Of a stretch of DNA of 36,630 nucleotides, positions 1 to 36,630 are shown piece after piece; within the stretch, counting starts at the first letter, position 1, and each line of letters opens with the position of its first letter. The position numbers and the translations under genes are program-made. The stretch comes from Pyrinomonadaceae bacterium. Lineage in GTDB: Bacteria > Acidobacteriota > Blastocatellia > Pyrinomonadales > Pyrinomonadaceae. The DNA is taken from NCBI GenBank assembly GCA_046595575.1, contig JBKJOR010000048.1, forward strand, positions 1 to 36,630. The letters are read 5' to 3'. A model generated the notes under the pieces. That model did not search any database. It had not been told where the DNA came from and saw only the letters and a program-made list of their open reading frames with translations.

Positions 1-1322
1 TGCAGAGCGAGCATCCGGATTTGATAAAAGATCTCGCCCTCGCGATAATGCCCGACGATGTCGCGACGCTCATCTACACAAGCGGCACTACGGGCGAACC
101 CAAAGGCGTGATGCTGACCCACACCAACATCGTCTCGAATGTGATCGACGCGGGCGAGAAGTATGATTTTTCGATCCACGATATTTCGCTGTCCGTTCTG
201 CCCCTGACACATGTTTTCGAACGCTCCTCGATGTACGTATACATCTTTAACGGGATGTCGGTTTACTACGCAGAGTCGGTTGAGCGAGTGCCCGACAATT
301 TGCGCGAAGTTCAGCCGACGATCTTTGTCGGCGTCCCGCGTATCTTTGAAAAGGTCTACGCCAAGGCGAAACTGAAAGCGGCGCAGAGTGGACGAGTCAA
401 GGAAAAGATATTCGATTGGGCGATCGAGGTCGCAAAGCAGTATGCGATGCGAATCGAACGAGACGAACGCGTTCCATTCTTTCTGTCGCTCAAGCATCGC
501 GTCGCGGACGCGATAGTTTACCGTAAGCTTCGCGAGTTTTTTGGCGGCCACCTGCGGGCCTGCATAACCGGCGGCGCGGCGCTGCCCGATGATATTTACC
601 TGATCTTCACCGGAGCAGGCATTTCTATTATGCAAGGGTATGGACTGACGGAAACTTCGCCAGTCATCACGTCCAGCAACGCGTCCGGCGTAAGACTGGG
701 AACGGTAGGGAAACCGATTCGGAATACGCGGATCCGGATCGCGGCGGACGGTGAGATCGAAGCGTCCGGCCCGGGCGTAATGCTTGGCTATTACAATAAG
801 CCGGACGCAACACGCGACACTTTTACCGAGGACGGTTGGTTCAAAACGGGGGATATTGGCGAGATCGATGAAGATGGGTATCTGCGGATCACGGATCGAA
901 AAAAGGAGTTGTTCAAGACGTCCGGCGGGAAGTATATTGCGCCGTCGCCGATCGAGCAGATGATCCGCTCTTCACGGTTTGTAAGTCAGGCCGTGCTTGT
1001 CGGGAATGAACGAAAGTTCGCCGCCGCATTGGTCGTTCCCAATTTCGAGATGCTGGCGTCCTACGTGAAGCTCAAAGGCATTGGCGCAGCGACGCCTGCC
1101 GAGATGTGCCGAAACGTTCGGATCGTCGATTTGATCCAACGGCAGATAGAAGGTGCAACACAAAACCTCGCCCGCTTTGAGAAAGTTAAGAAGATCGCAC
1201 TGCTAGAGAATGAATTAACGGTTGAAGGCGGTGAGTTGACGCCGACGCTTAAAATAAAGCGCCGGGTCGTAGAAGAGAAGTATAAGGTTGTGATCGACTC
1301 GTTATATCGCGACGAGGTCTAG
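1..1322 (+). CDS. Long-chain acyl-CoA synthetase (AMP-forming ligase), 5' end outside window
   Basis: The frame is open back to nt 3. AMP-binding motif TSGTTGEPKGV, then GYGLTET, TGDIGEIDEDGYLRITDRKKELFKTSGGKYIAP, and C-terminal GELTPTLKIKRR. Confidence 0.9.
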   Translation, partial: QSEHPDLIKDLALAIMPDDVATLIYTSGTTGEPKGVMLTHTNIVSNVIDAGEKYDFSIHDISLSVLPLTHVFERSSMYVYIFNGMSVYYAESVERVPDNLREVQPTIFVGVPRIFEKVYAKAKLKAAQSGRVKEKIFDWAIEVAKQYAMRIERDERVPFFLSLKHRVADAIVYRKLREFFGGHLRACITGGAALPDDIYLIFTGAGISIMQGYGLTETSPVITSSNASGVRLGTVGKPIRNTRIRIAADGEIEASGPGVMLGYYNKPDATRDTFTEDGWFKTGDIGEIDEDGYLRITDRKKELFKTSGGKYIAPSPIEQMIRSSRFVSQAVLVGNERKFAAALVVPNFEMLASYVKLKGIGAATPAEMCRNVRIVDLIQRQIEGATQNLARFEKVKKIALLENELTVEGGELTPTLKIKRRVVEEKYKVVIDSLYRDEV

Positions 1323-2311
1323 TACAGAACACGCGTTGGAATCGCGTTTCCTAAACCGCCAGCGGCCGTCCGGCCGACGCCGAGCGCGATCTCCAAAATC
1401 GTCTGAGCGATGCCCTTCTGAGCTTTATCAACCTCGACGATGTCATACGGTTCAAGCATGATGTCTTTCTGAGTGCCCTTCCGAATCTGATCGTAGTTTG
1501 CACGAATTATTTCGCGATCTTTAGAATTCGCCTTGAGACGGTAGATCTTGATGTCCTTAGTCTTTGCTTCGCGACGCACACCGCCGATCTTTGCGATCGC
1601 TTCAGAAAGTGACATTCCGCCTTCTTTCAAAAAGATTCCCTGGGGCGTCGAAACCTCGCCTGTGATATAAACCGGTGAAGCTTTCTGAACCACGACCACA
1701 TCACCCGGATAGATCACTGGATTTGCCTCTTCTTTTCCGAGCCGCAGGCTGCTAAGTGAATACAGTCGCGACGGAACATCCAAGCCGTCCCCAGAGTTTT
1801 GCCAGTCCGCGCCTGCGATATCGTCTTCACATACAGGCGGCTGCGTCCGGAAGACCTGAATCATACCGCCCGCATCTTCATTCACTCCGCCCGAAAAGGA
1901 CAGCAACTCCAGAAGCGTAGAACGCCGCGTCAAAACCACCTGCTGCGGGGTTCGTACTTCGCCGTAGATCGTCGCGGGCGGACGACTCTTTCGATCGGTG
2001 ACCCGGAGACTCAGTTGCGGATTCTTGAGATACTTTGCCAGAAGCTTTGTAACTTCGGTCCGAAGATCCCGTTCACTCAAACACTTGGCGGTTACTGCAT
2101 TATCGAAGAACGGGACCTCGATCTTGCCGTTCTCGTCCACCCTCGCGACAAAGTCGAACTGAGACTCGCCCAGCACCTTTCCGGTTATTTCATCGCCCGG
2201 CCCGATCAAGTATCCTTTCTGGGCTCCGGCATCGATCGGCATCGTCTGTCCAAAAGAGACCGCCGAAACGACAACGGTGATGACGAAAAGTAATAAAATC
2301 CGTAAATCCAT
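1319..2311 (-). CDS. Polysaccharide export protein (Wza-like, Poly_export plus SLBB domains), secreted
   Basis: Signal peptide MDLRILLLFVITVVVSAVSFGQ (internal ATG at 2311 preferred over the ORF start at 2371). YLIGPGDEI..., GKIEVPF, TIYGEVRTPQ and VYITGEVSTPQG repeats are typical of the family. Stop codons overlap convergently with the ligase gene (CTAG at 1319-1322). Confidence 0.75.
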   Translation of the reverse strand: MDLRILLLFVITVVVSAVSFGQTMPIDAGAQKGYLIGPGDEITGKVLGESQFDFVARVDENGKIEVPFFDNAVTAKCLSERDLRTEVTKLLAKYLKNPQLSLRVTDRKSRPPATIYGEVRTPQQVVLTRRSTLLELLSFSGGVNEDAGGMIQVFRTQPPVCEDDIAGADWQNSGDGLDVPSRLYSLSSLRLGKEEANPVIYPGDVVVVQKASPVYITGEVSTPQGIFLKEGGMSLSEAIAKIGGVRREAKTKDIKIYRLKANSKDREIIRANYDQIRKGTQKDIMLEPYDIVEVDKAQKGIAQTILEIALGVGRTAAGGLGNAIPTRVLY

Positions 2312-2536
2312 CGATAAAACCTCAGTTACAAAACGAACGCAAAGCATAACCCACAACCGCCTTTGATTCAACCTTTTGTGCTTTCGGTTGTCCCGAATTA
2401 CAACGACCGGTCAGGTGCTCCTAATTGGTTGACAGTCCCGCTCGCCGCAATGTAAGTTCAGAATGTAAATACAGTGCTAAAACCCCAGGATTTTCAGGTG
2501 AACGAACACCCCAAACTTACAGAAAGGTTTTGGTTC

Positions 2537-4468
2537 ATGCGGCGCCCCATCCAGTTTCTGGCGGACGTCGCAGTCTTATGCGCCGCGTTCGTGGTCGCCT
2601 ACCTTCCCGCCGTAAATATTCAACTTGGGGAGTTCTACGCCGACGTTTTGATGCGTCAATTGCCCTTCGTGGTGCTGGTACAATTTTCTTCGTTGTTCCT
2701 TGTCGGCGCATATTCGATCCTCTGGCGGTATGTGAGCATCGAGGACTTGAAGGTGTTCTTGAAGGCGGCAGCGGTCTCCGGGGTGATTCTCTTGGCGTTT
2801 CGTTTCCTGTTGATCTTTACGGATTTCGACCTCTGGCAGGTTCCTGTTTCCGTTGTACTGATCGACACTGGGCTAGCTTTTGGCGGTCTGCTTGGTATTC
2901 GCGTTCTGCGACGATTCTTCTACGAGTTCGGCGAGAAGAACAAGCTCTTCGTCGGCAGACCACGACTCAAACGCAAGCCGACCCTCCTTGTTGGCGCAGG
3001 GAGAATGGGAGCGACGCTGGTTAAAGAGCTCGCCGGCCGACGCGATGGCGAACTTGAAATCCGCGGCCTGGTCGATGACGATCCGCGGAAGAAAGGTGGT
3101 AGCGTCAGCGGGTACAAGGTGCTGGGTACGACCAAAGACCTTCCCCGATTTGTCGACGAGCTAAATATCAAGGAAGTGGTGATCGCTCTCGACGAGGCGA
3201 GCGGCAAAGAGATTCGGCGGATCATCGACTTATGCACAGCGATTCCCGTCAAGACCCAGATCGTCCCGAGTTTGAATGAGATCGCCAGCGGCAGGGTAGC
3301 TGTCAGTCGCGTCCGCGACGTTCAGATCGAGGACCTGCTCGGCCGGGAACCGATCGAACTCGATGACGAGAATCTTCACGATTTCCTTACCGGACGGACC
3401 GTTATGGTCACCGGTGCCGGCGGCTCGATCGGCTCCGAGCTTGTTCGACAGATAATCAATTATCGTCCTAAGCGCGTCCTGCTCGTCGAGCGGGCTGAGT
3501 TTTTTCTTTTTCAGATCGGACGCGAGCTTCAGGAGATCGGCGACATCGAGTTCGTCCCGCTTATCGCGGATGTCGGTGACGAACCGCGCATGCAAGAGAT
3601 CTTTGCGAAGTACCGGCCGGAGGTGATCTTACACGCTGCCGCGCATAAACATGTTCCGCTGATGGAAGTAAACGCCGTCGAGGCGATCAAGAACAATGTT
3701 CTCGCAACCCGCTGCCTGGGCGAACTCGCGGGCAAGTTTGGGGTGCGGGACTTTGTCCTTATCTCCACCGACAAGGCGGTCAATCCGACATCGGTGATGG
3801 GAGCCTCGAAACGTATCGCGGAGATCGCGGTGCAAGGATTGAATCGACAGTTTGCGACAAGCTACGTCGCCGTCCGATTTGGAAATGTACTCGGGTCGGC
3901 CGGCTCAGTCGTTCCGATCTTTCGCGAGCAGATCCGGCGGGGCGAGGCGATCACCGTCACGGACAAGGAAATGACGCGGTATTTCATGACCATACCGGAA
4001 GCGTCGCAGCTCGTACTCCAGGCCGGCGCTCTCGGTTCGGGGGGTGAGATCTTCATCCTCGATATGGGCGAGCCGGTTAAGATCCTCGACCTCGCCGAAG
4101 ACATGATCCGGCTCTCCGGCCTTACGCCGTACGAGGAGATCGACATCATTTTCACCGGTGTCAGAAAAGGCGAAAAACTTTTCGAAGAGTTGGAGATCAC
4201 CGGCGAGAATCTAGATAAGACAAACCACCCGAAGATATTTATCGGCAAGATCGCCGCGTACTCGAACGATGAGGTCGAACGGATCGTCGACAGCTTTCGT
4301 CAGGCAGTGATCGATTCGGACGATGGTCGCGTACGTCAGTTGTTCAACGAGTTTCTGCCCGAGGCGAGTATCGACCATTCCAGCGGTCCCGAAATGATCT
4401 CTGGGATCGACCCCATCGACGATAAGTATTTTCCACGATCAACCAAGCTTGGCTTGGCCGAAAAATAA
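2537..4468 (+). CDS. CapD/WbpM/PglF-family membrane-anchored NDP-sugar 4,6-dehydratase (polysaccharide biosynthesis)
   Basis: N-terminal hydrophobic helices, then two Rossmann-like regions (LLVGAGRMG and VTGAGGSIGSEL), then STDKAVNPTSVMGASKR. The ATG at 2537 (MRRPIQFLADV) fits family N-termini better than the GTG at 2474. Confidence 0.85.
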   Translation: MRRPIQFLADVAVLCAAFVVAYLPAVNIQLGEFYADVLMRQLPFVVLVQFSSLFLVGAYSILWRYVSIEDLKVFLKAAAVSGVILLAFRFLLIFTDFDLWQVPVSVVLIDTGLAFGGLLGIRVLRRFFYEFGEKNKLFVGRPRLKRKPTLLVGAGRMGATLVKELAGRRDGELEIRGLVDDDPRKKGGSVSGYKVLGTTKDLPRFVDELNIKEVVIALDEASGKEIRRIIDLCTAIPVKTQIVPSLNEIASGRVAVSRVRDVQIEDLLGREPIELDDENLHDFLTGRTVMVTGAGGSIGSELVRQIINYRPKRVLLVERAEFFLFQIGRELQEIGDIEFVPLIADVGDEPRMQEIFAKYRPEVILHAAAHKHVPLMEVNAVEAIKNNVLATRCLGELAGKFGVRDFVLISTDKAVNPTSVMGASKRIAEIAVQGLNRQFATSYVAVRFGNVLGSAGSVVPIFREQIRRGEAITVTDKEMTRYFMTIPEASQLVLQAGALGSGGEIFILDMGEPVKILDLAEDMIRLSGLTPYEEIDIIFTGVRKGEKLFEELEITGENLDKTNHPKIFIGKIAAYSNDEVERIVDSFRQAVIDSDDGRVRQLFNEFLPEASIDHSSGPEMISGIDPIDDKYFPRSTKLGLAEK

Positions 4469-4484
4469 TCTCTCGATCGCACAT

Positions 4485-5705
4485 ATGTCCCAGCCGAAGT
4501 TTTCAAAGAGCAGGGTTTCCGCCAAGGCAGCATCGTTCACCGAATCGGTTATTCGAGAGATGAGCCGCGAAGCCGTAAAGTATGGCGCGGTAAATCTCGG
4601 ACAGGGGTTTCCGGATTGGCCCGCGCCCGAGGACATTAAGCAAAAAGCGAAAGACGCGATCGACGATGACCATAACCAGTACGCGATAACGTGGGGCGTG
4701 AAAGGATTTCGCGACGCAATCGCGGCGAAGACGAAATGGTTTCTCGGAATGGATATCGATCCCGAGTCGGAGATCACTGTGACGTGCGGCTCGACCGAAG
4801 GTATGATCGCCGCTGCGATGGCGACGATCGATCCGGGCGAGGAGGTTGTCATCTTCGATCCGTACTACGAGAACTACATGCCGGACGCGATCATCTCCGG
4901 AGCACGACCGCGTTTCGTTCCGTTGTATCGGAATGACGACGGCTTCGCGTTCGACCGCGACGAACTTCGCGCGGCATTCAACGAGAAGACGAAGGCAATC
5001 ATCATCTGCAATCCGAACAACCCTACGGGAAAAGTTTTCAGACGCGACGAGATGGAGTTCATCGCCGGGCTTTGTAAAGAGTTCGACACGCTCTGCTTCA
5101 CGGACGAGATCTATGAACACATCATCTACGATGGAACGCCGGCTTCCAGCCGGCAGGATGCCGGCGATACACGCCACATCTGCATGGCGACGCTCGATGG
5201 AATGCGGGAGCGTACGGTGGTCGTGAATTCACTTTCGAAAACGTATTCGGTCACTGGCTGGCGCGTTGGCTACTGTATCGCTCCGCCGGACATCACGCAG
5301 GCGATTCGGAAGGTGCACGATTTTCTGACCGTCGGTGCGGCTAATCCATTGCAGCATGCCGGAGCGTACGCCTTGAGTTTACCGGCGAGTTATTACGACG
5401 ACCTTCAGCGCGAGTATCAGCGGAAACGCGATTTCATCGTCCCTGCTTTGCGTAATGCGGGATTCAAATGCGACATGCCGGATGGCGCATATTATGTGAT
5501 GGCCGATATCTCCGATTTCGGATTCACAGATGACATCGAGTTCACTAAGCACATGATCCGCGAGATAGGTGTGGCAGTCGTTCCGGGCTCCTCATTCTAC
5601 GAGAACAGATCGCTCGGATCGCAGATGGTTCGATTCTGTTTCTGTAAGAAAGACGAGACGCTCGAGGCCGCCGCGGAGAATTTGCGGAAACTACGTAGAG
5701 GCTGA
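4485..5705 (+). CDS. PLP-dependent class I aminotransferase (YbdL/MtnE/kynurenine aminotransferase-like)
   Basis: NLGQGFPDWP, NQYAITWG, ICNPNNPTGKVF, and the PLP-lysine motif NSLSKTYSVTGWRVGY. ATG at 4485 (MSQPKF) preferred over 4449. Confidence 0.85.
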   Translation: MSQPKFSKSRVSAKAASFTESVIREMSREAVKYGAVNLGQGFPDWPAPEDIKQKAKDAIDDDHNQYAITWGVKGFRDAIAAKTKWFLGMDIDPESEITVTCGSTEGMIAAAMATIDPGEEVVIFDPYYENYMPDAIISGARPRFVPLYRNDDGFAFDRDELRAAFNEKTKAIIICNPNNPTGKVFRRDEMEFIAGLCKEFDTLCFTDEIYEHIIYDGTPASSRQDAGDTRHICMATLDGMRERTVVVNSLSKTYSVTGWRVGYCIAPPDITQAIRKVHDFLTVGAANPLQHAGAYALSLPASYYDDLQREYQRKRDFIVPALRNAGFKCDMPDGAYYVMADISDFGFTDDIEFTKHMIREIGVAVVPGSSFYENRSLGSQMVRFCFCKKDETLEAAAENLRKLRRG

Positions 5706-5709
5706 TCCT

Positions 5710-5856
5710 ATGGGACGCTTTCTGTTTTTAACTCTCGTACTGTGCGTTCTCTGTAGCTCGGTGAGCAGCCAAAGGAAACTTCCCGAAGTTGATTTGAGCG
5801 TCAACGGGGTCAAGTCAGGTAGTACATACACGACCGTCTTGCAGCGGTTTACCTAA
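5710..5856 (+). pseudogene. 48-aa ORF that looks like only the N-terminus of a secreted protein, ending just before a hairpin element
   Basis: MGRFLFLTLVLCVLCSSVSSQ is a signal-peptide-like start. The ORF stops 11 nt before the 36-bp inverted-repeat arm at 5868. No RBS or homolog could be checked. Confidence 0.3.
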
Positions 5857-5867
5857 TTGCCGCACGA

Positions 5868-6016
5868 TGCAAAAGCCCGCGCGTGAGCAAGGGCGATATG
5901 CTCAAGGTGGTGTAACTCTATTTTGTGGCTTTCGTGATCCGTTGTCGGCCATCTCTCCACCGCTTTAGTTGCAATATGTAGAGCATATCGCCCTTACTCA
6001 CGCGCGGGCTTTTGCA
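5868..6016. repeat. 149-bp hairpin/MITE-like element with 36-bp arms (35/36 complementary)
   Basis: tgcaaaagcccgcgcgtgagcaagggcgatatgctc (5868-5903) is the reverse complement of gagcatatcgcccttactcacgcgcgggcttttgca (5981-6016) with one mismatch. An inner ggtgg/ccacc pairing lies within the 77-nt loop. Confidence 0.75.
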
Positions 6017-6173
6017 CCTCGTCGCTGGCTACTTGTTGAGCGTGATAGATCCGATACACTGCGGCCCTTGGCGAAAGCAACCTTTTGCACGGTAAAGGGC
6101 AACAAAAATACACCGACGCGTAAGGGCTTTCAAGGCAGCTTATACAAGAAATTTTATTGAACGTGGAGGTTAT

Positions 6174-7166
6174 ATGATCCTTAAATCATTAGCTTTTGTT
6201 TTGATTGGTTTTGTGGTCGTAGTCGATGCCCAGACGCCCGTGCCCATGCCCCGAGCTGAAGGCCGAGCGTTTTCGACGTTTTTCGACGACAGCGGTGGCT
6301 ACTTGGGTGTCCAGACGGAAGAGGTAACGAAGGATAATTTTTCCAGGTATGGCCTGTCCGAAGTGCGCGGGGTCGCCATCGAAAAGGTAGCTGAAGACTC
6401 GCCTGCCGAAAAGGCGGGACTTAAGGACGGAGACGTAATCGTTCGACTCAACAACGAGGAAGTTACGAGCATTCGAAAACTCTCCCGTCTGCTCAGCGAA
6501 GTTTCGCCCGACCATCAAGTGAAATTGATGGTGGTCAGGGGAGGCTCCGAGCGGGAAATCGTGGCAACACTCGGAAAGCGGTCGGTGCCGCAGTTTGAAG
6601 AGGGTGGCTTCCGAATGATCGCACCTCGCGGAGAACTCCGACCCTTTCCGCCTTCGGCAGACATGCCATCGATGCCGCCGATGCGATCGATTCCGATGAC
6701 GCCCGGTACACCGGGTGTGCCCTTTGCGTTCCGGATGGGAACTTCCGGTCGACGGATCGGCATCAGCGTAACGACTCTGACGAAACAGTTGAGCGAACAT
6801 TACGGTGTCGCGGGTGGTGTGCTGATCAACGAAGTTCGCATCGATTCCGCGGCAGCGAAGGCCGGCCTAAAAGCCGGCGACGTGATTATCGAGGTCGAGG
6901 GTAAAGAACTAAAGAGTGAGGGCGAATTGATCCGGGCGATCACGGAGAAGAAGGAAGGCGATCTCGGTCTGACGATAATTCGCGACCGGAATCGTCAGAC
7001 GATCCGCGTGACACCGGAGGAAGGAAAAGATGGTTTCAACAGCTTTCACATGTTCCCAGTGCCTCTGAACACTGAATCGCCGACTTACTTTAATGGGCCG
7101 ATAAGCGTTCCCGGCTTTTCGCCGTCGCTTTTGCCGAGCTTCTCTTTCCCTGGATTTTGTCTTTGA
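6174..7166 (+). CDS. Secreted protein with two PDZ domains joined by a Pro/Met-rich linker
   Basis: GGAGG lies 6 nt upstream of the ATG. Signal peptide MILKSLAFVLIGFVVVVDAQ. Two PDZ-like blocks (SPAEKAGLKDGDVIVRLNNEEV and SAAAKAGLKAGDVIIEVEGKEL). Confidence 0.8.
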   Translation: MILKSLAFVLIGFVVVVDAQTPVPMPRAEGRAFSTFFDDSGGYLGVQTEEVTKDNFSRYGLSEVRGVAIEKVAEDSPAEKAGLKDGDVIVRLNNEEVTSIRKLSRLLSEVSPDHQVKLMVVRGGSEREIVATLGKRSVPQFEEGGFRMIAPRGELRPFPPSADMPSMPPMRSIPMTPGTPGVPFAFRMGTSGRRIGISVTTLTKQLSEHYGVAGGVLINEVRIDSAAAKAGLKAGDVIIEVEGKELKSEGELIRAITEKKEGDLGLTIIRDRNRQTIRVTPEEGKDGFNSFHMFPVPLNTESPTYFNGPISVPGFSPSLLPSFSFPGFCL

Positions 7167-7175
7167 TACCACAAA

Positions 7176-7206
7176 GGGAAGTCGGATCGAGCGGCTTCCC
7201 TATTTT
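7176..7206 (+). terminator. Rho-independent terminator candidate shared by convergent genes
   Basis: gggaagtcg (7176-7184) pairs with cggcttccc (7192-7200): 9 bp including one G-U, with a 7-nt loop, followed by tatttt. It overlaps the stop codon of the minus-strand gene. Confidence 0.55.
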
Positions 7207-8297
7207 AGGATCCTGTTCAAACCGCTATTACTCCCCCGCCGCCAGATAAATCCGTCCAGAATGTAATGCGTTAGCTGTGGAACGGCGAGTAACGGAACGA
7301 GGTAAACTTTCCATTCTGTCCAGTCCCAACTCCCTCCGAACAGCCAATTCCGTTCGTGCCACACGCCCCGATTCCAGAACAGCTCTTCGATGTACGCGAA
7401 CGCCCAGAGCGTCGCTAGAAAGACGATCCAGTTCGATGCGAACGCCCGATAAAAAACCCCCGTCGATTCACGCCGCGCTTTCATGTAAAACCAGATCAGC
7501 GCAAAGTAGGGAACGCCGTGGATTATCACGTTCGTCACGGTGAACGCATAGTCTGAGTTAAAGAGTACGATGCCGACGTACCAGCAAATTGCCGTCGTCG
7601 CGATGACGATATCTTTTCCCGGATTTAGAAAGCCAGTCGAAAAATACAGATAGATGGATTTAGCGAAGTAGCTTGCGAGCGCCAGTACGTAGATCGGAAA
7701 CAGAATGTCATCGACCAATGTCGGCAGCTGAAAGAAATCGTTCTCGACAAACCACTGAAAATTGCGGGGGAGGCTTGTCATCCAAAATGCCAGCGGATAA
7801 ACAGTCGCCAGATATATCGCGGCCGCATCGATCCACCAGGTCCAACGCGCGGTCTCGTTCTGCTTCCTTCTGTAAAGTGCGACCCATCCATATTGCTGTC
7901 TGACAAAATGAAAAACTGCGATGATCGCAAGGGCTCGCCAGAATGTAAGTTCGCCTTCCGAGTAAAGTGCAACGCCGATCGCATACCCAGCTACCGGGAC
8001 GAGTAGATAGAGCCAGAGCCGGCGTTTTAATTCTTCCTTGTCGAAATAAACGCGAAAGCTGGTTGACCAAACATGTGCAACATCGATCAGCAGGACTGCG
8101 GTGATCCATGTCCAGTCGGGCGAATCCTCATTAAGTATTCCGAGCCGCCAGCCAAGCGCGAGAAGTAAAAGTGAGGCGATCGCGCTCCCGAGGAAAACGG
8201 TGAGATCGATGCTCCGGGAGAAGAGCCAGATATTTTCTCCGCCGAGACGCGGAGACGCGGAGGTGTGAACATCGCGTTCTTTTTGCGGACTCTCCAT
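7200..8297 (-). CDS. Polytopic integral membrane protein of unknown function with four conserved-looking His motifs
   Basis: About 9-10 hydrophobic helices. Motifs DVAHVWST, FHFVRQQYGW, NVIIHGVPYF and LTHYILDGFIWRR. Starts 7 nt after the stop of the upstream flavoprotein gene. Confidence 0.7.
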   Translation of the reverse strand: MESPQKERDVHTSASPRLGGENIWLFSRSIDLTVFLGSAIASLLLLALGWRLGILNEDSPDWTWITAVLLIDVAHVWSTSFRVYFDKEELKRRLWLYLLVPVAGYAIGVALYSEGELTFWRALAIIAVFHFVRQQYGWVALYRRKQNETARWTWWIDAAAIYLATVYPLAFWMTSLPRNFQWFVENDFFQLPTLVDDILFPIYVLALASYFAKSIYLYFSTGFLNPGKDIVIATTAICWYVGIVLFNSDYAFTVTNVIIHGVPYFALIWFYMKARRESTGVFYRAFASNWIVFLATLWAFAYIEELFWNRGVWHERNWLFGGSWDWTEWKVYLVPLLAVPQLTHYILDGFIWRRGSNSGLNRILK

Positions 8298-8304
8298 ATC
8301 TCAC

Positions 8305-9918
8305 TCAGCGTCTCTGCGTCTCTGCGGTTAATACTTCTCCGGCGGCGCGAAGTCCGTGATAGAACGCTTCTTCGAACAACGCGATGCCGCTCAGGTCTGT
8401 GTGTGCGAAGTGAATATTCCGCCACGGTCTTTTCGCCTTTTCCCGAATCCCACTCCAGATAAAATTCGGCCGTGGGCTGATCATCGCATGTCCCCATCGC
8501 ATTATATCGATCCGTTCGCAGAGATCGTGGATGTCCGGATGTGCACGGGCAATATCGGTCAGGCAAACATCGGCGAGTTCGCGCCAGGAGTAATTAAATA
8601 GTTTTGTCCGGCCGTCAGGCTCGTGACACATTGGGTAATAGTAAGTCAGTATCGTCGGACCGTAGTCAATGCCTTTTTGGTGAGTCGCATTTACGTATCC
8701 GAGTGACGGACTTTCATAAAGTACGTTATCCCACGAGAGGGGAAAGTCTCTCGCGAAGCGAGTTGCCGTCCTATCCCTCAAAAACAAATTCGCTACAAAC
8801 CACGCGTTGTGCTGAAACTCGCCGGCAGCAAATGGGGCGTTATCCGCAAAGCCGCGAATGATAAACGGTGCGGTAAATACGGGCGAGGCAAAAATAACTT
8901 TCTCACACCGAAACCCACGAAGTTCGCCGCCGTCGAGACAGATCACTTCAACACCATTCTCATACGGCACAATCGAAACAACCGCGCACGACTTTCGCAC
9001 CTTCTCTTTCACCCGGTCGAAAAGATGATTTACAAAGCGCCCGTTGCCTTCCGGAAAGGTGATGAACTTCTGTGACTCGTTGCCCGATGCGCGGACGCGC
9101 GCACAGAAGTAGAATAGTCCGGCCCACGCCGACGTTTGATCGAGCTTCAGACCATAATCATCGCGACATGCGTAATCGCAATACCAGGTCAAACGTTCGG
9201 ATGTGAAGCTGTTTTGCCTGAGCCAGTCAGCGAATGAGATCTTATCGAGCGCGGTAGCTTCCGCATCGTCCGAACAATTTGCAACCGGTACTACAAACGC
9301 TCGTCGCCCGCTCGCGTCGCCCCAGTTTACCCACTGGTCGACGAGCTTTTGAAACTCTGCGAATTGCCGCTTGTCATTTTCGTTCTCGCCGGCGTGAAGA
9401 TAGAGCCCGTCATACCATCTACCCTTGTAGAAGATCCTCTCTTCGGGTTCGCGACAGAGAAACTGTTCTTTGACAATGACGTCACCGATCGCATCTGTCC
9501 CTTCGGTTAGCGACATCTCATCGAGCAATGAGATCAGCTCAATATTTTCTCGGAACGGTACCGGCAAATAATGCGCTCCCCATGGATATCCGACCGGTGT
9601 TCCATGCCCACTCTGCGACGTTCCACCGACTTCCTTCGCGAGCTCGAGTAAGACGAAGTCATTAAAATTCTCATTCGTCAGTTTCCAAGCCGCAGACAGT
9701 CCCGCGACGCCGCCGCCAACTATCGCAACCTTTATCGTCTGCCAGTTGTTCTGAGGAACTTCGAAACTGCGTCCTTCGCGCAACAGGTGCCCGAGGTCCA
9801 CATTTTGCCCAACGATCTCACCCGCAGGGAATCTGCCCGGCGCAGTGTCGCCACACGCCACCATCGCAAACGGCGCGCCGAGGAAAGTGGTTAGCAGTTC
9901 TCTTCGTGAGAGTTTCAC
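8305..9918 (-). CDS. Tat-signal FAD/NAD(P)-binding oxidoreductase, flavin amine-oxidase-like
   Basis: GTG start. Twin-arginine motif MKLSRRELLTTFLGAPFAMVACG, with a possible lipobox Cys. Dinucleotide fold VAIVGGGVAGLSAAWKL. Confidence 0.8.
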   Translation of the reverse strand: MKLSRRELLTTFLGAPFAMVACGDTAPGRFPAGEIVGQNVDLGHLLREGRSFEVPQNNWQTIKVAIVGGGVAGLSAAWKLTNENFNDFVLLELAKEVGGTSQSGHGTPVGYPWGAHYLPVPFRENIELISLLDEMSLTEGTDAIGDVIVKEQFLCREPEERIFYKGRWYDGLYLHAGENENDKRQFAEFQKLVDQWVNWGDASGRRAFVVPVANCSDDAEATALDKISFADWLRQNSFTSERLTWYCDYACRDDYGLKLDQTSAWAGLFYFCARVRASGNESQKFITFPEGNGRFVNHLFDRVKEKVRKSCAVVSIVPYENGVEVICLDGGELRGFRCEKVIFASPVFTAPFIIRGFADNAPFAAGEFQHNAWFVANLFLRDRTATRFARDFPLSWDNVLYESPSLGYVNATHQKGIDYGPTILTYYYPMCHEPDGRTKLFNYSWRELADVCLTDIARAHPDIHDLCERIDIMRWGHAMISPRPNFIWSGIREKAKRPWRNIHFAHTDLSGIALFEEAFYHGLRAAGEVLTAETQRR

Positions 9919-10359
9919 TTTTCGGAATAACTGATAACTGATAAGTGATAACTGATAAGGCTATTCATTCTTACGGGCCGTTTTCAATGATGTGATCAGG
10001 AGCTTTTGCAGTTCTTCGCAGTCGGTTAGCAAAGATTCTGCCTGAGACAAGGTAATGCGTTCCGAATCTCGCAAAAGTCTTAAGAGGAAGTTTGTCTTGA
10101 AAGCTTCTTTATTAGCGACGGAAAACTTCTGAATGAAGTCCGGGCGATTCTCTCCTTGTTTTCCTTCCTCGATCAGGAGTCCGATGTTCGTTCCTGAATC
10201 CAGAGTCTTTCTCGAAAGCACGAATTCCTTCTTTCATTACTCAAGTATTCACTCAGCTTCACGATCCGAAGCGCAAATTTGTACGACTTCTCTTGCAGTA
10301 TGTCCATGGGAGACCTCCGTTATCAGCTATTAGTTATCACATATCAGTTATTCCGAAAA
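9919..10359. mobile_element. 441-bp cassette with ~42-bp imperfect terminal inverted repeats of (ATAACTG/ATAAGTG)-type simple sequence, carrying a four-helix-bundle gene
   Basis: ttttcggaataactgata (9919-9936) is the perfect reverse complement of tatcagttattccgaaaa (10342-10359). The arms continue with related gataac/gataag units. The cassette fills the entire gap between two operon genes. Confidence 0.55.
9961..10307 (-). pseudogene. Four-helix-bundle protein (23S rRNA intervening-sequence protein family), frameshifted
   Basis: ATG at 10307 with GGAGG upstream encodes MDILQEKSYKFALRIVKLSEYLSNE. The family sequence then continues in another frame as KKEFVLSRKTLDSGTNIGLLIEEG...KTARKNE (ORF 9961-10221). 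The frame change is at about 10225-10240. Confidence 0.7.
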
Positions 10360-10361
10360 CG

Positions 10362-11879
10362 TCATTCAAATCTTCTCCATTCGGTTTCGTAATAATGAAC
10401 CAGGGCCTGGTTGTCCAGACGATTGATCTCGATATCGTCGGGCCGTGTCATGTCGGACGGGAATTCAAACATTGATGCGAAGGAGTTCGAACTAAGGAAC
10501 TTTAGCTCTACGTTTGGCGTCGGTTGCGACGGCGGATCGAATGGCTGTTGTTTGGCAAGTGCGTAGCCCCACACGCCAAAGCTCGGCACGGTAGTCTGAT
10601 ACGGCTTTACGTGAAACCCGGTAGCTTCCAGCGTTTTGATTATCGACCAGTACGAGTTGCGTGCAATGAGTGGAGAAGTGCACTGGATAACGACGGTCGA
10701 ATCGGGGTTCAACTTCGCCTTCAGTAATTTGTAGAAGCGCGTCGTGTAAAGCTTGCCGAGCGCGTAATTGTTCGGATCCGGAAAATCGACGATGGCGATA
10801 TCGAACGGCGCTAGTTCAGGGTTGTCGAGCCATACAAACGCGTCGGCGTTCGCAACCGAAACGCGCGGATCATCATAGGCTGCATGGTTAAGTTCTGAGA
10901 GCGCGGGGAGCGCCTTTGAAAGTCCGGTCATCATAGGATCGAGATCGACAAGCTGAACCGTCTCGACGGAGGGGTATTTCAGGATCTCGCGAAGAGCGAG
11001 GCCATCGCCGCCGCCTAGTACAAGCACTCGCTTCGGTTCGCCTTCGAACGCGGCAAATGCCGGGTGAACGAGAGCTTCGTGGTATCGATATTCATCAAAC
11101 GAATTGAACTGCAGGTTACCGTTCAAAAAAAGAGAGTAACCGGTCTTCCCCTTCGTCACTACGATCCGCTGATAAGGCGAACTCTTTGCGTAGATGATGT
11201 TGTCGGGAAAGAGAGCATCTTCGGCTAGAGTAGTAAGACTGTCCGCCTTGATGAACGCGATCAGCAGCAGGACGATAACGATCACACCTTTGATTCGAAA
11301 GATGATCACGTTGCGTTTGATCAAAGGCTCAAGCAGCCACGTAGCCCAGACAGCGACGACAGCGTTCAGCATTCCAAAGAGCAGCGACGTCCGGTTAAGA
11401 CCGAGCTTTGGAACCAGGAAGATCGGGAACAGCAAACTAGCCACGAGTGCTCCGACATAATCCAAGGCAAGCACACGAGAAACGAGTGTTTTGAAATCGA
11501 GTTCGTCTTTGAGGATCCGCATGAGCAGCGGTATCTCGAGACCCACGAGCGTCCCGATCAGGAAGACCATCGAATATAGGACGATCTGAAAATATGAAAT
11601 ATGCGCGAACGTAAGGAATAGGAGTGGCGCGCTGAATCCACCGAGTACGGCGACGGCGAGCTCGATATCGACGAACTTTTCGGCAATGTGTTTTTCGATA
11701 TACTGCGACAGCCACGAGCCGACGCCCATCGCAAAAAGGTAGATGCCGATGATGAGGGAAAACTGCGTCACCGAATCGCCGAGCACATAGCTTGAAAGCG
11801 TTCCGGCAAGAAGCTCATAGATCAAGCCGCACGTGGCAATGATGATGACGTTGAGGAAAAGTAGCGGGGTTCGATTCAT
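10362..11879 (-). CDS. speE: Polyamine aminopropyltransferase (spermidine-synthase-like) fused to an N-terminal polytopic membrane domain
   Basis: About seven hydrophobic helices in the first ~200 aa. C-terminal SpeE core: YQRIVVTK, YHEALVHPA, VLVLGGGDGLALRE, VQLVDLDP, IAIVDFPDP. Confidence 0.85.
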   Translation of the reverse strand: MNRTPLLFLNVIIIATCGLIYELLAGTLSSYVLGDSVTQFSLIIGIYLFAMGVGSWLSQYIEKHIAEKFVDIELAVAVLGGFSAPLLFLTFAHISYFQIVLYSMVFLIGTLVGLEIPLLMRILKDELDFKTLVSRVLALDYVGALVASLLFPIFLVPKLGLNRTSLLFGMLNAVVAVWATWLLEPLIKRNVIIFRIKGVIVIVLLLIAFIKADSLTTLAEDALFPDNIIYAKSSPYQRIVVTKGKTGYSLFLNGNLQFNSFDEYRYHEALVHPAFAAFEGEPKRVLVLGGGDGLALREILKYPSVETVQLVDLDPMMTGLSKALPALSELNHAAYDDPRVSVANADAFVWLDNPELAPFDIAIVDFPDPNNYALGKLYTTRFYKLLKAKLNPDSTVVIQCTSPLIARNSYWSIIKTLEATGFHVKPYQTTVPSFGVWGYALAKQQPFDPPSQPTPNVELKFLSSNSFASMFEFPSDMTRPDDIEINRLDNQALVHYYETEWRRFE

Positions 11880-11880
11880 A

Positions 11881-11951
11881 AAGGATAAAGGCTGAAGGAT
11901 AAAGGATAAGGTAAGGCTGAGTTTATCCTTTATCCCTTATCCTTTATCCTT
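11881..11951. repeat. Low-complexity (AAGGATAAAGG)n palindromic hairpin between speE-like and DUF350 genes
   Basis: ggataaaggataagg (11897-11911) is perfectly complementary to ccttatcctttatcc (11935-11949). Flanking units allow alternative register pairing. Confidence 0.7.
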
Positions 11952-11955
11952 TCGA

Positions 11956-12204
11956 TCAGCCCTGGATCGCCGCGGCGATAATTATCGCGATGCCGATCAT
12001 GATCGAACCGATGACGATGCCAAGCGCCGTATTTTGATCTTCTTCGATCTCTTTCTTGATCGGGTAGATAAGTCCGAGAATTCCATAAGTAACGGCAAAG
12101 ATCACGACGCCGATAAAAACGAAGATCAATGTCGTGACCAGCGTTTCAAGCAGTTGGTCGAGTTTAACGACGAGAGCAAATGGGACAAATAAGTTCATCA
12201 GCAT
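11956..12204 (-). CDS. DUF350 (YjfL-like) small membrane protein
   Basis: 82 aa with hydrophobic helices and a central KKEIEEDQNTALGIVIGSIMIGIAIIIAAAI block, as I recall for DUF350. The ATG directly abuts the upstream stop (TAAATG). Confidence 0.65.
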   Translation of the reverse strand: MLMNLFVPFALVVKLDQLLETLVTTLIFVFIGVVIFAVTYGILGLIYPIKKEIEEDQNTALGIVIGSIMIGIAIIIAAAIQG

Positions 12205-12354
12205 TTATTTTCCTCCGCGAAAACCTGTGTAGATAAACGGCACGCCGAGACGCGAACGGCTGCCGGAATTGGCGAGCTCCCAACCAAACCATGCCGCTGC
12301 GCCATACGTCAGCAGAACGCCGATTCCGAAAATTAGATAGAGTTTTTTCAACAT
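12205..12354 (-). CDS. 49-aa single-pass membrane peptide with Gly/Arg-rich tail
   Basis: MLKKLYLIFGIGVLLTYGAAAWFGW...FRGGK. The start is uncertain: ATG at 12354, or TTG at 12405 abutting the upstream stop. Confidence 0.45.
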   Translation of the reverse strand: MLKKLYLIFGIGVLLTYGAAAWFGWELANSGSRSRLGVPFIYTGFRGGK

Positions 12355-12405
12355 ATAAAATGCTCGAGTTGACGGTCGTTTGCAGACCGACCGGCTTCTT
12401 TCCAA

Positions 12406-14340
12406 TCATTCATCCGAACTGCTCGTATTGAACATGCTATCTTTCCATCGACGCGATTCGAAAGAGATCTTTCTAAATAACCCAAGCACGGGGACAACAA
12501 GGAGTACAAAAAACGCACACAGAAAATTAACTCCGCGATTCACGTTTTGCTCGACTTTTAGCGAAACCGGTATCGCAGTTTGCCAATCTTGCCAGGTACC
12601 TTCGACACGCAATGTATATTTTCCGGCGGGCAAAGCTGAGAGCGTCGCGTCCTGTTCCTTTGATCCCTCTGTCCAACTGCCGTCGCTATCCGAGCCGAAA
12701 TAATACTCGATCGGAATACTTACAGATTCGACTTCCTGGCTTTGGTCGTTCACCAGATCGACGTCAAGTTCCGCGAACGAATTGCTGACGGGTGCCGACG
12801 CGCTGATCCGAATATTGCGGTTGCCCTTTATTTCGAATGGCTGGCTGAATGCGATCTGCGGGGCGGTAGCACTGGTCATCGGCGGTAGGCTGACCTCTTG
12901 CGACAGAACGGTGTTCGTAAATCCGGCGATCGGGATCATGAAGACCGCCACGACGACCAGCAGTAGCAGGGGCAACAGTCCCCATGTGTAATAGAACCTG
13001 CCGGTGAATGGCTGATTAGGGGCTACGGACCAGGGCTTTGGCAGATCCTTCGCACCGAACGCCTTTTCGATCTCGGCATTCGTCATGTAGTTTCCGAGCG
13101 ACCAATTGATCTCGTTCTCCGTCGATTCCTGCGAAAGCATCAGCGGAGCGGAAATGTAATCGATTGCCCTTACGGTTTCACCCTGTTCGACGCGCCAGTA
13201 GAACTCGCCCTTTACATACTGAACGACCGCCGGAGCATCCTGAAAGATCTTGAACGTCGTCCCGTTATAGGTCGCCGAGCGGGCACCGAGGATGTTCGCA
13301 TCGGCGCTTACTTCTGCGGGATTCAAAGGCTCAACGAAATTCCAATGATTGTCCGAGTGCACGAGCCATCGGAATCCGATCGTCGGATTGTAGAGTAGAT
13401 ACTCGTGCCAGTAATATGTCTCGCCCTCGATCGTTACGCTGCGAACGACGGCGCCGATTATCTTAAATTTTCGGTCGTCCTTGAAAACTCCTTCGGCCCC
13501 GATCTGAAGAACGAAACTTGTATCTGCGGCAGTCGGTATCAACGATTTCAGATAACTTAGATTGCCTTGATTTACATCGAGTAAAGAATCGCAATTTGGA
13601 CACGTCACGCGTTCGGCTTTGTCCGGTGCCGTGAGTGAGAGCGGGCCGCCGCAGTTTGGGCAACCCATCGCCGCAGTCGAAGTGCGTCTGGCAGCGCGTT
13701 CCGCGGGGCGCGCATCCGCCAACCCGATGTCAGCTAGCGAAACTTGCTGGCCGATAAAAATCCACGGCGGATCCAAGCTGTAGTCGATTGTGCCGAATGC
13801 GTTATCTACTCCGGACAGGTCAGCGTACGAACTCTGTTCGTTGGGTGTCAGCTGATATGGAATCTCACCGGCGGCGGCGACGGTCGTAGCGACGCTTTTC
13901 TCGATGACCATCAGCGGCGTCGGACTGGGGATCTCAGTGACCGTCTGCCCTACCTGAAGCTGGTCGAAGGACGGAATCAATGTACCCTGCGGCAGCGGTT
14001 GGTAGAACGTCAGGTAGAAATTGCCCTGTGCTTCGGCGAGCCAGCCGACCCAACCGTTCGAAAATGTCGCGTACCATTCATCCCAATTTCCGCCGAGCTC
14101 ATGACGAAGCTGTGCTCTGCCAGTAAGCTCGAATCGAGCTCCTTTGAATTCGCCTTTCAACCCAAGCTCTAATGGGGATTGTGATTCGACTATTTCAGCG
14201 ACCTTCCCGAGATCCTGAAGCCCACGGTCATTCCGAGCGATCGCCGAACGGCAGAATGGGCACACGAGCACGATCGTCGAACCCGCTTTAAATTCAATCG
14301 GCGCGGCGCACGAAGGGCAATTTCCCTGAAGAACGCTCAA
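12406..14340 (-). CDS. Large Zn-ribbon / repeated DUF4178-like protein with two C-terminal TM helices flanking a ~150-aa beta-rich domain
   Basis: CPSC...CPFC and CPNCGG...CPNCDS ribbons, each followed by W/Y-rich blocks (WDEWYATFSNGWVGWL; YYWHEYLLYNPTIGFRWLV; FYWRVEQGE). TMs are LLPLLLLVVVAVFMIPIAGF and FLCAFFVLLVVPVLGLF. The TTG start overlaps the speH stop (TTGA). Confidence 0.7.
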   Translation of the reverse strand: MSVLQGNCPSCAAPIEFKAGSTIVLVCPFCRSAIARNDRGLQDLGKVAEIVESQSPLELGLKGEFKGARFELTGRAQLRHELGGNWDEWYATFSNGWVGWLAEAQGNFYLTFYQPLPQGTLIPSFDQLQVGQTVTEIPSPTPLMVIEKSVATTVAAAGEIPYQLTPNEQSSYADLSGVDNAFGTIDYSLDPPWIFIGQQVSLADIGLADARPAERAARRTSTAAMGCPNCGGPLSLTAPDKAERVTCPNCDSLLDVNQGNLSYLKSLIPTAADTSFVLQIGAEGVFKDDRKFKIIGAVVRSVTIEGETYYWHEYLLYNPTIGFRWLVHSDNHWNFVEPLNPAEVSADANILGARSATYNGTTFKIFQDAPAVVQYVKGEFYWRVEQGETVRAIDYISAPLMLSQESTENEINWSLGNYMTNAEIEKAFGAKDLPKPWSVAPNQPFTGRFYYTWGLLPLLLLVVVAVFMIPIAGFTNTVLSQEVSLPPMTSATAPQIAFSQPFEIKGNRNIRISASAPVSNSFAELDVDLVNDQSQEVESVSIPIEYYFGSDSDGSWTEGSKEQDATLSALPAGKYTLRVEGTWQDWQTAIPVSLKVEQNVNRGVNFLCAFFVLLVVPVLGLFRKISFESRRWKDSMFNTSSSDE

Positions 14341-14819
14341 GCTTCACCTCCGGCGGTTTGCGATCTCCGGTGGGAAGCTTTAGATTTCCGGTCTGGGATT
14401 TGAGATCTTAAATTTGAAATTTCAGACTTCTGGTTTGAGATTTGAAATTGCAAATTTGAACTTTCAGATCGCAAGCTCGAATCACCGCGTTCGATCTTCG
14501 ATACTGTAACCGTCGCGGCACCGATGAGCTCTTTAAGGTTCGACTCCCAATCCCATTCGGGTCGCGTCCGGCAACAGTAGAGATTGAAGGTCGCTGTTCC
14601 GTGTTCGGGGTACGTATGACAGGCCAGGTGCGATTCGGTGAGGGCTATCAGCCCGGTGACACCGCCTTCGCCGGGAAACGTGTGCCAAATTGAATCGATC
14701 GCTTTCAGACTAAGATCCGTGACGACGCGATGAAAGATCTCACGCATCAGCGATTCGTCGCGCAGACTTGCCTGGTTGCACCCTGTCGCCTCGATCAGCC
14801 ATTCGGTTCCAACGATCAT
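14337..14819 (-). CDS. speH: S-adenosylmethionine decarboxylase proenzyme (small bacterial SpeH/SpeD class) with a repeat-encoded C-terminal tail
   Basis: Self-processing and active-site block LIALTESHLACHTYPEHGTATFNLYCC. The core ends near KIERGD (about aa 113). The remaining ~47 aa (SNLQFQISNQKSEISNLRSQI...) are encoded by the simple repeat at 14381-14470. Confidence 0.85.
   Translation of the reverse strand: MIVGTEWLIEATGCNQASLRDESLMREIFHRVVTDLSLKAIDSIWHTFPGEGGVTGLIALTESHLACHTYPEHGTATFNLYCCRTRPEWDWESNLKELIGAATVTVSKIERGDSSLRSESSNLQFQISNQKSEISNLRSQIPDRKSKASHRRSQTAGGEA
14381..14470. repeat. TTTGAGAT/TTTGAAAT-type simple repeat tract read through in frame by speH
   Basis: gggatttgagatc, aaatttgaaatttcag, ggtttgagatttgaaattgcaaatttgaactttcag. 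Contains the local palindromes gaaatttc and caaatttg. Confidence 0.6.
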
Positions 14820-14840
14820 CGGGTAGTCAACTTCTCTTTA

Positions 14841-14880
14841 ACTCGAAAATTGAAATTTTGAACCTTTCGGTTTGGGATTC
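14841..14880. repeat. Second copy of the same simple-repeat family, upstream of speH in the divergent intergenic region
   Basis: cgaaaattgaaattttgaacctttcggtttgggattc resembles gaaattgcaaatttgaactttcag (14443-14466) together with ttccggtctgggattt (14386-14401). Confidence 0.5.
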
Positions 14881-14891
14881 TATACTTGGTG

Positions 14892-15851
14892 ATGATGTCG
14901 AACAAAACTATAGCGAAATTTGCCTTCATTGTCATTTTGTTCGGCGGCTCGGTCGCGTTCGCGACTTCGTGCTCGCATACTTCTTCGAACACCCGGTACC
15001 TGGTAGACGCGGCGGCTATGTCGCCTGATTATGACAAGCCCGTTATCGTTGGACGGATACAGTCGGACGAGATCACCGAAAGCAGCGGCGTTGCTGCTTC
15101 ACTCTGTCAGTCTGGCGTCCTCTGGACGCATAACGATTCGGGTGATGATGCATTCATCTTCGCGATCAACATGAAGGGCGATCACCTCGGCACCTGGCGA
15201 GTTTCCGGCGCACGCAATCGCGACTGGGAAGACATCGCCGCTTTCAAAGACGGGTCAGGTACCTGCTACCTGTACATCGGCGACATCGGCAACAATAAGG
15301 GCGAGCGTGCGGAGCAGACAGTTTATCGCGTCAAGGAGCCGCCAGCCTCGGCCGACTCTTCCAAAACAAACAAAAAGAGTCCGGGACAAACAGAACCCTC
15401 GGAAGCTCTTGTCTTTAAATATCCGGATCAGCTTCACGACGCTGAGACTCTGCTGGTGCAGCCTAAAAACGGGAATCTATACATTCTGACAAAACGTATT
15501 GACGGCCCCTCGATCGTATTCAAGATCATGCCGCTCTTCGCTGGTTCGGAAACGGTCTATGCCGAGCGTGTTGCCGAGGTTTCTTTACCCGCCGTTCCGA
15601 ATGGACTCTTGACAGGCGGTGCCATTTCGCAGGACGCAATGCATGTGGTCTTGTGTGATTATTCCGCGGCGTACGTGTTGGATATCGGAACCTTACAGAA
15701 CTTCGATGACGTATGGAAGGGGAAACCCGTCGTGGTCGATCTTGGCGATCGAAAGCAAGGTGAAGCGGTTACGTTCAGCGCGGACGGACGATCGATAATC
15801 GCGACAAGCGAAAGAAAGCACTCGCCCGTGACCGAAGTAAAAAAGAAATAG
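14892..15851 (+). CDS. Secreted hypothetical protein, probably a beta-propeller (SdiA-regulated/phytase-like fold guess)
   Basis: Signal-like start MSNKTIAKFAFIVILFGGSVAFA. Motifs ITESSGVAAS, LWTHNDSGDD, DWEDIA, YLYIGDIGNN. Start ambiguous (TTG 14886, GTG 14889, ATG 14892 or 14895). Confidence 0.65.
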   Translation: MMSNKTIAKFAFIVILFGGSVAFATSCSHTSSNTRYLVDAAAMSPDYDKPVIVGRIQSDEITESSGVAASLCQSGVLWTHNDSGDDAFIFAINMKGDHLGTWRVSGARNRDWEDIAAFKDGSGTCYLYIGDIGNNKGERAEQTVYRVKEPPASADSSKTNKKSPGQTEPSEALVFKYPDQLHDAETLLVQPKNGNLYILTKRIDGPSIVFKIMPLFAGSETVYAERVAEVSLPAVPNGLLTGGAISQDAMHVVLCDYSAAYVLDIGTLQNFDDVWKGKPVVVDLGDRKQGEAVTFSADGRSIIATSERKHSPVTEVKKK

Positions 15852-15919
15852 ACGCCCCAAAATAAGAAACCGACGCCGATTTCTACGACGCCGGTTCTCC
15901 TAATTTACTGACTCGGCCC

Positions 15920-17551
15920 TTATTCGGTGATCGTGAACTTACCCTTGTTCTCCACGATCTGTCCGCCGACTCGATCCTTGGTAATGACTTTGATCTCGTA
16001 ATCACCAAGCGGCATCATGTCGGTCGGTAAAAGACGTGCAAGCGTCAAACGCTGACCCGAGTCGCTTAGCCCGCTCCAATCTTCAGGCTGTCGCAGCACT
16101 TCTTTACCATCCTTCATCAGGACGTACTCAACATCGACGGCTGGACGAAGCGTTGTCTGGTCGATGCCTGCGTTGTAAACCTGCAGGTAAATCCCAACTT
16201 CCTGCCCCTTCTTGTAGGTGCCGGCGAGATTGGGAATAACCTTCGCGTTACCGATCACGAACGAAGCACCTATGTCGGCTTCGCTAGTAGCCCTAAGTTT
16301 CGAGGCAAGGATCAGGGATGAAGTGGACAGCTTCTTCTCGTCATAACGCGGAACGGTAAAGCCCATGTTCCGCAGTCCGCGATTTCCTGTCTCGACGTCA
16401 CGCACTACAACATCGACCTTGTACGTGCCCGGAGTCAGAGCGACAGCTTTCTGATAGACAGATTTCTTATCACGGAGATCGGCCAGCTCGATCGAGGTCG
16501 CAGTAGTCGTCACTGAGTCCTCGAAAATGCCGGAACGCTTACCGGACACGGCGGTGATCCGCCCGAAAATATTTAACTTGGCTTGTTCGAGGCCTCCGGA
16601 GTTTTTGAACTGCAATTCCTTGTTGTCCGTTTGTACGGTAAACGTTGCAATTACACGATCATCCGACTGACGGAAGAAATCGATCCGAAGGTCGAAGTCG
16701 AGCGGATTGTTGTCAAGTATCGCTTCACTGGAAGTAATGCCCGCAAGATCGCTAAATTTTACCGACGGTGGACGCTGAAGGTTAGTTATTATTTCCAACT
16801 TGCGGAAAGGCGAGTCCTGCTCGCGCTGGAAATGCTGCGTGTTAACGCCGGAAATTCGGTCCGATTTACTTGAAAGACCTAGCTGCTCGGCCGTTGTCAG
16901 ACCCGCACCAGGCGTAAATTTAAGAGCGTCTTTTTCATGAGCGTCGCGTGCCAGACGGTATTCACCCGTGCCGGTAGGATCCACGAACTCGATTTCTAAG
17001 CCGTCGCCGACGCCATCAAGATGTCGGTACCACCAGATCTCGAAAGGATACGTCGTCGTCGAGCCGCCGCCTTCGTAGCTGGGTCGATCGTATGCTCCGC
17101 CGGACGGATGGGATTCGATTGAATCCGGCTTGCCCCACGCAATATATATACGCCCTCGATCGGTCTTCCATCCGGGAATTCCTGAGCTGTAGTGCTCGTT
17201 CGAATAAGCGATACGCTCGTAATATTCCTCGCGATATTCGTTCTCTTCGGTGTCGGGATTCGGATCTCGGCGGCGCCAGAAGTTCTCGATGAAGTTTTCG
17301 CGCTCCTCGTCTGTCGTCAAAGCCTGGAATGCGCGGCGCTCATCCTTCGTGATGATGTAGGCGACGTCGGTACTTAGCCAGCGTTTATAGGCCTCTTTAA
17401 CCTCCGGCTTTACCTTCCGTACATTGGTCGACGGGTCAACACTCGGCTTGTCTCTGTCCTTCTCTGGCGGCTGGGAGAAGGCAGTTATCGTTGCGAGACT
17501 AAATATGAATAGTGTCAGTGCAAAATTCTTACCAAATTTTACTGATGACAT
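15920..17551 (-). CDS. GWxTD domain-containing secreted protein
   Basis: Signal peptide MSSVKFGKNFALTLFIFSLATITAFSQ. Literal GWKTDRGRIYIAWGKPD motif preceded by FWRRRDPNPDT. Confidence 0.85.
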   Translation of the reverse strand: MSSVKFGKNFALTLFIFSLATITAFSQPPEKDRDKPSVDPSTNVRKVKPEVKEAYKRWLSTDVAYIITKDERRAFQALTTDEERENFIENFWRRRDPNPDTEENEYREEYYERIAYSNEHYSSGIPGWKTDRGRIYIAWGKPDSIESHPSGGAYDRPSYEGGGSTTTYPFEIWWYRHLDGVGDGLEIEFVDPTGTGEYRLARDAHEKDALKFTPGAGLTTAEQLGLSSKSDRISGVNTQHFQREQDSPFRKLEIITNLQRPPSVKFSDLAGITSSEAILDNNPLDFDLRIDFFRQSDDRVIATFTVQTDNKELQFKNSGGLEQAKLNIFGRITAVSGKRSGIFEDSVTTTATSIELADLRDKKSVYQKAVALTPGTYKVDVVVRDVETGNRGLRNMGFTVPRYDEKKLSTSSLILASKLRATSEADIGASFVIGNAKVIPNLAGTYKKGQEVGIYLQVYNAGIDQTTLRPAVDVEYVLMKDGKEVLRQPEDWSGLSDSGQRLTLARLLPTDMMPLGDYEIKVITKDRVGGQIVENKGKFTITE

Positions 17552-17687
17552 AGTTGTAAAACTCCTTATCTTTCAAGGCCGAGATGCGTGGCTGATATCG
17601 ATTCCAGCTTCTAATCTTAAAGATTTTAGACAGATATGCCTAATTGTTCAAGATGCTCCGATCAGGGAGTCAGGTTGCTCCATGCCG

Positions 17688-18746
17688 TTACGCAGGTACG
17701 TCCGGCTGGCGCTTTTTGCCAAAAAACCAGGCGATCCCGATCGAAACGGCATAAAGGACCATCATCGGGGCCGCGAAAAGCATCATGTTTGGAATATCAC
17801 CGGTCGGCGACACGAGAGCGGCGACAATCAGTATGATGACGATCGCCAGCTTCCAACTCCGCAGTAGCAAGCCTGGGGAAATTATGCCGATACGAGCGAG
17901 AACGTAAGTTACTGCTGGCATTTGAAAGATTATCCCCATCGCCAGCATGATGAGCGTAATAAAGTCGAAATAATCGGTGGCTCGAAGCAGCAGCCGAAAA
18001 TCTTCGCCCAAGCTGAGCAGGTACCGTACGGCCGGTGGAAACAGGATGTAGTAAGCGAATGCCGCACCGACGACAAAAGATATCGACGAGAGAAGGATGA
18101 ACGGCGTGACATAGGCTCGCTCGTGTTTATATAAGGCGGGCGATATGAATCCCCAGACCTGCAGCAGCAGAAGTGGGATCGAAAGCGCTATCGCTGCGTA
18201 AAGCGAGACCGTGACGTAAAGAGTGAAAGACTCGGGCGCCGTGGTGACTATAAGCCGCTCGTCCGCAGTCGGCTCGCCCTGGTCCGCGCCCGTCAGGTCG
18301 ACGGGCAAGCGAACTCCCTGCGGAATTAATCCATTATTTGTAACGATCGCCTCTGCAGTAAAAACGCCGGAGATACCTTCGAGATCCTTTCCGACGACAG
18401 CCTCGACGGAAGTTCCTGGGGCGATCACACTCGGACCAAGCTTTGTCGCCCGATCAAAAACGTAAAGCCCCTTTTGACCCTCTTTCAGCTCCGACAAAGG
18501 AAGGATCTTCTCGTCGCCTGTCACACCTTTAACCGGCAGGTCACGCCGTTCGGCGTCGGAAAGTGCACGGCGGATCGGAACGGAAAGAAAGTCGAAGATA
18601 CGATCCGAAACATAAAAGCAGACGACAAATGCCAGGACGACGATGATCACCGAATTCACGAGCCGCTTTCGAAGTTCGTCGAGGTGGTCGAGAAACGACA
18701 TCTGGCCGCCGCGTTCCTGGAGTTCGTTGTCTTCGGTTCCGTCCAT
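17688..18746 (-). CDS. tatC: Twin-arginine translocase subunit TatC with enlarged first periplasmic loop
   Basis: MSFLDHLDELRKRL signature and six hydrophobic helices. About 120 aa separate TM1 and TM2, where I recall ~35 aa in E. coli TatC. Confidence 0.9.
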   Translation of the reverse strand: MDGTEDNELQERGGQMSFLDHLDELRKRLVNSVIIVVLAFVVCFYVSDRIFDFLSVPIRRALSDAERRDLPVKGVTGDEKILPLSELKEGQKGLYVFDRATKLGPSVIAPGTSVEAVVGKDLEGISGVFTAEAIVTNNGLIPQGVRLPVDLTGADQGEPTADERLIVTTAPESFTLYVTVSLYAAIALSIPLLLLQVWGFISPALYKHERAYVTPFILLSSISFVVGAAFAYYILFPPAVRYLLSLGEDFRLLLRATDYFDFITLIMLAMGIIFQMPAVTYVLARIGIISPGLLLRSWKLAIVIILIVAALVSPTGDIPNMMLFAAPMMVLYAVSIGIAWFFGKKRQPDVPA

Positions 18747-18749
18747 CGT

Positions 18750-19163
18750 TTAGAGCCAATTGCGCTTGTCGGAGAGATCATCCTCGGACGACGGCGTAGC
18801 GTCGGCAACCGCTGTAGTCGCTTCGTTTGTAGTCGCTTCGTCGCTGACATCGCTGAAGAGATCTGTCTGCACCGGTGTGACACTGGGCGGCGCTATGGAG
18901 TTGGTGTCTTCGCCGACGGGGTTGCCGCGAGGAATAGGCCCCGGCAGATCTCCGGTACGTAGAGCGCTTACCTCTTCTTCGAAATCGACCTCGCGCTGCC
19001 AGGTTGATTTGAATTCGTTTGTCGTGTTCCGAAAGTCTGCGATCGTCTTGCCAATGGTCTTAGCTATTTGAGGAAGCTTGCGAGGCCCCAGAAAGATGAG
19101 CGCGATAATGCCAATTAGAATTAGCTCCGACGTTCCGATGGATTCAAGAATAAATAGAAACAC
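18750..19163 (-). CDS. tatB: TatA/TatB-family translocase subunit (TatB-like LGPRKLP hinge, long acidic tail)
   Basis: SELILIGIIALIFLGPRKLPQIAKTIGKTIADFRN. 3-nt gap to tatC. Confidence 0.8.
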   Translation of the reverse strand: MFLFILESIGTSELILIGIIALIFLGPRKLPQIAKTIGKTIADFRNTTNEFKSTWQREVDFEEEVSALRTGDLPGPIPRGNPVGEDTNSIAPPSVTPVQTDLFSDVSDEATTNEATTAVADATPSSEDDLSDKRNWL

Positions 19164-19177
19164 GATGATTGATACTA

Positions 19178-20197
19178 CTAGATGACCTCGATCAGCTTCT
19201 CGCTGCGTGTCCGAACGCGACCTATACGCCTCGAGCCAGGGACCAGGTCCATGAACGGGTCTGCCTTATCGGCGGAAATACTTATCAATAAGCCCCCGGC
19301 TGTCTGAGGATCAAACAAGGCGCTCTGCATATCCGGACCGACGCTCGTCGCAAAGCGGACGGTTTCACCAACGTATACGCGGTTGTTTATATCACCTCGA
19401 GTCAGCATTCCCTGCGATATAAGTTCAATTACATCTGGAAGAAGCGGTACCGTCTCCGACTCCAATTCCAGGGTCACGTTACTAGCCTTAGCAAGTTCGT
19501 ATGCATGCCCAAGTAATCCGAACCCGGTTACGTCGGTGCACGCATTTGCGCCGAGCTCTCTCATTATCCGCGATGCCGATGCGGCCGACGTCGTCATTGC
19601 AGTGATAGCCGCGTCGACCGTCCCAGTCCGTGCAACGCCCTTTTTGACGGCCGTGTTGATCGCTCCAGTTCCGATCGCCTTCGTTAAAATTAAAAAGTCG
19701 CCGGGCTGGGCACCGGCATTCGTAATGACCTCATCCGGATTTATCACGCCCGTTACAGCGTAACCGAATTTCATTTCCTGGTCGTCGACGGAGTGCCCTC
19801 CGATAACTACGACATTGTCGGCATTCATCGCTGCCTGACCGCCCGCGAGAATTTCGGCAAGAATATCCCAGTCCCCTTTCTGGGGATAACATACTATAGA
19901 TAAAGCGGTTAACGGTGTGCCGCCCATTGCATAGACATCGTTCAAGGAGTTGATCGCGGCGACCTGGCCATAAACGAACGGGTCATCCGCCACCGGCGTA
20001 AAAAAGTCAACGGTCTGTACAAGCGCCGTATCTGCCGAAAGGCGAAAGACTCCCGCGTCGTCAGCGGTATCAAATCCGACGATAACATTTGCACTATTTT
20101 GTTTTGGAAGTCGGCTCAAAACTTGAGCCAGGTCGCCCGGTGCGAGTTTAGCCACTCAACCAGCACAGGAAACCATTTCCGTAAGCCTTTGCTTCAC
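19178..20197 (-). CDS. selD: Selenide, water dikinase SelD, predicted selenoprotein (in-frame UGA at 20156-20158)
   Basis: GTG at 20197 lies 6 nt after GGAGG (20204-20208). It encodes VKQRLTEMVSCAG-U-VAKLAPGDLAQVL, which aligns with the E. coli GAGC(17)GCK(20) active-site loop (U at the Cys17 position, Lys three residues later). The ORF track splits this gene at the TGA. Confidence 0.85.
20113..20129 (-). promoter_or_regulatory. Candidate bacterial SECIS hairpin downstream of the selD UGA
   Basis: In the mRNA, GGCUCAA-GUU-UUGAGCC forms a 7-bp stem. The loop starts with G and lies 33 nt after the UGA, inside the 16-37 nt window I recall for bacterial SECIS models. Confidence 0.45.
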
Positions 20198-20207
20198 GAT
20201 TCTCCTC

Positions 20208-21062
20208 CTATTCGATGATCGTCTGGTAGATTCGGTCGAGATCTTGTTGATTGTAGTACTCGATCTCAAGCCTGCCGCCCGTCCCGCCGAGATTCGGGAC
20301 AATTCGTACTCCCGTGCCAAGTCGTCGTCGCAACTTAGTCTCAGCGGCCGCAAAGTTTGGATCCTCCTCAGAATCTTTGGGCTTGCCGAGAATACTTTTT
20401 TTCCGGGGCTGTCCTGTACTCCGGACTATTCGTTCGGTTTCCCGTACCGAGAGTGTTTTCTCAATTATGGACCGGGCGACCCTTCGTTGAACCGAAATGT
20501 CATCGGTCAATAGGAGGGCGCGTCCGTGCCCGGCTGACAGCTTTGCCTCCTCGATGAGCTTTTGAATGTCGTCCGGAAGCTTAAGAAGTCGTAGCGACGT
20601 GGCTATAAGTGTCCGGTCGCGACCAACGCTCTGTGCCACCGCCTCCTGAGTAAGTCCTATGTTGTCAATAAGTTTACGGTAGGCGTTTGCTTCCTCAATC
20701 GGATTCAGTTCCTCACGCTGAATGTTCTCGATCAGGGCTAGTTCAAGAAGTTTATCGTCGGAGACCTCACGCACCGCCGCCGGTATCTTTCGTAATCCGG
20801 CACGCTGGGCCGCTCTCCACCGGCGCTCGCCCGCAACGATCTCAAACTGACTTCCTTGCGGTCGCACGACGATCGGCTGCACGACCCCATTCGCGCGTAT
20901 CGACTGGGCCAGGTTTTCGAGCGCCGCTTCCGTGAAGCGAGTCCGCGGCTGATCCGGGTTGGGCCGTATAAGCTCAATGTCAATCTCGTTTATGTTCGAA
21001 TGTGTTGCCTGGTCGTCACCAAGTAATGCGCTCAGTCCTCGACCCAATGATTGTCTAGCCAT
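20208..21062 (-). CDS. parB: Chromosome partitioning protein ParB/Spo0J
   Basis: LGRGLSALL, IRPNPDQPR, QPIVVRP..FEIVAGERRWRAA, and the HTH region LTQEAVAQSVGRDRTLIATSLRLLKLP. Confidence 0.92.
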   Translation of the reverse strand: MARQSLGRGLSALLGDDQATHSNINEIDIELIRPNPDQPRTRFTEAALENLAQSIRANGVVQPIVVRPQGSQFEIVAGERRWRAAQRAGLRKIPAAVREVSDDKLLELALIENIQREELNPIEEANAYRKLIDNIGLTQEAVAQSVGRDRTLIATSLRLLKLPDDIQKLIEEAKLSAGHGRALLLTDDISVQRRVARSIIEKTLSVRETERIVRSTGQPRKKSILGKPKDSEEDPNFAAAETKLRRRLGTGVRIVPNLGGTGGRLEIEYYNQQDLDRIYQTIIE

Positions 21063-21816
21063 GGCTCAGGATCTCCTTTGCAAGTTCGGTATAACTCACT
21101 GCTCCCCTTGATTTAGGATCGTATAGTGCGATCGGCTTCCCAAAACTGGGAGCCTCCGCTAAGCGGACATTTCGAGGTATTACGGTCTGAAATACTTGTG
21201 ATCCGTAAAAATCCCTGAGGTCCTTTGCTACTGCCGACGAGAGATTGGTGCGTTCATCATACATCGTTAATAGAAGACCTTCGATGGAAAGGGCCGGGTT
21301 CAGTTCCCTCTTAAGCCTTGCGAGCGTTTCAAATAGTTCTGCTACTCCTTCCAACGCAAAGTATTCGCATTGGATCGGGACGATCAAAGAATCAGCAGCT
21401 GTCAATCCGTTTACCGTCAGAATTCCCAAACTGGGTGGGCAATCAATAAGAATGTAGTGAAAATACTCCCGTACGGCGCTAAGAAGCTTAGTGAGAACGT
21501 GGGCTCGGTCTTGAGTCTCGGCGAACTCTATCTCGATACCTGCCAAATTTTTGTCGGACGGGGCGACCCAAAGTGTTGCGATCTCGGTAGGAAGCACAAT
21601 ATCTTTGATAGATACTCCAGATATCATCGCGTCATACAGGGATCGTCGACCTGAAACGCGGGCAATTCCAGCTCCCGATGTCGCGTTTCCCTGTGGATCG
21701 GCGTCAACCAGAAGAACCTTTTTATTCTCCGCGGCGATGCCGGCTGCAAGGTTAATCGCGGTCGTAGTCTTACCGACGCCGCCCTTTTGGTTAGCAACGG
21801 CCATGATCTTTCCCAT
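21055..21816 (-). CDS. parA: Chromosome partitioning ATPase ParA/Soj
   Basis: Deviant Walker A box NQKGGVGKTTTAINLA, and LLVDADPQGN. 8-nt overlap with parB. Confidence 0.92.
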   Translation of the reverse strand: MGKIMAVANQKGGVGKTTTAINLAAGIAAENKKVLLVDADPQGNATSGAGIARVSGRRSLYDAMISGVSIKDIVLPTEIATLWVAPSDKNLAGIEIEFAETQDRAHVLTKLLSAVREYFHYILIDCPPSLGILTVNGLTAADSLIVPIQCEYFALEGVAELFETLARLKRELNPALSIEGLLLTMYDERTNLSSAVAKDLRDFYGSQVFQTVIPRNVRLAEAPSFGKPIALYDPKSRGAVSYTELAKEILSHG

Positions 21817-21874
21817 ATACAGGTGTTTGAAGTCAGGGCGTAATCACATTAACTGGCTGACTCCGAATATACGT

Positions 21875-21888
21875 GTGGAACGTTCCAC
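21875..21888. other. Perfect 14-bp palindrome GTGGAACGTTCCAC between mnmG and parA
   Basis: Each half is one mismatch from a parS half-site (GTGAAAC / GTTTCAC), but the halves are in everted order. There is no T-tract, so it is not an intrinsic terminator. Confidence 0.3.
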
Positions 21889-21895
21889 TATTTAG

Positions 21896-23788
21896 TTAAC
21901 TGCGAGCTGGAAGTTGAGGTGCGCTCTCGGCTGAAAGGTGCACAAGAACCGCAGATATCGCCGCCGGCGTCAGGCCGCTGATATTGCGTAGCTGCCCGAA
22001 GCTCCGCGGGCGAGCTCGCTCAAGACGCTCAACCATCTCGGTTGATAATCCGCCGATTGTTCGAAAGTGGAAATTATCTGGAACCCTCAAATTATCATGG
22101 TGATTCACACGCTCCGTGGCGATGTTCTGTTTTGCAATGTATCCGCTATAGAGCGAGTCAGCCAAGGCAGTCTCCAAATCACCGCTTCTTACGACGTTTT
22201 GCACTGGCTGAGGTAACAAACGCCGAATCAGTTCCGGGCCCACGCCCTGTCTCATGGCAAGCTGAGATAGAGTTATTGAATCACCCAGGTCTACGCCGAG
22301 TACTTTCGCAAGACCGGCGTATTCAGCGGAGGACCGCTTGAATCGCGTGCTATCCAACGCATTCCTTGCACTGGCAATTCGATCGCGCCTGTTATTGAAT
22401 CGGTCCCAATCGGAATCTTGTAATAGACCAGCAGCCCTCCCGCGCGGACTCAGACGCTGATCGGCATTGTCATGACGGAGTGTCAGGCGAGCCTCCGCCC
22501 GCGATGTGAATAACCGGTACGGCTCGTCTACGCCGTGCCGGATGAGATCGTCGATCAGGACCCCAATATAAGCTTCTTCGCGACTAAGGACAAAGCCTTC
22601 GCGCCCTTGGACTAAAAATGCCGCATTAATACCGGCGATCAATCCTTGGCACGCAGCTTCTTCGTAACCCGTCGTCCCGTTTATCTGCCCTGCGAGAAAT
22701 AAGCCATTCAAACGCGTAGATTCTAGCGTAGGGCGAAGTTCACGAGGATCGACGAAATCATATTCTATCGCATAGCCGGGCCGGATTATCTGCACGCCTT
22801 TGAAACCGGGAATCATCTGCAGCAACTCCTGCTGAAGGGCAGAGGGTAAAGAGGTAGAGAATCCGTTCAAGTAAACCTCGTTGGTATTATGCCCCTCGGG
22901 TTCAAGGAATAGCTGGTGTCGATCCTTTTCAGCGAATTTTACGACCTTATCCTCAATAGACGGACAGTAACGAGGACCGATGCCTTTGATCTTTCCAGAG
23001 TAAAGTGGTGATTGGCAAAGGTTTGCCCGGATAGACGCGTGAACATCCTCCGTCGTGTAGCCGATAAAGCATTGAATCTGCGGTTGTTCTAGCCGCTCAG
23101 TTGCGAATGAGAAAGCAACAGGCTTTTCGTCGGGTGGCTGAGCTTCGAATGCATCCCAATCGATCGTCCGCCCATCCAGTCGCGGAGGCGTCCCGGTTTT
23201 CAGGCGACCGACGGGAAATCCATAGCTCTTTAAACTCTCCGCCAGTTCGACTGAAGCCGGTTCGCCCGCACGCCCCGCCGAGAAAGTCCGGTTGCCGGTG
23301 TGAATCATTCCATTGAGAAATGTCCCAGCCGCGATGATGATGGCCTTGGCTCCGAAGCGGCGTGTATCTTGAAGTTCCAGACCTATAAGATCTTTTCCTT
23401 CAACGATTAAGTCAATTACCAGGCCTTGTCGTAAGTGCAGATTCGGCGTGGCCTCGAGGACTCGGCGCATTTCCGTCCGATATAGGCTTCGATCGGCTTG
23501 AGCCCTCGGGGATTGGACCGCAGGCCCACGCGAGCGGTTCAAGAGGCGGAACTGGATACCCGTTCTATCAATGACCCGCCCCATGATCCCTCCCAGAGCG
23601 TCGATCTCGCGAACGACGTGACCCTTGGCGATACCACCGACCGCCGGATTGCATGACATTTGACCGATCAGGTCGAGATTTAGCGTAACGAGCGCGGTCT
23701 CGGATCCGAGGCGAGCGGCGGCAGAGGCCGCCTCGCATCCCGCGTGCCCTGCTCCGATCACGATCACATCAAAACTTTCGTCGAACAT
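21896..23788 (-). CDS. mnmG: tRNA uridine 5-carboxymethylaminomethyl modification enzyme MnmG (GidA)
   Basis: [16 protein letters not shown], and family-wide similarity over the full 630 aa. Confidence 0.95.
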
Positions 23789-23863
23789 ACTTCCGTTACG
23801 AAGTTTTAGATTGTATTAGAGTGCAAAACGTTTTGCCAACTTTCGTTGAAGTGATGACGGCGG

Positions 23864-25243
23864 CTACTTCCCGATGCAAAAAGTAGAAAATATACGGGTG
23901 AGCATGTCTTCGGTAGTCGTCTCGCCCGTGATTTGACCGAGAGCTCGCAAGGCGTTATGAAGCCCAACCAGGACAATCTCTTCGCTAGCTTTCTGATCAA
24001 GCAAGTCGATCGACTCGTTGATCTCGGCGTTGGCACGAACAAGCAGGTCGTGATGCCGGGCATCCGAAACCAAGAAACTACCTTCGTCGTTCTCGTTATG
24101 ATCGAATGGTTCGATCATTGCCCGCTGCAAATCGCCAAGTCCCTCTCCGGTCTTAGCAGACATTCTCACAACCATCGGCGTCGGATCAGCAATCCCTTCT
24201 TTCAACGCAGCTATTAGAAGCTCAAGCCGCCGTCTATCGACCTTGTCGGTTTTGTTCACGGCGATGAAGTGACGCGTCCGCTCAACCGAACGGAGGATCG
24301 CCAGATCCTCTTCACCGGGATCTTCGGAAGCGTCGAGCACGGCAATCACCAGATCGGCGTCAGCAATTGTTTGCTTTGAGCGCTCAACGCCAATGCTCTC
24401 AACCACGTCGACCGTATCGCGCAGACCCGCCGTATCGATTAGTGATACCGGAATATCGCCGATCGAAAATCTCTCATGGAGTTGGTCACGAGTCGTTCCG
24501 GCAACTTCAGTTACGATTGCTCGCTCGCTGCCTAGAAGCGCATTGAAGATACTAGATTTTCCAACATTCGGACGCCCAACGATCGCAACGCGGATCCCCT
24601 CGCGAACGAGTTTACCGGCCTTAAATGTCGAAGCGATTGTCGAGATCGCCTGACCGATCGCCACGAGCCTTTCGCAAATTTCGTTCGTCTCGGATGCGGG
24701 CAGATCGTCCTCAACGAATTCCAGTGCCGATTCGAGAATGACAATGATGTCGAGCAACTCATCCTTGATCGGCTGCAGCCGATGCGAGAATTCACCTTGC
24801 ATCTGCCTCATCGCCTGACGCGCAGCGGCAACGGTTTGGGCGTTGATAAGATCACGAACCGCCTCTACTTCGGCGAGATTCATCCGACCGTTCGCCAGAG
24901 CACGAAGGCTAAACTCGCCCGCGTTGGCCATTCTGGCACCGAGGCTAAGACACCTATCGATCACTTGACGAATCAGGACCGGCGAACCATGGCAGCTGAT
25001 CTCGACAATATCTTCGCCGGTGAACGAGTGGGGCTTTGCAAAGTATGTAACAAGGGCCTCGTCGATCGGCTCCGACTGAGCATTGTCGCGGAGATATTTG
25101 AGATAAGCTACACGCGGATCCGGAGCAAACAATTCTTCTGAGACGATTTCTCTCGCGATCGAAAGCGCATCATCTCCGCTCAGGCGAATGACGCCGATAC
25201 CGCTTCTACCCAACGGCGTAGCAAGTGCGACAATTGTATTCAC
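23864..25243 (-). CDS. mnmE: tRNA modification GTPase MnmE (TrmE)
   Basis: TIVALATP start, G-domain GRPNVGKSS / DTAGLR / NKTD, and the C-terminal FCIGK. Confidence 0.95.
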
Positions 25244-25261
25244 CGATACATTTCATCACAC

Positions 25262-25294
25262 AGAAAGAAAAAGAGCACAGATGATCCGTGCTCT
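25262..25294 (-). terminator. Rho-independent terminator candidate after jag
   Basis: On the minus strand, agagcac-ggatcatct-gtgctct (7-bp stem) is followed by ttttctttct. Confidence 0.5.
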
Positions 25295-25318
25295 CAATAT
25301 CGCGTAAATGGGCTTTAA

Positions 25319-25768
25319 CTATTTCAGCCGGACCTGAAGGCGACGTTCCCGACCTTCGCCTACCGATTCGGTTACGAGATCCTCGTCTTGCTGAAGTGAC
25401 GTATGGATGATCCGGCGCTCGGTCGAATTGAGAACGCCAAATGTGAATGGCAAGCCGTTCTTTCTGACATGTCCGGCGGCGAATTTTGCCATCGCATGGA
25501 GCTCCGCTTTTCGCGTCTGGCGAAACCCGTCCGCGTCGACAACAAAGCGGTGCTGTCTTTCGAGTTCACGACCAAACGATTGAAAGAGCAGAACCTCGAA
25601 TGCGTCAAGCAGCTCGCCGTTCTCAGCCAACGCAAGGTGAGCGTCTTCGCCATTAAGGTTGAGCAGGCACCCTTCATCCGTCCAGCTCGCCGACACCGTG
25701 AGGTCAAGGCCCATATCAGTTACGATCTCGGCCAAAAATCTTTCTGCATTCTCGCAAGTTTCGTTCAT
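25319..25768 (-). CDS. Jag/KhpB-like RNA-binding protein (KH plus R3H domains)
   Basis: Conserved position after yidC. C-terminal R3H-like region NSTERRIIHTSLQQDEDLVTESVGEGRERRLQV. Confidence 0.8.
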   Translation of the reverse strand: MNETCENAERFLAEIVTDMGLDLTVSASWTDEGCLLNLNGEDAHLALAENGELLDAFEVLLFQSFGRELERQHRFVVDADGFRQTRKAELHAMAKFAAGHVRKNGLPFTFGVLNSTERRIIHTSLQQDEDLVTESVGEGRERRLQVRLK

Positions 25769-25771
25769 ATC

Positions 25772-27703
25772 CTATGACGTGCTCAGCTTAGGCTTTCCCT
25801 TCACCTTCTTCGCATTTTTCGGAACGGTTTCGACGATCTCAGCCGCAGGCGGTTGGTTCGTCTTGTTCATTTTGTTGATCAACATCTGCTGGCCAAAGCT
25901 GACCACGTTTCCGAACAACCAGTAGATCAGAAGGCCGGCCGGAGCCGTCCACATTACCCATAGCATCATGACGGGCATAAGATAGGTCATCATCTTTTGC
26001 TGCATCTGTTGTTCAGGTGAAACAGCCGGGGCCGTAGGCGTAAACTTCATCGCCAAAACCATCGAACCGGCAAACGCAAACTCGAGCAAATGCCAAGGAT
26101 CCGCCGCCGACAGATCCGGCAACCACAAGAACGACGCCTGTCGAGCGTCGAGAGCTACCGTTATCGCCGTATAGAACGCAATCAGCAATGGAAACTGCAA
26201 GAGCATCGGGAGACAGCCGCCGATCGGCAGAGCGTCCTTCGTCAACTTCAACTGGTCCATCTGAAGCGTGCGCATCCGCGGATCGTCGGCCGGTATGCCC
26301 TTCTTCTGCATATCCTTGATCTGATCCTGGATCGCTTTCATCTTAGGCGCATTACCCGCGGCCTTTTTGAAAGACTTGGATTGCGACCAGCGAAGTGGGA
26401 AGAGCAGCGAATAGAACAAAAATGTGAATACGATGATCGCCAAACCGTAATTCGCAGTGATCCCGTTAAAAAAGTGCAGGGCGTGAAGGATCGGGATCGA
26501 CAGGGGCTTAACCAACCAGCGTATCGGACGGTAGTTACTAAAATTGATGAGGTTAACGAACTCAAGTTCGCGGCCCGCCGTTTTACTAAACTGCTCGCCG
26601 AGTGGCTGTAGCACGAAATAATCTTTTGAACCGGTATAGATCTTTGTAACCGACCCATCCGCCTGGATCGGAACGAAGGCCGTCACAAGGTGTCTCGTTT
26701 CCTTCGATGTCGGGCTGCGAGTTATCCACGAGAAAATGCTGTGGAAGAATGGTTGTGTATCCACCTCGTACTTCGTCGCATGAATCTCGAGGCCCTGAGA
26801 CGGTGCCGCCGGAACCGCTGCCATTGCGAAATACGAATCAGCCACTCCCGCCCAATCGACATTACCCGGAACAGCTATCGAGGCAGTGCTGCTGGCGTCG
26901 TACGTAAACGAATAATTGCCCTGATGTCGATGCATGTCACCGTCGATCGAAGCTACTGATTCAGATTCGATCTGATAGAACGTATGGTGGTTGATCGCGT
27001 GGTCGCCGATACTCGCACCGATCGCGAGCTTAGTATTGGGCACGGGCTGGCCGTTCTGTTTAAGATCTATCGCAAGGTCCGCGATATAGCTGTCTGCTCT
27101 AAACACGAATGACTTTCTTATTTCGAGGCCGTTTTCGCCTGCGAGGGAAAATTCGATCCTCGCCTCCTGGCCATCACCAAGAGTGATAAGATCTGCCGGC
27201 GCCGTAACCTGGTAATTTCGTTCGTTGGCGATTGACGTGATATTCGGATCCCCGGTTGTGAGACGAAAGGGCAATTCACGCGGATTCTGATCAAGCGCTT
27301 TTTGCGAGATCAATTGCAACGGCTTCTGGTTCCCGTCGGTCGACCCGTCCGCATATATCGCATACTCGCCTTTACTTGACTTGTTCTTCAGAAGTATCCA
27401 ACTCGTTGCAACCGCACCTTTGGAATCGAGCGTCACTTCGTAAAGCGGCGCCTTGATCGTGATCGTACGATTTGGTGTTGTATCAGGCGTGGCGGCAACT
27501 GTCTGGCTCGGCGATTGTAACGGCACCGCTACGGGTGACGGACGCACCGCCGGCTGCATGGTGTTTGCGTCGGCTACCGTCGTGTTTGCGTTGTTGGCCG
27601 GAGGTGTCGGAGCGAAGAAGTAAGACCATCCTAGGAGGACGATCAGTGACAGCACAGCGGCGGTCACAAAACGAAACTGATTCTGATTATTACTATTATC
27701 CAT
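25772..27703 (-). CDS. yidC: Membrane protein insertase YidC
   Basis: N-terminal TM, a large periplasmic domain, then a C-terminal 5-TM core (NYGLAIIVFTFLFYSLLFPL, GGCLPMLLQFPLLIAFY). Confidence 0.92.
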   Translation of the reverse strand: MDNSNNQNQFRFVTAAVLSLIVLLGWSYFFAPTPPANNANTTVADANTMQPAVRPSPVAVPLQSPSQTVAATPDTTPNRTITIKAPLYEVTLDSKGAVATSWILLKNKSSKGEYAIYADGSTDGNQKPLQLISQKALDQNPRELPFRLTTGDPNITSIANERNYQVTAPADLITLGDGQEARIEFSLAGENGLEIRKSFVFRADSYIADLAIDLKQNGQPVPNTKLAIGASIGDHAINHHTFYQIESESVASIDGDMHRHQGNYSFTYDASSTASIAVPGNVDWAGVADSYFAMAAVPAAPSQGLEIHATKYEVDTQPFFHSIFSWITRSPTSKETRHLVTAFVPIQADGSVTKIYTGSKDYFVLQPLGEQFSKTAGRELEFVNLINFSNYRPIRWLVKPLSIPILHALHFFNGITANYGLAIIVFTFLFYSLLFPLRWSQSKSFKKAAGNAPKMKAIQDQIKDMQKKGIPADDPRMRTLQMDQLKLTKDALPIGGCLPMLLQFPLLIAFYTAITVALDARQASFLWLPDLSAADPWHLLEFAFAGSMVLAMKFTPTAPAVSPEQQMQQKMMTYLMPVMMLWVMWTAPAGLLIYWLFGNVVSFGQQMLINKMNKTNQPPAAEIVETVPKNAKKVKGKPKLSTS

Positions 27704-27780
27704 TATATGAATCTACGTTCGCCCGAACTTGCGGTCTCTCCCGCCTTCCTCCAACCGCATCCGCAATCGCCGACCGCAGA

Positions 27781-27990
27781 TCACTTCACCGGATCGTGAC
27801 CACCTTTGCAAAAGGGCTGACAGCGTAAGATACGCTTTACGCCCATCCATGTTCCCCTCAACCCTCCGTATCTTTCGACGGCCTGCCTGGCATATTCCGA
27901 GCAGGTCGGCTCGAAGCGACATGCCGGCGGTAAGAACGGCGAAACGACCGCCTTATAAAGGCCGAGCAGATCGAGAACAACGTATTTCAT
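27781..27990 (-). CDS. yidD: Membrane protein insertion efficiency factor YidD
   Basis: YKAVVSPFLPPACRFEPTCSEYARQAVERYG...RILRCQPFCKGGHDPV. ATG at 27990 preferred over TTG at 27999. Confidence 0.88.
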   Translation of the reverse strand: MKYVVLDLLGLYKAVVSPFLPPACRFEPTCSEYARQAVERYGGLRGTWMGVKRILRCQPFCKGGHDPVK

Positions 27991-28052
27991 CAATACCAAT
28001 ATTCTGCCACACAGAGGTCGGAACCGGCAGCGACAGGAAATCGGCTCAGTCT

Positions 28053-28586
28053 TTAACGTTCCTGATCGCTGCTGCTACCGATCCTCACACGCTCCGCGAT
28101 CTGTTTGAATTCCGCCAGCGGCTTATCGAGTTTGACGCGAAGTAGACTTCGGCGGGCGTTCAGCACCCAGTCAAATTTGACAGAGATCCTGTCCAACTCG
28201 GCTCTGCTCAATCTGAAAGACTCTCGCAAAAGCCGCTTCGCACGGTTACGATCATGAGCTTTACCGACCGCCTTCTTAGTCGCAGTAACACCGAGACGCT
28301 GAACATCCCGTTTGTTAGGCATTAGGAAGACCGTCATAAACCTTCCTTCGATTCGTCGACCTTGCTCGTAAACACGCAGAAACTCGGCGCGCTTAGCGAG
28401 CCGAGTTTCCTTTGGTAGATCGAATCTTAGTAGTGTTTGACTGTCAGGCGTTTGCGGCCCTTCGCCCGCCGCCGCTTCAGAACGGCCCGACCGTTCTTGG
28501 TCGCCATCCTTGCCCTGAAGCCGTGTTTCTTTGCGCGGCGTCGATTGTTTGGTTGATAAGTTCTCTTCGGCATAATCGCTCTCCAT
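28053..28586 (-). CDS. rnpA: RNase P protein component RnpA with an N-terminal extension that overlaps rpmH out of frame
   Basis: Core [20 protein letters not shown]...[26 protein letters not shown] begins right after the rpmH stop. The only in-frame ATG/GTG/TTG codons upstream of the core are ATG 28586 and GTG 28595, both 5' of the rpmH ATG. Confidence 0.8.
28427..28573 (-). CDS. rpmH: 50S ribosomal protein L34
   Basis: Hand translation gives [53 protein letters not shown] lies 6 nt upstream. At 48 aa it falls below the ORF-track size cutoff. Confidence 0.92.
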
Positions 28587-28694
28587 GGAATTCACCCGAA
28601 AGTGAAAACGTAGAGTTTAACGAAAAACGGGCGAGTGTGTCAAAGAACGTTCGAAGTGTGCAGGTGTCCTATATTTTGGCGATCCGAACACATC

Positions 28695-28764
28695 CTTTGC
28701 GTCCTTGGCGAGCTTTGCGTGATAAAAACCGGAGGTTCACGCAAAGCTCGCCAAGGACGCAAAG
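28695..28764. repeat. Perfect 28-bp inverted repeat with 14-nt loop (REP/MITE-like hairpin)
   Basis: ctttgcgtccttggcgagctttgcgtga (28695-28722) and tcacgcaaagctcgccaaggacgcaaag (28737-28764) are exact reverse complements. No T-tract on either side. Confidence 0.8.
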
Positions 28765-28910
28765 TTACCATTCGTTAAGCTGACCCAGTATTTCACTCGA
28801 GTTTAAAGGAGCCTTCTAAAGCCAGTTCCACGCCGATTCATCACCGTTGTATGCCGCCTATGCTTCTGCTAGGCTTTTCCTGCTAAAACCTAGATCACCA
28901 GTAAACGCTT

Positions 28911-31040
28911 ATGAAAAAGGCTTTCGTCCGTCTCTTCGTCCTCTTACTCCTCTTTTCTTTTTCGTTATCGGCGCAAAAGCGAAATATAACCGAAAGCGAC
29001 CTTTTCAACTTCGCATGGGTTGGCGACCCGCAAGTCTCGCCCGACGACTCGACGGTCGTCTTTGTGAAAGTAATAGTGAATTCCGCGAAAACGAATTACG
29101 ACACTTCGATCTGGAGCGTCCCGACGAGCGGTTCGGACGAACCAGTGCGCCTTACGAGCGGAACTCGAGATTCAAATCCGCGGTTTTCGCCTGACGGAAA
29201 GTTCCTCGCTTTCGTCCGATCGACGGAAGCGCCCGGGTCGTTCTCGCAGATCTATTTATTGCCGATGAAAGGTGGCGAGGCATTTCAAATGACGACTGTT
29301 GTCAGAGGTGCGGGCGGCCCGGTTTGGTCTCCGGATGGCAAGTGGATAGCGTTCGGCAGCAGCACGAATGAGCAGGACATTGCCAAACAGGGTAAGACTC
29401 CAGCGGCTGGTGACCGCGAATCGGATGTAAGGGTTATTACCCGGGCCGTGTATCGTTCGGACGGCGCCGGCTATATCGATTCGACACGGCCGAACCATCT
29501 CTGGGTGATCGGCGTACCCCGAGGTTCAGGAGATAAGCAGACCGCAAAACAGCTCACGAGCGGCGACTTTTCAGAGGGGAATTTTGTCTGGGCGAAAGAT
29601 AGTTCTAGGGTCTACTTCACCACGAATCGAAATCCAGAACCGTATTACTCGACGCCAAAAGCAGAGATATATTCCGTTCCAGCCGGAGGCGGCCAACCTG
29701 CTTTGCTTACAAAGATCGACATGGGAGTCGGTCCGATGAGTTTGAGCCCCGACGGCAAGCGATTCGCGTTCAATGCTTCTGTCGTTGACGACCCGGTCAA
29801 GTCGTACACACAGCCCGACCTCTGGGTGATGGATGCCGCTGAAAATGCGAAGCCGAAAAACCTTACAGCGAAATTCGATTTCGACATGGGCGCAGGATTG
29901 ACCGGCGATCAGGCCGCACCCCGGGCAGGTGGCGGTGGCGGACCGATCTGGACGGTGGATGGCAAAGCTATCATCGAGCGTTACACCAAAGAGGGCCGTG
30001 CGAACCTTGCGTCGTTCGACGCCGATTCCGGCAAGCTCAGCGAGATCACAAAAGGCGATCAGGCTGTGATGAATTTCCGTGCGACTCAGGATGGAAAGAG
30101 GCTCGTCTACGCGATCTCGACACCCACCCGTATCACGGACCTTTATATTTCCGATCGAAATGGTGCAAACGCAAAGCAGTTGACGCGGGTCAACGATGCA
30201 CTGTTCTCAAAGCTGAACCTGACCGAACCCGAAGAGATCTGGTACAAAAGCTTTGACGGCAAGCGCGTCCATACGTGGGTGCAGAAGCCGGCTGATTTCG
30301 ACCCAAAGAAAAAATACCCGCTCATCCTGAATATCCATGGCGGCCCTCACGCAGCCTACGGTTACGTCTTCAACCACGAGTTTCAATGGATGGCAGCGAA
30401 GGGTTATGTTGTCGTATATCCAAACCCGCGGGGATCGACGAGCTACGGTCAGGATTTCGGGAACATCATCCAGCACAACTATCCCGGCGACGACCACCAA
30501 GATCTGATGTTGGCCGTCGACGAGGTGATCAAGCGCGGCTACATCGACGAAAAGAAGTTGGGAATCACGGGCGGCTCGGGTGGCGGAGTGTTGACGAACT
30601 GGGCGGTTACAAAAACGGATCGCTTTGCGGCGGCGGTGTCACAGCGGGATATTTCGGACTGGGCAAACTGGTGGTACACGGCTGATTTCACGCAGTTTCA
30701 ACCTGCGTGGTTCAAGGGTGCACCGTTTGAAGACGTCGAGGGTTTTCGCCAACGCTCGGCCATCACGCACGTCGCAAAGATCAAAACGCCGATGATGTTT
30801 ATTCTCGGCGAGGCCGATTGGCGAACGCCTTCAATGGCCGGTGGCGAGGAGTTGTTCCGCGCGCTCAAGTATCGAAAGATCCCGACCGTGATGGTCCGCT
30901 TTCCAAATGAAGGCCACGAGCTTTCACGCTCCGGCCAACCATGGCATCGCATCGAACGGCTGCAGCATATCGTTGGATGGTTCGACAAGTGGATGATGAA
31001 CGCATCGAAACCGGAGTATGAAGTGGGGGCGGTTAGATAA
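28911..31040 (+). CDS. S9-family serine peptidase (prolyl oligopeptidase/acylaminoacyl-peptidase type) with an N-terminal TolB-like beta-propeller
   Basis: Signal peptide MKKAFVRLFVLLLLFSFSLSAQ. Repeated SPDGK(F/W/R)xAF blades. Nucleophile elbow GITGGSGGG. C-terminal GEADWRTP and NEGHEL. Confidence 0.9.
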   Translation: MKKAFVRLFVLLLLFSFSLSAQKRNITESDLFNFAWVGDPQVSPDDSTVVFVKVIVNSAKTNYDTSIWSVPTSGSDEPVRLTSGTRDSNPRFSPDGKFLAFVRSTEAPGSFSQIYLLPMKGGEAFQMTTVVRGAGGPVWSPDGKWIAFGSSTNEQDIAKQGKTPAAGDRESDVRVITRAVYRSDGAGYIDSTRPNHLWVIGVPRGSGDKQTAKQLTSGDFSEGNFVWAKDSSRVYFTTNRNPEPYYSTPKAEIYSVPAGGGQPALLTKIDMGVGPMSLSPDGKRFAFNASVVDDPVKSYTQPDLWVMDAAENAKPKNLTAKFDFDMGAGLTGDQAAPRAGGGGGPIWTVDGKAIIERYTKEGRANLASFDADSGKLSEITKGDQAVMNFRATQDGKRLVYAISTPTRITDLYISDRNGANAKQLTRVNDALFSKLNLTEPEEIWYKSFDGKRVHTWVQKPADFDPKKKYPLILNIHGGPHAAYGYVFNHEFQWMAAKGYVVVYPNPRGSTSYGQDFGNIIQHNYPGDDHQDLMLAVDEVIKRGYIDEKKLGITGGSGGGVLTNWAVTKTDRFAAAVSQRDISDWANWWYTADFTQFQPAWFKGAPFEDVEGFRQRSAITHVAKIKTPMMFILGEADWRTPSMAGGEELFRALKYRKIPTVMVRFPNEGHELSRSGQPWHRIERLQHIVGWFDKWMMNASKPEYEVGAVR

Positions 31041-31125
31041 GGTGCGCGTCGTCTTTTCGTTCGAAGCCGTCTCTCGCTTAAGCATAGCTACGTGCTTCCA
31101 GCACTTGCTCTGAGTTCTAACAATT

Positions 31126-31388
31126 AATTGCCCCGGCCTTTACGAGCCCGTGTCAAACTCGGATGCCTGGCAGCGAAGCCGCCCCAAGATGCTAGCCAGA
31201 CGTGAAACGTCTGGACCATCCGAGTTTCAATTCCGCACTGAAGGTGCGGAAGATATGAGCTTTCCGCCCCTTCAGGGCGGCAGCGATTTATTGTGCCGTA
31301 CCAGAAGCTTCGCATCTGGCTACTATCTTTGGCAGCTTCGCCGCCGGAAGTTCTAGTTTTGACACAGCCTCTGAAACCCGGGGCAATT
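31126..31388. repeat. 263-bp foldback made of two diverged ~130-bp units in inverted orientation, each with three hairpins
   Basis: Termini aattgccccgg (31126-31136) and ccggggcaatt (31378-31388). Shared blocks gtgtcaaa, ggcNgcgaagcNgcc, aagatNgtagccaga...tctgg. Central hairpins are ccgcac-tgaag-gtgcgg (31233-31249) and ccgccc-cttca-gggcgg (31264-31280). Confidence 0.65.
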
Positions 31389-31403
31389 CATTTGTTCGGC
31401 TAT

Positions 31404-32366
31404 CTAAAAATCATAAACCGTGGCCTCGTAAACTCTGCCACGATCGTCGACTAAGACACCTTTTACCGCAATTTGTTTGTTTTCCTTGAGGTAGATTTCC
31501 GTTTTGAACTCTTTTATCGAAGTGGTTAAGGCACCCGTACTGTGAACCATTCGCAACAAAGCCTGCTTGTACCATTTAATGCTCTCGAGAACACGCGGTG
31601 TTAAGGAGGGATGCTGGTTGCTTCCCGGCACCCAGTCTATGCTTATTCGATGCCCTTCAACGGTTCTGACAAGTTGATGAAGGTCGTCCATAACAACACC
31701 GTCATCAACATAGTTTGTGAAGCTGACAAATGAGTGAGTGAGGTTGTGCGCAATTGACCTGAGTACCTTGTATTTCGGGTGTCGACCTTCTTCTAGGCCG
31801 TTCGCCTCGATTACAAGATGACGCACTGCCTCGACGTATAGATCGTGCTCGGCACGAAGAATTCTATCGGATAGCGAAGTTACGCTATCGCCAGGTTCTA
31901 CAGCTATCCATTGTTGTAGAATAATCGGCCCGGCATCTAGCTCTTCATTGACCAGGTGAACCGTACAACCAGTGATCTTCACGCCGTGCTCGAATGCTTG
32001 CCGCTGAGCATCGAGGCCCGGAAAGGCCGGTAGCAAGCTCGGATGAATGTTGACGATGCGGTTTTCAAACGCATGCACAAAACCCTTCGATAACAAACGC
32101 ATGTAGCCGGCAAGACATACCAGTTCGACGCCTCGCTTCTGGAGTTCGGCGATGATCTCGGTGTCGTGATCTTCACGCGATCGCCCGCCGCGCTCAACGA
32201 CGACAGTTCCAACTCCGCGCTCTTTCGCCTTCGCCAGCCCCGGAGCATCACGCCTGTCGCTGATAACAACAGCGACTTCCGACTCGGGAATCTCGCCGCT
32301 CTTCACCGCGTCGATGAGGGCGACCATATTTGAACCGCGACCTGAGATCAATATTCCAATCTTCAT
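31404..32366 (-). CDS. purN: Phosphoribosylglycinamide formyltransferase PurN with an unassigned ~110-125-aa C-terminal extension
   Basis: MKIGILISGRGSN, CLAGYMR, VNIHPSLLPAFPG, TGCTVHLVNEELDAGPII. The PurN core ends around aa 195-210 of 320. ATG at 32366 preferred over the longer ORF start. Confidence 0.85.
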   Translation of the reverse strand: MKIGILISGRGSNMVALIDAVKSGEIPESEVAVVISDRRDAPGLAKAKERGVGTVVVERGGRSREDHDTEIIAELQKRGVELVCLAGYMRLLSKGFVHAFENRIVNIHPSLLPAFPGLDAQRQAFEHGVKITGCTVHLVNEELDAGPIILQQWIAVEPGDSVTSLSDRILRAEHDLYVEAVRHLVIEANGLEEGRHPKYKVLRSIAHNLTHSFVSFTNYVDDGVVMDDLHQLVRTVEGHRISIDWVPGSNQHPSLTPRVLESIKWYKQALLRMVHSTGALTTSIKEFKTEIYLKENKQIAVKGVLVDDRGRVYEATVYDF

Positions 32367-32528
32367 CAATTCCAATTTTTTGCGCCCGGCCAGAATTGCG
32401 CCATCGGCGTTTTCAATCCGCCGCAGATCAATATCGTGGACTGTTCTTGCACGCCGTCCTAGACAGGACGACATCGCTGGGACGGTATCAAATATTCGCT
32501 GTTGCGGCTTGCGGAGCGTCTGAAAGCT

Positions 32529-32569
32529 TTGAAAATTTCACGCCACACTTGTACAATGTTCCGGTACAA
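32529..32569 (+). promoter_or_regulatory. Candidate sigma-70 promoter with TGTACA-type operator for yefM-yoeB
   Basis: TTGAAA (32529-32534), 17-nt spacer, TACAAT (32552-32557). Inverted repeat TTGTAC (32549-32554) / GTACAA (32564-32569) overlaps the -10. From memory, the E. coli yefM-yoeB operator core is TGTACA. The ATG at 32573 implies a very short leader. Confidence 0.45.
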
Positions 32570-32572
32570 CTT

Positions 32573-32866
32573 ATGCCGATAGAAACAACATACAGTAGTG
32601 CCCGAAGTAACTTAGCATCTTTACTTGCTCGCGTCACCGATGACAGCGAAGTCGTAGTTATCAATCGCCGCGGCCTCGAGCCCGTCGCGATGGTCAGTGC
32701 GTCCGAACTTTCCAGCTTGCTTGAAACTGCTCATCTTCTTCGATCACCCAAGAATGCCCAAAGACTACTAAGGGCGCTGACGCGGGCCCAAAGTAAATCA
32801 CAAAAACCAAGCTCATTGGAAAAACTAAGAGCGGAGTTTGGCGTTGAAAAGCGAAAAGAAAAGTAA
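32573..32866 (+). CDS. yefM: Phd/YefM-family antitoxin
   Basis: MPIETTYSSARSNLASLLARVTDDSEVVVINRRGLEPVAMVSASELSSLLETAHLLRSPKNAQRL. Confidence 0.88.
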   Translation: MPIETTYSSARSNLASLLARVTDDSEVVVINRRGLEPVAMVSASELSSLLETAHLLRSPKNAQRLLRALTRAQSKSQKPSSLEKLRAEFGVEKRKEK

Positions 32867-33125
32867 AACCCGCGAGGCTGTCTTTCATCCTGAATTCCGT
32901 GAAGATCTTCGCTACTGGGCTGAGACGAACCGGAAAACTCTGCTCCGCGCGCTCGATCTCGTCGAAGCCATTCTCCGGGATCCTTTCAACGGCATCGGCA
33001 AACCTGAACCTCTGAAATACCTCACCTCCGGCGCATGGTCGCGGCGGCTTACGCAGGAACATCGAATCGTTTATTTAGTGAGCGAGGAGAGAATCGATTT
33101 CCTGCAGGCGAGATATCACTATTAA
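32838..33125 (+). CDS. yoeB: YoeB/Txe-family mRNA interferase toxin
   Basis: FREDLRYW, DPFNGIGKPEPLKY, WSRRLTQEHRIVYLV, and C-terminal ARYHY. Only TTG starts are available (32838 or 32844), giving a ~23-29 nt overlap with yefM. Confidence 0.85.
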   Translation: MALKSEKKSKTREAVFHPEFREDLRYWAETNRKTLLRALDLVEAILRDPFNGIGKPEPLKYLTSGAWSRRLTQEHRIVYLVSEERIDFLQARYHY

Positions 33126-33154
33126 CCGTTACTGTGAGATTGAAGATCGTTCGC

Positions 33155-33486
33155 TCAGCGTGAAACGCCTATAATTCCGAAAGCTACCATCCCTGCCCAT
33201 GCGAGGAAAATACAGATCCTCATCGCAATCACGGTACGGTGGGAGGGCGCGTCACTTTTGATCCAGTCTTCAGTGAAGAAAGTCCACGAGAAGATTCGCA
33301 CGCTCCGCTGTATACTGCCGGTCCACCACGTCGAATCCGGGGGGGGGTCCAGAAGAAGCCGGCCGGCTTACCTGCCTTTTCCCAATCCTCCCGAAAATTG
33401 CTATGTTGGCGTCTCAACACGACGTCGAACATCACAAAGCCGACAAGTATTAAGAAGAAGATTAATGCGAAAAGGCCGAATCCCAT
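33155..33486 (-). pseudogene. Small two-TM membrane protein gene interrupted at a C9 (G9 on plus strand) homopolymer
   Basis: The ORF 33229-33486 turns Arg/Gly/Ser-rich right after the tract (33339-33347). With one extra C the frame reads ...FFWTPPPDSTWWTGSIQRSVRIFSWTFFTEDWIKSDAPSHRTVIAMRICIFLAWAGMVAFGIIGVSR, ends at 33155 and adds a second TM helix. Confidence 0.5.
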
Positions 33487-33491
33487 TGCTA

Positions 33492-34514
33492 TTACGAAAC
33501 GTTCACTAGCTTGCTACCGCTAACGACCACACCGATCTCAAAGCATTCGCCAAGACCGGTCCGAAGAGTATCCTTGGCTTCTGCTGCGCAGACGACGATC
33601 ATCCCCACTCCCATATTAAATGTTCGAAACATTTCGTGGTCTGCGACATTACCCAACTTCTGCATCACTCCGAAGATTGGAAGCTCGGGCCATGAACCGC
33701 GATTGATCTCAACCGAAACTCCATCAGGCAAAATGCGCGGGATGTTTTCAAGAAAGCCTCCACCGGTGATGTGCACCAGTCCCTTGATCAACCCGCCATC
33801 AAGCAGCGGTCCGATCGGACCAAGAAAACTCTGATGCGTTTTTAATAACGAGTCTCCAACCGTTTCGCCAAGCTCGTCGAGATGGGTGTCCGTCTTGTAG
33901 CCGCCAACTTCGAAGAATAATTTTCGCGCAAGCGAATATCCGTTCGTCTGCAAACCGTTCGACGGAATCCCTAAAACGACATCGCCGGGAACGATCGACT
34001 TTCCGTCGATAACTTTCGACTTGTCGACAATGCCGACAATAAAGCCTGCTAGGTCGTATTCGCCCGGCGGATAAAAGTCCGGCATCTCCGCAGTCTCGCC
34101 ACCCAGTAATACGCATCCGTTCTCTTTGCACGCGACAGCCATTCCTTCGACGACCGACGCCGTCACATCCGGCTCGAGTTTTCCTGTAGCAAAGTAATCG
34201 AGAAAGAACAGCGGCCGAGCACCCTGAACGAGAATGTCGTTGACGCAGTGATTCACTAGATCTGCGCCGACGGTATTGTGAATCCCGGTCTCGAAAGCGA
34301 GCTTTAATTTAGTACCGACGCCGTCCGCCGACGCGACGAGTATCGGATCGCGCATATCCGGAAACGCGGCCGAGAACATTCCGCCAAAGCTACCGATCTC
34401 GGTAAGCGTCCGCTCGTTAAATGTGCTACGGGCTAACTCGCGTATCTTTGTGACCGCACGATTCGCATTGTCGATCGACACACCTGCGTCGGCGTATGAA
34501 ATGGGTTTGGACAT
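33492..34514 (-). CDS. purM: Phosphoribosylformylglycinamidine cyclo-ligase (AIR synthetase) PurM
   Basis: SYADAGVSID, FGGMF, VASADGVGTKLK, DLVNHCVNDILVQGA, LLGGETAEMP. ATG at 34514. Confidence 0.95.
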   Translation of the reverse strand: MSKPISYADAGVSIDNANRAVTKIRELARSTFNERTLTEIGSFGGMFSAAFPDMRDPILVASADGVGTKLKLAFETGIHNTVGADLVNHCVNDILVQGARPLFFLDYFATGKLEPDVTASVVEGMAVACKENGCVLLGGETAEMPDFYPPGEYDLAGFIVGIVDKSKVIDGKSIVPGDVVLGIPSNGLQTNGYSLARKLFFEVGGYKTDTHLDELGETVGDSLLKTHQSFLGPIGPLLDGGLIKGLVHITGGGFLENIPRILPDGVSVEINRGSWPELPIFGVMQKLGNVADHEMFRTFNMGVGMIVVCAAEAKDTLRTGLGECFEIGVVVSGSKLVNVS

Positions 34515-34518
34515 ATGA

Positions 34519-35277
34519 TCAAGCGTGGATAGCAATACCGAACTCGCGGGAAAGTAGATCGTAAAACTCTTCTTCCGAGTTTACCGGCCTCTCATTCTTC
34601 TCACCATTCGACGTAACAATAAAACTCTTTTCCGTAAGCGTCTTCCGACCCGTTTCGGTCATGAGCGCACACAGCTTGCCTTTAGTGAAATGCGACTCGG
34701 ATGAAAACTGCTGAAAATCGCACATCTCCGAAAACTCGTCTAGTTGACGGGATCTTTTCTGAAAGATGTATTCGCTTCGCCACACATCTGCTTCCTGTTT
34801 TAAAACTTCGTAATGATCGTCCTCGCGACGTCGGATCATAAAACTACCGGACGGATCAAGCTGCTCCGCATCCGGAATGATCTGAAGTGCCTCGGAAGTG
34901 AACGCGCCAAAACCGACATCACTGAGATATTCGTCGGCGCCTATCTTTACAATTATTGCGGCGTGATCGAATTCAGGTCCGTGACTTTTCCCGTTAAATA
35001 CTCTCGCCGAAATTACCCGTGTATCGAATCCAAGGGCAGCCAAGAGTTCGTTGAACAAGAAGTTCAACTCGTAGCAGAATCCGCCGCGCCCTTCCGCCAC
35101 GATCTTCTTGTAAAATTTTTCGATGTCGAGAACGATGGGGCGTTTCCAGTGTATGTCGAGATTCTCGAACGGAACCGCGAGAAGGTGTGACCGCTGCAGT
35201 CGCTGCAGCGTCGGATGATCCGTGCTGACTACCTCGTCGCCAAACCCAATTCTCGCTAGATAGTCCTTCACGTTCAT
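34519..35277 (-). CDS. Arylamine N-acetyltransferase (NAT family)
   Basis: YLARIGF, VPFENLDIH, catalytic-Cys block RGGFCYELN, and downstream FDHAAIIV. Confidence 0.85.
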   Translation of the reverse strand: MNVKDYLARIGFGDEVVSTDHPTLQRLQRSHLLAVPFENLDIHWKRPIVLDIEKFYKKIVAEGRGGFCYELNFLFNELLAALGFDTRVISARVFNGKSHGPEFDHAAIIVKIGADEYLSDVGFGAFTSEALQIIPDAEQLDPSGSFMIRRREDDHYEVLKQEADVWRSEYIFQKRSRQLDEFSEMCDFQQFSSESHFTKGKLCALMTETGRKTLTEKSFIVTSNGEKNERPVNSEEEFYDLLSREFGIAIHA

Positions 35278-35344
35278 GGTCGCACTGACTAAATCATAGG
35301 AAGACGGACCGCTATGTCCATCGTGTCCCGAAATGGGAAATCAA

Positions 35345-35373
35345 ATTATAGTCACAGGGGCGAGCGTTGACTA
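35345..35373 (-). promoter_or_regulatory. Candidate sigma-70 promoter for the NAT-purM transcription unit
   Basis: On the minus strand: TAGTCA (35368-35373), 17-nt spacer, perfect TATAAT (35345-35350), about 65 nt upstream of the ATG at 35277. Confidence 0.35.
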
Positions 35374-35484
35374 TTCGCCGATCTCACGATTAGCATTTTT
35401 CCGGACCTGGCAAAACCATTTCTGCTCGGGTCCCGGTCAGATTAGTTCTTTCGGCAAAACGAGAGTTTATCGTACATTCTACTT

Positions 35485-35868
35485 ATGAGTTTTACATTGC
35501 ATGACCTCGGCTCGGACGGCCTTCAATTAAACGCGAATGTTTGGACCTGGAAAGCAGCGCTCGAAATCGTAAAAAATCTGGACATTGTGAGCGAAGGAAA
35601 GATCCGGCAGATGGGCTACAGCGGCACGGGTGTGAAGGTTGATACGGAGGATGCTCATGCCATCGGCCGGGCGATCCGCGACTCCGTGCTTCCCAAGACA
35701 CCGGCCAACGGCCGAATGTTTGCCGACCTGCGGGTGACCGACGAACCTGATGACATGACGCTTCATCGCGACGATGTCGATCAATGGAAGAATTACAGCG
35801 CGACGCGCGAATGGCTCGAGGAATTCTCCGATTTCTGTATGCAGTCGAATGGCTTTCAGATCTTTTGA
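35485..35868 (+). CDS. Hypothetical cytoplasmic protein, no family recognised
   Basis: 127-aa ORF with ordinary composition and no TM or signal peptide. Possible upstream TTGACT (35367-35372), 18-nt spacer, TAGCAT (35391-35396). Confidence 0.5.
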   Translation: MSFTLHDLGSDGLQLNANVWTWKAALEIVKNLDIVSEGKIRQMGYSGTGVKVDTEDAHAIGRAIRDSVLPKTPANGRMFADLRVTDEPDDMTLHRDDVDQWKNYSATREWLEEFSDFCMQSNGFQIF

Positions 35869-35906
35869 AGTAGCTGCAAGCCGGTGTATCCGGGGTGGGT
35901 CGCTTA

Positions 35907-36630
35907 ATGGAATTTTTTAACGACATCTCAAACGCGGTCTCTCCTCTCCTCAAGAACATCTGGGTTCAGATCACCTTGCTCATCCTTTTCGCCACCGCAC
36001 ATGGCTATGCAGGTGCATGGCTCGCGGTACGCATGCTGTTCCGTCCGCGAAAACCATTTAAGGTTTTGGGCGTCACACTTTTCCCGCAAGGGATGATCCC
36101 GCGTCACCGCGATCGTCTTGCGGGTGCCATTGGCAAAGCGGTCGGCGAAGAACTCGTGTCGCAAGAGACGATCATGGAAGAGCTCCTTGGGAAAGATTTT
36201 CTCCGACGAAAGATAGGCGGTGTAATCGACTCCTACACACAGGACATTATCTCTCAGACCTATCCATCGCTGATCGAGACGCTGCCTACGAACCTCCGGG
36301 CTCCCGTCCTCGAAGCGATCGCATCACTGCAGTTTCGTGTCGCCGAGCATATCGAGGAGGTCTTGAAAAGCGAGGAGTCACTCGCGACTATAAGTAGCTT
36401 TGTCGAGCGGCGTGTCGACGAAGTACTGTCTCGCAGAGTCTCTTCGGTCGTAGACGACGAAACGTTCGATAAGATCGTGGCATTTCTCGACGAACGGGTG
36501 CGCTCGGCCGTACACTCGCCGGCACTCGAAGAGAAAGTGCGCGGTTTTATAGGTAGCCGTCTCGACGACTTAACAAACGCGCCCACGCCGCTAGGAGAGT
36601 TGTTTACACCGGACGCCGTGTTGCTACTCA
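35907..36630 (+). CDS. DUF445-family membrane-associated protein, 3' end outside window
   Basis: Hand translation gives MEFFNDISNAVSPLLKNIWVQITLLILFATAHGYAGAWLAVRMLFRPRKPFKVLGVTLFPQGMIPRHRDRLAGAIGKAVGEELV. The frame is open to the window end and is absent from the ORF track because no stop is reached. Confidence 0.7.
   Translation, partial: MEFFNDISNAVSPLLKNIWVQITLLILFATAHGYAGAWLAVRMLFRPRKPFKVLGVTLFPQGMIPRHRDRLAGAIGKAVGEELVSQETIMEELLGKDFLRRKIGGVIDSYTQDIISQTYPSLIETLPTNLRAPVLEAIASLQFRVAEHIEEVLKSEESLATISSFVERRVDEVLSRRVSSVVDDETFDKIVAFLDERVRSAVHSPALEEKVRGFIGSRLDDLTNAPTPLGELFTPDAVLLL

Follow-up and report, generated by a model that had tools for sequence, protein, structure and literature searches.

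Gene clusters of the type considered here have already been published, and no product is known for them (Li et al. 2019; Ravi et al. 2024). The clusters reported by Li, Kurihara, Kim, Liang & Michael (2019, Biochem J 476:2579) likewise hold a class 1b AdoMetDC, an aminopropyltransferase-like domain fused to an N-terminal polytopic membrane part, and DUF350; reportedly, spermidine is not what they make. Citing that work, PMC12803844 states that bacterial homologues of the membrane-APT fusion were shown by experiment to play no part in making spermidine or spermine. Ravi et al. (2024, mSystems, PMC11237479) found 7TM-SpeE, DUF350, DUF4178, AdoMetDC and polyamine oxidase operons adjoining PspA or band-7 genes. 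The co-occurrence of DUF350, DUF4178 and SpeE that the original prediction had mentioned is indeed in the literature.

Organization of the locus

In the window (the whole stretch of DNA analyzed, 36,630 nucleotides from a soil acidobacterium), positions 7200–14819 of the minus strand hold seven ORFs in a compact operon (Table 1), just as the original prediction had placed them. The tight coupling claimed for them can be read directly at every junction described: the speH stop overlaps the TTG start of the DUF4178 gene by 4 nt (TTGA, 14337–14340), the mini gene stop abuts the DUF350 start with a 0-nt gap (TAAATG, 12202–12207), and 7 nt (8298–8304) separate the oxidase gene from the seventh gene. 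To judge from sequence, the seven genes form one translationally coupled operon, containing a dcSAM-making enzyme, a membrane-embedded aminopropyltransferase, an exported flavin oxidase and four uncharacterized membrane proteins. The promoter candidate is a consensus match only, sigma-70-like matches occurring at no higher rate than in shuffled sequence.

Table 1. Features of the seven-gene locus, in window positions
Feature	Position	Strand	Basis or remark
Promoter candidate, sigma-70-like, ATGACA-17-TATAGT	14907..14935	-	~88 nt upstream of speH; consensus match 10/12
speH, predicted class 1b AdoMetDC proenzyme	14337..14819	-	AdoMet_dc PF02675, E 5.5e-24
DUF4178 + zinc ribbon membrane protein, 644 aa	12406..14340	-	domain assignment; TTG start
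Mini peptide, 49 aa, N-terminal signal/anchor helix, conserved tail ending GGK-COOH	12205..12354	-	no family matched
DUF350 (YjfL-family) small membrane protein	11956..12204	-	domain match; start abuts mini gene stop
Palindromic GGATAAA-unit repeat/hairpin	11880..11952	.	30-nt arms, 90% complementary
Aminopropyltransferase with seven N-terminal hydrophobic segments, PRK03612 type	10362..11879	-	Spermine_synth PF01564
Inserted cassette: four-helix-bundle (23S rRNA IVP) gene, frameshifted	9919..10361	-	between inverted TCAGTTA heptamer arrays
FAD amine oxidoreductase, twin-arginine signal (SRRELL) + lipobox Cys (MVAC)	8305..9918	-	Amino_oxidase PF01593
365-aa, 10-TM four-His protein, unannotated family	7200..8297	-	no family matched

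The AdoMetDC claimed for the first gene is present with its motif intact, but only aa 1–112 (14484–14819) are catalytic domain; the last 48 residues (aa 113–160) are a translated, hypervariable simple repeat. Among relatives this tail ranges from 3 to 250 aa, and all that is conserved in it is the xTGA overlap with the DUF4178 gene and the closing AGG(D/E)x, whose codons supply the GGAGG ribosome-binding site. The ES/H/C processing motif is intact, and in alignments with the T. maritima and Aquifex enzymes (1tlu, 2iii) the ESH...H...C residues for processing and catalysis are matched. SpeH is predicted to be a processing-competent class 1b AdoMetDC, and would as such supply decarboxylated SAM. 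AdoMetDCs from clusters of this kind are reportedly enzymatically functional.

The SpeE-type transferase, described as fused to about seven TM helices, has an intact catalytic domain behind seven hydrophobic segments. Its GGGDG, YHE and VDFPDP motifs align with Thermus SpeE (1uir/3anx, E 1.6e-35), and by alignment it retains every aminopropyltransferase catalytic residue. Thermus SpeE and the thermospermine synthase 6bq2 are the closest solved relatives of the domain, with E. coli SpeE (3o4f) scoring lower. The protein matches NCBIfam NF002956, an equivalog named 'polyamine aminopropyltransferase', over its full length (660 bits, cutoff 472), and falls below cutoff for the canonical speE model TIGR00417 (139.7 vs 249.55) and for MFS_SpdSyn (34.4 vs 40), PRK03612 being far above cutoff. 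Three invariant acidic residues (E22, E114 and D140) lie within the TM helices. If segment 7 spans the membrane, the charge bias would possibly put the transferase domain outside the cytoplasm, on the trans side, a topology that conflicts with a cytoplasmic supply of dcSAM.

The 644-aa protein is made up of two (Zn-ribbon + DUF4178) modules, a TM segment (454–472), an outward beta-rich insert, a second TM segment (604–622) and a conserved C-terminal RRW tail; this TM hairpin with its outward insert agrees with the double Zn-ribbon/DUF4178 protein with an extracytoplasmic domain that had been proposed. Its TTG start is backed by a conserved N-terminal CPSC motif, which ATG starts precede in relatives, and the protein is encoded by two genes in Gemmatirosa, Novosphingobium and Tritonibacter. 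A mini membrane peptide is also found where one was expected, but it begins at ATG 12354 and not at TTG 12405; the longer frame (12205–12405) was rejected, as all 77 complete Pyrinomonadaceae copies are 49–50 aa. DUF350 does lie next to the transferase gene, and the spacer between them is filled by the anticipated hairpin repeat, which occurs once in the window.

The cassette noticed between transferase and oxidase is real but turns out to be a frameshifted four-helix-bundle gene, reaching to 10361. Just 24 of 80 relatives carry it, the SpeE and AOX genes abut in relatives that do not, and it lies outside the system. The oxidase beyond it has both the twin-arginine signal and the PF01593 match foreseen for a Tat-signal flavin amine-oxidase-like protein. 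The RR motif is shared by 73 of 75 relatives and four distant lineages, the lipobox by most, and the protein is predicted to be a Tat-signal lipoprotein, with an export signal and a lipid anchor. PF01593 includes non-amine oxidoreductases too, and the best NCBIfam match, to PigB, is weak. The seventh gene encodes the expected polytopic His-motif protein, with ten TM segments, four His and nine invariant residues (D72, H75, H130, Q134, H260, Y264, Q341, H344 and D348); no solved structural neighbor was found for its family. In 8 of the 11 sampled lineages carrying it, the gene comes immediately after an AOX homologue.

Conservation in other lineages

Does the arrangement extend beyond close relatives? 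Within the Pyrinomonadaceae, unrelated flanking genes are also syntenic, so close relatives alone are no proof of a module. Conservation farther afield was the test set by the original prediction, and a six-gene core (AdoMetDC, DUF4178, mini peptide, DUF350, TM-fused aminopropyltransferase and exported FAD amine oxidase) was found again in Gemmatimonadota, Alphaproteobacteria and Betaproteobacteria, in most cases accompanied by an SPFH protein. The order is SPFH-speH-DUF4178-mini-DUF350-TMSpeE-AOX in Gemmatirosa and SPFH-DUF4178x2-mini-DUF350-TMSpeE-AOX-speD in Novosphingobium, while Ralstonia and Burkholderia have DUF350-SPFH-DUF4178-mini-speD plus a TMSpeE-AOX pair. (No PspA, CesT/Tir or SPFH genes were found across the 36.6 kb window.) Two Bacteroidota-like metagenome contigs carry the complete seven-gene set with overlapping genes, and a third has six of the seven, the mini gene not being called. 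The xTGA overlap at the speH/DUF4178 junction is conserved in relatives. The arrangement is far beyond chance: its order and its overlapping stops and starts occur again in at least four other phylum-level lineages.

A possible envelope pathway and its alternatives

What might such an operon do? We put at about 60% the probability that it encodes a membrane-bound aminopropyl-transfer and oxidation pathway for the cell envelope, and not bulk spermidine synthesis; the evidence is compatible with a non-canonical acceptor that would arise at the membrane and be oxidized outside. The DUF4178 protein would probably dock SpeH at the membrane, passing dcSAM straight to the transferase, as suggested by the Zn-ribbon/beta modules that its TM hairpin would hold in the cytoplasm and by the overlap of its start with the speH stop. 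The transferase may then act not on putrescine but on another acceptor, for which a longer polyamine, a lipid head group and the 49-aa peptide's C-terminal lysine are candidates, and its acid-lined membrane domain may carry a cationic substrate or product through to the other side. At the outer face, an amine of the product would be oxidized by the Tat-exported lipoprotein oxidase together with the four-His membrane protein coupled to it, with DUF350 and the mini peptide presumably acting as small membrane subunits or substrates. In other phyla the core goes together with SPFH or PspA scaffolds of membrane stress, so its role is likely to be envelope maintenance under stress. Several observations count against an envelope pathway: the equivalog name given to the fusion, the absence of the seventh gene from at least three relatives (L011, L033 and L067) and from the Proteobacteria and Gemmatimonadota clusters compared, the capacity of AdoMetDC homologues to be neofunctionalized Orn/Arg decarboxylases, the breadth of PF01593, and the trans-side topology set against cytoplasmic dcSAM.

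It is conceivable, though doubtful, that the transferase and oxidase make and export a non-standard free polyamine. Possibilities include thermospermine, formed by aminopropylation and cut to norspermidine by the oxidase as in the eukaryotic algal route, or long-chain polyamines coating the cell surface. The nearest solved APT relatives (1uir/3anx, 6bq2) are broad- or long-substrate enzymes, an aminopropyltransferase is paired with a polyamine oxidase for norspermidine/norspermine in PMC12803844, and acidic residues within the membrane helices would be in keeping with the transport of polyamines. However, the conserved DUF4178, DUF350, mini peptide and four-His partners would be left unexplained, periplasmic oxidation of an exported product seems wasteful, and bacterial homologues of the fusion are reported not to make spermidine or spermine (PMC12803844). 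A more specific and less likely idea is that the 49-aa peptide is itself the acceptor, its invariant C-terminal lysine being aminopropylated (+57 Da) and the new terminal amine then oxidized by the exported oxidase, giving an aldehyde through which the peptide would be cross-linked to part of the envelope, a layout resembling that of Braun's lipoprotein, anchored via its C-terminal Lys. All 77 complete Pyrinomonadaceae copies end in GGK, with a nearly invariant tail and a drifting anchor; 8 lineages retain the C-terminal Lys, as [GH]K, despite divergence of the remaining tail between phyla. Lipobox-like Cys residues occur in the Burkholderia, Tritonibacter and L095 copies, and an N-in orientation would put the tail on the exported oxidase's side. 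On the other hand, the idea is purely inferential and needs transferase domain and peptide tail on one side of the membrane, and the mini gene is not called in the P0335 contig cluster and is absent from the Alteromonas/Shewanella-type variant. We know of no bacterial aminopropyltransferase that acts on a protein lysine.

Ordinary spermidine synthesis, with speH and the fused speE as a housekeeping pathway and the other five genes as unrelated neighbors, would accord with the full-length equivalog match (660 bits against 472), the intact catalytic residues and the synteny that reaches unrelated flanks in close relatives. It is nevertheless very unlikely, given the recurrence of partners, gene order and overlapping frames in four other phylum-level lineages, the TIGR00417 score of 139.7 (cutoff 249.55) and the reported lack of a spermidine role for bacterial fusion homologues (PMC12803844). 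Least credible is that SpeH is a neofunctionalized pyruvoyl Arg/Orn decarboxylase making the acceptor (agmatine or putrescine) for the transferase, with dcSAM coming from elsewhere. Such neofunctionalization is widespread and invisible from the Pfam family alone (PMC10407285), and SpeH scores 74.6 against TIGR03330, slightly below the 75.65 cutoff; but its central motif aligns closely with those of the bona fide T. maritima and Aquifex AdoMetDCs, the adjoining aminopropyltransferase requires dcSAM, and Li et al. 2019 is cited for published enzymatic activities of SpeD homologues in the Fig. 7 legend of PMC10407285.

Comparison with known systems

No biochemical function for this gene set was found in the literature searched. 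The new leads are the predicted Tat-signal lipoprotein nature of the oxidase, the invariant C-terminal Lys of the mini peptide, the 10-TM family after the oxidase and the possible transferase topology. The band-7/SHOCT variants with AdoMetDC and polyamine oxidase of Ravi et al. (PMC11237479) match the Ralstonia, Burkholderia, Novosphingobium and Gemmatirosa loci; the window differs from their operons in having a 10-TM four-His protein in place of PspA, CesT/Tir and SPFH, and its DUF4178 protein is predicted to be membrane-anchored with an outward insert, whereas DUF4178 was predicted to be intracellular in that study. The membrane part that Li et al. 2019 reportedly call MFS-like is here of the PRK03612 type, below the MFS_SpdSyn cutoff. 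The Alteromonas/Shewanella-type operon (TMSpeE-speD-chaperone-like-PspA/TelA-like-DUF4178-lipoprotein-8TM DUF350) shares with the window the TM-fused SpeE (34% identical), AdoMetDC, DUF4178 and DUF350; the DUF4178 protein there is a short one of 185 aa and the DUF350 protein a long one of 289 aa, and the operon has no oxidase, mini peptide or four-His protein.

The analogy drawn with P. aeruginosa speD2-speE2 (PA4773-PA4774) is weak. That pair, linked to envelope and antibiotic stress, also has a dedicated class 1b AdoMetDC directly upstream of an atypical aminopropyltransferase, but SpeE2 is a soluble 349-aa thermospermine synthase (PMC11107197), without TM fusion or partner genes. In E. coli yjfIJKLMC, a DUF350 membrane protein (YjfL) adjoins polyamine-related and PspA-like genes (PMC11237479), including a glutathionylspermidine-synthetase-like ATP-grasp ligase, but there is no aminopropyltransferase, AdoMetDC, DUF4178 or oxidase. 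The canonical SpeD/SpeE pathway has both of the chemistries found in the window, SAM decarboxylation as well as aminopropyl transfer, and the same catalytic residues; canonical SpeE, however, is soluble and about 290 aa, whereas the window protein is membrane-fused, below the TIGR00417 cutoff and set among five conserved non-polyamine partners.

Operon layout and gene models

The operon is a single minus-strand unit of seven open reading frames, running head to tail from 7200 to 14819 as originally predicted, and the DUF350 and DUF4178 genes are adjacent in it, on the same strand. The junctions that had been taken as signs of tight coupling are all present in the sequence: the TTGA overlap of the speH stop with the start of the DUF4178 gene (14337-14340), the TAAATG abutment at 12202-12207 and the 7-nt gap at 8298-8304. 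Both the translational coupling and the conservation of the gene set across phyla are shown. The hairpin expected between the DUF350 and transferase genes also proved real. It is a palindrome at 11880-11952, with 30-nt arms that are 90% complementary and a 13-nt loop, built from GGATAAA units that occur within the window only here; it occupies the spacer and ends directly at the ATG of the transferase gene.

Genes of the operon, with position, strand and family assignment
Feature	Position	Strand	Family match
speH, class 1b AdoMetDC	14337-14819	minus	PF02675, E 5.5e-24
DUF4178 protein, 644 aa, zinc ribbons and two DUF4178 stretches	12406-14340	minus	PF13785, E 3.3e-26
mini ORF	12205-12405, start corrected to ATG 12354	minus	none (Pfam, NCBIfam)
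DUF350	11956-12204	minus	PF03994, E 3.5e-11
TM-SpeE (membrane-fused aminopropyltransferase)	10362-11879	minus	PF01564, E 6e-36; NF002956/PRK03612
oxidase	8305-9918	minus	PF01593, full-length
g7 (four-His membrane protein)	7200-8297	minus	none (Pfam, NCBIfam)

The operon is flanked by genes for a GWxTD protein, a PDZ protein and an aminotransferase, which lie on the other strand or are of unrelated function. There is a promoter-like site at 14935-14907 (minus); promoter and terminator scans gave no matches above chance, and an Rfam search found no RNA family. The divergently transcribed upstream gene (14886-15851, plus strand, 321 aa, no Pfam match) is syntenic in most relatives yet only 42-74% identical, and is among the most divergent genes compared, together with SpeH.

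Several gene models could be refined by comparison with relatives. The predicted gene for a small membrane peptide exists, but it starts at the internal ATG and not at 12405, giving a product of 49-50 aa in 78 related loci. In SpeH, the catalytic domain ends at about residue 112, and the last 48 residues (14340-14483) come from translation of a simple repeat whose units resemble SEISNLKSQIPDQK; this tail is hypervariable, with 3 to 250 residues in relatives. At the 3' end of speH, only the last few codons, which hold a GGAGG ribosome-binding site, and the stop-start overlap (ATGA, TTGA or GTGA) are conserved. Two relatives (L016 and L062) carry a long in-frame insert at this junction, and the match of the L016 insert to an IS200-like Y1 transposase (PF01797, E 1.2e-11) suggests REP/RAYT-type activity there. 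The TTG start of the DUF4178 gene was correctly placed, since relatives conserve the N-terminal CPSC zinc-ribbon motif and have it behind an ATG start; the public database gene call for this protein (621 aa) would truncate the first zinc ribbon. At the corresponding start position, some relatives have ATA (L023, L031, L039 and L044) or CTG (L025, L042 and L051), and their start may be non-canonical or located elsewhere. Another locus, L009, has the same TAG junction at the speH/DUF4178 boundary.

Between the transferase and oxidase genes sits an insert, 9919-10361, consisting of a 23S-rRNA-IVP/four-helix-bundle gene that is frameshifted near 10221 and bounded by inverted arrays of TCAGTTA heptamers (9927-9955 and 10316-10351). 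Only 24 of the 80 related loci have it, at the same site, so that it resembles a small mobile cassette in its behaviour; in loci without it, the oxidase gene directly adjoins the transferase gene.

Enzymes and membrane partners

The ESH...H...C processing and catalytic motif of SpeH aligns with those of the AdoMetDC proenzymes of T. maritima and Aquifex (1tlu, 2iii), which identifies SpeH as the predicted source of decarboxylated SAM (dcSAM). It is a class 1b enzyme with a self-processing serine, as in the Li 2019/Ravi 2024 clusters. The transferase likewise has the architecture described for those clusters, a spermidine-synthase-like domain (PF01564 at aa 264-445 of 505) behind an N-terminal polytopic domain of seven hydrophobic segments. 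Over its full length it scores 660 bits against NF002956/PRK03612 (cutoff 472), but only 139.7 bits against the canonical speE model TIGR00417, below the cutoff of 249.55. The catalytic domain is closest to Thermus SpeE (1uir/3anx), 7xif and the thermospermine synthase 6bq2, and the alignment to 1uir/3anx retains GGGDG, YHE and the D-x-x-D catalytic pair (VDFPDP). In T. maritima, residues D101, D173, D176 and Y76 have dcSAM-binding, catalytic or binding roles (PMC7298707). By these residues, the protein qualifies as a catalytically competent aminopropyltransferase predicted to be embedded in the membrane, and three acidic residues within its helices, E22, E114 and D140, are invariant in seven lineages.

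The oxidase matches PF01593 at 55.2 bits (gathering score 19.8) over profile positions 1-443 of 443 and has an N-terminal FAD Rossmann motif (NAD_binding_8, E 4.3e-10). There is a weak N-terminal match to the spermine oxidase 7oxl (E 4e-4), and the best NCBIfam match, PigB, is also weak. The N-terminus, SRRELL...FAMVAC, combines a twin-arginine motif with a lipobox cysteine; motif, h-region and lipobox are those of a Tat lipoprotein, in agreement with the Tat-signal amine-oxidase-like protein first proposed. Among relatives, the arginine pair is found in 73 of 75 oxidases and the lipobox in 62 of 75. The combination recurs in Novosphingobium, Gemmatirosa and locus L089, Ralstonia has the arginine pair only, and Bacteroidota-like oxidases have RK instead of RR, plus a lipobox or anchor. 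Since the twin-arginine signal is conserved, usually with a lipobox, the oxidase presumably acts outside the cytoplasm.

The DUF4178 protein consists of two paralogous modules, each a zinc ribbon plus DUF4178, with a TM hairpin and a conserved C-terminal RRW. A profile search against PDB sequences returned zinc-ribbon similarity only (e.g. LysW, E 5e-4). The proteins of Acidobacteria, Gemmatirosa, Tritonibacter and locus L095 share an outward beta-rich insert, which those of Betaproteobacteria lack. Gemmatirosa, Novosphingobium and Tritonibacter encode the first module in an overlapping gene of its own; the Bacteroidota-like clusters do without this module. The mini peptide has a positive N-terminus and one hydrophobic helix, with a lipobox-like cysteine in three lineages. 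Across 78 related loci, its tail, WFGWE[LI]ANSGSxSRLGVPF[IF]Y[TS]GF[RH]GGK, is nearly invariant while the hydrophobic N-terminal part drifts, and the C-terminal residue is lysine in all eight lineages in which the peptide turned up (GGK, SHK, GHK, HGK, SHK, RVK, RHK and YHK). This lysine makes the peptide a candidate acceptor for the aminopropyl group.

Conservation across phyla and the seventh gene

A scan of the genome collection anchored on TM-SpeE gave 80 loci, all from Pyrinomonadaceae/Blastocatellia and 79-96% identical, which places the window in an acidobacterium of this family. Gene order is kept in all 80; the unrelated flanks are kept as well, so that synteny among such close relatives says little about function. 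The 120 matches listed for g7 and the DUF4178 protein were likewise all from close relatives. Breadth across phyla was therefore sampled by tblastn against annotated plasmids and chromids and by a search of 50%-identity representatives, and it is this sample that shows the originally predicted seven-gene unit to be real beyond close relatives. The core was found in Gemmatimonadota, in Alpha- and Betaproteobacteria and on probable Bacteroidota contigs. In Gemmatirosa kalamazoonensis (Gemmatimonadota), genes for SPFH, SpeH, DUF4178 (two genes), the mini peptide, DUF350, TM-SpeE and the oxidase follow in the same order as in the window, with TM-SpeE 54% and the oxidase 38% identical to the window proteins. 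Novosphingobium (Alphaproteobacteria) has the same core with speD at the end. Ralstonia solanacearum and Burkholderia stagnalis (Betaproteobacteria) have the set in two parts, a DUF350-SPFH/SHOCT-DUF4178-mini-speD unit and a TM-SpeE-oxidase pair, which are divergent and adjacent in Burkholderia and 11 kb apart in Ralstonia. On the R. solanacearum megaplasmid (L084, 12218-20157), a five-gene ABC transporter of the branched-chain-amino-acid type lies directly upstream of the pair, co-oriented with it, and may import the acceptor or a precursor. Alteromonas has a Shewanella-type variant with a PspA/TelA-like protein and without the oxidase.

None of these Gemmatirosa, Novosphingobium, Ralstonia, Burkholderia and Alteromonas clusters contains g7. 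Proteobacteria and Gemmatimonadota carry a six-gene core with SPFH in place of g7. Conversely, tblastn with the Gemmatirosa SPFH protein gave no match across the entire window, and the linked PspA/CesT or band-7 (SPFH) scaffold of the Li 2019/Ravi 2024 clusters is absent from it. The comparison yields a minimal conserved set, of which the window operon is a compact variant without the PspA/SPFH scaffold. Complete operons with AdoMet_dc, DUF4178, mini, DUF350, Spermine_synth, oxidase and g7, in overlapping reading frames, were found on two contigs that, from their Por_Secre_tail and BatD neighbours, are probably from Bacteroidota. The contig of a further g7 representative, P0335, keeps this order, but no mini gene is called on it.

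Is g7 then merely a lineage-specific neighbour (at least three Pyrinomonadaceae loci without g7)? That view was overturned by the extent of the family and by its neighbourhoods. The family comprises 1132 clusters among the 50%-identity representatives, 313 of them at E < 1e-30, and is matched by no Pfam or NCBIfam model. On eight of the 11 representatives' contigs, whose g7 proteins are 34-56% identical to the window protein, g7 lies directly downstream of an oxidase homologue, and the two complete operons belong to these eight; a minority context has FA_desaturase/MFS genes adjoining instead (L088). Rare fusions to M1 peptidase or LptD look like gene-call merges. Across 81 diverse members, 13 alignment positions do not vary, among them H75, H130, H260 and H344 as well as D72, Q134, Y264, Q341 and D348.

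An AlphaFold model from 40 close homologues (pLDDT 58.7) was discarded; the 81 diverse representatives gave a model with ten membrane helices at pLDDT 93.9 and pTM 0.90. A Foldseek search of the PDB with this model found no significant match (best E 0.34, TM-score about 0.2). The distribution of charge over the loops points clearly to an N-in/C-in topology, which places all four invariant histidines on out-to-in helices (2, 4, 8 and 10), at a depth of 11-17 residues from the outer end. A di-haem cytochrome b taking electrons from the oxidase is disfavoured by this placement at similar depth, and the model points to a single metal centre, not to a stacked pair of haems.

Proposed function and relation to known clusters

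What might such an operon do? The general picture, to which we assign a probability of about 0.6, is one of aminopropyl transfer at the membrane and oxidation by an exported enzyme, with a role in the cell envelope. The DUF4178 protein would dock SpeH at the membrane, and the transferase would modify an acceptor other than putrescine. A cationic substrate or product would cross the membrane through the acid-lined membrane domain of the transferase, and the oxidase and the four-His protein would process the product on the outer face. Other phyla have SPFH and PspA partners, which suggests a role in envelope maintenance. Confidence in any particular acceptor is much lower.

On which side of the membrane would transfer take place? 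In nine lineages, lysine and arginine are concentrated at the N-terminus of TM-SpeE and in loops 2-3, 4-5 and 6-7; they are nearly lacking from loops 1-2 and 3-4, and segment 7 is followed by an acidic stretch. In eight of the nine lineages, segment 7 matches the other segments in hydrophobicity. Taken at face value, this charge bias would put the catalytic domain on the outer side if segment 7 spans the membrane; with segment 7 only peripheral, it would lie in the cytoplasm, in line with the usual assumption. An outward domain means that dcSAM must cross the membrane, for which we know of no precedent. DUF4178-docked SpeH would then feed dcSAM into the acid-lined 7-TM domain acting as a conduit, the outward transferase would pass the aminopropyl group to the lysine at the C-terminus of the anchored mini peptide or to some other amine of the envelope, and the Tat-exported oxidase and the four-His protein would oxidise the product for cross-linking. 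Taken jointly, these steps make a long shot, which, if true, would be without precedent as a transfer of a SAM-derived group in the periplasm and would amount to a new type of envelope modification.

The other explanations differ in what is modified. The transferase and oxidase could together make an unusual free polyamine, which is unlikely, if worth keeping in view: the catalytic domain resembles a thermospermine synthase. That the lysine of the mini peptide is the residue modified is more doubtful still, despite its presence in every lineage with the peptide. Ordinary spermidine synthesis would fit the retained catalytic residues, but is very improbable, given the score below the canonical speE cutoff. 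A neofunctionalised decarboxylase in place of SpeH is no more probable; the processing motif of SpeH aligns with those of AdoMetDC proenzymes. For membrane aminopropyl transfer with exported oxidation, testable leads are provided by the exported lipoprotein oxidase, the peptide with its C-terminal lysine, the oxidase-tied four-His family and the topology of the transferase. Culturable and genetically tractable carriers exist in Ralstonia solanacearum, Burkholderia, Novosphingobium and Gemmatirosa. Should the product prove to modify the envelope, this would be relevant to the biology of membrane stress and to surface chemistry in abundant soil bacteria.

Li et al. 2019 reportedly described thousands of genomes with a membrane-fused aminopropyltransferase and a functional class 1b AdoMetDC, in which spermidine is said to be absent, the fusion to fail to complement an E. 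coli speE mutant, and DUF350 to be clustered. Our literature search found no function for DUF4178, DUF350 or the membrane-fused transferase. A passage of PMC12803844 cites other members of this cluster type as making no spermidine. The co-occurrence of DUF350, DUF4178 and SpeE-like genes pointed out at the start matches the operons of Ravi et al. 2024 (PMC11237479), who describe two relevant types, one of them with a 7TM-fused SpeE-like protein, YjfL/DUF350, a lipoprotein and DUF4178 beside a CesT/Tir-PspA pair, propose polyamine monitoring "or aminopropylation of other substrates", and refer to Li et al. 2019 (Biochem J 476:2579). The suggested analogy to the speD2/speE2 pair of P. aeruginosa is weak, since SpeE2 (PA4774) is a soluble thermospermine synthase of 349 aa whereas the window transferase has 505 aa and is membrane-fused. 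The SpeE2 of the Pseudomonas ISS locus (847 aa), considered as a relative, has changes in its catalytic residues and comes from another family. As far as we could find, the following are new: the lysine conserved at the C-terminus of the mini peptide, the oxidase as a Tat lipoprotein, its pairing with g7, the orphan fold of the g7 protein and the puzzling topology of the transferase. As a cluster it is no discovery: the operon belongs to a type already described by comparative genomics, of which it is a scaffold-free variant with a four-His protein.
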